The notes beneath the pieces are model-generated. The model was not told where the DNA came from. It searched no databases and worked only from the letters and a program-made list of their open reading frames with translations. DNA of 64,000 bases from Hyphochytrium catenoides (taxonomy: Eukaryota > Protista > Hyphochytriomycota): positions 1 to 64,000 of the forward strand of contig FLMG01001546.1 of assembly GCA_900088475.1 (NCBI GenBank). The letters are read 5' to 3'. Positions 1 through 64,000 of the stretch are shown piece by piece. The position numbers were made by a program, and so were the translations under genes. How positions within the stretch are numbered: position 1 is the stretch's first letter; the number at the start of each line of letters is the position of its first letter.

Positions 1-528
1 TCGTAGACGCTCTTCCTCTTCTTTCTTTGGTCCTTCAATATTGGTTTTTGACACGGAGAACGCAGAAGAGGTGGTGGAGTCGTTGGAAGGCTTCTCTATT
101 GGCGATGCTCTAGTTTGTTGTCCATTGTCCGGGGCCTCTGCTGTGCTCCTTTGCTTATCTCTATTCCTTGATGCTAATGCCTCCCTCTCGTCAGCTTTGA
201 CTTGGGTTCTGGATGTCTCGCTTCGCTCCTCCTCTTCACCATCATTCACTTGGACTCTCTCACGAGTAGGGCTGATTCCTGATTTTGAGCTCTTGGGAGA
301 GCGAAGTTGAGTTGAGTCGTGAGAGAGCGCTAAGTTATAGTCGGCAATGGCCAGGTCAAATCGCCCAAGGGAGTTATACGAAGCGGCCCTGGTTTCACGT
401 GACGGTTGTTGCGGAAGCACGCGTCCAAATGGCGGAGAAAGAGAAGAGCATACGTGAGAGGGACGTAGAGAGAGGGAGAGAGGGAGGGAGGGAGAGGGAG
501 AGAGAGAGGGCGCGAGCGAGCGAGCGAG

Positions 529-567
<39 letters not shown>

Positions 568-2234
568 AACAAATAGGGGAGAGAGATGGCCAACGAGTTG
601 AAGAAGAGTAAGACGCTTAGGACAAGATTTTAAGGTACACAAGGTCTACCTAAAGCTGACACGGCAGGTGACAATAAGAAAAAAGGGCTGGTAATACTCG
701 CCAGCGGGATACAAGGAGCAGATAGAATGAGGTAGCAAGAGAAAGGTGCTGAAGACGAGCAAGCATGGCTGTTGGCTGGTGCCACAAGGAAAACCCTGGT
801 CGGCCTTACCGGGCAAAGCGCGAGCGAGCATGCCTGTGATCAATCTCTAGGACACGAGAGAAATCTGTTATGGCCTCGTGATGCGAGTTGATCTTCTGAT
901 AACAGCAGCCGCGACTTTGAACAGAGGGAGAAGCGGGATAACGTGGAGTAAAAAGAATGTAAGTAAGGAGAGGAGTATAGAACTGCCTTTGTGAAGACTC
1001 TCACGGATGGAGCCTAGCCAGGATTGCTAGTCAGAGAGGAACAGAGGAACATAGAGACAAAAGGGAGTGCTGGAGGAGAAAGAAGAGAGAGAAAGAAACC
1101 AAGCTCCTTGCGGGACCAAATAGTATGACTGAGACGCAGTAGCGGCTACAGATGCAAAGAATTTGGAGTCCATCCACAAGTGCGCCGCCTACCTGTAGAG
1201 CGCCATGACATCATCTGGTGCTATTGAGATGGCCTGAGACAGGTCCTCAACTGCCAAGTGCCATTCCTATCAAAGCACGAGCAAGAAGGTGATGGTGAGG
1301 CCTCGTTGATTAGCCTAGTAAACAGAAGGAGGACAGGCAAGAATGGCGAGACATTCACCTGAGCTCCAAAGAGGGAGAGAGAGAAGATATAAGAGAAGAG
1401 GGAAGACGGAAGACAAAGACAGACACTATCTGACCGATGGAGGATGAGCCTTGGGTTCCAGAAACGACAGATAGCACTGAACCAAAGGGATATCTAGCAT
1501 ACCTGGAGCTTCATTCTAGAGGAGCCCCTGACGAAGTAAGCCTTAGCGTTCTTAGGGTCTAGGACGAGCTTCCTGGTGCACGAGTCAATGGCCTTCTCCA
1601 CCTGGGCGTTCTTCCTATAATAGTAGGTACGATTGGGGTGACTCTTCGCCTGGAGAAGATGTGACCGAGGCACCGAGGCAAACAGAAGCATCAGACTCCG
1701 ATTTAAGGCAGGGATTAGACAGCATGAGATAGAGACGGAGACAGGAAGAGATAATAAACAGAGAGAACCAGAGAGGCCGAAAGATGCAGGATGAATGATC
1801 CCTTAGTTAGGGAAAAGCCTCGTGAAAGGCCATCGGAGCTATACGCAGGACAGGGTAGATAGTTGGAGGAGATGAAGGTAGGATTGAGAAGTAGGGAACA
1901 CGAGGATACGACAGAGCCCGAAGGTGCTTGAGAAGGAACTTCAATGTCAATGAAGTAAGACGCCGAGTAGAAGGAGTAGGGGTAAGCTACGAAGAAGCCA
2001 GTAGAGTATGAACCTCTGCATCTGTTTCTATGAAGTCCTTGCGTTTTGCCAGAGGGATCTCCTCAATGCCAAGCTCAAAGAGTTCCTCATCATCCAGCTG
2101 CTTGCGCTGGGGGGATCCTGACAGAAGGATCCCTGGCGCAGGCTGGACAGCAGCCATCCCGCTTCCTTTCTGCAGACTGTTTCCCTTAGGCCCCTGTGGT
2201 ACTATTCTCTACCTCGCTTGACGAAAGACAGCAT
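1..2234 (-). CDS. TPR-repeat protein, multi-exon, 3' end runs off the window
   Basis: Hand-spliced GT-AG exons (~2234-2213, ~2117-2014, ~1649-1503, ~1266-1193, ~914-810, ~388-1) give MLSFVKRGSPQRKQLDDEELFELG...KAIDSCTRKLVLDPKNAKAYFVRGSSRMKLQEWHLAVEDLSQAISIAPDDVMALYSRGCCYQKINSHHEAITDFSRVLEIDHRHARSRFARAASYNSLGRFDLAIADYNLAL. These are consecutive 34-aa TPR units followed by a charged low-complexity region. The start codon is uncertain. Confidence 0.8.
466..562. repeat. (GA)n/(GAGC)n microsatellite in a TPR-gene intron
   Basis: Directly visible gagagaga... tract. It explains the spurious ERERER ORF 285..569. Confidence 0.95.
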
Positions 2235-2579
2235 CTCCAGCTTCAACCTCGGCGTCCGTTCCGCAAGCCGAGGAAGTGGTCCAATGAGGAGCCAAGAATG
2301 GGCGGTAACCACTTGGATATCGATCAGGGGGCCGAGTACCTTGAAGAGAGTGCTTAGAGATATTAAGGACTTCTGGCGTATCTGCCATACCGAGACCTAG
2401 AAACACCTAGGTCTTGCCAGAGACATTGCACCAAAGACTCGGAAGGACGTAAGGGAGAGAGATTCCTCCAAGCACTAGGGGAGAAGTCAGGCGTACCCAT
2501 GATAAGCTCACCACTCCTGGTCATAGCGGGTGAGGCGGGAAAGCGACATAGACAAAGGCCGGGCACATTGGAAGACACT

Positions 2580-2680
2580 AGAGAGAGAGAGAGAGAGAGG
2601 GTGTGAGAGAGTGAGAGAGTGAGAGACAGAGAGTGAGAGAGAGAGAGAGAGAGGGAGAGAGAGAGAGAGAAAGAGAGAGA
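2580..2680. repeat. Imperfect (GA)n microsatellite
   Basis: Directly visible. It explains the spurious SLSLSL ORFs. Confidence 0.95.
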
Positions 2681-3070
2681 AGGTATTTGAACCAAGAAAA
2701 CAGAAGAATGTAATGTAGGACTTGGCCCTCTGGAGGAAGGAGTGAAGGGTTCTGACCTTCTGATGGCTGAGGATGGGAGTGTAACTCCCTCATGTGATTA
2801 TCATATACCGGTTATCCAATTGAGGATGGGTAATACATTTCAAGGCCTAGAGATGGCTTTTATACTACCAAACCCTTGCTTAGGGGCGCCCACCCACCAT
2901 GGTAAAAGTTATCTTGCGCGGGTCGACGAGAATCAGAACTTTCTGCTCCCCACCCCACCCACCACCAACGCATTGTGGTGAACTAGCTACCTTGCAAAGT
3001 GCCTCCTCGCCCATCCACCCCTCAAATTCTTGTCCCTGATTCTGCGGTCGAAAGCTGGCGAAGAGGCTGA

Positions 3071-4473
3071 TTGATGCTCAGCTGGGAAGAAGAGAGGATT
3101 AGAGGGCAGCAAGGAGCGTTTGGTTGCGACGCAAAGGCAAGCGGCGTCATGAGGAGAGGACAGCAGAGGGAGGGTGAAGCCGTGGTCAAGCCGCCGGACG
3201 CGGACGGACTAGAAGCGCAGGGTCGTCAGGCGCAGAAGCACGCTGGACAGGTAGGAACCCAGTTTGGCAGGAGCGAGAACTACCAGCTTTGTCTCGCTCT
3301 GCTGCCGATAATGCTAGGCTTTCACCGGCAATGGTGGAGGATATGACGGAACTAGTGCCGGCGAGCGATGGAACAACCCTTCCGTTGCAAAAAACGTAAG
3401 CCAGAATTAGAGAATACTAACCCTGTCGGGGACAAGGAAGGTTCCGACCGGGGGAAAGAGTGGCAGGGAGCACGGACTAGAATGTTCGCTGGCGATCTCT
3501 GCCAGTGAGCGTAATGGCTCGCTTGGCGTAGACAGGAAGGGCGGCGACAGAAGGGTTCGAACGTCAGGAAGCGCTCGTAGGCCTGTTAAATCTTCGTTGT
3601 ACCAGGCATATGCTCACCCGACAAACAGAGAAACAGTCAATCATTCACGTTGCAGCCGGAAGCTGTCACTCCAGTCACCCATATTCCCGACTCCACTCAA
3701 GTCTCCCTTCAGTACCCTACAACACCCAGAAGGAATTCAGTGGAGGATCAGCGCCTTTGTCGGCCAAGCGTGAGCTCTAGAGCAGGCCGCCTTGTCTGTT
3801 ACTGCCGCAGCCATAGTTCTATAGCTTTGCAGGAGATGTGTCTAGATCTCGGCGGACTAGTTCGCCCACGACAGTCGTGACTACACTCGTGAAAGGAGCT
3901 ATCTGGCGCTCACCTAAGCTCAATGAGAGACATCAGACATCTAGAGTAAAGTATATGAAGGCTTCTAAGCTGTTGAGTATAGCTTTGAGGTACCCTAAAC
4001 CAGGATAGGGCTATACTAATGAGTTACAGCATTGAGCGCCTATAAAGCGGTTAGAATTTCAAAGGACACATAGCTCAGTCGAGGGAGTTCGAGGGTGGCA
4101 TAGGAGGATTGCCATAAGCCTCAGACAGCTAGGATGCTCATCTGGAGCTACCTGGCCAGACGAGAGAGGAGCTCAATGACCTCCACTCACTGAGATGGAT
4201 GGGGCTCAAGGCAGTGGAAGCGACAGCCTCCGCCTTCTTCGCTGGTACCCTGACTGTTTGGTGAGGGCTCCGTCGAACGATGTCCTCACAGAGAGTAGTT
4301 CTTGACATCTGCTTTCCTTTCTTGTAGATTCCCGACTTGCTGTACAATCAACTTCACACCAACTTGCAGCCCACGTCAACCAGGAGGTCGGTGCTGCCTT
4401 CAGTTAGAGTTGACATATGGCTCTCTCAAGCTTTCAACTGCATAGCACAAGACACCCGGGGACGATTCACTTA
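3071..4473 (+). CDS. Possible multi-exon hypothetical gene
   Basis: Several plausible donors and acceptors (CAG|GTAGGA ~3250, AC|GTAAGC ~3395, TTG|GTGAGG ~4260, ttgtag| ~4327) with short open exons. No recognisable motif and no unique splice path. Confidence 0.25.
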
Positions 4474-5310
4474 AAAACTCTGTGCACCTTCGTCAGCTTC
4501 GTGTGCCGCTTTTGCCTTCTGGCCTCCCGTGCCAAGTTCTGAATTCGCTTCTTGGCTGCTTTGGCGTTAGGTGGCTCAAAGCCCATCTTCAGGGCCACAT
4601 TGCCCACACCTCCATGTTTCTTTCTGATGGCCATCAGCAATTCAGCAAACCCGTTCTCCTTCAGGAATTTTGAGCTTGGAGGGGAGTTGAGTTTTTGCTC
4701 CCTCATAATGAAGCGCAGTGACTGTCAAAGATCAAGGTAAATCGCAGCATTAGACCTCTAAGATATGCAAACCGGATACAGAGAGACACTGTTCAGAGAT
4801 CGGAAACACGCACAGTGGAGAAAGAGCTGGACGAGATAGGGTCAAGGCTTTCAGCCCGTTTTTTCACCCTTAAAGACGGCGGCAGAGGACCAGGTGGTGT
4901 GGCAAATAGTGGAAGTGAAATTAGTGCAAAAGACCTTCCAAAGCTAGCCGACCTAAGATCAAGGAAATAGGAGACACTTAGGCCGACAATGCAGTCGAAT
5001 TAGAGCTGAGCCCTTTCCAACCCAGGACTGCTTAAAGCCTCGTTTATTTGCGTTGTCTTACCTGCATTACAACGGTCAGGTTCTTCCAGTCAGGCTTCCC
5101 GTCCTTGTTCTGCCCAGAACTTGGCAGCTTAGTTTGTTGAGGCGGCGGAGCCGGTGACTCTATCAGGGATGCCTTGATATTCGGTCGGGCCCGACTGAAG
5201 TGCCGGACTGTCAGAGACAGGAACGGCGGTACCTGCCTGAGTGGGAGAGATAAAAACGGCCGTAGGGCGATAACATTGATTGTGGAACAGAGGTTTGTGA
5301 AGACCGCCAT
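4467..5310 (-). CDS. Organelle-targeted (probably mitochondrial) small basic protein with a PTST2/3-N-terminal-like 'HGG-VA' helical motif
   Basis: Two exons, 5310-5062 and 4721-4467 (CAG|GTAAGA...tgacag|). The N-terminus is Arg/Ser/Leu-rich and lacks acidic residues, like a presequence. The core is DWKNLTVVMQSLRFIMREQKLNSPPSSKFLKENGFAELLMAIRKKHGGVGNVALKMG. Confidence 0.7.
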
Positions 5311-6161
5311 AGTATTGAGCTCGGCAAATCAAAGGTAAGCTGTCAGCTGCCACAGGCCTGAAAAGCCAGGGGTCCTTCTTTGATGGGCGGGCGGTGGTTG
5401 AGAAGCCGTGAAGGTAGGGAAAGGCCGATGTGGCTCTCACTGCACTCTGTAAATGAAGGAGCAGCTGCTCAATCCCTAATACTTCGGACAGACTGTTCTC
5501 TTCATAAGGGCACAGCTACTCCTTAATGACCCTGTCCAAGCCAGTTGCTCTTTTCTTCCTCTCATGGCCGTCTCTGCGCGAGCGCTGATCTCTGCCTCTG
5601 TCTCTTGGTAAGGCACCGCCGCTTTGTCTTCCGTTCTGAATGTCCTCGGACGCTCCTTCAGAAAGTTCAGAAGCCCGCTCATCACCTCCCTCACACTTTA
5701 CACTGTGCCACCAATCACCCCAACACTCCTCCAGGAGCAGAACTATCGATACATTTCGGCATTCTTAAGTCTATTTCCTCCTAATATTAACCATCTCTTA
5801 TAGTGAAACATACAAACCTGCAATCCTATTTGTTCAATTTCCTTACCGCTAACGGCCTGCATGTCATGGGGAAGACCGTCACATGATTGCGGCCTTGGAC
5901 CCAGGCGATGATGAGATCCAACGTGACAAGAGCTTCATCCCAGAGTCAGCCACAGAGCTTCAGAGACACAAGCTCAGGACGAAGATCCTCGGGAGATCGT
6001 CCACAAAGTACTGCTCACTTCCTGCCAAGCGCTAACCTACATTAAGCTCTGCGCTGTAGGGTGGACCTGCATAGAAGGTTGCACGGAATTATCGGTTCAC
6101 GGCGATAAGAGAGAGACTTTTGCCGGCCTCCCTGCTTTAGCAAGCCAACCTTTTCTTCGCA

Positions 6162-8403
<2,242 letters not shown>

Positions 8404-8729
8404 AAAGAGAGAGGTAGAATAGATGGTGACACTTTCGGATGTCAGCCTTATGCTCCTACGAATGGTCCAAGGAGTGAGAGTCAGGCGGACACATAGGCAT
8501 GCACAGGCCCAGGGTCACAAAGAGAAGAAGTTGCGGGAAAATTGTGTGCCCTTGTTAGCTCACGGTACTTTTGTTATCACTTATTTATTCAACCGAATAT
8601 TGCCTGGACTTCTAGTTAGACTTCTGCCGCATCGACGAAATGAGTCTACGAGCTAGAATGGGAGAAGGATGACAGATAAGGACAGCGTAACGGAGATGAG
8701 TTCAAAGATCCAGCGGACGAGAAAAGCGG

Positions 8730-11700
8730 TCAGATTGCTTTCCCTAGACGGATCCCAAGCTCCTGCATCTGTTGACGGGATCTAAACGTTAAGGAGTAGG
8801 AGCCGTGATGCTGTGTGTCTACCTTCTCTGCTATACTCTGCCAGAGCTGCTCAACTGACTGAGGGAGGGAAGATGGAAAGGAGAGAAGTTGTCCGTTGAC
8901 GCGGATAAGATAATCTCCCACTCGGATCGCTCCGGTCTTCTTGGCAATGTCGTAGCGATTCACGCTTGAGACAACAATTTGTCCCTGACATCGATCAGCA
9001 CAAGGAAGAGAGCTGTGAGATAGAAGATAGACAAGAGCGGACTGCGAGCGCTTTGGTAGGTGGAAAACTACGTGAGTTGAGTGGGGCAGAACTGAATAAG
9101 AGCATTCGGTGAAGCATAAAGATCATACCACTATAACAGTAGAAAGCAAGGCAAGGGCCGTAAGGGCCAGGAGGGAACAGGATGCGGTCAAACCATATTG
9201 TTACCTCGTCTGCGGCGAGATTGATGCCTAAAGGTCCGGGAAGAAAAGCGCAGTTCCTTAGCTCCAGCTCCCCGGACTCTAATGTCTTGCGTTGGAAAGT
9301 GATGCAGCGGGGCACAGCCTTAGCCTGAATCCAGCGAGACCCCGTCAGAAAATGATGCGGCTAATATAGACGCAAAGATAGGCTCTCTTCATGCTTTTCT
9401 TTCTTACATCCAAGTCCCTGATCATCTTAACAACGTCTGGAAGCTGTTGACCTCTTACGTCCGTGCCATTGACGGCGACCAACACATCCCCAACTTTAAG
9501 GTCTAAGACTTCCCCTTCTGCGTTACTCGCACCAAGCTCTGTATAGCAGTTGTGAGTCGTTACATTGGGTCAAAGCAAAAGCAGTGGCTCTCTCAGAACC
9601 CAAGACGTAACAGGAGAAAAAAAATTGGCATTGAGCAAGGTCATTCCCACCTTTGATCGTCCCAATTCCCTCCTCGCTTACAGCTAATACCAGCCCAGGC
9701 GGGGGATACTTATCAAAGACCACATGATAATCAATGGGGCGTCTGAAGCGGAGGACAGAAGGGGGCTGAAGAACTCTAAACAGAGAAATGGCCTCTGATG
9801 GATTAAGGCTTGACACTTGCTTTCTTCCAATAGAAAGCAGAAGATCTCCTTTCTGGATCTCTATACCATGAGATGTCATCCGAGCACTCCGGGGGATGCT
9901 GCCAAACGCGGCAACCTGAACACCATTCGCGCACTACTCCATCGTTGTGAGAGAGCGTTAGCCATATGTCCCCAAGTAGTAGTCATACAAAATAGAAGAG
10001 GGTGGATGAATGTGCTAATAACAGAGGATCGAGACTCGCGTACGCATCAAAGGGTCAAGGGGTAAGGGTAAGAATGCATAAGTAGCATGAGTCAAAAGTG
10101 AAGAGAAGTGAAAAGCATTACGGACGGACTCGTTCTCACCAAGGGTAAGGGCTCCAGCTTCAAAGAGGCAAGAGCAGACGTATATTCAGCAACATAATCC
10201 ATCGCTGCTCTATCCTTCAGCGCGGAAGGAGCAGGAGAAAAGCGGAGAGTTAGAGGTCGAGGGACAGTCTCCAGTAGCTCCAGAACTTCGGGATTTGACA
10301 CTTGAGTCAACGAGAGTCCTAACCGGGACGAGAAACGCACAGAGCAGTTAAAATCCTCATTTCTGGTAAGTCTATCCGGACTCTTGTAGGAGCTTTAGGT
10401 AGACACAGAGAAGGACCAAGCCAGCTTGCACGTAGCTGCTCACCATTGATGGCCACTAAGCTGTATCCTTCTTTTACTGCACCGGAGAGTTCAACATCAC
10501 TCTTGTCACCGTCCGCAGTGGGTAAGAATCCTTTGACAACCAAGGGCCGTGTGGCGCCTGGACCGAAAAGGAACAGCCATCATTAGCGGCCAGAGTATCA
10601 AATGAGCAACAGGAATGGCAAAATACTTAATGATGCACAGGGAATAAGCAAAAACCCGCAGGCGGGTACCACAGAGCAACAAAAGGGACGAGAGGCCCAG
10701 GATTCGAAAGAGAGAGAGCAAACCGCGTTCCAAATGCAGGCGTCTAGTAGTTCTGCGCTGACGACTGAGAAAGGCTACGAAAGGAAGTCGATACCTGCAG
10801 ATATCCAAGCTATGCCAATATCTTTCTGGTTGACATTAATGTCGAGCTCCCCAGGCCGCAATGGCACTTCTTCAGCACCCTTCCAGCTCTTAGCTTCCGG
10901 GAGTGACTTGAGGTCAATACCTGGAAAACCCAATGACGGTACAAGAAGTCGTTAGTGGATGGGAGCGGAAGAACGAGAGGCCACGATTCTGCATTCCTAG
11001 TGTGGCGCACTTCAACAGGCTTGGAGACGTCTCAAGTCTTGGAGGAGCTTTTTGTCATTCAGCCCCACTCCCTAAATTGATCTCTTACTCTGGCCCTGTA
11101 GGACAAGCCATCATGGCCAATACCTGATAGCTTCAGGAGGATGGGCCAGTATCCCTCGGTTGACCCCTTAAGCAACATGTTGAGGCGACTGAGAAATTTC
11201 CCCATGTGGATCATGAGGGACTCCTCCAACTTCAAGGTTATATAACGACGGATATCATCTTGAAAGAGCCCAGCCTATCAAAGGCATCACAGGGTGACAA
11301 AGAATACGAGGACGAACCTTGTCGTCAGGGGGAAAAATATAAGGTAGACGCCAGTACACTCACTTGCAGAAGGTGCTTATAGGTTCAAAGTGAAATAGAA
11401 GCAGACATGCCCTTGGATAACCACATAGCACTTGGCGACAATGGAACTCTGAGAGGAGAAAGAAGACCAAAGGGACGTAAAAAAAATGCTGCCACCATCT
11501 CAGGATGATGAGACTACTCACCAAAAAGTTATAGATGGCACTGAAGTAGCTCCCCTCAAAGGTAAGCTGGAGCTCCTCTTCAATAGCTATTTCTCGCGTC
11601 GAAAGTGCCAATCTTGGGACATCTTTCCCGTCCTGTACCAAGCGCTCTACCTGGATACGGGTGAGCTCAGTCTATCGTACGAGGCTTGCTGTGAGGCTTA

Positions 11701-14700
11701 TTTTTCCAGCAGTCAAACTTGGAAGTGACTACACAGTATTCGTCTATCATTCTCTCTATCTAATTCCCTCCTAACCTCTTGGTCGTACTCTTTTAAAAGT
11801 CTTACCTTGAATGCCAAATGTACAGACGCCCCACGTACTACAGCCTTAGCTAATCCTGCTCCCGTCACATAAGGAAAGCTCTTCTGTGGGAGCAAGAAAT
11901 CAAGACATGTCAAACCCGGCACTAGGACGTGCCAAACACGGGATGCTGAGCAGGAGAACGACGACAAGTTCAACTTTCCTTCTCATAGGACCACTCCAGC
12001 TTCGGAATTTCTGCATCAATGTTGACTGCTTCCATCACCAAAACCTGTCGAAAGGGGGAGAAGTAGGTGATTGAGGAGGATATGGCACCAAAGGAACTTT
12101 AACAAGAGCAAAGGCCAAGACCAAAGGACGGAGGAACTAGATGAATTAGAATGGAGATATGGGGAACCATAAGGCAAAGAGCTTCAGCAGAACCTCCCTA
12201 AAGCAACTTAGCAACTATGGCAATAGCGAAGGAGTTTGTTGTATAGTTGAGTACCACGATCCTTACTCTGCCGTTATGACTTGGCAATGTGTGCTCACCT
12301 CATGTGTCGCCCCGGGCTTCCCGCCCTGGACCTTTACATTTTCCTTTTTCACCTTTAATCCCGAGAGATCAATGCCAGTGATGTGGTAATGGACATCCTT
12401 CGAAGTACCACTGGAGACGTGAGAAGTAAATTAGGGCGAGATGTAGGCACAATCTATTGGAGACGGCGGTAGGGAAGACGTGGGAACACCAACATTCGCT
12501 CCTTCCGGACTTACTCAATGGGCGGAATCTCAATGTCTGGTAAGGCCGCTAAGAGAAAGTCAAGACACTGGTCCTTCATCTGGGAGGTGGAGGTGGTGGT
12601 AGTAAGGGTCAGATGTAGGAAGAGTTGGATCGGTACAGCAGGCAGAGAGGTTTTCCCCCTCACCTTAGAGATCAGCTGTGACCGGGCTAGCTCGTCCGTC
12701 GCCAGGGTTTCACCCCACGATGCTAACTCCTTCAGTAAGAGGCAGAAACATATGTCAATTCACCAATCACATTGAAACAAGGAACAGACTTGCGCTTGCT
12801 CCGATTTGCGTAAGACAAGGACTTAGAAAGCCCACCTACCTTGACGTCAATTTTCTTAATAGTGTCGTTTAGCCTTCCAGACTTTTCCTCGGCCTCCACC
12901 ATCTTCTTAGCTCTTTCTATAATGTTACGGCTGTGAGGGCTGCTCTCCATCTGCCTCAAGTACTGCTCGCCTTGGCTAAGAATGACGGAGGCTGACTCCA
13001 GAACTGAAGAGGATGGAAGAGAAAGGGCTGAAAGGTCGGGAAGAGTTGATAGGGAGATTCCCTCATCCAGCGCTATCTTCTCCATCTTTTGAAGGTAACT
13101 CTGAGTAAACAAACACATTAATATAAGGAGAGAGGAATGTACATGTACCATCATTACTCTCCAAAAGATGTAAAAATAAAGGCCATGACGCTAGAATGAC
13201 ACGAGACACTCAACCAAGACGCAGGCTTATCCCAAAGTCGATATCTATGGGTGCGATGATCCTAGTCTGACTTTCGTCGCAACTAATAACGTTACCTACC
13301 CTTGCCATCTCCGAGGAGGCTTCCATTCCAGTATCAGGTTTCGAATTCCCAAACCCGCGAAGAGCATCTGCCCCCTTATCAAAGCCGGCGTCTAATGGGA
13401 CTGCCTGGTTCGCCATGGAAGTAAGAAGAATAAGAGCGCCACAGAATCTTGTCCCAAATGGAAAAATAGAGGTACATGAAGATGCGCGCTGTGTGTGACA
13501 AATAGGCCGCTTGGGGCTTGAAAGGACCTGGCTGTGCGAAGCAAACCAAGCAGAGCTTCCCACCTTCCTTTTCTCCTGTATGAGCTGCTCTATGTCCTTC
13601 ATCAGAGACCTAGCTTCCTCACTCTGGTGCACTTGGTTCAGTACGCCCTTAGCCCGTGATAATAACTACATGCAGGCAGCCCCGAGAGTTAGAGAATTGG
13701 CCAGACAGTCGACTGCTGAGACATAAGTGGACAAAGGCAAGTGACCGGCACAGTAAGGACCAAAGCTCTCACGGTTCATAGAGAGCGCAAAAGCGCCGTG
13801 GAGAAACAAAGCTTAGTAGTAAGATAAACAGTAAAAGCCAAGAGGAGCTTGTGAAAGATGTTGCTAACAACGAAGGCAGAGGAGTCGCCTTTGGCCAACC
13901 TCCATGGATTCTCCGGCAAGCACACTGCTTCTCCTGATCTCATTTAGGCTCAGCAGACTGCTATTTAACATTTTCAGCAGGCGTTCGACAGTCTCACTCT
14001 CTATGACAACAAAAAGTGATGATGAGAACGGATAACACCTTGGGCAAGATAGAATGTAAAACCTCTACGTCACATCATTGGCATTTGGCTTCAGGAAACA
14101 GAATGGAGGATAATGGGCAAAGCAGTGGAGAGAGTTGATTATACCACGTGCATTCTGAAGGGCAGCAGCGGCTGCTATGATCTGCTGGTCAAGCTGAAGC
14201 ATGAGCACCCTATCGCCTGTCATCTAGAGAAATTACACTGTAAGAACTCGTATCGATTGTTAACGCTGTGAGGTATAGGGACCGGCTCAGGCGCAACGTC
14301 CCTTCCCTGCACGAGTCCTTGGCCGCCGTCATGTATGTGTATATATGGCCTGAGTTTCTAGCAGTTACCTTCAGCTACTTTAATCAGTCATCTAGATCTT
14401 CCTCAAGCTCACGCTTTTGCCGTCTTTGTGTCTCTCTCTTTCGCTTCTCTAACCTAGAAGTCTTTATTCATTCTTCCCGCTTCGTCATCGAGAACCATAA
14501 AGCAGGTGTTCGGCCCTACCTTATTTTCCTTACTCTCATGGGTTTCCTCCACCACGGAGTAGATCCTATCGATTGCTTCCTCGGCTCGCCTGCATATCTC
14601 CACCACCTTGTCTCTCGTCACTTCTACGCTCAGGCCCTTACAAACCCAGGCAGGGAAAGAGTGAAGTGGCCGGTTAAGTAGCAGTCAAGCCGGAGAGGGG

Positions 14701-15894
14701 ACGCTAGCAGAACCCAAGGGAGCGCCAGGGAGAGCACGCAGAATGATCAATTGAAGAAGGAAAGGAGGACGAGAGGTATTCAGACTATAAGGCAAAAAAG
14801 TGAGCAGAACCGTGTGGGAGGACTGAACGACCTCAACCCAAAACGCCCTTCGTCTGAAGATGCCTACCTCAAGCTGCTGGATTATTATATCGGGAGAGGG
14901 AGCCGAGATGAAGTGGTTGGGGCGCCAGCTATCTCTCTGGGAAAGCCGGCAAGTAAAAGAAGTGCAGCATGTAAAAGAGAGCAGTGAGGCTCAAGGGCAC
15001 CACGGAGAGAACCACTGTCCACAAGCGAGTGGGACAGAGTAGCAGGGAAGAGAGGAACACGGAGACTCTGGCTGTGACAGACGGAACAAGTACCTGAATG
15101 AAGCCCATGGCGCCACCATTCAGTTCCACCCTTAGCACTCTACCCGCTCCCGGCACCTTTCGCTCCTCAACTAGCCTACCAACACCCCAACTAGTAGAGA
15201 CTACGCAGTTTGGCTGAAGAGATACCTGGCTGGCCTGGCGTAAGGGGAGTAACAGGAGTTTAAGAAGTGGCAGAATAACGATGCTAACCGTCCGTTCTCT
15301 CACCTGAATGTATGCGTTGCATCTGAGATTCTGAAGGCGAATCTTCCACACTGTTTCCCTCTTCCAGCGTAAGCCAGATCCCTCGGACTGGTCTCTTCCA
15401 TGTCCACCATTGGAATCTAAGGTACTTCCTGTTAGGTCATTATGAACCTGCCTCAGATAGCCATTGCCTAAGGGTGTCTCCACCACGGTAGGCTGCGGCA
15501 GAGCCGCAAGCATGCTACGGTGATTGGAGTTCTTACGGCTCAATCAGAGGTATTCTTCCCCGTTCCCTGCTTTGCTGACTTTAGGAAGGCAAGACAGCAA
15601 GATCTCTCCGTTGCGGGGCTGACCCAATCTTATAGTATCCTCACTGACAGCAGAGACGAAGGGCTAAGGGCCAAGGGTTAATGCTGTCCAGGGGCTTATC
15701 GTGGTTGGAACAGGCTCTCAAGGAAGTAGGAGACTGGCACACCGTGAGATAAAGATCTGGGTCTGTGATCCTTCGCCGATGCGAAGCACCAGCTTGCGCT
15801 TCAAGTTGTTCTCCCAAATACCGCTAACCGTCAATGTGGGCGTTATCGTACATGGGGCTGTGTCTTTTGGGACGGCTGGAAGGGCAGCATATGA
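8730..15894 (-). CDS. Large multi-exon protein: beta-repeat N-terminus, coiled-coil, BPI/TULIP-like domain, four C-terminal PDZ-like domains
   Basis: About 20 hand-spliced exons. PDZ signatures: VKEGYSLVAINGLSL, IQKGDLLLSIGRKQV, LKVGDVLVAVNGTDVRG, GPLGINL...IRVGDYLIRVNGQ. Central DFLLAALPDIEIPPIDGTSKDVHYHITGIDLSGLKV...LEWSYEKKSFPYVTGAG...GSYFSAIYNFLAGLFQDDIRRYI resembles a BPI-like wrap. N-terminal VETPLGNG/VSTSWGVG repeats. The 5' end is uncertain because of the N gap at 15968-15995. Confidence 0.72.
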
Positions 15895-16446
15895 CTGAGA
15901 ATGATGCAGAGTAGGGCAGCAGAAGCAACACCACGACCACCAGCGGCAGCAGCAGCAGCAAATGGACNNNNNNNNNNNNNNNNNNNNNNNNNNNNATGGC
16001 TCTAAGCTGCAGTGAGGAGCGGCCATGACGGACTATATTCATTTAGACGCTATCCATCACGGTCTACCCACCACGTTCAAGGCTCGGACTTCACAATGGT
16101 CATGGCTACTGAGCACTGTCCGTACGAAGTAGTAGAAGACATACTGAGAATGAAGCTTGCTTGCTTGAGCCTCGGTAAGCAGAAGCACATTTGGACCATA
16201 GCCTGGACATAGTCACAAGGGGCAGAAAGAGTGGACAAAAGAAAGATAGATATTGGAGCTGTAAAATGTTAGCGGTCGATGATGTGCTAGGGAGCATAGT
16301 CTAAGGTAATGTCAGTGTTAGTCACTAATCTGTGAACTCGCCTTTCTAGGGAGCACTTAGGGAAGGATGCAAGCGCAGATGGTGTGTGAGAAGTCTTTTA
16401 TTATTCATCAAGGTGTCAGTTCGAAGGTAGTCGTACAAGGCTCCGT

Positions 16447-17517
16447 TTATCTGGTGCCTGGGCGAGCCCCTCCCAGGAATTGTGGGTTCATGGACGGGTA
16501 GTGGGCTGCTGATGGTCCAGCGGGCGGCCCTGGCAGTCTTGGTCGGGGAGCAGGAGGGAAGCCTGCTAACCCTCTTGGCGGAGGAGGAAGTAATGCACCT
16601 GGTGAAAGCCCAGGAGGAGGCGGAAGAACGGCTGGACCACTGCTCCCGGACTCTTGAGATCCACCAGGAGGTGGGCCTGCCCCTGGTAATCTTCTTTCTT
16701 GAGGCTTTGCCCAGGATAACCGTAGTCTAAGGCCCTTGATCTCGAGCTTATTGAACAATGAACTTGCAGCGCGCTCAGCCGCAGCACGATCTGTGTACTC
16801 AACGAATGCGCACCTCTGGCGTGGGACCACGGTTATATTCTGCAGCTCACCGAAAGAGTAGAACTGGCTCTTGATGTCCTCCTTAGAAATCCTTTCGTCC
16901 AGGTTGCCTACATACAGAGTCCGGATGCTGGAGTCTGCCGGTGGTTGGAGCTGAGGAAGTTCACGTAAGCGATTCTCTAGTTTTTGGGCCACAGGATCGT
17001 TGACGCCATAGAAGCGGTCTTTTATGTTCTGTTTAGCCAAGGGATCATCCTTGGACCTTGGCATCTCGTGCAGATACGGGCAAGTATCTCCTCGCGTACA
17101 CTCGCCTCTGGCAAAAAAGCTGCAAAGGTGTGGGAGATTACGCCTGTAGTAAGGCTTGCTTCTAGCTAAAGCCAGAAGGCGCTCATGGGTCTCTTTGCCA
17201 TATCTACTGCTTCCTTCAGCCTCGTCCTCCTGTCTGCTAGCCTGTTGAATCTGCCAATCTCTATTCGCATCGCTAACAGCGAGAGATTGCCTCTCGGCAT
17301 GCTNNNNNNNNNNNNNNNNNNNNNNNNNNNNNNNNNNNNNNNNNNNNNNNNNNNNNNNNNNNNNNNNNNATATCTTACATGACTGTCCAAAGCGCTCCTT
17401 TGTCATCCGAACGTAAGGGTTATCTCCGAGACAGGTCTCACAGACAATAGGGAAGTCGCCTTCTTCCCATCCTTCTTTGTTGATATCCTGCTTTATCGCA
17501 AGACCTCTTTCGCTCAT
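16447..17517 (-). CDS. RBM22: Pre-mRNA splicing factor RBM22/Slt11-Cwc2 family (CCCH Zn finger + RRM)
   Basis: [82 protein letters not shown]...CAFVEY and a Pro-rich tail HYPSMNP. Contains the N gap 17304-17369. Confidence 0.96.
17304..17369. other. Assembly gap (others at 15968-15995 and 33671-33682)
   Basis: Runs of N. Confidence 0.99.
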
Positions 17518-18356
17518 CTTGTCTCCAATGATCAGAAGAATGGAATTGCAATGACCCTGAGAAGCACGATCCTCTCAATGGATCAGCGCTGCTCACTTCT
17601 CCTCCCCCTATTCTGCAAGTGGCCTCAGCCGGCCGGCGCTATTAACCTGCTTGACCAAGCGCTCAGCACTATTTGAAACCTATGCCGGAGCTCCTAGCGG
17701 TGATCAACGGTGATCAATATGTCACAAAGCAGCAAAGTAGAGCCAGCCTATTATGATGGGAAACAACTCTGCGGCACTCGTTGACAGGAAACCCAAGAAG
17801 TGTCCATGCAGGCTCTGTGTGCTCTCTATTGTATGGCTTTCTTCACTGTTTGAGCTCCCCTCTGAACCACAACCCACAGCAGAGAGAAAGAAAGAGATGA
17901 CTGCGCAGGAACAGACAAGATTGCAGGCGAAGCTCACAGAGATCAGTGGGCTAGTCTCTCCACTGATTACCAGGAATTAAGGCAGATCAGGATCAATTAC
18001 TTGATTACTTTCAGCATATGAAACGACATTTTTGCGGAGTGCATCTTTCTATAAGAAAAGCTCTTGAGCTTCAAACCAGCCGCCACCGTGTGTTCCCTTC
18101 TTTTATTAGCGCTTCAACCACCACCTCAATAGCGTTGTGATGGCTTGGACATTTTATAAGGAAGCTATAGCACTGACCAGCCAAGAATAGAAAGTAGCTG
18201 ACCTACCGCCTTGGAGAATGATGAAGATTGATGCGTCTTGCACATCGAATACAGCGAGTTGTGGTTGAGACTGGCTTGCTGACGATGATGAGGTCGTGTA
18301 AGTTACTAGCTCATGAGAGCTGCTAGGGTTGTACGCGTAAGCCTTGTTAAAAAAGT

Positions 18357-20911
18357 ATGCTGGGGAAACGGGAGATCCTGGCTACTGCAGGCTGCGGTCT
18401 CCTCAGGTCTGAACCCATTGACAGGTCGGTAGCCGAAGGTACCCGATCCTCTACACTCAAGCAGCTAGAGCAGATAAGAAAGGTTGGACAGAGTAAAGGT
18501 AAGGTGAAGGCTACCAATAATGAAAGCCAAGGAGGGGAGCAAGCTTGGGATGCAAAGGTTCTCAGCCTCTGTCAACGTGGTGCCTTCGGGCTCGATGGAG
18601 GGACACACGTGGCAGAAGTGTTTAGAAGAATGCGAAAAGATCGATTGTTAGAAGTGGACCTATCAGGCTGTCCCCTGGGCAACGCAGGGGCGCAGCTATT
18701 TAGCGAGTATCTTCTAGAAAGAGGATGTGTCGTCAGTGTCCTCAGGTGAGTCTATTGAAGGAGGTGAAAGGTCATGAAGAACGCGACCAAAGGCAGAAAG
18801 AGTTAAACGTCATAAATGGCAAGCACGACTATAGAAACATAGGTTCTAGGATGGGTGGAAAGGCCCATTTGCGGGCTCTAAGGAGAAGCTGAAAGAAGAA
18901 GGTCTAGCAATGGCTCCACATTTCCTCTGCCAACAATCAAATCAATATCCTGCTTTCTAGGTTAGCAAGTACTCGTATCGATCACGAAGGAGTGATGATC
19001 CTCGCGGAGACCATGAAGAAGAACGAAAGCCTTCGGGTGCTCACGTTGGCTGAAGCAGAGTTGCACTTAGTGGATCTTAAAGGGAAGACCAAGGCGTCCA
19101 TACACCTTAATCTGGCTAATCATTGCCTCCAAGATCTGGATCTCATAGTTATCTCTAAGGTAAATTCAGGGACTCCTTTGACTTGCTTGATCCACTGATC
19201 TGACACAAACGCACCAGCTGCTTGAAGATAATACAAGGACCGAGACGCTAGATCTCTCGTCGAACATGTTGCTTGGCAAGCACACAAGGAGGATGCACGG
19301 CTTAACTGCTTTCGCCGATGCTTTGAAGACTAACAAGCATCTGAAGGGCTTAAAGTACGACTAAATCTAACCGCTTTGAAGCTACCTTTCTTATCTATAT
19401 GCTCTTTACTAACTGGGAAAATCGCCAAAACTCTGTCACTTTGGCCGCTTCTAACCGCCCTTTGTTTGCTGTGTGTTACCCTTCAGCCTGGCTTCCAACG
19501 ATATTCACAGCGATGGCCTTCAAGTCATTGGGGGCGTGTTTGCTTGGAATCAAGTTATTAGCAGTCTCAGTATTAAGGATTGTCATCTTGGACTAGGGCC
19601 AAATATGACAACCTGCTCAGTGGGCGTGCTTCATCTCTGTGAGAATCTAAGACTCAATCGTGGTCTTAAGACTATCAAGTAGGTGTGCGTTCCGAATGAT
19701 CTTGGGGGTATCATCTGCCCCTGACGACCTGTCTACAGCTTGTCCGGCAACAGCATCACAGATGACGAGTCTACTGTTGGACTAACTTCCGTTATAAAAG
19801 CGCGTCTGGGGCTAGAATTCCTCGATCTTTCGCGGAACTCCATGGGCCCTGCCGCTGGATTGTACCTTGCAGAGGCACTCCTTACCAATAACAGCCTGAG
19901 CTCTCTGAGGTCAACCATCGGCCTTACCCCTATCCTTAGTGTTCCACCATATAGCCGTATTCGTCATTCACCATTGTGAGATGGGTACTGCTCGACTGAC
20001 CTCTTTCCTAACAGTATTGCAGCTGTTGAGCTCCATGGGCGGGGATTCATGAACTTTTTGGCTGTGCTAAAAGATCCTTTCTGCGGACTGAAGTGCTTAG
20101 AGTAAGGAGAATTTTTCTCAATCCCTTAAAAGCCGAAGCCATGGATTCGTATCATCTAACAAAAGATTCTTTTTCTGTCAAACTGCCAGTATTTCTCATA
20201 ACAACCTGGGCACAGTTGCCATAGCCTCACTGATCGAGGTGCTGGAGAAGGACAATACATCCATTGTAGAGATCAGGTACCTCTTCGGTTTGGTCCATCA
20301 CCAACAAGTTCGGTGCTTTTGAAAAGCTTAAGGAAATGACGGCGTTCAATAGGGCTGAAGGAAACAGCTTGAACGATTTTGAGCTGAAGAGGATCCAGAT
20401 GTGCTGTACAGCCAACCTTAACTTTGCTGAGGTGAAGAAGGTGCGCGTGGAAGTGGCATCAAATGGCGTTAGCGATGGATAGGTATTGATCCCCCACTCT
20501 TTGACTACAACACAGGACCTCGGACGTCTAGACTTTAGCACCATGGACAAGGAAGCCATCCTTCTCTTCCTCTACAGAGTACACAAGCTGGACCGCGAGG
20601 CCACTTTAGCACTAAGAGTGAATCCGAGCTTCGCATTGCTAGAGCTTGATGGAATGTATCTTCCACATTACTTCGCAGCGCAAGGAGATATAGAGCGAGC
20701 CAAACAGATGTCTGTCCTCTGGCACTTTAACAAGAAGTTTTACCAGCGCGAATGTGGTCAGGAAATATTTATGAGGAAAGTCAGACCCATCTTTGTCGCC
20801 CGGGCACTGAGAAAGCTTCGAGCCAGCATCATGGGCAATTCCTTCCGTAAATGGATTGTCATTGTGAGGATGATGCGGGAAAAGAATGACGTAATAAATG
20901 ATGGCGCATGA
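18357..20911 (+). CDS. Ribonuclease-inhibitor-like (NLRC3-type) leucine-rich repeat protein, ~9 exons
   Basis: Repeated LxxLxLxxNxL/IxxxG units (VDLSGCPLGNAGA, LNLANHCL, LDLSSNML, LASNDIHSDGL, LSGNSITDD, LDLSRNSMGPAAG, ISHNNLG) joined by GT-AG introns. Confidence 0.85.
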
Positions 20912-21135
20912 AGTCATCCGATCCTCTTATCTCTTGACATTGATCATCCGCTAAAAGCTCCTATTGTTGCAGGTTACATCACTTACATACCGCTGCCCCA
21001 CCCTTACCTTCCACATGGAGCCTGGGGCCCACCTTATGCAGCCAACAGCTTGTAGCTAAGCCGTGAATCAGCCAACAAAGAACTTTAATGAGAGAAGATG
21101 GGACTTCTTCGTTGCCTGGGAATCTCGTTCCTAAG

Positions 21136-21528
21136 TTAGTGGTGATGGTGGGCTGCACCCTGACCGCCAGTTGGATCGTATAGCTTGAAGTACTTGTCAA
21201 ACTTCTTCACGTAGAAGAGTGGGCCCTTCTCAAGGTTGAAATAGTCCACGTAAGAAGACTCTGCATATGCCACTCCGACAACCCTGGAGTCAAAAATTGA
21301 CGGAACCATGATGGGATCCTCTTTCGTGCCCTGTCCTGGCTTGACTGCAATGGGATCTCTATCGAAAATCTTCTCTCCGTGCTGATCAGCCTCTTCTTCC
21401 AAATGTTCCCTACCAACAGCAAAGTCCTTGTTCTCGGGGATCCCCGACAGTCCGCGAACAGCCATGCCTCTAAAGCTACGGATTTGGGCTGACCGCCTTG
21501 CCACACTAGCAAACCGTGCGAGAGACAT
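21136..21528 (-). CDS. COX5B: Cytochrome c oxidase subunit 5b (yeast Cox4 family), cysteine-free variant
   Basis: Mitochondrial presequence, then GREHLEE, GTKEDPIMVPSIFDSRVVG...YFNLEKG...YFKL, matching the COX5B pattern. Probable 5'-UTR intron ~21535-21620. Confidence 0.85.
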   Translation of the reverse strand: MSLARFASVARRSAQIRSFRGMAVRGLSGIPENKDFAVGREHLEEEADQHGEKIFDRDPIAVKPGQGTKEDPIMVPSIFDSRVVGVAYAESSYVDYFNLEKGPLFYVKKFDKYFKLYDPTGGQGAAHHHH

Positions 21529-23089
21529 GATTCCTGAAAGTAAACCACGATTAGCTCACTTTACAGGCCGAGTCGTGCTGTACAGAATTAAAGTGATAAG
21601 GCGAGAGTCACACTTGCCTACCTTTAGCTACTATTGTGGTCAGAGTCGTGATGAAAGGGCTAGTGCACCTAGTGCGGAAGGTCAGCAGACCAAAGAGAGC
21701 GCGGATCAAGTAAACTAAGCTGTAACAGAGCTCAATAATATCTGAAGAAACTCAGCCATCTGTCGCGAGCTATTGTATCTGGCTATGATGAGACCGGAGC
21801 TTCCTCTGTCTTTATCAAAGAACTGACTGGAGCTACAAGGGGAAAACCGCGCCTTCCTTAACATACTGACTGGCGGGAGTAGTAGTAGTAGTAATCCCTC
21901 GTGCTCAAGTATCTAGAGCCTTGTAGTCCACACTGCTATAGTAATAGCCCGCTGTAAGTCGCCCTGTCTTTGGTAAAGCGCACCCTGGTTACTTGACTTT
22001 AGTTATCAACCATCCGGCCAACTGAGAAAGAGCTGTTGAAGCACCAAACGTCATCACATCTTGAGGCGCGCCTGCTGTCGAGATCCTTTGTTCATCATTC
22101 ATCAATGCAACGTGAGAGATGAAGCAATGGATGAGCATGCCAACCTTGATGCCGGCGGCACTTTCGCCGATTGCCCTTCGTAGTCAGACCTTTACTACTA
22201 TTTCGGAGCTCTTCGCATTGATTACATAGCCATGAATCGGGCAGAAGAACGTATTGGACGAGGGCAATGATGGGATGGGTTTTGCCGGCTCCTTGTAAGT
22301 CCAGCCACTTAGGGCGGCAGACCACTCTCTTTATCGATTCGTTCGTACATTCAGATAAACTTTGATTTGAATGGATTATGGCACTCCACCACTTCAAGCT
22401 TTTCCTAGTTCACTGGCCCGATACCTTTCGGTGAATAACTGTACGCATTAATAGGCGATGACAACTTTTTATAAAAAGAACTTGTGCTATGCTGCTGTCG
22501 GACGTGTCCTGTAGTCCTGGATTCTTGCAAAAGAAGACCTTCCATAAGTTAGCTGGTTAACCCGCTAATGTTGATGTCAAGTGTTCTTTCCTATCTCTTC
22601 AGCTTCGAAGAGGGGATCTTTATAAGTAAGTTCTTCCAGGCACTCAACCTGACATCCATTGACGCCCTTCCGAACTTATTTGAATGGAAATGGCACTAGA
22701 TATCCACCTGGGTCCTAAGAACCGGCACCATACTATCTTGCCGTCAGGTTGTTCTCTTTCGTGCTGCTGCGAAGTGAAATTTCCCAAAGGTACAGGTACC
22801 CTGTTCTTCAAGGCGGTAGACAGCTCTTACTGTTCCAAGCCTTCCAAACCCTATAATACATGTCGCTGATAGAGCTCTCTTCATTCACTGTCCAGATAGT
22901 CCGTCATCACCGAAGAATGATCTTTAACTGAAGTTGCTTGGTGATGGAGATATTGGAGAAATAAAGTGTAGTTCTAGACGTGTACTTGGGGTTGTTATTC
23001 TCTATCAAAACTAAGGTTCGACTCCTCTAGCCGGCAACTCTGTCAGGGGTATCCTATCCCATGAGTCCTTCAGTCCCAGTTCGAGATGC

Positions 23090-24463
23090 TTATACCTGTA
23101 CCTTCATCCTCTTCTGAGCGCCTGACGCTGGTGGAGCTTTGGGTTGTGCTTTCCTCTTCTTCCCCTTACCGTCCTCAGCAGCTGGAGCGGCATTGAGAAT
23201 GTCGCTAAGTCCGACGCTCCTCTTCTCCTTGGACTGCTCATCCGCATCTTCAGAGTCCTCTTCAGTGGACTCTTTTGCCTTCCTTGGCGGTCGCTTGATG
23301 CCCGTCTTCCTTTTTGCCCCTGCCTTGGCCCCAGGCTTGGCAGCAGGCATGGAAACAGGGGCACTCTTTTTCTTTTTGATCGGACTAGCAATGGCTTTGG
23401 CCTTAGCCTTTGGAGCTTGTGCTGAATCCTCGCGCCTTTTGCGCATACGTTCTGCTGTTGCGGCATTCTCCTTTTGTCTGAAAGCCAAATCTGCACGCCT
23501 CTTGCGCATCCTTTCTTTTTCCCTCTCTCGAAATGTTGGATCCTCCCTTCGCTTGCGCATCCTCTCTTTTTCTCTCTCCCTGAATAAGGGATCTTCGCGA
23601 CGCTTCCGCATACGTTCGTTCTCTCTCCGACGGAAGTCAGGATCTTGTCGCCTCTTGCGCATCAGCTCCGCAGCTGCTGCCTTTTTCCTAGCCTTCACTT
23701 CATCTTCTTCTGATCTCCTGGACGAGCTCTCAGCGCCAGAAACTCCTTCAGCTTCTGCCTTGATTTCTTTTTTCTTTGCTCTCTCTAGAGCCGCAGCTTT
23801 ATATTGTTCCCTAAAGACAGGGTCCTCCTTCAGCTTCCGCCTCCTTTCAGCAGCAAGTTCCCGTTCCCTCTTTTTGAACTCCGGATCCATACGTTTTTTT
23901 CGCATCCGCTCGGCTGCAATCGCCTTTTCTCTCGCCTTAAATTCTGGGTCCTCACGCTTCTTGCGCATTCGCTCAGCTCCCTCGACCTTCTCTTTAGCTT
24001 TGAACTTGGGATCTTGACGCTTTTTCCTCATGCGCTCCGCAGCTCCTGCTTCGACCTGAGCCAGACGGGCAGCCTCCTCCTTTTTCTTCTGTCTTCGAGC
24101 TGCTGCCGCCGCTCTTTCCTTTGCCCTATAAGCAGGATCCTCTCGGCGTTTGCGTATTCTCTCCCTATTTAGGGCTAGTTTTTCGTGATTCTTGAAGTGC
24201 CGCAAGTGGCTGGGGCAATACTGCTCGCCAGGCTTAGCTAGACACGCACATTGTTCTCCCTGATTGTAGTTCACCGAGCTCTTCAAATAGAAAAAGATAC
24301 ACCGCTGCTGGCCGCTCCCTAGAAGTGGATCTTCAGTAGACATCTCTTGCCCTGGCTCAAAGTCATCTGGAACCTCAGCGGCTTCACCAACCTCATCCTC
24401 CGCAGCCTCGGGCATGTCGGGCTCCTGCAAAGCAGGGGCGGCCTCATGCTCCTCTCCCTCCAT
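23090..24463 (-). CDS. Putative nuclear DNA-binding protein: Cys/His finger + STPR-like charged helical repeats
   Basis: Intronless 457-aa ORF with RCIFF...QCACLAKPGEQYCPSH, about 10 ERMRK(K/R)RxDPxF repeats and multiple basic NLS-like patches. Confidence 0.8.
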   Translation of the reverse strand: MEGEEHEAAPALQEPDMPEAAEDEVGEAAEVPDDFEPGQEMSTEDPLLGSGQQRCIFFYLKSSVNYNQGEQCACLAKPGEQYCPSHLRHFKNHEKLALNRERIRKRREDPAYRAKERAAAAARRQKKKEEAARLAQVEAGAAERMRKKRQDPKFKAKEKVEGAERMRKKREDPEFKAREKAIAAERMRKKRMDPEFKKRERELAAERRRKLKEDPVFREQYKAAALERAKKKEIKAEAEGVSGAESSSRRSEEDEVKARKKAAAAELMRKRRQDPDFRRRENERMRKRREDPLFREREKERMRKRREDPTFREREKERMRKRRADLAFRQKENAATAERMRKRREDSAQAPKAKAKAIASPIKKKKSAPVSMPAAKPGAKAGAKRKTGIKRPPRKAKESTEEDSEDADEQSKEKRSVGLSDILNAAPAAEDGKGKKRKAQPKAPPASGAQKRMKVQV

Positions 24464-25937
24464 TGCTATGCTCGTGAAAGCTTCTCGTGATTCAGCTAAC
24501 CAGCTGCTCTAGCTAGATCTTGTGTTGGCTTGCGCGATGGTGCTTGTCGCAGTCTCCTTTCCAGGTTCCGCAGCTTCCAGCCACCGTTGCCCACTCTCGC
24601 ACCCTAGCTGTTTACTCCTCCGTAGATAAGCTGACACTGGTGGTCTTCGCAGCTCATTAAAGTCTTCGGTCTCCCACCCTAATGACACTAACGGCAAGCA
24701 GCTGATATACTCGACTAGCCTTGCATAGTCTTCTGCCTACAAAGGTGACCTCGGTTTACTAGCCAGAAGGCTAGACCTTGTGAGCGATACGTAGGACTCT
24801 GAAAGGAAGAGGAAATAGCTTGACAGGAGCAGTGAATATATCTCCAGCAGCTAAATGGCCTCTGGACTATCAACAACAGCTCGCCGGCGCCAGGGTTCCG
24901 TCGATTGCTGTTATTACAATCCCTTCTGTATAGGTGATGTCGAAGAAGAACCTCAACCAAGATCTGCTGTGAAGCACGAAACGACAAAGTGTCAACCCTT
25001 GAAAGGGGGAAGGACAATTCTCAAGTTTGAAAGTTGCTGTGTGTTTTGAATGTCTGCTGTCGGTGTGCGACGACCGCGCAGTGAAGAGTGAGAGGAAAAT
25101 CACAGGAAAGGTCTCCGTTCATCCGCTGTTCTGCCGTGTGTGTAGCGCATCTCTCCCTTACACCACCTTTATCTTGCAGTTCACTTGAGGGTCTTAGCCA
25201 GATTGTAGCCTCTAAGCACAAGTAGCTCAGGGACTCTGTCTCGCAGAAACAAGCTCTACTTTCTTTTTGTAGGCGTACCCCAATCTCCCTAACAAATCTA
25301 TGGACAGATGAGGCAGTACTTTGTTTGCTGTTTGAACACAGCAGGAATCTGTCTCCTCTGTACGTAGCCGTTGCATCCATTCACAGCTGCTGTTCATTTG
25401 GACAAGAGGCACTTGTACCCTTGTACAGTTGTACAGCTCTTTCTGGGAGGCACTTAAGTAAGTCCAACTATGCTTAGGTCCCTGAATACCTGGATAAGTA
25501 CCGCTATTGCACTATATTTCATAGGCTACATGCCGCAAATACTTTGTAAGTATCATCCACTTTGCGACGTTAGCCGCTATATTGGGGCAGGCTGGAATGG
25601 AGGCCTTGTCCTTGGCCGCTCCAGAGGTCATCAGAAAGGCACAACAGTGCAGTTTGCTTCTTGCTGGGTGAGATGATAATGAGGATGATGATGACTCTGC
25701 CAAGCAAGAGCATGTCGCAGTAGGGCAGCATCACTCAGTCATTATTCGAACCACCAGCTTCACTATAGAACTCCATTCAAGGTTTCCACGGCTTGTCTCT
25801 CTCCCCATTCGCTCTAAGCAGATTGCCGCGTTCGCGTAGTAACCCAACAGCGTGTGTTATCAGCGCTTTGCGCTCGCACTCACTAGCATCTAAGCCAGAG
25901 ACGTATGCGGGCCGCCAAGATCTCTAGCATTAGCTTA

Positions 25938-25977
25938 GTTACAGTTAGATAGAGGAGGTTACAGTTAGATAGAGGAG
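25938..25977. repeat. Perfect 20-bp tandem duplication (gttacagttagatagaggag x2) upstream of SSU72
   Basis: Directly visible. Confidence 0.95.
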
Positions 25978-26020
25978 GAATCTCGCTTGCTGCGCAGGCG
26001 ACTTCCTTGTTAGCTCTGAA

Positions 26021-26825
26021 ATGGTTCTTTCGAGCGGAACACGCTCTCGCAGATACAGATTTTCTATGGTCTGTGCCAATAATGTGAATAGGAGTACGGA
26101 AGCGCATGACCGCCTCTATGCCGCTGGAATGGATGTGCAGAGCTTTGGTGCTGGAACCAAAGTCCAATTCCCAGGGCCACGTAAAAATGACCCAAGAGTG
26201 TACGAGTTCGGAACTCCATACGAGAAGATGTATGCGGATCTGAAGGCGGAGAATGAGGAGCTGTAAGAATATGCTGGCTTCGAAGGCAATTGTTCTTGAT
26301 CATTGACCTCTAGAATAACAGGTTCACGAGAAACGGCGTTCTGGCAATGCTGGAGAGAGACATGAAGACCAAACGAGCTCCGCAACGGTGGCAAGAGCAG
26401 CCTCTGCAAACCATTGCGGGCCTCGACGTCGTGGTTTGCTTCGAGGACCGAATTTGGGATCTAGTTGTCGATGGTACGATGGGCCTTGACCTAATGTGAC
26501 TGGACGCATCACTAAGGAAGAGGCCACCTCTCTCCTAGATTTGCAAAGCAGAGATTACGAGGAGCTGAAGGCCGTTCACGTTATTTGCATGGACATCATT
26601 GACTCTCCTGAAGGCGCCAAGAGCGGCGGTGCACTCGCTCTTCAACTCTGCCAAGAGGTATTCTCATTGTGTTGCGTCGAGAGCGGCATTGTTGCTAACT
26701 ACGTCTTTACTCTCTCACAAAAGATCGAGAAGCTCAACGATCTAGAATCTCAGCTCCCTGATTTAATCGAGCTATTCGAGGACAAACACAATATCAAGAT
26801 GCTGTACGGACAGCAATACGTATGA
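26021..26825 (+). CDS. SSU72: RNA polymerase II CTD phosphatase Ssu72, 4 exons
   Basis: Catalytic CX5R motif VCANNVNRSTEAH, SFGAGTKVQFPG, YEFGTPYEKMYADL, NGVLAMLERD..KRAPQRWQ, DVVVCFEDRIWDLVVDDL and MDIID. Introns are GT-AG. Confidence 0.95.
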
Positions 26826-27160
26826 GTAGTCCCATCCCACGACCAGGTTTCAACCTGAGGGTCCAGCCACGACGGCGTCTACAACCCAAAGCCGACCCAG
26901 GGGTACTTTGCTATAGAGCATGCTTCAAGTGTACCGAGCAGTAGGTGATAGGTAGAGAAGAGTTGCTAGCCAACTACATTTTAAGGGGTATTGACCAACT
27001 TCTAGGGCTCCCACAGTAAGGACCAGGCCTAGATGAACTAAGGGTAGTAGGGGTTCGAGCGGACAGAGCTATGTTACCTTGAGTAATGAAGGCCATCTAC
27101 TATGATTTATTTCAAAGCTGACAGACCCTGTACTGCCCTACATCAATAGCACCTCCACAT

Positions 27161-27925
27161 TTAAGCGGTCAAGAGGCACGCTCCTCCTGCAGCTTTAATC
27201 TTCTTCTCAGCCTGCATTGAGATGGAGCCGATTAACACACGAATTACACTATACATACAGAATAGAGCTTTGCGGCGCTCACCTCCTGGCTGAAGAACTT
27301 CGCCTTTACGATTACAGGGAGCTTTGGCAGACGGCCCTTGCCAAGGACCTTGAAATAGCCAGCCTTGGTGACGTCAATGACAGGTGCCTTGCCCTCGCTG
27401 TTAGCAGCAAGGGTCTTGGTCTGCTCGGACACGAGGGTCCAGAGCTTGTCGATGTTGATAACCGGGCAGTAGTCACGGTTCTTCAACAGGTGGAATCGTC
27501 TCATACCGACCTTTCCGAAGTAACCAGGATGGAACTTGTCGAAAAGGATTCTGTGGTGGTGCTGACCTCCAGCATTACCGCGACCGCCAGGATGGCATCG
27601 GTGCTTACCGATACGTCCGTGACCGGCACTTACGTGGCCGCGCTTCTTGCGGTTCTTTGACAGACGGGTCGGCTACAGAACGAAAGAAGCATCGTCAGCT
27701 CCATCTACACTGATGAACGAACGCAGAGGGAGCAGTACAGTCTGTCCGAGGGCATATTGGGCAGGAGGTCATTCTTGTCACCCATTTCCCTATTAGTTCC
27801 TTGCGTGCCTTCAACAAGCTCCCAACCTCCTCTAATCCACACCTTGCTACTAATCTCCACTCCTATGTTCTGCCAATAAATGAACCCACTCCAATAAGTG
27901 GGCGCTCGGGCCAGTCACTTACCAT
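27161..27925 (-). CDS. RPL27A: 60S ribosomal protein L27a (uL15), 3 exons
   Basis: ATG|intron, then [58 protein letters not shown]...[21 protein letters not shown]|[16 protein letters not shown]. Confidence 0.98.
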
Positions 27926-28865
27926 GATGACTATGATGTAGGGCTCGCCTTCAGTTAGGATCTGAATGGAGGCCGAAGAAGTGCTGACAGCACGTAAGAG
28001 CTCCAGACGCTCCTACTTACCAAGACTTCGAGTCATTGCTCGCGCTGGCGCCGCCACCAGAGTCGCGCCGTCATAATAAGGCACCAGTGCGGCAGTAGTA
28101 ATACCCCTATTATAGTATAAACCCATGTAATCTACTGCTTCTGGTACTAGTACGTTCGCCTTATTGCCCTTAGTCATACAGTTCATCAATCCCATGATTG
28201 GCTGACCACGATTCACTCAGGACTACCCCTGGAGTGAATGTAATTTAACAGAGTGAATTGACAGGGAAATTTGATATGAATGTTTATTGTCGCATTTTTG
28301 GCAGTTATTGACATCCGTTACATGGTGACAGGATCTTGCCCTTTCCCGAGCAGCCCACGGCCCACAGGAGCTCAGGAGCTCAGGAGCACGGACGAGAGTT
28401 CAATAAGAAACTCTGAGCTTGTCTGAGGGCCTCTGCTCTCCTTCTCCTTCCCTCTCTCCGTCTCTCTGTCTCACTTCAATGACCAGGCTTGGGTCTCACT
28501 CTTATTGTACTAGGCTTGGGGGTTGATCGGCAAGCCTAGCTTGTCGCTACAAGGAGTATTAGAGGCCATCTGGAGGCCATGCCAGAGGGTTAATACGCTG
28601 CAACACTTAGATGGCTAGTCCTATGTCCGCCTAGCAGCTTAGAAATGTGCCAAGAAGGGCCAGGAGGGGAAGCACTTCCACAGCATCTCTCGTCATTTTC
28701 CTGCCTTTGAGCTCTCTCTTCCTCCTTCAGTAAGCAGCAAGCTTAGTATAACACGGCTGGGCCCATGAGGGCGAAGGAGTGCTGGACTCCCTAGCCGACT
28801 ACACCTTGCTGAGGTGGTGATCAGAGCTGAGACCACTTTCGAGATTTCTCATATTTCTCGGCGCA

Positions 28866-31800
28866 ATGTCGACGGACATCCAACGGAGCGGTTCCCCTTC
28901 TTCTCCCGCGCGTCCGTCTTCCGTTCCGGAACAACAGGCTCCGCAGTCACCCTATAAATCCCGTCTAGAAGTACCTTCCAAGCCTCCTCCAATCCCTTCA
29001 CGCCTCTCTGTGGAGACATCCAAGCTTATCGCATTCGTAGCTGAGAGTGTGCGGGCAGGTGGACAGGGTCTCCTTTCTTCCAGCCGTATAAGGAACGAGT
29101 GCATACGCCCTGAAAGTGCTCGACTCTCCCGTGTGCCAGCGCTAACGCTGGAGGACATGGGATGGAAAGGACAGGTACTAAAGGGAGATAAGAAGAGCAA
29201 GAAAAGACTAAGAAGGCCACAGTCAGCGAGAACGAAGACTCCAAGACAGACGAAGATGGCCAACTCTTTCCCTTTAGCTGCCCTCAGCCCTGGGAAGACG
29301 AGGACAAAGGTGGATGTCTTACACATGGAGCAAGGTTGGAACCCTAACATTCCTGTCACAGAAAGGAGAATCGCAGATTTCAACTCTCTCACGCCCAGGT
29401 AGACGGAATCCGCTGTTCTGCCTGCTAAAGCTCTATTATCTTCCTCTGTTACTGAGTTTGCGGGCTGCATCAACGCGTTCTGTGCAGCTTTATCGACGTC
29501 CTTTCTGCTTCCTTGCTGATCAGCCTTTTGTCCTGATCTAATCGCCGTCGTGCTATTCAGAGAGCTGTCGAGACTCAAAGGCTTCGAAACAGCTAAGTTA
29601 AAACAAAGTCCTCTTGCCTCACCCTCAAAAGTGAGTGCTCAGAAGTCACCCGAGAAAGTTCCAGCTCCTGAGTCTATACACATCAAGCCTCTGGAAGGAA
29701 GGTGAGACTATCGCTTTGTTCGAGTCCTTTCCACGATCACTCCGGAATGTTACCTTTCTGAGGATTTCTTGACCTCTCATGCTCTCTCTACCACTGCGTT
29801 AATGACCCGCGTCTTCCTTCTTCGCTTCAGTGATCCACGCTTGGAGCTAGACGTGTTAAAGAAGATCCTTATCCGAGAAGGACTATTGAACCGCTTGAAT
29901 GACCACGCTCGAAGAATGTTGGGAGGAGAGGAAGTAGTTTTACGGAACGCAGAAGGCTCAGGCTTGCTAGATCTTCTGGTGCAGGTTAGAGCGGCATCGG
30001 TGGAGGTGGTAGAGGCAGTAGTCAGCTGGAGAAAGGTAAGACTAGCGTTTAGCGTGATCCAACTCTATCTTCCCAAGCCGACTCCTCATTATGGATTCCA
30101 TCAAATCTGTCTATGGGTGGCCCCTGGTCTTTCACTCTGGCTCTTTCCCTCTTCCCTACACATTTCTAATATCATCGTATCTGTCCATGCTGCAACCTAT
30201 TCACGCTGGTCAAAAGTCTTTCATTTCTTTCATTCTAGCTAAACTCACTTCGCTTCTTTGTCCATCCTCCTGTTCGCTTGTGCTAACATCTAGAAACTTC
30301 CAACGCCGACCGGTTTCTTGTACAACGGGCGAAACTACCTGCTGAAGATGAAGTCGGATATGGACTTTCTTTCGACCGTTCTCCCGCTTGTCGAAGCTTT
30401 AGGTGTTCAGCCCTCGGCCATGGTCAGCAATCCCTTCATGATGCCGAAGAACTTGGACGAGAGACGGGCGGAGCTAGAACGCGAAGAAGCAGATGCTAAA
30501 CGCACAGAAGCCATGAACCAAGGGAGCGAAAAGGAGGACGAGAGCGTTGCCAGGAGAGGGGGAGAGGAGGGGCCGAGGGATGACCAGCAAAGAATTGCCG
30601 AAGCAGAGAAGGTTGTCATGCTAGAATTCAAGGTCTACGCGAAAGAGGGTCAGCCTGGGGTTCCAGCTACCAATGGCTTCTCCCACGTTAGGGCGGGAGT
30701 GAAACTTAACCCTTTGAATCCTGGAGAAGATGGGAAACCTCCTCCGTTTCCCTATCCTTCCTCGTCTCTTGATACTCCTTCATCTGCTCGGCATGGGCGT
30801 CTGCCAACTCTTGATATAACCCCGCGACAGAAGGGAAGCGCTAAAGAAGCATTGCTATCCTCTCCGCTTATTCCTAAGGCTGACCGGAGGAAAAGGAAAG
30901 CCAAGGAACAAAGGGAGAGCAAGATATCGGCTCAAAAGCCTCCCAAGAGCAATCAGAAAAGTGAGAAGAAGGCGCAGAGCAGCCCACTGAGGAAGCAGCT
31001 CGATGTTTTGTACCAGAAAGCCATACAGGAGAACGAGAACCTCCAAGATGGGAACAAAAACGAGCATGAGATCCGGAGTAGGACCAGTGACGTCGCTTTG
31101 CGTGATGGAAACATGAAAAAGAGAGAAGGAAGTGCGAAGAAGCGATTAGTTCCTCAAAGACGTCCGCCTGGGAGCGCGAAGGCACTATCAGAAGGCACCC
31201 TCAAGGAGATGGAAAGTGCGGCAGACATCACTGCGGCAGAGAAGCTAACCTTGGAAGAGATTAAATCCCTCTCGCTCCTTCAGCAGCCACCTCAGATTAT
31301 CGCTCTCGTTTGCGCAACCACTATTATCCTCCTTTCCCCTGCAGAAGCTGTTCCTGATAGTAGCTGGGGGGCAGTTCAAAGAGCAATGAACGACGAGGAG
31401 GCTTTTCTATCTCGTCTTCGGAGCTTTGACGCCCTAAACATCCCTTCCTTCAAAGTCCGAGCTCTCATCCCGTTTCTCAGCAACCCTCAGTTCCGTCCCA
31501 CTCAACTTCTTTCCCTTTCGTCTGCAGCATCAAAGCTCTGTGCCTGGGTGCTCGCAGTATTAAAGAATGAGGAATACAGGCTGTGGCTGTCAGGGGCCAA
31601 GGAGGAGGACAAAGGAAGAGAGCAAAGTGCCAACGGAAAAGCTCCTGGGACAGCAATGGCAGGAAAGAGGAGCACTACACCCAGTGGCCAAAGGGGAGCC
31701 AGTCCTAGCAGAACGCCTCCACTTCCATCGTCCTCTCTTCATAAAGGTAGGCCTTCATCTGCCAGACCTGAGTCTCGGACGCGGGGAGGGGCGAATGCCG

Positions 31801-33961
31801 GGAACGTCAAATTAGCAGCAGCAGCAGGACCTGCAACCAAATCCAGCAATTCTAGAGCGTCGAGCAGAGGACGAGCTAATAGTAAAGAAGAGGAACATGG
31901 GCTTGACAAAGGGAAACCAGCTGTCCAGCGCCCGTCGTCCAGAAAAGAAGCTACGAAAGCACATCTTCCGCCTTCTGCTTCGAACGCAAAGTCTCGTCAA
32001 GGCAAGCCGAAAGATGTAAACTCCAGTCAAAAGGGGATAACAAGAGACATCAAAAGTCACGGAAAGGAAGGAGGACCTGGTAGCAAGAAAAAGGAAGAGC
32101 CAGCTACATCATCTTCTCCAGATCCTGCCCGCAGCGGCTTATCAGATTTGGCTAGGGCTGAGATAAGAAGCCAAGCCGAAGTTCTGGTTCAAGCCGCCGT
32201 CCAATGTGTGGTTACTAGCCATGGACAAAGTCTAAAGAGAGAGAGCGAGGGTGAGGAGGATAGAAGAATTGAAATATCCTTGGCCCAGAAGAACGAGACG
32301 TCGGAGAAATCTGTTACTCAGCCACGTCTCCTTGATGAGCTGAAGGAACCTGTGCCTTCCCCTGCAGCCTTGAGTAGTGAAGTGCAAGGGTTGATGAAGA
32401 GCGAAAAAAGGAACGCTGGAGGTCCTGTTTACGCAGATGACTTCGACCGAGACGACAGGATTAACTCTTCTCAGCTCGTTACTGCGCCATCATATGAAAA
32501 AAGGAGAACGGAAGATTCACACAAGACCGGCAGCGTGGAGGAGATTGCGATGAAGAACGAGTCATCGGAAGAGTCTCCAAACGGTCTACGATCTCCCTTA
32601 GATGCCGAGGGAATTGAGGGTTATGGTGAAGACTTTGAGACCGGGGAACACCTGGAGACCCTTTCGCCACCTCCTTTATCCTCTCGCCCCTCCCCATCTA
32701 CGCTTACAATCGAAGAGCAGACACAGGCCCGTTATCCGACGACATCAATAGAAGTAGAACAGGAGGGTGTTCAGGTAGCCGACGGAACGTCGGAACAACC
32801 AACAGAGCTTAGTAGAGACGCGGTCACCCGCGAAGAAAGTAGATCAGAAACAGTGGAAACGCCACCTGCGCAGATCCAAACGAGTGGTCGACAGGGGGAA
32901 GACGAAAGTAAGGTGCAGGGAAGGAAAGACAAAGGGAATGGACATGTGGAGGCGACGAGTGAGAAGCTTACAATTCACGGCGCAGTGGACACTATGGTAC
33001 AAAGCCTTCTGGCCTCCGCCGTCAGCAACTGTTCTAGACAACAGAAACAGAACGGAACGATGAGCGCCCCACTCTACCAGGACGAGAACGACAAAGAACA
33101 ACAAAGAAGGAGTAGCAGTCAGCAAGTAAGCAGAACTTTCATTGAGGGTCTGATGTCAGGCGCCATTGAGAAAACTGGCTTAGCGCCAGTACTAACACGA
33201 GGAGAGTCCCAATCAACAGGTCGGTGGCAGGTCTCTGCCTTTCGATGTCCTCTACCTTGGATAGTGTCTTTCCGTCATCCCTAATTCGGCCTCCGCTCTC
33301 TGTTAATCCAGCGCTCGCTTTGTTGAATAATCTTCTTTAGTTTCTCTTGACCCTCAGTTCTTATCTCTTATCGTACTCTCTAACTACGTATTGTGCTCTC
33401 ACATTCCATTATATCCACCTAAATAGCTGAGCTGTGCACCTCTCTGGCTGTGCCGTGTCGTCATTTACTCCTCACGTTGGGTTCTTAACTTCGTCTTCGC
33501 GCATGTCTTTAGGCTTTGATGAGACAGAGAGCCTAGTGAAGAGCCTCTCAGAGATTTCTTCTCGTCTGGAGAGCAAATTGGACGACGAAGCCTTCAGGAA
33601 AGCGTCTACTATGGCAGTATCAGAGACCGAACAGAAAGAGGAGGAGGACGACAACCTTCTACCGCCCATANNNNNNNNNNNNACGATGACTGTGAAAGAG
33701 GAGGACGGGCGTACAGAAGGCCAGCCTGAAGCCACGATGTCCACGTCTACCTCCCTTCCTGCCTCAACAAACATGGAAGTCCCCACAAACCCTGAGGAAA
33801 CAAGCGCAACAACTTTCTCTTCTGCTCAACAACCGAGCATAGAGCCTCTCCCTGCATCAGATGAGATGGGCAAAACACCGACTCCTCCAACAGAGGACAC
33901 AGCCCCGGAAATTCGCTCTCCAGAGGGAGAGAATGAGGGCTATGAAGAGGATTTTGAGTAA
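28866..33961 (+). CDS. Large, mostly disordered protein with a structured N-terminal helical domain and a stand-alone dynein MTBD-like domain, 5 exons
   Basis: Exons ~28866-29398, 29561-29701, 29831-30034, 30294-33219 and 33513-33961, all GT-AG. Structured segments: ELDVLKKILIREGLL...VEVVEAVVSWRK...FLYNGRNYLLKMKSDMDFL...NPF and LTLEEIKSL..LQQPPQII..VC..SWGAVQRAM..FLSRLRSFD..F.P..L..LSSAASKLCAWVLAV. Confidence 0.8.
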
Positions 33962-34264
33962 TGTCGGGGCGGAAAGAGACTGCCTTTGTATTAGAGTTTA
34001 AACAATGCAGTAGCTACTGCTATGAAACAACAAAAAGAATAGCAAGGAGGATCACTAGCTAGTACATGAAGGCATGTTACTGGGTTGGGATAGCGGGAAG
34101 TATAGCAAGGATGCTGTCAGTCTCTTAAGGACTTCGCAATCTCAAATCATGGGCAGCTAACTTCATGGCGCTCCCCCTCATAAATAACCACTTACATACG
34201 CCTCCTATCTCAAAACTGTGGCCTTGTAATTTGAAGAGAAGCAAGGACGACACGGAGAAGGGGC

Positions 34265-35520
34265 TCAACAATCGTCGATAACAATCACCTCCACAGGGTC
34301 TACGTGCGACCCTTGAGACACCTTTGAAGTCGTGTCTTCAATTCCCACGATGCGAGGAGCAGCAGAGGGGCTGATGGGACCTGCCCTCTGCTCTTCCGTC
34401 AACCGCCTCTGAGCAAAGTAAGAAGCACTCAGGAGTAGTAGGGAGATTTACCATGTTATATATTTTTCCTACCTTCTTTGCAGGTGTGAAACCAAGCTTG
34501 TTTTTAGCTAGAAGCCGTTGAGAGCGCATATCTTCCTTCTTCTGCAATGCCGCAGCTAACCTTCTCAACCACAATGTCAGGAGAAGAAACACAGCACAAT
34601 TGGGAAGTCTAGACCTTCTGTCCTCGTCTTCAATGGATTGACTGGCATCATCAGGATTAGTAGAGTCCACATCAAGGACGATTGTGTTTTCTGAAGGAGC
34701 AAAGCCTCGCGTATGCAGAGTTCTAGCCAACTCTTCGTCTCGTCGCTGCGCAGCTTTAGTCAGTAAGGATGAGGATGGGTAAGGATAGTTCTAGTGTGCA
34801 AGGTCAACCTACCGCATCTTCTTGTCTCCGAAGAAGAGCTTGTGCGTCTGGGTCCGAAGCTAGAAACCTTAGAGTCTGTTCTTCTTCTTCTTTCTTTTGA
34901 CGAGCAAGCTCCTCCTCCCGTCGCCGTTGCTGTTGCTCTAGGTGCTCTTTCAGTTCTCCCGGTGCAGGTGCACACTATAACAATTAAGGGATCAGCACTG
35001 GTACCTCCGAGCAGGTGGTAACAGGCAGTACGTCTCTGTACCAGATGTCTCTTTTGTGAACCCTGCGCACAGTCCGACCAGGGCTCAACCTCCAGGTCGC
35101 AACCTTGTTCGTCACCACCTTCTTCCGCGGACTCGTTTCCTAAATCCTCTGCCAACCTTCTGTAGGCCCGTTTTGGAAATCTATCCTGGATCTCAGCCCA
35201 TAAATCTTCATTAACCTTACACAGGGTAACTTCAGCATTAGGATTTAGCAGGATGAACGCGAAACCTTCATTACCTTGCTATTAGACCTTCGGAGGAAGC
35301 CTACGATCCGTTTTCGACATAGTGGGCATTCTGATGAGGTCAAACTTACGGACCTCTCGCAGCACAACAAGCTGCGAGACAGCTTTATAAGTTTATTATC
35401 TGGCCACAAGATTCTTCGAAGAACTTACCAGATATTTTTTGTGCAGCAAGGCAGCTTAACGGGTCGACAAAGGAGGTCCAGGCAGATAGGACAATTATAT
35501 GATAGTGCCTCTTCTCCCAT
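34265..35520 (-). CDS. RNF168/RNF169-like RING E3 ubiquitin ligase, ~7 exons
   Basis: Spliced: MGEEALSYNCPICLDLLCRPVKLPCCTKNICLLCCERSVSLTSSECPLCRKRIVGFLRRSNSKVNEDLWAEIQDRFPKR...APGELKEHLEQQQRRREEELARQKKEEEEQTLRFL...RRDEELARTLH...DPVEVIVIDDC*. The ORF track misses it as a unit. Confidence 0.8.
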
Positions 35521-36198
35521 CCCAGGAAGACTGATCCGTCCGCGAGACGCCACTCACGACCGGCGACCGGCAGACGCCAGAGGTTGCTCCATCCGTAGGA
35601 AAGGCAAAGGCATAAACACTAGTGCGAGGTGTGGTTCTAAAGCTGGCACCGACTGAAGATCAGATAAGGCTCATTATGATGAGCACCAACTGCAGCAATA
35701 ATAATGATGCAACAAGCACAATTCTCCTGCTTCATCATCGCATCATCACTGTCATCGCAAACACAGCCGCGGCAGATGTCCGGTAACCGCCATTTGCAAA
35801 AACTAAGAAGGCTCATGGTAAAGGATTATCAATTGACTAGTTTGATTTCATTGATTCTTTCTCTGATTCCGTCAAGGATTTCTCTGTGCGATTAACGGCT
35901 TCTCATCATTCAAGCATTATTACTTCCATGTGCAGGGGATGTATGAGTGTGTTGAGACCCCATCTGACACGAGTACTATTAATGAAGGGGAATCTGACCC
36001 TCTAACCCCAGCCTTGTTTCCTCTGTTTTCTATGGCCCCTCCGCCCTCTCGCTTGGGTCACAGAGCACACTTCAAGGTTTTCTACCACGTGGCTGCGTGA
36101 CAAGGGAGCAAGCGGTGTAGCTGCTACGAGTACTCTCCCTCGAAGGTTAGAAGTCTGCTTGCACTGTGACTAGGAGAGCTAGATACTGTGTAAGACCT

Positions 36199-39100
36199 AT
36201 GGAAAGACCTGAAAAAGCCCACATCCTGGTAGCCTCTGTAATGTGAGGGATCCTAAACCTACCCCGCTTAAGGACAACCTAGTAACCTGACCCACACCAT
36301 ATGCCCCAGGTTTATGAGATTCCCGAGATATCCATTATTACATCTGCGTTAACTATATCCTGATAGTTAACCGTCTGGAGGATCTGTCTACCGCATAAAA
36401 TCTTGGGCTAACAAAGCGTGAGGGGATTGCTAGCGCCCGCCCCAGCCGCTTGGCGCTGGCTCCATCCACAACCCCAGCACACTGTAGGGACATCGCCTTC
36501 CTGGCTCTGTTGCACCCGCTAAATCTGCTCCTCTCTGTCCGCTCGCGGTGCGTGAGGTCTTTCTCTGTTGCTTTCTCTCTCTCCAACCACATACTAATCG
36601 ATTCCTCTCCCTCTCTCAACTGGGATTGACTGTTGGAGCTTGAACATTCATTTCGTGTCTCCTTGGCTACCGCTATCACGGTTCGGCCAGGACGCGCTGA
36701 CTCTATCAACAGGCAGGTCCCCAAGCTTCCTCCCAATTGAAAGACTTAGTTTTGCTTCCTCGAATTGTTATCCTCTCTTACACCACAGCAGTCCACTACT
36801 CAGATTTCGTTGTCCGCCCACAAGGGTGCCTGGCTGTAGCGTGTAAGGATGGGGACCTCAGAGGAACCTAGATATGAAGTGGTACGTTAGCAAAGAAAGG
36901 AGCTATGGCTATAATAATGGACTAACGGCGCTTCTGTCTACAGCTGAAAACTGGTGAAGTTCTCAAGCACTTTAACGTGGAAGCCTCCAAAGGCTTAGAT
37001 GATGCTACGGTGGCAGCAAGACTGAAGCAGTACGGACTGAATGAACTGGACAAGGAGGAGAAGACCCCTTTGTGGAAGCTTGTCTTGGAGCAATTTGATG
37101 ACACCTTAGTGAAGATCCTGTTAGCTGCGGCCATGGTGTCCTTCGCTTTAGCTTTCACCGATGACAACTCTCACGAGGGTATAACGGCATACGTAGAGCC
37201 GTTGGTCATTCTGATCATTCTTATCCTGAACGCAGTGGTTGGGGTTTGGCAGGAGAGCAATGCGGAGGCAGCGCTGGAGGCCCTTAAAGAGCTTCAGCCG
37301 CTCCACGCAAGGGTTAGACGCAATGGAGAGCTTATGACCATCGAGTCGAAGTTCTTGGTACCGGGCGATATCGTTGAGGTGCGTGTGGGAGACAAAGTCC
37401 CCGCAGACATGCGTCTCCTATCTCTTAACACTACCACTATGAGAATCGACCAGTCTCAGATGACCGGAGAGAGCACAAGTGTTATGAAAGATGCCGATGC
37501 ACTCCCAGCATCCACTGAGGATGTCATCCAAGCAAAGACAAACATGCTCTTCGCAACCACCACTGTGACCAACGGCATCGGAACAGCGGTTGTGGTCCGC
37601 ATAGGTATGGCCACCGAGATCGGAAAGATCCAAGCTTCAGTTCAGCAAGCTGCAGAGGAGGAGGAGGACACTCCTTTGAAGAAAAAACTGGACGAGTTTG
37701 GAGAGACTTTGTCCAAGGTCATCGGCGTTGTCTGTATCTTGGTGTGGGCGATCAACTACCGGAACTTTTTTGATCCTGCACATGGCTCTGTCTTCAAGGG
37801 CTGCATCTACTACTTCAAGATTGCAGTGGCATTGGCTGTCGCGGCCATTCCTGAGGGCCTGCCGGCTGTCATTACGACCTGTCTTGCGCTTGGAACCAGA
37901 AAAATGGCAAAGAAGAACGCCATTGTCCGCAAGTTGCCCTCAGTAGAGACTCTTGGGTGCACTACTGTTATTTGCTCGGACAAGACTGGAACTCTTACCA
38001 CGAACGAGATGTGTGTAAGGGACTTCAATGTTCTAGGGTCGAAGGCGACAGAGCTGGTGCACTATGAGGTACCCGGCGATTCTTATTCGCCTGAGTATTC
38101 TGTAGAGGGGCTCAAGCATATATCTGCCAAAGACCTCGGTCTCATTGACTTTTGTAAGGTTGCATCCTTGTGCAATGAGTCTCAGATTGAGTACGTCCAC
38201 GGGAAGTATGTTCGCGTCGGAGAACCGACAGAGGCCGCTCTGAAAGTACTGAGTGAGAAGATTGGCGTTCCGGACAGCACAGGTCGCGACATCAACAACA
38301 AGGCTGGCTATGCTTCGTTTTGCAGCAAATATTGGACTGGCAAGTTTAGAAAGATCGCCACTCTGGAGTTTTCTCGTGACAGGAAGTCTATGAGCGTAAT
38401 CTGCTCCCCAGTGTTTGAGAAAAATCTGCGCAGTGGCACCAAGAACGTTCTCCTGGTAAAGGGTGCTCCCGAGGGTATTATTCAGCGCTGTACGCATGCC
38501 AAGCTACGCGATGGCAGTGTGGTTCCATTCACTAAAGAGGCCAAGGAAGTAGTAACCAAGCAGGTCACCTCTTACGCTCTGGAAGCTCTCCGTTGCCTTG
38601 CCTTTGCGGTGAAGGAAGACCTTGGGCCGCTGGCAGACTACGATGGCTCCAAATCCCACCCTGCGCATGCGAAACTTACCCAGGTGGATGAATTTGCAAA
38701 GGTAGAAAGTGACATGATTTTCGTGGGGCTTGCTGCAATGCTGGACCCACCACGCCCAGAAGTCAGGCAGTCAATTCAGACCGCCCATGAGGCTGGAATT
38801 CGTGTCATTGTGATCACTGGCGATAATAAGCTGACTGCAGAGTCAATCTGCAGAAAAATTGGTGTCTTTGAGGATGATGAAGACCTTACTGGCAAGTCGT
38901 TTACTGGAGGTGACTTCTTCAAGCTCAGCGACAATGAGCAAATTCGTTACCTCACAGAAGGGGGAGGAGGAAGGGTCTTCTCTCGCACCGAGCCTGCTCA
39001 CAAGCAAGCTCTAGTTAAGATGCTGAAACAACAGGGCCACATTGTAGCTATGACGGGTGATGGAGTCAATGACGCGCCAGCGTTGAAGCAGGCGGATATC

Positions 39101-40012
39101 GGAGTTGCTATGGGGATCACTGGCACGGAAGTTGCCAAGGAGGCTTCCGATATGGTGCTAGCCGACGACAACTTCGCTACAATTGTCTCGGCGGTCGAAG
39201 AAGGGCGCGCGATCTACAACAACATGCAGGCGTTTATTCGCTATCTTATCTCTTCCAACATTGGCGAAGTGGCAGCCATCTTTCTGACAGCGGCGCTTGG
39301 CATCCCTGAAGGCCTTATCCCTGTTCAGCTTCTTTGGGTCAACCTCGTGACCGATGGACCTCCTGCCACTGCATTGGGATTTAATCCTGCGGACCCAGAC
39401 ATTATGAAGTTCCCACCTCGACGGGCAAATGACGCACTGATCAACGGCTGGGTCTTCTTTAGATATATGGTCATCGGGGTGTATGTTGGCGCAGCCTGTG
39501 TAGGAGTCTTTGCTTACTGGTTTATGTTCTACACAGCTTCCAATGATGGTCATACCCTCGTTACCTGGAACCAACTCTCGCACTGGGCAGAGTGCCCAAC
39601 CTGGAAGGACTTCAAGGTGAACGACTTCGGTGGCCATGTATTTGGCGATGACCCTTGCAGCTACTTCACGGAGGGCAAGGACAAGGCTTCCACCCTGTCT
39701 CTCTCTGTTCTGGTGGTCATTGAGATGCTAAACGCGATGAATGCGCTTTCTGAGGACAATTCCCTTGTGACCATTCCCCCATGGAAGAATCCGTACCTCC
39801 TTCTGGCTATCGTCATTTCTATTGGTGTGCACTTCCTGGTGCTCTACGTCCCAATTATGGCGGATATCTTCAGTCTAACTCCACTGGACTACAAGGAGTG
39901 GCTGGTAGTTCTGGCATTTTCATTCCCTGTCATTATCATTGACGAACTTCTGAAGGTTGTAGGCCGCTACAGGCACAGTGCAATGGTTAATAGAGAGAAG
40001 AAGAACGTGTGA
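36199..40012 (+). CDS. SERCA: P2A-type Ca2+-transporting ATPase (SERCA/ECA)
   Basis: TGES, [29 protein letters not shown], phosphorylation site CSDKTGTLTT, KGAPE, GDGVNDAPALK, SSNIGE, WVNLVTDG and IEMLNA. Main exon 36944-40012. Probable short first exon 36199-36228 (MERPEKAHIL). Confidence 0.97.
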
Positions 40013-40631
40013 GGGAGGCAGAGGTAGAGACTCAGACATCGGACTGTGAAGAGAGGGAGGCGCTTGGTGGGCTAGTTAGTTTTCTGCGATAGGGCATCAG
40101 AGGGCTTTGGCAGTTGTCTCCACGTTATGTAAGGGAGCATGCTACTTCCGTAGTCCCATAATATCTAATGGCAGATGATATTGTCGCCTTTATTCTATCA
40201 GAAGAGCTAGGTCATATCCTCTTGTATGTCCATCTCTTATCAAGTCTCGCCACGATCCTTGAGAGGGGACCAAAACGTCACGAGGAGGAAGTGTTTGTTC
40301 CCAGTCATACGCATCTTTGCCCCTTAGTGCGGAGCACGAACAAAATAGATAGTCTCTTGCTCTTCCCTTCCTCCATGTTTTGCTCTCTCATGACACCAAC
40401 AACAGATCAATATGGAGAGCAGAAGTCCGCAGACGCTATCCTTCTTTTTATGAAAGATCACGCGTTATGGTGTGCCCAACATCCGTCCAATCAGTGGTCT
40501 AGAACCTTAGCGTTATTCGCTATTTATCTTTACAAAGTATAGCTAATGTACAAAGGAAACACAAGCGAGAAGCATTTGCAAGCGCACCAGTTTGGGCTGG
40601 TGGTGCTCCTTTCAATATAAATAGAGTTTGA

Positions 40632-43600
40632 CTATGACCAGGTGAGGTTCAGCTGGTAGCAGTCCTCGCTCTGGCCCTCTTCGTCATTGACAAATAAATA
40701 GACAGAGGCTGACACTTTTTCCCTTCTCAGAGGAAAAGAAAGCCGGATAAAGCCCTCTCCTCCTCCATGGAGCAAAAGAGTGTGGGTTTTCAACCTTACA
40801 AGAGACTCATCACTGGAGCTGAGATGGAAGGTTCGAAGGTTATCCCAACGGTTATGGTAGGCAATCCTCTGCACAGTGGCAAGCGTTCAGTGCTACAGAC
40901 TTGGCGTTATGAGAACGAGGAGGAAGAACCAAGAGAGACAGGAGAAGTACATGACAGACAGAGGGACAGAGGGAGAAGCGGAGAGACAGTTACACGGACA
41001 AAGGCGTGTAAACAGAAGAAAGAGGCAGCAAGATAGAGAGAAGCGTACCTTGCTATGCTCCTTTCCTCGATCTAGAATAAGATCAAACTTCTTGGTGACC
41101 TGTGGGGGGTAGGCGCTACTAGCGACTATCCATGAGCTCAGTAGGGTTCCAGCACCAGCGTCTGCCATGTCAAATCGGTGAACGAGAGACGACAGATAAC
41201 CGTGAAAGCAACAGAACGTGGGACCAAGACAATTAAGAGACTGAAAGGGACCTAAGTTACGGGAGTAGGAAGTGGAGGCTGAAGCAGCGTGAAAGGAACA
41301 TACAGCTTCAAGACGAAAGGTCATATTCCCTCACCTGTGGCATGCACTAGGAAGGTGCGATACCCCGCTGTCAAGGGGCGGAATCGTAGCTCCACGAAGT
41401 TCAGCGAACTTGGGGCCATTCGCACCGGACCGCTAGGTCGCATCTGTAGGTTTAGACAAAAGTTAAATGAAATGAGCGGATTAAACACTCCCAATGATGG
41501 AGACGAAGGCAAAATATTGGCCAGAAGCAAAGTGCGAGGGGGAGCGAGAGCGTACGGTGTGGGCGGGACTTGCCGCAAAAGCTTCTTACCTGTGCTTCTC
41601 CTGGAAGAGATGAGTAGAAAGAGACGTATTGAGGGGCTCCGTCACAATCAAATGCCAGCTCGGAGCTTGAAGTCTCTCCGACCACTGCGTTGATGTGGAT
41701 CCTGGGAAGAGTTAGGGGCTTAGATGTTAGCCTTTTCTCCCAGCGAAGTCCCACATCCCTTTGCGATACCTTCGCCTTTTGCAAACGTTCCTCTTACTCC
41801 CGCATACCCACAGTTGCTTCCCAAAGACAACACTCCCCTCCACTCCACCTTCTCACGCAATGTACAGCTATTGTTATTCTTACCTGTTACTAACGTGCAA
41901 TGTCACCCTCCAGATGGCGCAGAGCCTGGCATGAAAATGATCTTCGTAGAGGAGGACATAGAAGCTCTCCTCAATCGGAGTGCGTGGGGTCCGAGTCTTA
42001 ATCTCTAAGGTGTTTGGTCCGTGATCCAGAGGAACATCGCCAGCCTTTCACAGAAATAACAGCGTCAGTAGCTCACAGAAGAGCTTTGAAGTCAAAGCAT
42101 AAAACGGGGTAGGTTCCCCCGCAGGCTGTTAATAGAGAGGTGCGAGAAATGACACTTGGAGTCGTTGCGCGGAGCTCATTATAGTTCCAAGAGATAATAT
42201 CTAGTTCAAAGACAAAGCCTTTCCTTACCTTGGCTCCATAGACTTCTACAAGCACCTCCTTTTCGCTGCAAAAGGCATACTTCGGCCTCCCACGGCAAGC
42301 AGATGATGAGGATGGAGTATCAAGAGCAATCTGTTCCTTGACAATCTCACCAGGCCCTTTGTGTAAATGTAGGTGCCGGTCCACCACGAAAGGTTGGGGA
42401 TGGACTCGGATTTTGAATATGGCTATGTTATGCCCATGTATCGCACTTTGGAGGACGATTGGACAGACCCTCTCGTCTTTTTCTCTTTCCTCCGCACTAT
42501 GACGCATGGACATGAACACAAAGGGAACCCAAAGCTCTCCGTTTCCCTCCAGAAGTAGCTCACATTTGTCATCAATCATTTCTCTCTCCAAAGGCTGCAG
42601 CCCTGCCGACCCGAAGGCTGGCCGAACATTTGACCTAAAGTACGTCCACTCCTCAACATTTCTTATGAGATGGAGCTCAGGATCGCCGAAGCTTAGTGAG
42701 AATCGATGCTCCGCAGGGAAAGGATTGCGTATGTGAAGCTCGAAGTACTCTGGCTTGCCAAAAGTAGGAAAGAGCTGAAATTCCGTGGTAAGGCTCTGAG
42801 TTAAAAGACTGGTAACGAGCTTCGCCTTACTCTTCTCTCTGTGCCACTTCAACCTTTCCATGTCCCTTTCTTTTGAGCCAACACGCTGGAACTCGGGCAC
42901 TGACGAGGGTGAAGGGTGGACAGCAGAGTAGATGCTGCTTCTAGCTTCACTTGTATTTGACTGCTTCCTCTTCTCCATGGCTCTCTTCAGCGCGGCTACT
43001 CGAGTCCGCTGTCGACGCAGAAGGGACGAGGAATATCGAGAGTTGGAGTGGGAGGGTGATGCTTCGATGGTGTCTGTCAGTGTGAAGCCCAGTTTGAAGA
43101 GCAGCTGTGAGAAATCTGAAAGAAATATGGAACCTGTCCCTGAAGGGTCATAGGAGGCCAAGACAGAGGAGACATCAAATCCTTTCATAGAAAGCTTTGA
43201 TATTTGCTTCCTCAGTTTCCGCTCTATCCTAAGACCCATATCTTTCACACCTCTCTGGTCACTTAAGACTTCCTCAATAGCTTTGGGGAGATCTGACAAT
43301 CGCCCAAAGCCAGAGAATTCTTTGTCAACAAGCTCAAATAAGAGCAAACTCTCACTGTTGCTGAGATGGAACAGCCGCTTGCAGTGCCTTGTGAATTCGG
43401 CTAGAGAAACTTTATCGGTCCCGAGGTTCTGCCTTCCTAGTTGCATCTCGTCCATTTTCGTGCGTACATCTCTCAATAAACCTCTCCTCCTATCTTCAAG
43501 CTCTTTCTCAATGTGCGGGTTGAACAAGTCTCGAAAAAGTAGGAAACCATCACCGTCTGTGTCCAACTGGGCAAAGATATAGGTCAACTGGGGGTAAATA

Positions 43601-46600
43601 TCCTCGTTCCAGTCAGGCAGACTCCTCATAAAGTCTTGGAAACCTTCAAAACTCATTCTGCCTCCTGCTCCTTGGGTAAAGTGAGAGAAGAGCTCTTGCA
43701 ACTCTAACCCTGCGGCCCCCTGAAGCAGAGACGTGAAGTCCCTTGCTGAAGCCGCTGGTCCGTCCACTGTGCTCGAGTGTGAGAAGAAGGCTTCCACACT
43801 CTTCTCGGCCAAACGGTTCTTGCCGCCACCACCGAGCTCTTTGAACAGGCAAGAAGCGATCTCCTTCGATGCTTTCTCCAATTCACCTCCCAGGCTCTGA
43901 AGGGCCAACTCGAGATGGTGTTGCGTGAGGGTACCTCCGTCTCTTGCTGCAAGCTCCAGAACTAGTGCTTTGAAACTAATGCCAAGGGCGTCTGCTACTT
44001 CCACTACCTCCTTTATTGTCCAAGAGCGTGAATCATTCCCTTTCATATGTACGATGCGCTCATCGTTACTCTGGACGAAGGCAACAAAGGCTTCAAAGGA
44101 AGAAGTCAGGCTCCCTGATCCTTCCGTTACCTTTCCTGGCGCAATTACACCTTCCTTAAAGGCAGAAAGCGCTTCGTCCGCCTTGAGATCCAAGTCTATA
44201 CCCGTATCAGACAGTAGCGAGACCAGCTTGTCATATTCCTTGGGATTGCCACTCTTTAGGAGAGAAAATAGGTCCTTCAGATCTGCACCTTTCGCCTGAG
44301 CGGCAAGTAAGGCTTCCTTGAGCTGCAGGGCAGCCATAGAAGACCCTTTTTGCGTTTTTTCGCCACCCTTCACTGGAACTCCATTGTCAACAAACTGAAG
44401 AAACTCTGCAAAATGTATCTTTCCGTTACCGTCGACGTCAATCTGACCGAAGATCATCTGGATCTCCTCGTCCCCAAGCTCAAATGAAGCTGATCCTAGT
44501 CCCGCCAAAAACTGAGCAAACTCTGCGCGGTCCACGGCAGCGCTTCCATCCTTGTCAAAGTGAGAGAAGAGATCCTTGATGTTTACTCCCTTTTCCTGCG
44601 CGGTTCGCAGTATGCTCTGCAGGTTCTCGGTGCTAGTACGGCTGCATTTTGCTTCCTCCTTATTCCCATGATTTCCCTTACTCAGTGCCGCCTTCGTTGT
44701 GTACCCGTTGCTTGATTCTACCTTTGCGGCTTTCCCAAGCGGTTGGCTGTTTATGAAGGTTTTGAATTCTTCATAGCAAATCTTTCCATTGTTGTCGTCA
44801 TCAATCTCCCTAAATAGTGCGTTCATGTCTTCCTCGGTGAGAGTGTAATCTGGCCCTAGTCCCCGCAAGACCTGACTGAACTCCTTGATGTCAAGCCACC
44901 CACCTCCATTTAGGTCAAAATGAGCGAACAAGTCCTTTAGCGATACCCCTTTCGCTTCTGCTGACTTCATCAGCTGGCGGACTTGATCACTGACCGTTGT
45001 ACGGCGCCAACTGGATTTCTCACTCTTTGTATCCTCAGATTTAGCAGATGTCGTCTTCCGTTGAGAAGCACTTCCATTAACGAAATGGAGGAACTCTTCA
45101 TAAGTTACCTTTCCGCTCCTGTCCCTATCGATCTGGGAGAATAGTTTTGATGCCTCATCACCGCTGAGCTTCAGAGTAGGTCCCAGCCCATGAAGCACTT
45201 GCTCAAACTCTGCCGCATCTACTGAACCATCCCCATCGTTATCAAAGTGGGCAAATAAGTCTTTGACATTCAAGCCCTTCTCCATTGCGCCACTTAGGAG
45301 CCTTTGCAGCGACTCCATCGATAAGGTGCTCTTCGATACTGATTCTATTGACATGGGCTTGTCACCCTCAAGGAAGAGCATGAACTCCTGGCAGGTGATC
45401 TTGCCACTGTTGTCACGGTCAATCTGCCGAAAAAGCATTGCTACCTCTTCTTGCTCAAGGCTGAAGTCAACCCCAAGACCTAAAAGGACTTGACCGAACT
45501 CTTTGACATCCACAGAGCCATTTCTGTCTTTATCAGAGTGATCAAAGAGCTCTTTCACATTCAATCCTTTCTCAGAAGCTGCCTTCAGCAGCTTGCGTAG
45601 ATCCGTAGAACGCATATTTGTCGTTATTGCCGACGCCGACTGGCCTCTTTTGCCATTGGCCTCAGGTCCGCTTCTCACTCCTAGTTGCACGAACTGCTGA
45701 AATTCTTCGTATGTAATCTTTCCGTTGCCATCAGTATCTATATTCTTGTAGATAACCTCAACCTGTTCATCTGCCAGCTTAAAGTCCGGTCCCAGTCCAG
45801 AGAGCACTTGCTTGAACTCCTTTAGATCCACAGAGCCACCTCCATCCTTGTCAAAGTGTGTGAAGAGATTCTTTACGCTTATTCCCTTCTCTTCCGCAGA
45901 TTTTAGTACATTTCGAAGTTGATGTAAGGGCGCCACATCTGAAGATTTCTCCCCTCCCATTTCTCGAGAGGGACTGGGGGTACTCTCAATAAAGGCCTTG
46001 AACTCGTCGTAGGTAATCCTTCCACTCTTATCGCGATCTAATTCTTGAAAGATATCTCTGATTACGGCTTTGCCCAGCTTGAAATCTTGACCCAGCCCTG
46101 CAACCACTTTTTCGAACTCAACAAAGTCAACAAAGCCGCCATGGTCATGATCAAAGTGGCGGAAGAGATCCTCTAAGTGGACCCCTTTATCCGAAGCAGT
46201 CTTGATCACTTGACGTAGCTGGTCTGAAGCTGATTCCGCTTTCTGCTGTGCCGGGGGCCCGTTACAGTTTCCATCTACGAAGCTCCTAAACTCTCCGTAG
46301 CTTATTCGTCCGTTTTTGTCAATGTCAATCGTACAGAATATACCTCTAACATCCTCAACTGTAAGTGAGAACTCTGATCCCAAGCCGTGTAAAACCAAGC
46401 CAAACTCCTCAAAGTCCACTGAACCGCCGCCATTCTTATCAAAGTACTTGAATAGATCCTCGACACTGATACCTTTTTGCCCTGCTTGTTTAAGTGTGTC
46501 TCGCAGTCGAGCTAAGGCAGAATGACCAGACGCTCCAGTCTTGTCCAATCCTGCAATAGAACCTCCTTGCATATAGTCGCGGAACTCTTCATAGCAGATA

Positions 46601-49600
46601 GTTCCATCCCCATCTCTATCTATCCTCCGGAAAATATTAGCCACCGCTTCCTCCTTGAGGGTGAAATCCGCACCCAATGCAGCAAGAACCTGGGCGAATT
46701 CCTTCAGATCCACGGACCCGCCGCCATCTTTGTCAAAGTGAGTAAAGAGATCTCTTACGCTGACGCCCTTTTCCTCACAGGTCAGTAGGATGCTCTTGAG
46801 TTGCTCTATCGGGTTTGGCGCCGTTGCTGCACTTTGCGAACGGCTAGTTCCACCATTCACGAAAGCCTTGAACTCGTCATAGCTGACTTTACCACTGTTA
46901 TCTTCATCGATTTGTCGAAAGATCTTCATCATCTCTTCTCTTTGCAGCTGAAAGTCTACGCCCAGGCCATCCAGCACCTGGCCAAACTCAGTACAGTCTA
47001 CCGATCCAACCCCATCCTTATCAAAGTGCCTGAAGAGATCCTTTAAGCTGACTCCTTTTGTCTCGCAGGCTTTTAAAATCCGTTGTACTTGATCTGCCGT
47101 ACTTGGTTCTGCATTGTCTTCCCGTTGACTATGCGTTGCTCCGCCTTGTATAAAAGCCTTAAGTTCAGCGAAGGATATCTTTCCGCTATTGTCATCATCA
47201 ATGGACTTAAAAATCTCTTCTGCTTCATTCTTTCCTAATTGGAGGCCAGGCCCCAGCCCGTCCAAAACTTGGGCGAACTCAGTTAGGTCCACTGTACCAC
47301 CGCCATCTCGGTCAAAGTGACTGAAGAGTTCTTTTACACTTGCGCCTCTCTCTTCGCAGGTTTTAAGGATCTTCCTCAGCTTGTCCGCGGATTTCTCCTT
47401 ACCCTGGGCCTTCCTGTGACTATGCGTGGCTCCAATTTCTACAAAGTCGTTGAACTCTGCGTAGCTTATTCTACCACTGTGGTCATCATCAATCTCTTTG
47501 AAGAGAGCAGATACCTTCTCCGGGGAGAGCGTGAACTCCGGCCCTAGGCCGGCCAATACTTCAGCAAACTCCTTGACATCGACAAAGCCGCCACCGTCCC
47601 CATCAAAATGGTGGAAAAGATCCTTTAAATCAACTCCCTTGTTCTGGCAGACCTCAAGTACTTTTCGAAGCTGATCGGCCGCAGATACCTGATCCTCCAC
47701 CGCTTTGCTCTGTTCCAGAAAGGACTTGAACTCTTGAAAGGTGATACGTCCACTGCGATCTTTGTCTATATGACGGAAGATACGGTGTCTGTCCATGACG
47801 GTCGGACGAAATTGGTCCGAAAGAGCACCCAAGACCTGTTCGAACTCTTTCTCGTCTACGGATCCGCTTCCGTCTTTGTCAAAGTGAAAGAAAAGCTTCT
47901 CCATGGTAACACCCTTGCTTGCAGCCGTACGAAGGATATCGCGTAAAGCTTGAAGATTAGGGTCGTTCTCCGCGTCCTCCTTATTGTTCTTGGACCGGGG
48001 ATAGAGTTCCGCCAGAAGTCGCCGATACTGAACCACGTTTTCTCTGTTTAGCGGCGAGTAGCTCTCGAGAAGTAAATCTAGGTCTGCGATAGAGATTTCA
48101 CAACTAGAGCCTAGGTTCTGAAAGCACTCGAGGGCGCACTTCATGGAGACGGAGCCCACCTTCTCTTTATCGTAGGAAGCAAAGAGATCTAGGATAGTCG
48201 CATACTTAATCCCGCGTTTCTTGAGGACATTCCTAAGTCTCTGTATAAGACTCTGCTTCCGCTCGCCGCGGGATCCAGCCTCCTTTGCCAATCTGACCAG
48301 TTCCCTATAGTCAACCCTATGTTCTCCTAGTCGGTGCTTCTGAAAGTACTGATAGATTTCATCTGTGGATATGCAGAGCGCCTCAATGGGTGCCTCTTCT
48401 ATTCTTTCTTTTTCTTCAGGAGTATTTGTCTGCAGTTGAGTGATGGGCTTCGCACGAGCTCGTGTGCGAAAGATGGCACCTTTGCTTTCCCTTTCCTTTC
48501 CTTCGCTTTGAAGCCTCCATTGCAACGCTAGTCTGGCAAAAGTATCCCCTTCATCCGGTTGGCCTATCATAGTTATGGGTGTATTCCTCCCAGCCTCCGT
48601 TTCCTTGAAACTTCGAACTCCCAAGTTGGATGCTAGGAGAAGGACCTTTCCGACAGCCTTGGTGGCTGGGAAGGAGTAGGATGAGGACTCGAACACGTCA
48701 AATTCTCCTCCAAACTTGACGGATTTCTGTCCCTGTCTCATTAGCCGCCGTAAAGGCAGTCTGCATAGACCGAGGTGAAAGAGGCTATCTCCGTCCCATA
48801 CGTCTATCTGCAGAGATTTGTAGTACAGATATTCAGCGAAAGCTATGGACTCGTTGGTGCCGTGGGCGGACGTGTCAATGGTAAACTTCACAGCCAGCCC
48901 AGCGGGTTCTTGACTTTGCTCCTTTCGAACTAAAATCTCTGCCGGACCAAACTGACTGCTACCATCAGCCGGGAATTCTGCAAAGGGTGCAGCTAGATTA
49001 AGGTCCTTGTCATGGGAAGGAAGACAAGAAAGCGTCTCCGTCCTTGTCGGAACATAGTTGTAGAATTGGAAAGTGAAGAATAGTCTTTTAGGACTGGGTG
49101 CATTCTTCTCCAAGCTACGCCTGAACCCAGCCAGATGCACCGTGACCTCATGTATGGCGCAAGAATCTTGAGCCTCCAGCTCAACGCTAAGTGGCGAGTA
49201 CTGAACAGTAACATCACTTGCAGAGGAATGCGTGCTAGCTATTCCTCCACTGACGGACTCGGCGACGCCTAACCGGTTCAGAGTTGTCATGGCCGCCCTG
49301 GAGAACTCCCGGTAGGGCATCGTGAGATCTCTGACAGGTTGTTGGCTTCCGGACGGCTTCAACTCCACCGGTGCCCTTTGATTGGGCCCAACATTAGTCT
49401 CCATGCTACGAGGGGACAACTCCGGCTTCTTAGGTTGTGTTGTCTTCTCGTCGTCCTTAGGGCGCTTCTTGTTTGCCGTAGTTGTGGCTAGCTGCGCGGG
49501 AACTTGCTGCTCTTCTTCGACCTCGATGTCTTCCCACTGCAGGAGTCAATACATGTTAGGCGCAGTCAGCCGATTCAGTGTAGGCCTTGAAGGGGAGTGG

Positions 49601-52600
49601 ACACGATATAGGGTCAAAGTAACAGAACCTATCAGAAAGGGAGACCTGCTAGGCAAGGGGCTTAAAAATGAAGAAGTTACTATCCAAAGAATAACCGGCA
49701 CCCAGATGGGAAAGTCCTTCACCATAGGGGAGAAAGTCGAACCTTCAGTTGACACTCGATAGTTATCTTGTGATGGCCAGATGTAGGAGGGCGTCCGGGG
49801 ATAGAGAAGATTGGCGCTTCGGTAAATTTCCTCATCAGCCCGATATCAAACATCTTTAGCTTTGTCAGAGTGTCTGGTGATACTGCTACCTCTTTGCCAT
49901 CATGCAAGACTGCACCGCCACATGCGACCACAGCGAGGGCTGGCTCAGTGTCCTTTGGGGTCTTGGTTTTCAAGATTATACCTTCTATCTTGGTCTCCGA
50001 AATGAGAATGGTGTACTGCACCATCCCTACGAGGACAAAATTGGGATCTGGCACGCAGCCCCTGAGCTTCAGAGCTCCGGAACTGAGTAGCGTATCACTG
50101 ACAGAGCTCTTAAGTTTGAGCGGCAGCGTCAGCGCCCTCGTCACCCACCTCCTACCGTTGTGCAGCCCGATCTTTAGAACTCTGTGGGAAATGTCTGCAG
50201 CAACCTGAGTCGCATCATTTTGGGCTCTAGCATAAATGATATTCTCAATCAGCGCTTCTTCAAACTCCACTCTATGGCGAATTGTTACTGAGACAGATTC
50301 CACGTCCGTCGTGGTCCGAGGTAAGAACTCAAAGGCCAGAGTAGGTAAGAGGCGTCGGTGCTGCTGCTGCTGAAGACAAGGAATCTTTCTTTTTCCTACC
50401 CCGAGGACATTAGGCCTTAGTCCTGGGATGGCGTCAGCCTTCGTAAACAATTCGTAATCATTCAAAAGGGGAGCCAGTCGGGCATACTCTGGTACTCGGC
50501 ATCTGCTGATGCGTAGAACGCAGCCCTGGACATCAGGAAAGTCCTTCGCTTCGCTTGTAAGACCGAAGAGGGCTCGGGGACTGCCCTGGAGAACTTGAAT
50601 CATATCTAGAGTCTCATGGCCAGTCTGCCATTGGTGGCTCAGATCAGGAAGACTACCATCACAAAAGATGGGAAACATTGCCCATCCAAAACCGCTTTCA
50701 GATCGAGTGATACCACTAGAATCTTTGACACCGGATATGAGTTCTATAACAGCATATACTGATTTCTTTCTCTCTCCAGCGCTCAGGAAAAACAGGTAGT
50801 CATCTATCAGTATAGTCTTCTGAGCTTTGGACCGACAAAGTCCGGGCAGATCCTTCTGGGTGGAAAGGAAGACTTTGGACTGGCGATCGTACAGAAATAT
50901 TCTCAGCCTATATGTTGAATCTAGTAGTGCCCCACGGGAACAGATGGAGACGAAGAGCAAGGACCCAAGGTTAGCTTACGAACATTCGAAAGAAGCTAAC
51001 AAACCACTACCGTCCCTCATAACTGCTCTAAGGACCAAAGATTTGCACAACAAGAAGAAGAACAATTAATTGACGAGTTGTCTCACCACCGTCGGCGAAA
51101 GCCTTAGCGTCTGGCCACCGTGTGACATCGACGAGATGGAAGCCGTAAGCAGTTGTTTGAGATGTTGATCGAGCAGATTGAGCATCCATCCCTTCAGCGG
51201 CACAAGGCACAATCTGCCTACGCACCAGCCCTAAGAACTTCTTGACGTAAAGGTCCTGCGTCTCTTGAGGGGTGCGTGGAACCACAACTGGCTCTCCCTT
51301 ATCCTGGTTATCAGATTCAGGCTCTTTCTTGTCGTCGTCGTTGTCCAGTTCTAAGTTGTCATCTTCTTCCTCTTGACTTTCTGTTTCCGAAGACGCATCT
51401 CGCTCGCCAGGCATAAGCTCTCCATGCTTCGATTGCTTTTTACCACCACTGGTGCTACTGTTACCTAGTATGCCTGTTTCACCATGTTGGATAGGAGGAG
51501 CAGACTGCGGGGGTGTTGATCTTGTGACGCGCTCCGGCCGAGCGCATTCGCCTTCCTCGTCTCCAGGTTTTGTCATCATCTTTTTGTTCGATTCCCTGTT
51601 CTCTTCAGACTTAACTGGTTCTTTGCTCTGTTTATCGTTCGAGCTCCCGGTGAAGGCCTGTTTGGTAGGTTTGTTTGCCTTATCTCTCTTCTGCTGGCTA
51701 TCAATCTCTTCAACTGTCTTCTCTTTTGCTATCTTATCTTCTTTGTCCTGCTTATCAATCGCCTGGGTGGCAAGTGTCTTGTCTACCTTAACATTGCCTT
51801 GATCGACAGTTCCTTCCTCCTTAGTTGGTCTAGATTTGGAGTGTTTGGCATCCTGAGTACTCTTGGCTGTCTCGGCTGTCAAGGCGATGGAAGGAGCGGC
51901 GCCTTTAACAGGCTGGAAAGTTTCAACTCCACGGTTACCTCCTTCAGACAAGCTCCCTTTAGCAGCAGGTTGACCCTCGTCTCCATTCGTTTCAAAACGC
52001 CCTTCTGCGATCCATGAGCCATCCGTCTCTTTATTGGACATCCTACCGCTATCTGCTCTACTATCTGATTCTTCGTCATTGGAAGCAGGAAGATCCGCTG
52101 AGAATCCTCTATCCTTACTCCCGCCGCCGTCGTTCTTCTCCCAGCCATCTTTCGCTAGGGCGGCTTTGCGCACCTCGGTGTCGGGCTGCCGTGTAGAAGG
52201 CTTCGGTTGATAGTTGTTGGATCTCTTGTCCCTTGTGGCACTGGCAAGGTCGGGAGCTGTTGAGAGAAGATTGTCTTCCTGCCGGACACTTTCAATTTCT
52301 TTTATCGATAAAGCATGGATTCTGGTGATCTTACCTTCTCGTCTCTGACTGTGGGTTCCTCTTTGTCGTTAGGAGTTTGAGGAACGTCAGTATCTGCGGA
52401 AACAGTGAATGAGGTGGCGCTAGTTGGCTCTTCCTGCTTTAGGGTAGAACCCGACGGCATAGAGGTGGAAGCCTTGCCTAGAACATTTACTTGTGCTATG
52501 CGACAGCTTAGCTCGTCACCTATGGGAGGCTTTACTAGCAGACAAAGTACCTTCCTCTCCCTCCTTTGCCACGATTAATGTGCTAGTAGAGGCACCATCA

Positions 52601-54830
52601 ACCTTGGGCGGAATCCCCGAAGTGTATCCACCTTTCTTTTGAGGTTCCTGAGTTTCTTCAGTGCTGTCCGGCTTTGATTCATCCCTGCTGTTGCTAGTTT
52701 GCGCAATTTTTGAATCCTCCTTGGTGTTAGAGGTTAGAGGATTCACCTTGGGGCCACTACCCTTATTGCTCTCTAAGGTCACCAGGAGAAGCACGGTCTC
52801 AGAGAGTCAAAGTTAGCCTAACTGTATAATAAGATTACCTCTGGCATCTAAGGTAGCTTTGCTTTCATCGGCATCTAAGGTAGCTTTGCTTTCATCGGTT
52901 GCTGCGACGTTACCCTTCGACCCTGGACACATGAACGCTTTTAGTTCTTGCTCTTAGCTAAATGATGCTTTTTATTTACCTTCTCTGTGAGATGACCTTC
53001 GCCGCTTGCTTTCTTCCCGAGCTTCTTTCAGGCTTTTGGGTCGGTCTGCCACTGTCATAGCTTGATCAGATCCTTCTAGTGACAACATTTAGGAGCGATA
53101 ATAACTCAGCCACCTGGCGGATGGGTCTTTCCATCTAACCCTCCTTTGCTGAGCCCGGAAGAGTCGATAAATTCAACTGCATTCCCTTTCGGCTCTTTGT
53201 TTTCCTCCTCTTCTTGATCTATTCATCAAACGAGTGTACAATGCCCATGAGTTAGGCGCGGAGCGATAGAGTATAAATATAAACGCACCGGGGAAGTTCC
53301 TTTTGTACATTTGCTTGGTTATCCCCTCCTTCGCCTCATGGATGGTCTTTTTCTGCTTTCTTTGCTTGTCAAGGTCCTCTAAGTATGCAGAGCGCAAAGG
53401 TGAGGGTTATTATTTAGCCGTTTGTTTCGATATTGGTTACCTCCATTGTCTGACTGAGCACTCTGAGGTAAAATCTGGGGTGTGTCTCCTGCTGTCTTCT
53501 TACTCTCTTGACTCTCTTCTTTATCGGTGCCTCCGAGCGCACTCCCGGTTGACACTTCCGCAATTTCAGAGCCTTTCTCCTCCTGCTTTGCGCCCTCACC
53601 TGACTTCGAAGTGGCCCCGGGATTTTTGGGTTTTGGGTCGTCAATAGATTTCGATTGCTGCTGACTATCCAGAGTATCTGACTCTTCATGTTGACTATAT
53701 GAACCAACTGCAGGGGAAGATGTCTCAACCTTGAAGTTCTCGGTGACTGTTCTATCTTCTTGTTTCAGTCCTTCTCGGCTATCGAGCGTCTTTGATTCCT
53801 CTATACGGCTAGCCAGAGAGGGAGATGCCTCGGCCGTGAAGCTCTCAGCGACTTGTTCTTGTTCTGCTTTCTGTCGCTCTGGGCTCTCATAGGTCTTCGA
53901 CTCTTCTTTCCTGTCCGCTAACGAAAGGACGGGGGATATTGCGTCAGCCTTGGAGTCGTCAATAAAAGACGCTCTTGCGTCAGGCTTTGACTCTTGACTG
54001 AATGGGTCTCTTGCGTCAGCCTTGGCGTCTTCACTGAATGTCCTTCGTTCTGCTGTCGGCCGTTCCGGGCCATCAAGAGGTCTTAACTCTTCTTTTCGGT
54101 AAGCGAAAGCAGCGCCAGGAGACAATGCCTCCGCCTTGGGAGCCTCAGTGGTAAGTCTCTCTTCTGTCGGTCCTTTTAGCATTTCAGGGAGAGAACGACT
54201 GAAGCTACGAAAGTAGTTACCTGATTTTACGGATCTCTCTACCACTACTGAAGCGACCCCCCCTAGGTCCTTGTCATCTGATGAGATGCCGGTCGAGCAC
54301 GAAAAATATTTAGACAGAAGGCAAGTAATGTGTTCTTTTTGGTTGCAACCTTTTCCCTCTACATTCCTCTTCTTGACTGGAGATTCAGCGTGCGTTGGGG
54401 ACTGTTCATCATCTTTTGCGCTGACCATCTGTCTTGATACTGCATTTTCTTTGCCTGTACGGAGCTGCTTAGGAAGCCGTGGGTGAGAAGGAATACGACA
54501 CAAACATCTCTACCTTCAGCAATGGGCTGCAGAAAGTCCTGTTGCGGTTGTGTGGTGCTAGGGTGTGGTTCATGCACTTTTTCCTGGTCTGAAGGAGAGG
54601 TAGGTGGTGGCAACTTGGCTGCTGTGGATGATGGAGCAGTATAATGCTAATCAGCTCTTACCTTCTTTCCCAGGCCTTGGCTTCGTCTCTTTACCAAGCT
54701 CTTCGTGCTGCTTGGCTTGTTTGGCAACGATAGATGGTTCGTCCTTTCCCGACGCAGCCGCAGGTTTGCCCCGGTTCTGCGCTGCTACTCTGTCCTTCAA
54801 GGACTGCCGCCGCTCAGGCTTCTTCTCCAT
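40632..54830 (-). CDS. NPHP4: Nephrocystin-4 (ciliary transition-zone protein) with a long N-terminal disordered extension and an internal EF-hand array, ~19 exons, ~4,100 aa
   Basis: NPHP4 hallmarks: FFTFQFYNY, LQIDVWDGDSLFHLG..LRRLMRQG, LLTQSLTTEFQLFPTFGKPEYFELHIRNPF, FYVLLYED..AIWRV and the terminal exon KRIAYHNRW..RTFHLSS..YLFVNDEEGQSEDCYQL*. The N-terminal C2-like exon is 50920-49743. The upstream small exons splice in frame, but their inclusion in this gene is less certain. Confidence 0.9.
44390..47955 (-). repeat. Coding tandem array of 12 ~95-110-aa paired EF-hand modules inside NPHP4
   Basis: Consensus LRxxLxxAxxKGVxxKDLFxHFDKDGGGSVDxxEFxQVLxGLGxxFxLxxEExxxIFxxIDxDxSGKIxYxEFxxFV, counted 12 times in ORF 42073..49419. 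Confidence 0.95.
52843..52896 (-). repeat. Perfect 27-bp in-frame tandem duplication (DESKATLDA x2) in an NPHP4 5' exon
   Basis: ggcatctaaggtagctttgctttcatc x2 is directly visible. Frame preservation supports coding status. Confidence 0.9.
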
Positions 54831-55729
54831 TTTGTCTTTCCAGCCTCGGCGCTTAATTTCTAGCAGGCATGGTCCACTGCTCTCTGATTGCGTCCTCGAG
54901 AACGCCAGAATCACGAACTGCCAGCTGAGCAGGGGACGCAGTGGACCTGCGGTAATGCAGCGAGGAGATCAATGGGACCATGGTGTCCTCTACTCCGTCC
55001 GATCCCTATTCTCTCATTTTACTAGGCACGCTCTTACGCATCGTCCACATTATCTCCCCTCTCTTCCGATGTCTCATTGCCAGTTCGTTCGTCCCGTGAC
55101 CTCTCCCCGAACGTGGTTGATGCTATCTTCGCCCTCTATCTTCTTCCGCCTCTCTTCCACACTTGTGACGGTTTTCTTAATCATCTCATCACTTGGTCTC
55201 CTTGGTGGTGATGATGGAGCCCGTGGGAGCGGCAGAGTGATGTCCTTTCGGAAAGTTTCAAAGTTTGTCCTCAAAATTTCAGGATCCGGAAGGATAGGAT
55301 CGGGAATAGGCATCTACGTATTCTGTAATAATCCGTTCTAGTTTTTCAAAATGGCGCTTGTTGTCGGCCGCAGACTCTCCACTCTCCACCTGAATTTTGG
55401 CAATAAATCTGATCTTCGTTTAAAACTGCAGATGAAGCTCCAGATTGTGCCTGAAAGCTGCAGAAACTTTAAAATAGTCCATATTGGACGCTGCAGATAA
55501 TTGAATGGACTTTCTCGCGCTTTCGAAAGATCACTATATGCTTATTTGGTGAGTTAGATTTATCGCAGAGGTGATAAAACTAGAGTATGATAGACGAGAG
55601 CTCACAATGACTGTCGTTGACAGAGCTTCATTTCAGGATTTCTCACTCAATGCTTAGAGGTTCTCCTCAAATCTGGATGCCAATGAAGAAAAATGCATCC
55701 TCTACTTTCTAGTGCATAACTGTGCTGCC

Positions 55730-58700
55730 ATGGACGGCCCTGAGGTAAGACCTACTATCACCTAATAGGCACCGTAATACTGAAAGTATTCAACGGCCCA
55801 TTTTAGGCACTCATCGGCCTCCGAAGCCAAGTGGCTCTGCACGCAGAGGAGCTTCTAAGGTACAAACTGACCTGCAACATCAGCGCTTCGTGCATATCTG
55901 AGACTAAGACTTTATGCCTGACAGTAACCTCATCTCCTTGCGGAGTCGCAAACTTCAGAGCCAAGATGTGAAGCCTCAGGACGCCATTGGAAAAACTTCG
56001 GCGGCTGTCGGTGCCAAGGTGGGTGGAGAGCATACTAACTCACGCTTCATGCTCCTAAGAGTGAATATCAATGCGACGCAGGAAACGGCCCGGCCACCAA
56101 CTTGGAAAACACCTTTGACAGCTAACCTCTCTAACCCACCACAGGCAAACGCCACTGCAAAGCCAGCTCCTGTATCTACAAGTCAAGCCGTACAGTCCGA
56201 TAGCCGACCTTTGCCTGGAACAGCAAGGCCGACCCCGGGTAGTGAAAGTGCAAGAAATGGCTCCATTCAGCCGCCTAGCAATGTGGCATACGGACCGCCA
56301 ACGGAGAAAGGTCCCACTCCTGGGCGGCCACCCTTTGTACCCGCGGTCAAGCAAGCTAGTGCGCAGGACAGCAGTATCAAGGAGAAGGCACCTCCGCAGA
56401 GCCTGAACGAGACCAAATCCGGCACAATGGCTCGCGGTGCTGCAACTTCTTCAGTCGTGATTCAGAGCAGTCCCAGTCGACCTCGTCCGGCTCCTATGGT
56501 GAAGTCTTCTCCATCTACCTATAATGCGGATCGAAAACAGAGCACACAGGCCCCCAAAAGCCAGAATGGCCCTTTCAGGGGAGCGAGCACCTCGCGTATC
56601 GCGTCCATTCCTCCTGGGTCCAATGGGGGCGTGCCTGGGGAAAAGAAAGGCATTGGCGACGCCGTCGCTGTAGAGGCGGTAATATAAATTCTATGTGTTC
56701 TGGTAGCCTAACCTTCCTAATTACTGGTCCCTTTTTCGTAGAAACTGACCCCGGAAGAGCTTGTAGCTAAAATTGGTAGCATGAAGAAGCGTCTGAATTC
56801 TCTACAAGCTAAAAGTGGAGCTCCCATGCTCGCTCAACTTGAACCGCCAAGGAGGAAATCGCAATGGGATTTTGTCTTAGAAGAGATGGTAACGTGTTTC
56901 CCTTCCAATGTCGCAATTTCCTTCTAATTCTTTGGTATCTTGTTGAGCAGGCGTGGATGGCGAATGACTTCCATGAGGAACGACAGTGGAAAATTTTCAC
57001 AGCTGCTCGACTGGCTCGGGAAGCTGCAGCAAAGAACCAAGCTGAAGTGGTGGGTCAGGCCTTTCTTTATTCTTAATCTATCCAGGCCTAGAAGCTCACA
57101 TTTTTCCTTTAGCTTTTTGAAAGGCAACATCGAGAGTTGGCCCGCAATGTTGCAGGGAAAGTAAATACCTTTTGGCGGTCAATGGAGAGAGTAGAGTTTC
57201 TCACTCGGATTGATCGGCAATCTTACCGAAAGGTGGGCGACGCATCAAAGCTATAGGGATACGGGTTGTCACCTTCTGACCTATGTTTGACAAATACAGC
57301 CTCATGGAGGGACTATCGGTAGGAAGAGGCCCCTAGAGCAAGCGTCAAGTGGGAAGAATTTGGAGAAGAGCTATGCAAACGGACCTACGGGTTCCCTCTC
57401 CAGTCCTGCTAACCCCCTAACCGAACGGAAGCGACAGGACAAGCCTACTAGTGAGATGCCGGATAGTGTTCAAAAGCTGTTAGACTCGATATGGAAAGCC
57501 AGGGAGCTGGCGAACAAACAGAGTTCTGACACAGAGTACGAGAGACAGACATTATCAGCTATTGGGCCTGAGTTGGCTGCTTACCAGGTAGAGGCGGTCA
57601 GGTTCATCCGTAGCCTACATACGCAGGGTTACGGTGCCATCCTAGCCGACGAGGCAGCACTGAATAAGGCAATTGCCGTCTCAGCCTACGTGAGAGTGGC
57701 GAGCTCATGCTCTAGCGATCGGACAGAGGACGCCTTCGTTAGACCTGACACCGTGGTTTCGGCATTATTTATTGTCCCAGAGAGTTCGCTATCAAAGTGG
57801 GCCTTCTCTTTGAGCACATTGTGCCCGCAACATTCTCTCTTTGTGTTGCATAGTGAGGATAGGGACCGCTCCCGGGTTGTGGCGCAGATGACGGAAGCGA
57901 TCGGGGGTTCTTTGGATACCCCAAAGCGGATTAGAATGGCTTGCGTTGCTTCCTACAGATCCTTCCTGCGTAACTTGGGCTTCCTTAGCCGGTTAGGCTG
58001 GTCTCTGCTGGTGCTAGAAAGTACTTTAATCCAGCCAGCCTACATCAGAGCGTCGAAAGACGAGCCAAGTCGAACGGTTTCCGCCTTAGATGCAGAAGTG
58101 AACGCAGTGAACGTACTGACGCCGGAAGTATGGGACGCCCTAGCCAAAATCAAGGCTGCCTACCACTTAGTACTGTCGGACAAGGATGTCCCAGTAGATC
58201 AAGACACCCTTGTACGATGGGGCCGCTTTCTTCTCCCTGTAGGAAGCCTCGACGACAAGTTGTTAGAGTCAAGTGAGGCGCCAACTCCTAGGTCGTTTGA
58301 AGGACATGAGCCCGGACTTATTGAAGGACAATCCGCACTTCGAGCTGCTTTGCTGTCGCTGTCCCTAAGGCGAACCAACGCCGGGCTCAAATCCCAGCTA
58401 CCCATAGCCCAGGAGGAGCCTATGGCTTGCAAGTTAACTGGGTCGCAGATTGCTCAGTATGGAGACGCTCTGATGAGCTCTTCGCTAGTGTCTATTGACG
58501 GCCTTGTCCACCTCGTCCTTAGGCTACGGGGTCTCTGCAACAGTGTGGACTTCTTGAGCCACGAGAGGCTTGCTGCTGCCGATATCAACAGCATGCTGGC
58601 AGCCTCCGGCAAGCTGAGCGTGCTGTCCTCTCTGCTGGAGCGACTCGGTGCGGAGAAGAGGAAGGTCGCTATCTATGCACAGATGGGAGAAGCTCTCGAG

Positions 58701-61315
58701 ATGCTGGAGGTGTTTCTCTCCCTGAAAGGGCTGACCTATGTCCGTATTGTTGGAGACATAACCGCTCAGCAACGAGGTCTTGTCCATTTTGCATCCAAGG
58801 AGAAGGTCTTTGTGGCGCTTCTGTCGACAAGAAGTTCCAACCACGACGGGAAGAATGCTGCCAGAGTTTTTGGGGCTAGTGCAGTTATAGTCTTCGATAG
58901 TGATTGGGACCAGTCAGTTGAGAGCAAACTGCAGCTGAGCTGGCAAGAGATGGCTTCGTCAAATCCCTTAAAGGTCTATAGACTATTTTGCGAAGGGACA
59001 GTAGAGGCTTCTTTAGCCAAGTCGGGCTTCTGTCTCTCACAGCGTCTATTCGTTGAATACGCGCCAAGGGAGTTCTTCATCGGTGGCTCTGGCGGTATGA
59101 CCATTGAGACCATCCAGGGGGCCGTTGAGGCTGCTGTTCTGGAACAACCACCGCCTTGGTGGGTTGCAGTGACCGCTCAACAGCTGCTAGACGTGGCAGG
59201 GGATGTCGAAGAGCACTACAACCTGACTACCACCCTTTCTAACGCTCTTCGGGGTGGCAATCTCTCAGAAGCAGAGGAAGCTATTCCAAAGTGTGAAGAC
59301 CTGAAAGGCGTGGAATGGTATGCGTTACGTTGGTTAGAGAGCTCGCTAGCGGAGGAGAAGCAGGAAGCTAATCAGAGGGCAGAGGAAATGCTGGAGGTTG
59401 CTCCAGTTGTGAAGCCTTTTCCTTGGACAAGGTTCAACGAGGAACTTTTCTACGACGTTTCTGCATCTTCAGATGTCTTTACCGCGTACAAACATGAACT
59501 TCACCGCTTAGAGCAGAGAGGAGTCCAGCACTATCTATCTATTTATTTGCCACCAGCAATACTCTATCAAGACGTAGGAGAAGCAACTCAATTTGCGAAA
59601 TCACCCCATCTTGGACCTCGGACAGAGTTTGATATTCTATTCAGGAAGGTTTTGGTGCCGAAGCCTGTCAGGCCACCAACGAAGCCCTTGGAGAGCGATA
59701 CAGTTAAGCCTAAGGTCAAAAAGACCAAGAAAACTGGTGCGACAGTCCCTGAAGAGACCCGAAAAAGGAAGCGCAGCGTCGAAGGGAGTGGGCAGACCGA
59801 CCGGAAGAAGAAACAGTCGAGGTCTGATTCAATTGATAGTATACCATTCTCTGGTCTGAGCGACTTGAACGAGGACGAACTTATTGCCGACAGCCTTCTG
59901 TCAGGAGTAGGCAAGGCGATGACTTCAAAAGCAGAGTCTAAGCAGTCGGTCAAGGTGCCCAAAGCTGGAAAGGCGAGTAAAAGGAAAGGAGATGACACTA
60001 AGAATAAGGAGGCTTGGACTACGCTTGAGGACCTCTACATCAAGCAGGGCGTTGAGGCCTACGGCCCCAATTGGGCCCTCATTGCCGATATTATCAACAC
60101 TCGATGCAAAATCGCAGGCGGTAGAAGGCGCTCTGCGAAGCAGTGTGCAGAGCGCTTTTCAGAACTACAGGCTCAACCAAAGGATAAGGTCAAGCAGAAA
60201 GAGACACCAGCCAAGTTTCTCTCTCTTCTTGCTCAGAAGACCCACCTTCTGCATGGAGTTGAGCCTATGGAGAATGCCTGGCTGCCAGCGACACAATTGA
60301 GCTTACCCCACTCGGCGGTTACAGCAACGATGACGTCTTCGTTTTCCTTTGCCAATCTCAACGGGGTTGCATCTGTGCCTCCAGCTCGGGAAAATGACAG
60401 GAGAAGGCTGTACAATGTGTTTGATCACATCCTTAGATGCTGGAAGGCTCGGCCGGTGCCACCATCCGTCCCTGGAACGGATGATCCTAGAGTGGCCATT
60501 GCAAAACCACACGCATCCCACGCACAAGCTGCTGCCAATGCAGGCGCAGTGAAAACTGTGCTGACCCCCGTGCAGCTCCTAGAGCTCAAACGTAAGTCAA
60601 AGGATTTATCCAGAGCCGCGACCTCTACGAATGAGTCGTTAGGCACTACCTCGTTTGGGTCATCTGCGCTATCAAGTAAGCTCCTTCATAGAATGTAGAA
60701 TATGAACTCAAGATTGAGACAAAGATATCTCTAACCATTTGTATTTTCTGTGTTACTGCCTTGTCCCGGCATCCATTTCGCGTCCTAATTTCCTGCCTAC
60801 CTTCAAAGCAAACTTGTCACGCCTTGAATCCTCGTTACGGCGGTCTCCTCATATGATTGGCTCGAGTAATGGGCATGATGTCAGCGTAAGTCACCCTTTG
60901 CGGTTCTATTGTGGCCTCCCAACTGAACACAAATGCTTATCCGTCTAGTCTTCTGGCTCGATGCTGGACAGTGCGTCTCTAGCCACGGCCCAGATGATCA
61001 CGGACCAAAACTCGATCAATCTTGGTAAGGGCTGCCCGCTACGTATAAAGAGCTTGCTACATGCGAGCACTAATAGCACCTGAATCTCCTCTATTGTTGC
61101 TCCTGTCTTCAGCTCAAAACACTGTGTCGGCGTCCCATGGTGGTAGTATGAACGTGACAACGTCTACGTTATTCTATGTGATTGAGAAGGTACCTGAGAT
61201 CAAGTCGCAGATTCAGTCCGTCCTTCAGCGGAAAGACTGTACAGAGGCGCAAAAGGTGGAGATGATTGCCAGGCTGCTAAAGTCGACCAATCATGCCACG
61301 ATGGGAAAGCCTTGA
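55730..61315 (+). CDS. EP400/SWR1/Eaf1-like chromatin scaffold: HSA + degenerate SNF2 ATPase + SANT/Myb, ~10 exons
   Basis: HSA: EPPRRKSQWDFVLEEM|AWMANDFHEERQWK...VNTFWRSME. SNF2-like order: YQVEAVRFI, GAILADE, LFIVPESSLSKW, LRRT...QLP, LRLRGLCNS, SGKLSVLSSLL, KVAIYAQM..LEMLEVFL, LLSTR, VIVFDSDW, VYRL..EGTVE. SANT: WTTLED...GPNWALIADIIN...RSAKQCAERF. Confidence 0.88.
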
Positions 61316-61585
61316 GAGCAGCATCTCATCAATGTAACGGTAGTCAGACCAGGCTGTGCCGGCCTCTAGGCTGCGCCACTTGGCTGCTTGTAGATTAGAT
61401 GTCTTTTGTTGATTATCTACCCCACACCCTGTCGGTGATCTCATTGTGCAGCTGCTCTAATATTTAAGGGGAAATTCTTTATTTTTCAAAACATAGATTA
61501 CTTGCGCCTTGGTTAAAAAGCCCAATCTTCGTAATCGCTCCTTTACTTCCCCCATGGTACGTCCACAGCGTACGCTTTGCAAAGC

Positions 61586-62767
61586 TTAGTCGCTGAGGTC
61601 CATTGGGGCTGGTCCGTACGCGGGCGAAGCAACTTGCGAAGGAGACGCTCCAGGCGAAACTGTAAGTGACGGAGTTGAGGAGGGAGCAGCCGACGCCATA
61701 GTGGCGGGAGACCTACTACCATCAAAGCCTAAATTTTTGAGATACTGCTGGCGAATCTGCATCTGGCTCCGCACCAGGCGCTGTTGCTGCTCTGTCGAGT
61801 CGTAAATAGACTGAGGGGGTACTTCACTTAGTCTTTGTCGTATGCTTTCTTCTTGTCGCATCCTCTCTTCTTTCTGCTGAAGCAATTCGGCTTGATATTC
61901 CTCCTCCATCTCCGCGTACATTTCATCTAAATTGCGCTCAACCATGTCCAAAAATTCTTGGCGGGTGTGCCATAGACGGTCTCGTTGCAGGACCGTGTAT
62001 TCGTGATGCGTAGGAATAAGGATCACCTTGGCTTCTTCATCAAAGTCTACGTGCTTCTTGACCTTTTTGGAGGTGCTAGGTGTTATAGCAGCTCCATCTC
62101 TAGCGCCACCTGACTTGGAGTCTATCCCCATGGAGGCCAAACTCTGACCTGCGTCATCCTTACAGCTCTCGAGATCCTCCAACTCCGCAACCGCATTAGC
62201 CTCAGCGGGTCGTTTGTCCCCGGCATGGGAGCCCTCCTGCCGTGCTCGAGTTGTCGTGCTGTCAGGCTCTTCTGTTGCGGGGCTACCTCCATACCATCGT
62301 GTGATCCTAGAGAGAAGTCCCACTCCTCCGCGTAATGCATTCGGATGGCGATCTTCTCCACCTTTCACCTTCACCCTGATACCCTCACTGGCAGCTTGCC
62401 GACGCGCTGATTCCCTTTGCATTTGCCTCTTGGATTCTTCAATGCCCAGGTTGGCCATGTACTGCTGTCTGATAGCGCGAGGGTCTCGTCTTGCGGTAAT
62501 GAGTGGTCGCGGGTTAGGGGCCACAGATCCAACTCCAGCGGACGGAAGCTGAGGAGGAGGAAGCTGGAAACCTCCAACTCTCGGCAAATCCGGGGGTGGT
62601 CCGGTATCTTCTTCCGCATCAGGAGGACAGACAGGTAAACTCTTTCGCTTCCGCTCAGGACTCTGATCTATACCAAGTATGGCACTACCGCTTTGGTACA
62701 AATCTCTCCCTAAACTCTGTAGCTCATCATTGTTGATGTTTCCGTGTGGGGAAAAGCGGTACGACAT
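61586..62767 (-). CDS. Hypothetical protein with an RVxF-like motif domain
   Basis: Intronless ~393-aa ORF with KKHVDFDEEAKVILIPTHHEYTVLQRDRLWHTRQEFLDMVERN and a duplicated IRQQY(M/L)xNLG motif. Confidence 0.75.
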   Translation of the reverse strand: MSYRFSPHGNINNDELQSLGRDLYQSGSAILGIDQSPERKRKSLPVCPPDAEEDTGPPPDLPRVGGFQLPPPQLPSAGVGSVAPNPRPLITARRDPRAIRQQYMANLGIEESKRQMQRESARRQAASEGIRVKVKGGEDRHPNALRGGVGLLSRITRWYGGSPATEEPDSTTTRARQEGSHAGDKRPAEANAVAELEDLESCKDDAGQSLASMGIDSKSGGARDGAAITPSTSKKVKKHVDFDEEAKVILIPTHHEYTVLQRDRLWHTRQEFLDMVERNLDEMYAEMEEEYQAELLQQKEERMRQEESIRQRLSEVPPQSIYDSTEQQQRLVRSQMQIRQQYLKNLGFDGSRSPATMASAAPSSTPSLTVSPGASPSQVASPAYGPAPMDLSD

Positions 62768-63363
62768 TTTTATCGGAAGATGCGACAACGAAGTCCGCTC
62801 ACCTCGATTCTTGCTTCACCTATACGTGGAGCCCACACTACAGATTATAAAAGTCATCCTCCCTAGGGTCAGCAGAAAAGCTGAGCACCTCTCCGGTCTG
62901 TTCCTTTCTGAAGCTAGCCAGGAAACAGTGCGATCCAAAAGGAACTCTTCAGCCAATCTTGCAATCATCAGCTGCCTTAGGTACTGAATCTTGTAGCTTT
63001 CTCTGTTCGGGCGTTGACTTTTGAGGGGCTAGGAAATCATGACGACGGCCTCATGAGATGGCTCCAGTGCTGCCTGCGCCCAACTTCGCGACCTGATGCT
63101 CCCCCGTCCGTTTCGTGCCTTTTGAAGAGAAGAATCGCTTTAGTGCGTGAACTCATCAACCAGCGCTGCCCTGCTGATGAGTCCCGGTTGACTGCTGAAG
63201 AGCATTGAGGAAGGTGGAGAACAGGCAGATATAACAGTTCATGTGACCTGGGATGTGGTTGCCCAATGCCTCAAGGCATTTATTCATAATATCCATATTA
63301 TTCAACCGGGATAACCTTTGGGAAGTGTTGTACTATTGACGATAACTGTACATGTTTGTAGTC

Positions 63364-64000
63364 CTTACTCTTCGTCCTTGGGCTGGCTGCAGATGTGATC
63401 AGTGATTCGTGAAGCTGCTGGCACAGCTATTATCGCTTTCTGTGGGCAGGGCAGACTCCAGTGAGATTGTGCCTGTGAATGTCTGTACTTCTACCAGCGG
63501 CGCGCGATGGACTATGGAGGCGTCAGAGCAGCAGCAGCACTTCCAACCTTGAGCGAGGTGTAGCATCGTATGTAACACTTGCTGTTGCTGCCATAGATGG
63601 GCAGGATACCAACAGTAACGCCTTTCCCAAGCGCCACCACGGCCGTCAACGAGGATGAAGCGATAGCTGTCTGATCCAAGATAGGTTTATCTTATAGGTT
63701 TATCTTATATGGCTTGTTGTGAAGCACAAGGCGGAGCTAAATAAAAGATAATGGTTATATGCTGTCGAGGGACCTCTATCGCCCCGTCAGGAGCGAGATG
63801 GATTAGCTGTAGTTTTAGGCAAGACGCCTCTCTGCTGCCTAATCTTCCGCCGCGGTCTATGTCAGATGCCAGTGTCATACTCAGAAGTGGTAAGTTACAG
63901 GGTGTGAGCCAACCAACATCGGTAATAATCTGTTCTCCTACTCTTCAATCAGGAAGTAAACGGGCCAACGTGGGTCATGATTATTGGTCTTCTTGTCTCC
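63364..64000 (-). CDS. Possible 3' end of an unidentified gene entering from the right edge
   Basis: Splicable exons give ...SYRFILVDGRGGAWERRYCWYPAHLW...LAQ|VHRAPLVEVQTFTG...QPKDEE*. No known motif. Confidence 0.3.

Follow-up and report, generated by a model that had tools for sequence, protein, structure and literature searches.

Organisation of the locus

The window analysed here is a 64,000-nucleotide stretch of Hyphochytrium catenoides DNA (contig FLMG01001546.1, positions 1 to 64,000). Its minus strand carries an uninterrupted, stop-free open frame of 2,448 codons (42073..49419; ORF residue numbers below refer to this frame), which lies mostly inside a main exon of 7,308 nt and encodes, in order, the central C2 domain of nephrocystin-4 (NPHP4), a long series of EF-hand-pair modules, and the first NPHP4 Ig-like domain. 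Exons on either side add the N-terminal region of NPHP4 and the other Ig-like domains, which brings the predicted protein to ~3,100-3,400 aa; the joined eight-exon model is in frame and contains no stop (3,464 codons when counted from the upstream ORF start). Exon limits are splice-site inferences from the DNA, and junctions are marked by a slash.

51087..51258, minus strand: 3′ end of the first recognisable exon, NPHP4 N-terminus (donor GACGGTG/GTGAGA, last exon base 51087, followed by a 166-nt intron; the frame runs on into the next exon)
49743..50920, minus strand: exon for the NPHP4 N-terminal region (NPHP4N-C2 of Zhang & Aravind), with canonical GT-AG introns on both sides and with tblastn and BLASTP matches
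42229..49536, minus strand: main 7,308-nt exon with the central C2, EF-hand array and first Ig-like domain (unbroken frame; acceptor CTGCAG/TGG at 49536, donor AAG/GTAAGG at 42229)
48520..49332, minus strand: NPHP4 central C2 domain (NPHP4C-C2; FTFQFY at 49060-49077, IDVWDGDSL at 48781-48807)
48058..48249, minus strand: decayed module preceding the array, ORF aa 391-454 (15.1 bits with the module HMM, i-E 5e-6)
44386..47958, minus strand: twelve well-conserved modules, each a leader helix plus two EF-hands (24 loops), ORF aa 488-1678 (Pfam, loop scan, module HMM and AF2 model)
43054..44334, minus strand: four decayed modules following the array, aa 1696-1781, 1798-1879, 1891-1971 and 2065-2122 (module HMM 7-23 bits)
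42229..42882, minus strand: first NPHP4 Ig-like (ASH/MSP-type) domain (BLASTP to Pongo nephrocystin-4; tblastn matches from all relatives)
40635..42044, minus strand: five short downstream exons with the remaining Ig-like domains to the C-terminus (colinear tblastn blocks and donors); approximate limits from splice sites, some acceptors being uncertain, are about 42044-41884, 41701-41590, 41443-41335, ~41251-41049 and 40868-40635

Upstream of the first recognisable exon end the frame stays open to 52173 through a ~300-aa acidic/lysine-rich stretch. Donors in the region of the downstream exons read CAG/GTAAGA (twice), CAG/GTGAGG and AAG/GTACGC. This layout bears out the original prediction, made from the letters of the window, that a 7.3-kb exon holds an EF-hand array (placed at 43090-48260; the modules were found at 43054-48249) between an NPHP4 C2 domain with the motif IDVWDGDSL and C-terminal Ig-like domains.

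Identity as NPHP4

NPHP4 is a scaffold of the NPHP1-4-8 module at the ciliary transition zone. Comparisons of several regions of the predicted protein identify the gene as its H. catenoides orthologue. The central C2 region, a profile search with which returned 1,200 hits, matches animal nephrocystin-4 with E values of 3e-12 to 1e-8, and its FTFQFY and D.WD..SL / DVWDxxSL motifs are invariant in a 13-sequence alignment. The N-terminal region lies upstream of this C2, colinear with known NPHP4: the exon at 49743-50920 aligns with residues 139-377 of an Amphiura nephrocystin-4-like protein (BLASTP, E 7e-9) and with oomycete and Mallomonas orthologues (tblastn, E 5e-13 to 7e-17). Downstream, the first Ig-like domain matches residues 960-1192 of Pongo nephrocystin-4 (BLASTP, E 1e-18), and five further C-terminal blocks are colinear with the last 620 aa of animal and stramenopile NPHP4, reaching the final residues (tblastn). 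In a tree of NPHP4 C2 domains the window's copy falls on the EF-bearing stramenopile side, on a long branch (1.66) that places it only approximately.

At its N-terminus, in the central C2 and in the Ig-like domains of its C-terminus the protein is thus colinear with animal nephrocystin-4 (~1,400-1,600 aa). The two differ in what joins C2 to the first Ig-like domain, a linker of ~150 aa in animals and an insertion of ~1,900 aa in Hyphochytrium; as predicted, no EF-hand loops were found in the animal nephrocystin-4 sequences examined.

The EF-hand array

Pfam EF-hand_7 finds 12 paired stretches in the 2,448-codon frame (E 1.1e-158) and EF-hand_1 finds 23. The first loops of the 12 modules lie at ORF aa 514, 606, 703, 800, 896, 994, 1090, 1190, 1296, 1393, 1502 and 1622, each followed by its second loop 38-39 aa later; those at aa 514 and 552, for example, read DKDGSGSVDEKE and DKDRSGRITFQE. 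A profile HMM built from these 12 modules scores them at 112-129 bits, and recovers five weak copies at 7-23 bits (aa 391-454, 1696-1781, 1798-1879, 1891-1971 and 2065-2122). The insertion hence comprises 12 intact and five decayed modules; the number of strong copies agrees with the prediction, whilst its estimate of about six degenerate copies, and so of ~18 in all, comes down to 17. Linkers of 13-41 aa, rich in Ser, Ala and Gly, separate the 12 modules. The last decayed module (aa 2065-2122) belongs to a segment directly preceding the Ig-like domains; ten aligned stramenopile sequences conserve this segment, with the consensus KLRKAA..RGV...LL.KY.

All 24 of the 12-residue loops have Asp as their first and Glu as their twelfth residue, as had been claimed, and 21 satisfy PROSITE pattern PS00018 in its strict form. 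In 12/12 second (EF2) loops, positions 1, 3, 5, 6, 8 and 12 are canonical (D1, D3, S/N/D5, G6), and three of these loops have Cys or His at position 9. The first (EF1) loops have D1, D/N3, D9 and E12 in every module, and at ligand position 5 Gly in seven and Val in one; EF1 loops with either residue there may have low Ca2+ affinity, although the invariant Asp9 could offset the frequent Gly5. The array is acidic (net charge -57, pI 5.0) and poor in methionine (1.3%), and both helices keep their conserved Phe/Leu/Ile positions.

The array is neither an assembly artefact nor a recent repeat. The 12 modules are mutually only 46% identical in protein and 54% in DNA, and an artefact of repeat collapse or expansion is implausible because the copies are so divergent at the DNA level; TRF found no tandem repeat. 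DNA contigs from three runs (two samples), which may be the same ones used to build the assembly, are colinear over the modules with no indels or joints. Forty listed variants comprise 18 synonymous and 22 other changes, a synonymous share above the neutral expectation.

Predicted structure

An AlphaFold (AF2) model of two modules (mean pLDDT 78) contains five helices per module, a leader helix followed by two helix-loop-helix hands (H-loop-E-H twice, in line with the paired EF-hand fold and its short beta bridge), as the prediction had proposed together with flexible linkers. The inter-module linker is disordered (pLDDT below 50), and with a pTM of 0.44 the prediction is one of independent modules, strung together like beads. 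The top Foldseek matches are calmodulin (28-30% identity, probability 1.00), which ranks above centrin in the sequence search and the fold search alike; centrin is at rank 32 among the fold matches. Loop sequences and model together support a reading of the insertion as a series of linked EF-hand pairs, each resembling a calmodulin lobe and having near-canonical Ca2+ ligands.

Although the module has the fold of a calmodulin lobe, calmodulin and centrin are free four-hand proteins, whereas the Hyphochytrium hands are chained within a scaffold; the leader helix is an extra element specific to this module type. The best multi-module matches in a PDB sequence search were EFCAB6, radial spoke protein 7 (RSP7) and CCDC81B (E 1e-24 to 1e-28), which lack NPHP4 domains. 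Of these, EFCAB6 and RSP7 are known as proteins of the axoneme and not of the transition zone.

Distribution and evolution in stramenopiles

EF-hand-array NPHP4 is present in at least 13 named stramenopile species and in dozens of metagenomic proteins. The order C2, array, Ig-like domain recurs, with 6-17 modules, in Globisporangium ultimum (K3W8N0, 3,147 aa), three Aphanomyces (among them A. invadans, XP_008861649.1, 3,607 aa), Saprolegnia parasitica (XP_012200236.1, 3,470 aa), four Phytophthora species, Mallomonas annulata, Chrysophaeum taylorii (KAJ8607018.1) and Tribonema minus. These orthologues combine NPHP4-specific Pfam families with EF-hand families, and are annotated merely as "EF-hand domain-containing" or "hypothetical". 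They share with the Hyphochytrium protein the NPHP4 N region, the C2 with its DVWD motif, the array of leader helices and EF-hand pairs, the conserved decayed module and the Ig-like domains, but overall identity is only 25-38% and module number differs from the 12 strong and five weak copies seen here (8 in Phytophthora, 14-17 in Saprolegnia/Aphanomyces). A spread of 6-17 modules between lineages is also expected from neutral repeat turnover.

In the C2 tree a single branch (support 93) sets apart all 42 C2 domains from EF-bearing proteins, along with only 2/43 full-length proteins without EF modules. The insertion dates back at least to the common ancestor of oomycetes and ochrophyte algae, and several lineages have enlarged the array independently. 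Among oomycetes, modules 1-7 correspond as one-to-one orthologues, whereas the 12 strong modules of the window form one clade (support 96/99 in one tree, 99 in another), a separate amplification in which, on the module trees, one module gave rise to 12 in the Hyphochytrium lineage.

Functional interpretation

We infer, with fair though not strong confidence, that Hyphochytrium NPHP4 is a multivalent Ca2+-responsive scaffold of the transition zone, whose array modules would bind Ca2+. A rise in Ca2+ at the flagellar base would open up to 24 EF-hands per NPHP4 molecule, and the opened hands would then alter the compaction of the array, its binding to transition-zone partners, or both. In Phytophthora, a Ca2+ ionophore causes zoospore immobilisation and encystment, at which flagella are shed (bioRxiv 10.64898/2026.05.14.725065). 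Because related zoospores shed their flagella at this Ca2+-sensitive step, the most plausible read-out would be Ca2+-controlled remodelling of the gate or flagellar shedding. In Paramecium, depletion of NPHP4 or of RPGRIP1L blocks Ca2+-triggered deciliation, and deletion of the EF-hands of RPGRIP1L left the deciliation signal unimpaired (Gogendeau et al. 2020, PMC7093003); shedding is therefore not necessarily governed by the lineage-specific EF-hands that a transition-zone scaffold carries. RPGRIP1L resembles the present case as a partner in the same transition-zone module with lineage-specific EF-hands, but it is another protein, whose few EF-hands sit at the C-terminus, whereas the Hyphochytrium array is internal.

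That dispensability would also suit a passive element, in which the modules are beads permanently loaded with Ca2+ or Mg2+ that provide no signalling switch. Such beads would either connect the membrane-facing C2 domains to the Ig-like domains as a long, flexible tether or spacer, or form a local Ca2+ store that buffers the flagellar base with high capacity. The disordered linkers, the predicted independence of the modules, the acidity of the array, the freedom of module number to vary and the decay of five modules with the reading frame still intact are each consistent with such a role. Ligand residues are nevertheless kept in 24/24 loops despite divergence to 46% identity, and likewise in distant orthologues (25-26 strict loops in Aphanomyces), which counts against a mere spacer since a spacer would not need them; the Phe/Leu/Ile helix positions are also retained, scarce as methionine is. 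On balance we regard a passive role as unlikely.

To our knowledge, a transitional helix or a coiled structure equivalent to it has been reported for every named lineage that bears the array (oomycetes, synurophytes, pelagophytes, xanthophytes). This co-occurrence, together with the presence of centrin among the fold matches, would favour a centrin- or spasmin-like Ca2+-driven contractile spring and/or a component from which the transitional helix of stramenopiles is built. The correlation rests on helix-bearing lineages, no brown-alga, diatom or raphidophyte NPHP4 being among the proteins returned by the search, and calmodulin is a better fold match than centrin. Known EF-hand contractile systems consist of small, free centrin or spasmin proteins on Sfi1-type repeat partners, not of covalent chains such as the one carried by this ~3,100-3,400-aa scaffold. 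A more than two-fold difference in module number between close relatives (Phytophthora versus Saprolegnia/Aphanomyces) is unlike a regular structure, and variable module number and disordered linkers argue against any element of fixed geometry, for example a helix of defined pitch; we thus consider a spring or helix component very improbable. That mature NPHP4 lacks the array, through mis-assembly, gene-model fusion or splicing out, is scarcely credible: the DNA runs are possibly those behind the assembly, but C2, array and Ig-like domain share one 7.3-kb stop-free open frame, the contigs have neither joints nor indels, the module copies are 54% identical in DNA, and the same order recurs in the named species and metagenomic proteins.

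The Ca2+-responsive scaffold that we favour has a precedent in the literature. Zhang & Aravind 2012 (Cell Cycle 11:3861, PMC3495828) noted that NPHP4 has EF-hand domains in some eukaryotes and inferred that the NPHP1-4-8 complex responds to Ca2+, in one sentence and a figure panel, without module count, array evolution or experiment. That record, and the many stramenopile species with the array, overturn the suggestion that the architecture is novel; its possible prior characterisation, raised at the same time, holds in part, in that the architecture had been noted and not characterised. EF-hand-array NPHP4 is accordingly real and unstudied but not new. What the Hyphochytrium window adds is that its 12 modules form a clade of their own, a lineage-specific expansion of the array.

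Identity and predicted structure of the gene

An open-frame scan of the window revealed an uninterrupted minus-strand frame of 2,448 codons, residues 40-340 of which (residue numbers given as ORF aa count in this frame) match animal nephrocystin-4 with E values of 3e-12 to 1e-8. In an alignment of 13 sequences the FTFQFY motif is invariant and DVWDxxSL nearly so (D, W, D, S and L invariant); a profile of this alignment retrieved 1,200 proteins at E<=0.001. Past the EF-hand array, the sequence aligns with residues 960-1192 of Pongo NPHP4, its first Ig-like domain (E 1e-18), and the remaining C-terminal NPHP4 domains are encoded by five short downstream exons, with colinear matches to the last residues. 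The principal features are:

49743-50920, minus strand: upstream exon encoding the N-terminal part of NPHP4 (matched by an echinoderm protein at E 7e-9 and by stramenopile relatives at E 5e-13 to 7e-17)
49536..42229, minus strand: predicted main exon of 7,308 nt, with canonical GT-AG introns on either side
42073..49419, minus strand: open frame
43054-48249, minus strand: 17 modules (12 strong, 5 decayed) located with a module HMM

Since the N-terminal, C2, Ig-like and C-terminal matches occur in order, the array occupies the place of the ~150-aa linker that connects the C2 domain to the first Ig-like domain in animals. GT-AG introns join all predicted exons in frame, and the joined model, which has no stop codon, predicts a protein of ~3,100-3,400 aa, the length being set by the choice of start codon. 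Judged by pairwise and profile searches, together with precomputed Pfam lists of relatives, the gene is NPHP4. The copy of Pfam-A scanned lacks the NPHP4 families PF26186, PF26187, PF26189, PF26015 and others; its blank NPHP4 result is uninformative on membership, because a genuine animal nephrocystin-4 also gave 0 matches. Comparison with a protein atlas returned generic EF-hand and C2 clusters only, all scoring below 0.9.

Upstream, an open stretch of ~300 codons of acidic/lysine-rich low-complexity sequence (51088-52173, minus strand) continues the frame of the first NPHP4 exon that can be recognised, with candidate methionines at aa 45, 199, 200, 254 and 329 of this upstream frame; this stretch would be either an N-terminal extension or 5' UTR. 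A further 374-codon open frame (53379-54503, minus strand), low-complexity, rich in Ser/Glu/Lys/Ala and without a Pfam match, may be a separate gene or another upstream NPHP4 exon.

Architecture of the EF-hand array

Within the open frame, the Pfam EF-hand pair model (EF-hand_7) matches 12 stretches (E 1.1e-158) and single EF-hand models match 22-23. The strict PROSITE pattern PS00018 is matched by 21 loops and missed at one position each by three others (ORF aa 800, 1622 and 1661), giving 24 loops, every one of which begins with Asp (position 1) and ends with Glu (position 12); they are grouped in 12 modules that recur every 92-120 aa. Each module comprises a leader helix and two EF-hands, with the consensus xxxQLRxxLKxAxEKGVSVKDLFxHFDKDGGGSVDxKEFxQVLxGLGxDFxLxxExxxxIFxxIDxDxSGKIxYxEFxxFV. 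An HMM built from the 12 modules scores its own copies at 112-129 bits and finds five decayed copies, one before the array and four after. These results bear out the original prediction of an EF-hand array inside NPHP4, including its coordinates, loop sequences and module count.

The second loop of the pair (EF2) is canonical in all 12 modules (D1, D3, S/N/D5, G6, I/V8, E12). The first (EF1) has D1, D/N3, an invariant D9 and E12, with position 5 occupied by Gly in seven modules and Val in one. Linkers of 13-41 aa, rich in Ser/Ala/Gly, separate the modules, and the array has a net charge of -57 and a pI of 5.0. The loop chemistry suggests that the modules are likely to bind Ca2+, and that the two sites of each pair probably differ in affinity. 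Across 44000-48000 the plus strand shows a strongly negative GC skew (-0.17) and a negative AT skew; both follow from the repetitive minus-strand coding sequence, rich in Asp/Glu/Gly/Lys, and a replication signal was rejected as an explanation.

An AlphaFold model of modules 4-5, for which the input alignment consisted of 11 consecutive module pairs, has a mean pLDDT of 78. Five helices are predicted per module: a 14-residue leader helix and two helix-loop-helix hands, each loop containing the usual short strand. The pLDDT of the 11-residue linker is <50 and the pTM of the model 0.44, so that no inter-module orientation is fixed. Calmodulin is the best Foldseek match (28-30% identity); centrin ranks 32nd. 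Among multi-module proteins, radial spoke protein 7, EFCAB6 and CCDC81B scored best in a PDB sequence search, ranking highly mainly because each has several modules; with respect to a calcyphosin- or EFCAB6-like origin of the module, the PDB profile search was dominated by calmodulin.

Relatives and evolution of the array

The top three matches of the first protein search, from Globisporangium ultimum, Mallomonas annulata and a JGI metagenome, are giant proteins carrying both NPHP4-specific Pfam and EF-hand families. Further searches added four Phytophthora species, Aphanomyces invadans, A. euteiches, A. stellatus, Saprolegnia parasitica, Chrysophaeum taylorii and Tribonema minus. All array-bearing relatives are labelled 'hypothetical' or 'EF-hand domain-containing' in the databases. 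Of the 152 top-ranking representatives from the C2 profile search, ~38 carry two or more strict loops downstream of the C2 domain, and every protein >1,900 aa has modules.

Number of EF-hand-pair modules per NPHP4 protein
Phytophthora, Globisporangium: 7-8
Saprolegnia, Aphanomyces: 14-17
Ochrophytes: 6-10
Hyphochytrium catenoides (window): 12 strong + 5 weak

No array modules are present in the sequences examined of animal NPHP4 or of the streptophyte Klebsormidium; outside stramenopiles the array was sought in the best 150 of the 1,200 profile matches, mostly metagenomic proteins. No NPHP4 from brown algae, diatoms or raphidophytes, sought as stramenopiles without a transitional helix, is among the protein-search matches listed.

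The original prediction left its novelty to a check of other proteomes, and the profile searches found the combination in oomycetes and ochrophytes. Its account of an NPHP4 with a module insert, and of the anatomy of that insert, agrees with the matches, loops and predicted structure; the architecture itself is not new, being common to several stramenopile lineages. NPHP4 of some eukaryotes was noted in 2012 to carry EF-hand domains, and the occurrence of EF-hands in several members of the NPHP1-4-8 complexes was taken to suggest a Ca2+ response, in a study that covered Phytophthora, Albugo and Ectocarpus among its species (Zhang & Aravind 2012, PMC3495828); the gene in the window is a further example of this known type. 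Beyond that study no treatment of NPHP4 in Phytophthora was found in the literature searched, and none of the papers there that mention both NPHP4 and EF-hand characterises the array.

A tree of C2 domains (best 150 of 1,200 matches to a profile constructed from animal and stramenopile sequences) has a single branch (support 93) that sets apart all 42 EF-bearing proteins; their side includes only 2 of the 43 full-length proteins that lack EF modules, a topology that fits a single origin of array-bearing NPHP4. In trees of single modules the 12 strong modules of the window form one clade (support 96/99 in one tree, 99 in another), and Mallomonas modules 3-6 a second. A third grouping, with weak support, unites distal modules from Saprolegnia and Aphanomyces. 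Modules 1-7 of oomycetes have one-to-one counterparts from species to species. These groupings imply that the ancestor already had several modules and that the central ones were amplified separately by lineage; read from the module sequences, independent amplification took place at least three times. The expansion in the window is old, because its copies are only 46% identical in protein (54% in DNA) and still keep their ligand residues.

Possible roles of the array

A ciliopathy gene, NPHP4 encodes a core component of the ciliary gate. Ca2+ sets off the shedding of flagella immediately distal to the transition zone, by a mechanism that, to our knowledge, the field has yet to settle. In Paramecium, depletion of NPHP4, RPGRIP1L or CEP290 prevents Ca2+-induced deciliation (Gogendeau et al. 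2020, PMC7093003). According to a 2026 preprint (bioRxiv 10.64898/2026.05.14.725065), Phytophthora zoospores exposed to a Ca2+ ionophore are immobilised and encyst, and zoospores lose their flagella as they encyst.

We consider it reasonably probable that the modules bind Ca2+ and would thereby make the NPHP module, the transition-zone scaffold complex, multivalent and Ca2+-responsive, such that a rise in Ca2+ at the flagellar base would alter array compaction or partner binding. The sensor role is the weak part of this reading. It is possible, if rather unlikely, that the array serves as a passive tether or buffer, a reading favoured by the disordered linkers, the varying module number and the dispensability of the Paramecium RPGRIP1L EF-hands for the deciliation signal (PMC7093003). 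A contractile spring or a component of the transitional helix is improbable, since close relatives differ two-fold in their number of modules and the likeness is to calmodulin rather than centrin.

It is extremely improbable that the array is an artefact or a spliced-out region. Contigs from three DNA runs (two samples), which offer weak independent support because they are possibly the runs used to build the assembly, are colinear over 44300-49900, without insertions, deletions or joints; the mis-assembly that the original prediction named as a ground for refutation was not seen. A search for RNA runs yielded none among those listed. They differ from the window by ~117 single bases in 5.6 kb (~2%), which, with no indels, points to two haplotypes or strains. 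Among 40 differences listed, 18 are synonymous and 22 non-synonymous, a synonymous excess over the ~1:3 expected without constraint. A recent tandem repeat or collapsed assembly was rejected on these colinear contigs, the 54% DNA identity of the copies, and the failure of Tandem Repeats Finder to detect the array as a tandem repeat.

Wider implications

The preferred reading, a Ca2+-responsive scaffold, may be considered alongside the partners of NPHP4. Three stramenopile proteins resembling RPGRIP1L (P0220, P0224 and P0226; PF11618 C2-C2_1 and PF00168 C2) have long EF-hand arrays; P0220 (Triparma retinervis, 2,994 aa), annotated 'Calmodulin', combines the RPGRIP1 C2 family with 13 module-HMM matches. 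Protein searches found RPGRIP1L arrays in Triparma and in metagenomic relatives, and the three proteins imply that the transition-zone partner of NPHP4 gained the same kind of decoration. NPHP1 with EF-hands has also been described (Zhang & Aravind 2012, PMC3495828). We regard it as doubtful, but conceivable, that the stramenopile NPHP1-4-8 module is a Ca2+-operated device, with EF-hands on NPHP4, RPGRIP1L and NPHP1 providing dozens of Ca2+ sites per ninefold Y-link region, and the NPHP4 array acting as a trigger or amplifier that would release the flagellum or close the gate as Ca2+ rises at zoospore encystment. This makes the 2012 idea concrete, and is not new.

Up to 34 EF-hands are built directly into the NPHP4 scaffold across oomycete pathogens and several algal classes, together a large group of economic importance. 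Oomycete pathogens of plants and fish drop their zoospore flagella at a Ca2+-sensitive step before infection, and the array is for that reason a concrete, genetically tractable candidate for coupling Ca2+ to the transition zone. Of practical use is the re-annotation of 'EF-hand domain-containing' or 'hypothetical' proteins of Phytophthora, Aphanomyces, Saprolegnia, Globisporangium, Tribonema and Chrysophaeum as NPHP4 orthologues; the evolutionary point is an array that appears to have been amplified independently at least three times.

What the first reader, a model, noticed from the sequence alone, without database searches (positions are those of the whole stretch)
55730..61315. EP400/SWR1-like protein with a catalytically dead SNF2 ATPase: possible intermediate between p400 and Eaf1
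Seen: the whole SNF2 fold is retained in an open frame but each catalytic motif is altered. Walker A reads GAILADEAALNKA (canonical GILADEMGLGKT, ~57633-57671). Walker B reads LLVLES (canonical LILDEAH, ~58005). The motif VI region reads DSDWDQSVESKLQLSWQEM (canonical DSDWNPxxDxQAxDRAHRIGQ), so the arginine fingers are lost. HSA and SANT look intact. Known: yeast Eaf1 (NuA4 scaffold) is HSA+SANT without an ATPase, Swr1 has HSA+ATPase, and animal p400 and plant PIE1 have all three. Inference: this is a pseudo-remodeller acting as a NuA4/TIP60-type scaffold, supporting origin of Eaf1-type proteins by ATPase decay.
Basis: partly seen in the sequence, partly recalled or inferred. Interest (0 to 1): 0.72.

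Follow-up and report, generated by a model that had tools for sequence, protein, structure and literature searches.

The report
Dead-ATPase p400-like chromatin scaffold protein
This protist gene encodes a p400/SRCAP-like chromatin protein that keeps the motor's shape but has lost every ATP-burning residue. The same dead version is conserved under selection in all sampled oomycetes, so it looks like a natural half-way form between the animal p400 remodeller and the yeast Eaf1 scaffold.

Summary
Window 55731-61315 (+) is an intact 10-exon gene of about 1639 aa. It encodes an HSA domain, a two-lobed SNF2 fold and a SANT domain. In the SNF2 fold, motifs I, II, III and VI are all destroyed.

It is not a pseudogene. 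About 17 orthologue clusters exist, covering all major oomycete orders plus four unnamed environmental sequences. All share the architecture and the dead motifs. Between Peronospora and Phytophthora, dN/dS is about 0.08-0.09 in lobe 2 and 0.17-0.24 in lobe 1.

Family profiles hit human SRCAP and EP400 best in the PDB, about 80 bits above INO80. The HSA profile hits only EP400, SRCAP and Eaf1. For the SANT profile, Eaf1 is the best one-stretch match.

Unlike SWR1 and EP400, the family lacks the long insert between the lobes that docks RUVBL1/2.

The same genome, probably Hyphochytrium catenoides, has a separate canonical SWR1 with no SANT found. It has no other HSA+SANT gene. Tra1 and MYST acetyltransferase genes are present.

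Best reading: a pseudo-remodeller serving as the NuA4/TIP60-type scaffold of Pseudofungi. The scaffold role is inferred, not shown. The lobe-2 phylogeny is unresolved. The link to the origin of fungal Eaf1 is analogy only. I found no paper describing this.

The parts
55731..56678 (+). Exons 1-3 (55731-55745, 55807-55859, 55925-56678). N-terminal region of about 274 aa, low-complexity and rich in S, P and A. The 5' end is not verified.
   Evidence: Manual GT-AG model with consistent frames. No Pfam hit. No RNA run was listed.
56742..57232 (+). HSA domain across exons 4-6 (56742-56888, 56951-57049, 57113-57232).
   Evidence: Pfam HSA hit at 56939-57028, 22.7 bits, or 23.1 with its neighbours. 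All invariant HSA residues of the family are present: WD..EM.W.A.DF..ER.WK ... FWR..ER. The family HSA profile hits only EP400, SRCAP and Eaf1 in the PDB.
57300..60675 (+). Exon 7, the large exon that carries the pseudo-ATPase and SANT.
   Evidence: Open frame 57291-60695. The GTAAG donor is at 60676.
57561..58259 (+). Pseudo-ATPase lobe 1 (RecA1-like).
   Evidence: Pfam SNF2-rel_dom aa 75-179. The AF2 model shows strand-helix alternation. The profile is collinear with EP400 724-1370.
57633..57671 (+). Degenerate motif I (Walker A): GAILADEAALNKA, against GILADEMGLGKT in active relatives.
   Evidence: The control is the genome's own SWR1.
58005..58022 (+). Degenerate motif II (DExH box): LLVLES, against LILDEAH.
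58587..59039 (+). Pseudo-ATPase lobe 2 (RecA2-like), the best-conserved part of the protein.
   Evidence: PDB phmmer gives EP400 and SRCAP 81 bits over aa 408-557. It holds 29 family-invariant residues. dN/dS is about 0.08-0.09.
58896..58952 (+). Degenerate motif VI: DSDWDQSVESKLQLSWQEM. Both arginine fingers of DRAHRIGQ are lost.
59142..59339 (+). Conserved post-ATPase segment (PPWW ... EAEE ... VEWYAL).
   Evidence: Invariant W600, E640, L648 and W653 in the family alignment. No Pfam family.
60006..60182 (+). SANT/Myb-like domain.
   Evidence: Pfam Myb_DNA-bind_6 3e-8 and Myb_DNA-binding 1.2e-7. The family SANT profile's best single-stretch PDB match is yeast Eaf1 647-723 at 5.9e-10.
60809..61315 (+). 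Exons 8-10 (60809-60885, 60949-61024, 61113-61315 including the stop). The last exon carries a family-conserved C-terminal motif of about 45 aa.
   Evidence: Manual splice model. The family consensus PVTTSTLLHVLDRMPEIK.KIQ.ILNR.DCSE.QKVAMIARLL matches the window's C-terminus.

Best explanation
The gene encodes a pseudo-remodeller. It is a member of the SWR1/SRCAP/EP400 branch of SNF2 proteins. It has kept the HSA domain, both RecA-like lobes and the SANT domain. It has lost all residues needed to bind Mg-ATP and hydrolyse it (motifs I, II, III, VI). It has also lost the inter-lobe insertion that docks the RUVBL1/2 ring.

This state arose before the split between the window's organism and the oomycetes, and it has been held by purifying selection since.

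By inference, the protein works like Eaf1 or EP400 as the platform of a NuA4/TIP60-type acetyltransferase complex:
- the HSA helix would recruit actin, Arp4 and the Swc4/Yaf9 module;
- the SANT region would contact Tra1/TRRAP;
- the dead motor would be kept as a rigid docking or nucleosome/DNA-binding module that no longer translocates.

H2A.Z exchange would be left to the separate canonical SWR1 gene.

Shown here: the dead motifs, the retained fold, family-wide conservation and selection, the EP400/SRCAP/Eaf1-type HSA and SANT, and the genome context. Inferred: membership of the complex, and what the dead domain does.
For: Motifs:
- Motifs I, II, III and VI are degenerate in all 17 aligned family members. 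Several lack even the Walker lysine.
- The genome's own SWR1 has canonical motifs.

Fold:
- AF2 gives pLDDT 76.8 and pTM 0.81.
- Foldseek top hits are all SNF2 motors at E about 1e-23. EP400 has the highest query TM-scores, 0.43 and 0.45.

Family:
- 17 proteins score below 1e-30, then scores drop sharply to generic SNF2.
- Named members come from Aphanomyces, Albugo, Lagenidium, Pythium, Globisporangium, Peronospora and Phytophthora.
- Of the six members scanned with Pfam, five have HSA, five a weak SNF2 match, and all six Myb/SANT.

Selection:
- Peronospora destructor against Phytophthora fragariae gives omega 0.08-0.09 for lobe 2, 0.08 for the linker, 0.17-0.24 for lobe 1 and 0.15-0.21 for the flanks.

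Affinity:
- The whole-family profile scores SRCAP 288 bits and EP400 282 bits. INO80 scores about 204, yeast SWR1 198 and all others 166 or less.
- The HSA profile hits EP400 at 4e-23, SRCAP at 1e-20, Eaf1 at 6e-8, and nothing else.
- The SANT profile hits Eaf1 at 6e-10.

Genome context:
- The only real HSA loci are a Brm-like gene, SWR1 and this gene.
- The only other hit to the SANT query is an R2R3 Myb.
- No SANT was found downstream of SWR1.
- Tra1, three MYST loci and a weak EPL1 hit are present.
Against: - There is no expression or interaction evidence. No RNA run was listed, and the supplement of the P. sojae DMAP1/TIP60 paper is not held.
- The lobe-2 phylogeny is unresolved. The careful mixture-model tree does not join the family to the SWR1-like clade. 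Constrained trees with SWR1-like (+5.9 lnL, p-AU 0.62) and with INO80 (+3.6 lnL, p-AU 0.58) are both acceptable.
- The missing inter-lobe insertion could mean descent from a non-split SNF2 rather than loss.
- Most oomycete members keep GxGKA and a Glu at motif II, so nucleotide binding without hydrolysis is not excluded for them.
- dS is about 1-1.5, near saturation, so the omega values are approximate.
Confidence: 0.7

Rival explanations
1. It is a divergent but still active ATPase or remodeller, a second SWR1/p400 enzyme.
For: The two-lobe fold is intact. Lys is kept in ..NKA here and in GxGKA in most oomycetes. A Glu is kept at motif II in many members. DSDW and STR are invariant.
Against: - In this protein the P-loop glycines are A and N, and the Ser/Thr is Ala.
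- The motif II Asp is Leu, and motif III is gone.
- Both motif VI arginines are replaced.
- Four members (P0010, P0012, P0013, P0025) lack the Walker Lys, so the family's conserved function cannot depend on it.
- Pfam Helicase_C falls below its cut-off.
Confidence: 0.04
2. It is a decaying pseudogene or an annotation artefact.
For: The catalytic motifs are lost. No RNA run was listed.
Against: - There is an 1135-codon open frame, and nine GT-AG introns keep the frame.
- Intact orthologues occur across the oomycete orders.
- dN/dS is 0.08-0.24 across the dead domain.
- About 40 residues are invariant across the family.
Confidence: 0.02
3. It is a dead-ATPase scaffold, but not of NuA4. It could be an accessory or regulatory subunit of the SWR1 or INO80 complexes, or of a lineage-specific complex, for example competing for the actin/Arp4 module.
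For: The HSA type is shared with SRCAP. The overall profile's best hit is SRCAP. No biochemical data tie it to an acetyltransferase.
Against: - The SANT is of Eaf1/EP400 type. In the solved NuA4/TIP60 structures this domain contacts Tra1/TRRAP (established knowledge).
- The Rvb-docking insertion that builds SWR1/INO80-type complexes is absent.
- It is the only HSA+SANT gene in the genome, while Tra1 and MYST genes are present.
Confidence: 0.17
4. The architecture is convergent. A non-split SNF2 domain, not of SWR1/EP400 descent, was inserted between the HSA and SANT of an Eaf1-like protein and then died.
For: The lobe spacing is that of unsplit SNF2 proteins, about 24 aa from CN to SGKL. The free careful tree places the family near non-split sequences, with weak support of 48/21.
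Against: - The profile score is about 80 bits higher for SRCAP and EP400 than for INO80, and more than 115 bits higher than for any non-split family.
- HSA through lobe 1 aligns to EP400 as one collinear stretch.
- The best likelihood found has the family joined with the SWR1-like clade.
Confidence: 0.07

Closest known systems
EP400 (p400) / Domino-A / plant PIE1: HSA-ATPase-SANT remodellers of TIP60/SWR1-type complexes
   Same: The domain order is the same, HSA then SNF2 then SANT. The HSA profile's best PDB hit is EP400 (4e-23). The whole-family profile aligns collinearly to EP400 724-1370 and scores 282 bits. Lobe 2 scores 81 bits to EP400.
   Different: All catalytic motifs are dead. There is no long inter-lobe insertion, which in EP400 is the RUVBL1/2 docking site. 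The protein is much shorter, about 1640 aa.
Eaf1 (yeast Vid21/Eaf1, plant EAF1A/B): the NuA4 platform with HSA+SANT and no ATPase
   Same: It has an HSA of the same type (Eaf1 hit at 6e-8) and a SANT of the same type (Eaf1 647-723 at 6e-10). It has no catalytic capacity. It is the sole HSA+SANT gene, and it sits beside a separate SWR1, as in yeast.
   Different: It keeps a folded two-lobe SNF2 domain of about 500 aa between HSA and SANT, under strong purifying selection. Eaf1 has none.
SWR1 / SRCAP: H2A.Z-exchange ATPases
   Same: SRCAP is the best overall profile hit at 288 bits. The HSA type is shared.
   Different: SWR1 and SRCAP are active, carry the Rvb-binding insertion and lack SANT. 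The genome's own orthologue at G000:C3053 shows all of this.
Hda2/Hda3: inactive SNF2-like domains in the yeast HDA1 deacetylase complex
   Same: They are a precedent for a catalytically dead SNF2-type domain kept as a structural or DNA-binding module in a histone-modifying complex. The Pfam HDA2-3 model hits lobe 2 at 37 bits.
   Different: The HDA2-3 hit is generic, since an active INO80 also scores 34.9 bits. Hda2/3 have no HSA or SANT and end in a coiled coil instead. This protein is not a member.

Membership tests
SWR1/SRCAP/EP400 subfamily of SNF2 ATPases | Two-lobe SNF2 (RecA1 + RecA2) fold | tested here: met
   AF2 pTM 0.81. Foldseek E about 1e-23 to CSB, INO80, BRG1, SNF2h and EP400. 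PDB phmmer about 1e-22.
SWR1/SRCAP/EP400 subfamily of SNF2 ATPases | Catalytic motifs I (GxGKT), II (DExH), III (TGTPLQN) and VI (QAxDRAHRIGQ) | tested here: not met
   All four are degenerate here and in every orthologue aligned. They are canonical in the genome's own SWR1.
SWR1/SRCAP/EP400 subfamily of SNF2 ATPases | Long insertion between the lobes (the RUVBL1/2 docking site) | tested here: not met
   About 24 aa separate CNSVD from SGKL. The model has no inter-lobe insert. The genome's own SWR1 and SWR1-like hits have a motif II to lobe 2 gap of about 400 aa, against about 195 here.
SWR1/SRCAP/EP400 subfamily of SNF2 ATPases | N-terminal HSA of the SWR1/EP400 type | tested here: met
   The family HSA profile hits only EP400, SRCAP and Eaf1 in the PDB. 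The window's HSA exon alone hits only EP400, best E 0.011.
SWR1/SRCAP/EP400 subfamily of SNF2 ATPases | Closest sequence relatives are members of the subfamily | tested here: met
   The profile search ranks SRCAP at 288 bits and EP400 at 282 bits, against INO80 at 204 and non-split families at 166 or less.
SWR1/SRCAP/EP400 subfamily of SNF2 ATPases | Phylogenetic placement of the ATPase domain inside the subfamily | tested here: inconclusive
   The quick LG tree places the family at the SWR1-like polytomy. The careful C20 tree is unresolved. Constraints with SWR1-like (p-AU 0.62) and with INO80 (p-AU 0.58) are both accepted.
Eaf1/EP400-type NuA4/TIP60 platform | HSA plus a downstream SANT domain in one polypeptide | tested here: met
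   Pfam HSA and Myb/SANT. Eaf1 is the SANT profile's best one-stretch PDB match. The orthologues share the architecture.
Eaf1/EP400-type NuA4/TIP60 platform | One such gene per genome, distinct from SWR1 | tested here: met
   There are three true HSA loci in G000, namely a Brm-like gene, SWR1 and this gene. The only other hit to the SANT query is an R2R3 Myb.
Eaf1/EP400-type NuA4/TIP60 platform | Physical assembly with Esa1/TIP60, Epl1, Tra1/TRRAP, Arp4-actin and Swc4/DMAP1 | not testable with these tools
   Only the presence of partner genes could be checked: Tra1, MYST x3 and a weak EPL1 hit.
Eaf1 proper (fungal/plant) | No ATPase-like domain between HSA and SANT | tested here: not met
   A folded pseudo-ATPase of about 500 aa lies between them.
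Hda2/Hda3 pseudo-SNF2 | A specific match to Pfam HDA2-3 with the Hda2/3 architecture | tested here: not met
   The 37-bit hit covers lobe 2 only. The same model hits an active INO80 at 34.9 bits. The architecture differs.

The most novel reading that the evidence does not exclude
The last common ancestor of many eukaryote groups had a single p400/PIE1-type protein with HSA, ATPase and SANT. Separate SWR1 and Eaf1-type scaffolds then arose repeatedly by duplication followed by complementary loss. On this view the Pseudofungi froze the scaffold copy at the stage where the motor is dead but still folded. They did so because the dead motor gained a new essential role, for example ATP-independent nucleosome or linker-DNA binding that positions the acetyltransferase. 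That would make it a living model for how Eaf1 arose, and the first pseudo-enzyme remodeller in a HAT complex.
Probability: 0.3. Interest if true: 0.78.

Novelty: new variant of a known kind. Interest (0 to 1): 0.62.

Why it matters
The relation between SWR1, Eaf1/NuA4 and the fused animal TIP60-p400 complex is a long-standing question. Auger et al. 2008 proposed that p400 arose by fusion of Eaf1 and Swr1. The opposite view is that the fused form is ancestral and later split.

This family is a natural protein with the p400 architecture whose motor has been dead yet strongly conserved for the whole history of the oomycetes. It shows that a p400-like protein can persist as a pure scaffold, and that the ATPase fold has a selectable role that needs no catalysis.

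A 2020 review states that clear Eaf1 and Epl1 orthologues are missing in alveolates, and suggests that NuA4 is poorly conserved outside opisthokonts (PMC7339932). This family gives a candidate NuA4 platform for part of the stramenopiles.

The question can be tested in Phytophthora sojae, which is genetically tractable and where a DMAP1-TIP60 interaction has already been studied (PMC11725902).

Tried and rejected
- RNA evidence: the look-up of sequencing runs listed no run. Expression and the splice model remain unverified.
- The word-index protein search found only weak generic SNF2 hits. The exhaustive representative search was needed to find the family.
- The ESM Atlas feature search gave only generic SNF2 clusters.
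- Contig look-ups for the environmental members P0011 and P0014 gave no taxon.
- The two weak HSA hits at C3288 and C1843 are chance matches. The SANT-like hit at C927 is an ordinary R2R3 Myb.
- The lobe-2 phylogeny was tried three ways and does not resolve the origin.
- DBINO (an INO80 marker) was not found in the genome, but that search also found nothing in its control genomes, so it says nothing.
- The supplement of the P. sojae DMAP1 paper, which lists interactors, is not held.
- Literature searches for a described dead-ATPase Eaf1/p400 protein found nothing.
- Exons and the large exon were searched by reference, so the full-length model was not searched or folded as one piece.

Full report
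**1. The observation**

The region is a eukaryotic gene with short GT-AG introns. I placed the exons by hand at 55731-55745, 55807-55859, 55925-56678, 56742-56888, 56951-57049, 57113-57232, 57300-60675, 60809-60885, 60949-61024 and 61113-61315. Every junction keeps the frame. The product is about 1639 aa.

The large exon holds an open frame of 1135 codons.
- GAILADEAALNKA at nt 57633-57671
- LLVLES at nt 58005-58022
- DSDWDQSVESKLQLSWQEM at nt 58896-58952

Pfam scores for this protein:
- SNF2-rel_dom reaches only 39.6 bits, with the best stretch covering 92 of 290 positions.
- Helicase_C reaches 16.4 bits, below its cut-off of 23.5.
- Myb/SANT is clear at 32-34 bits.

HSA lies in exons 4-6. 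Active relatives score 283-305 bits for SNF2-rel_dom and 87-95 bits for Helicase_C. The same genome's SWR1 gene at G000:C3053 carries textbook motifs I, II, III and VI. The degeneration is therefore specific to this gene and is not a lineage habit.

**2. The fold is kept but the insertion is not**

An AlphaFold2 model of ORF residues 60-625, built with 14 orthologues, has mean pLDDT 76.8 and pTM 0.81. It shows two alpha/beta lobes. Foldseek against the PDB returns only SNF2 motors at E about 1e-23. EP400 gives the highest query TM-scores, 0.43 and 0.45.

The distance from the CN motif that ends the protrusion to the SGKL that opens lobe 2 is about 24 residues. This is the spacing of unsplit SNF2 proteins. 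The genome's own SWR1 and the SWR1-like hits have a gap of about 400 aa between motif II and lobe 2, against about 195 here. The insertion that docks the RUVBL1/2 ring in SWR1, INO80 and EP400 is therefore missing. That role of the insertion is established structural knowledge.

**3. It is a conserved family, not a pseudogene**

The exhaustive search of 1.84 billion representatives found 17 proteins with E below 1e-30, at 30-38% identity. Scores then drop sharply to generic SNF2 proteins at about 1e-25.

Named members come from Aphanomyces euteiches and A. invadans, Albugo candida, Lagenidium giganteum, Pythium insidiosum, Globisporangium polare, Peronospora destructor, and Phytophthora fragariae, P. 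rubi and P. kernoviae. Four further members are unnamed environmental sequences. The sources call them hypothetical, 'Myb-like domain-containing' or 'HSA domain-containing'. One is called 'E1a-binding protein'.

Of the six members scanned with Pfam, five have HSA, five a weak SNF2 match, and all six Myb/SANT.

The motif alignment shows that the dead state is shared by the whole family:
- Motif I reads GMGKA, GLGEA, GLDQV, GMGQA and similar. Four members lack even the lysine.
- Motif II reads LVVEN, LVADI, LIAQS or LIVHA.
- Motif III is unrecognisable.
- Motif VI reads DSDWxAxCDAKLRASWAK, without the two arginine fingers.

By contrast DSDW, STR, the KxxxY.Q of motif IV and about 30 other lobe-2 positions are invariant.

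I compared codons between Peronospora destructor (L043) and Phytophthora fragariae (L044):

| Region | omega |
|---|---|
| Lobe 2 | 0.08-0.09 |
| Linker/brace | 0.08 |
| Lobe 1 | 0.17-0.24 |
| Flanking regions | 0.15-0.21 |

dS is about 1-1.5, so these values are approximate. The direction is clear all the same. The dead motor, and above all lobe 2, is the most constrained part of the protein.

**4. What it is related to**

A profile of the whole family against all PDB sequences gave these scores:

| PDB protein | Bits |
|---|---|
| Human SRCAP | 288 |
| Human EP400 | 282 |
| INO80 | about 204 |
| Yeast SWR1 | 198 |
| ISWI, CHD1, DDM1, SNF2, CSB | 166 or less |

For EP400 a single stretch runs from the HSA through lobe 1.

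A profile of the family's HSA hits only EP400 (4e-23), SRCAP (1e-20) and Eaf1 (6e-8 to 2e-4). It hits nothing else in the PDB, not even Snf2, Sth1 or INO80. A profile of the SANT region has yeast Eaf1 647-723 as its best single-stretch match (6e-10). EP400 is also present at 8e-4.

Trees of lobe 2 are less helpful. The family is a long-branched clade with 100% support. In a quick LG tree it attaches at the SWR1-like polytomy. Two of that group's members, a plant PIE1-like protein and an amoebozoan protein, carry HSA, ATPase and SANT. A careful LG+C20 tree leaves the attachment unresolved. Forcing the family together with the SWR1-like clade gives the best likelihood found (+5.9 lnL, p-AU 0.62). 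Forcing it together with INO80 is also acceptable (+3.6 lnL, p-AU 0.58).

Membership in the SWR1/SRCAP/EP400 branch therefore rests on profile scores, HSA type and domain order. It does not rest on a resolved tree.

**5. Genome context**

G000 has 61.0 Mb in 4759 records. The published Hyphochytrium catenoides assembly has 4758 scaffolds plus a mitochondrial genome (PMC5795050). I take the organism to be H. catenoides, but I did not verify this by sequence.

- The genome has three real HSA loci: a Brm-like gene (C4216), the canonical SWR1 (C3053) and this gene.
- No SANT was found downstream of the SWR1 ATPase.
- The only other hit to the SANT query is an R2R3 Myb.
- Tra1, three MYST acetyltransferase loci and a weak EPL1 match are present.

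So this is the only candidate for a NuA4/TIP60 platform in the genome, and the H2A.Z exchanger is encoded separately.

**6. Mechanism**

Shown here: no catalytic residues, a retained fold, strong constraint, and HSA and SANT of the EP400/Eaf1 type.

Inferred from the solved NuA4 and TIP60 structures: the HSA helix recruits actin/Arp4 and the Swc4/Yaf9 module, and the SANT region contacts Tra1/TRRAP. Without the insertion, no RUVBL ring would be recruited, as in yeast NuA4.

The constrained dead motor most likely serves as a rigid docking surface or as an ATP-independent DNA or nucleosome clamp. The inactive SNF2-like domains of Hda2/Hda3 in the HDA1 deacetylase complex are a precedent. The Pfam HDA2-3 hit itself is generic.

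**7. Novelty**

Four full-text literature searches found no description of a dead-ATPase p400/Eaf1 protein. The P. sojae DMAP1/TIP60 paper states that NuA4 assembly in oomycetes is unknown. A review notes that clear Eaf1 orthologues are missing in alveolates.

I rate this a new variant of a known kind. The evolutionary claim, that Eaf1 arose by ATPase decay, is supported only by analogy. This is an independent stramenopile lineage, and the state is ancient and stable rather than transitional.

**8. Limits**

- No RNA run was listed. Exons 1-3 and expression are unverified.
Exons were searched by reference.

Noticed in passing
window 61113-61315 (+): The last exon encodes a motif of about 45 aa (TSTLFYVIEKVPEIKSQIQSVLQRKDCTEAQKVEMIARLLKSTN). 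It is conserved at the C-terminus of the family members that reach the C-terminus, and it matches no Pfam family.
   Followed up: partly
window 59142-59339 (+): A post-ATPase segment with invariant W600, E640, L648 and W653 (PPWW ... VEWYAL) is conserved across the family. It has no known domain assignment.
   Followed up: no
G000 (whole assembly): G000 has 4759 records and 61.0 Mb. The published Hyphochytrium catenoides assembly has 4758 scaffolds plus a mitochondrial genome (PMC5795050). The organism is probably H. catenoides, but this was not verified by sequence.
   Followed up: partly
L036 (G000:C3053:4000-13999, minus strand): The canonical SWR1/SRCAP-type gene has a very long acidic, internally repetitive region between HSA and the ATPase, with several copies of a unit like 'DDE(A/T)TI..AE(R/K)E...EEI..L..D.E.P..ELRA.Y'. 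An open frame with a WW domain follows downstream (L036:1913-2203).
   Followed up: no
G000, whole genome: The Pfam DBINO model (an INO80 marker) gave no hit in the genome. The search also found nothing in its control genomes, so this does not show that INO80 is absent.
   Followed up: no
G000:C4216:48032-49258 and 58519-58755 (minus strand): A Brm/Snf2-type gene, with HSA about 90 aa upstream of an active SNF2 domain, lies roughly 9 kb from the genome's only (weak) EPL1-domain hit on the same contig.
   Followed up: no
window 61586-62788 (-): A 400-aa open frame on the opposite strand lies immediately downstream of the gene. It was not examined.
   Followed up: no
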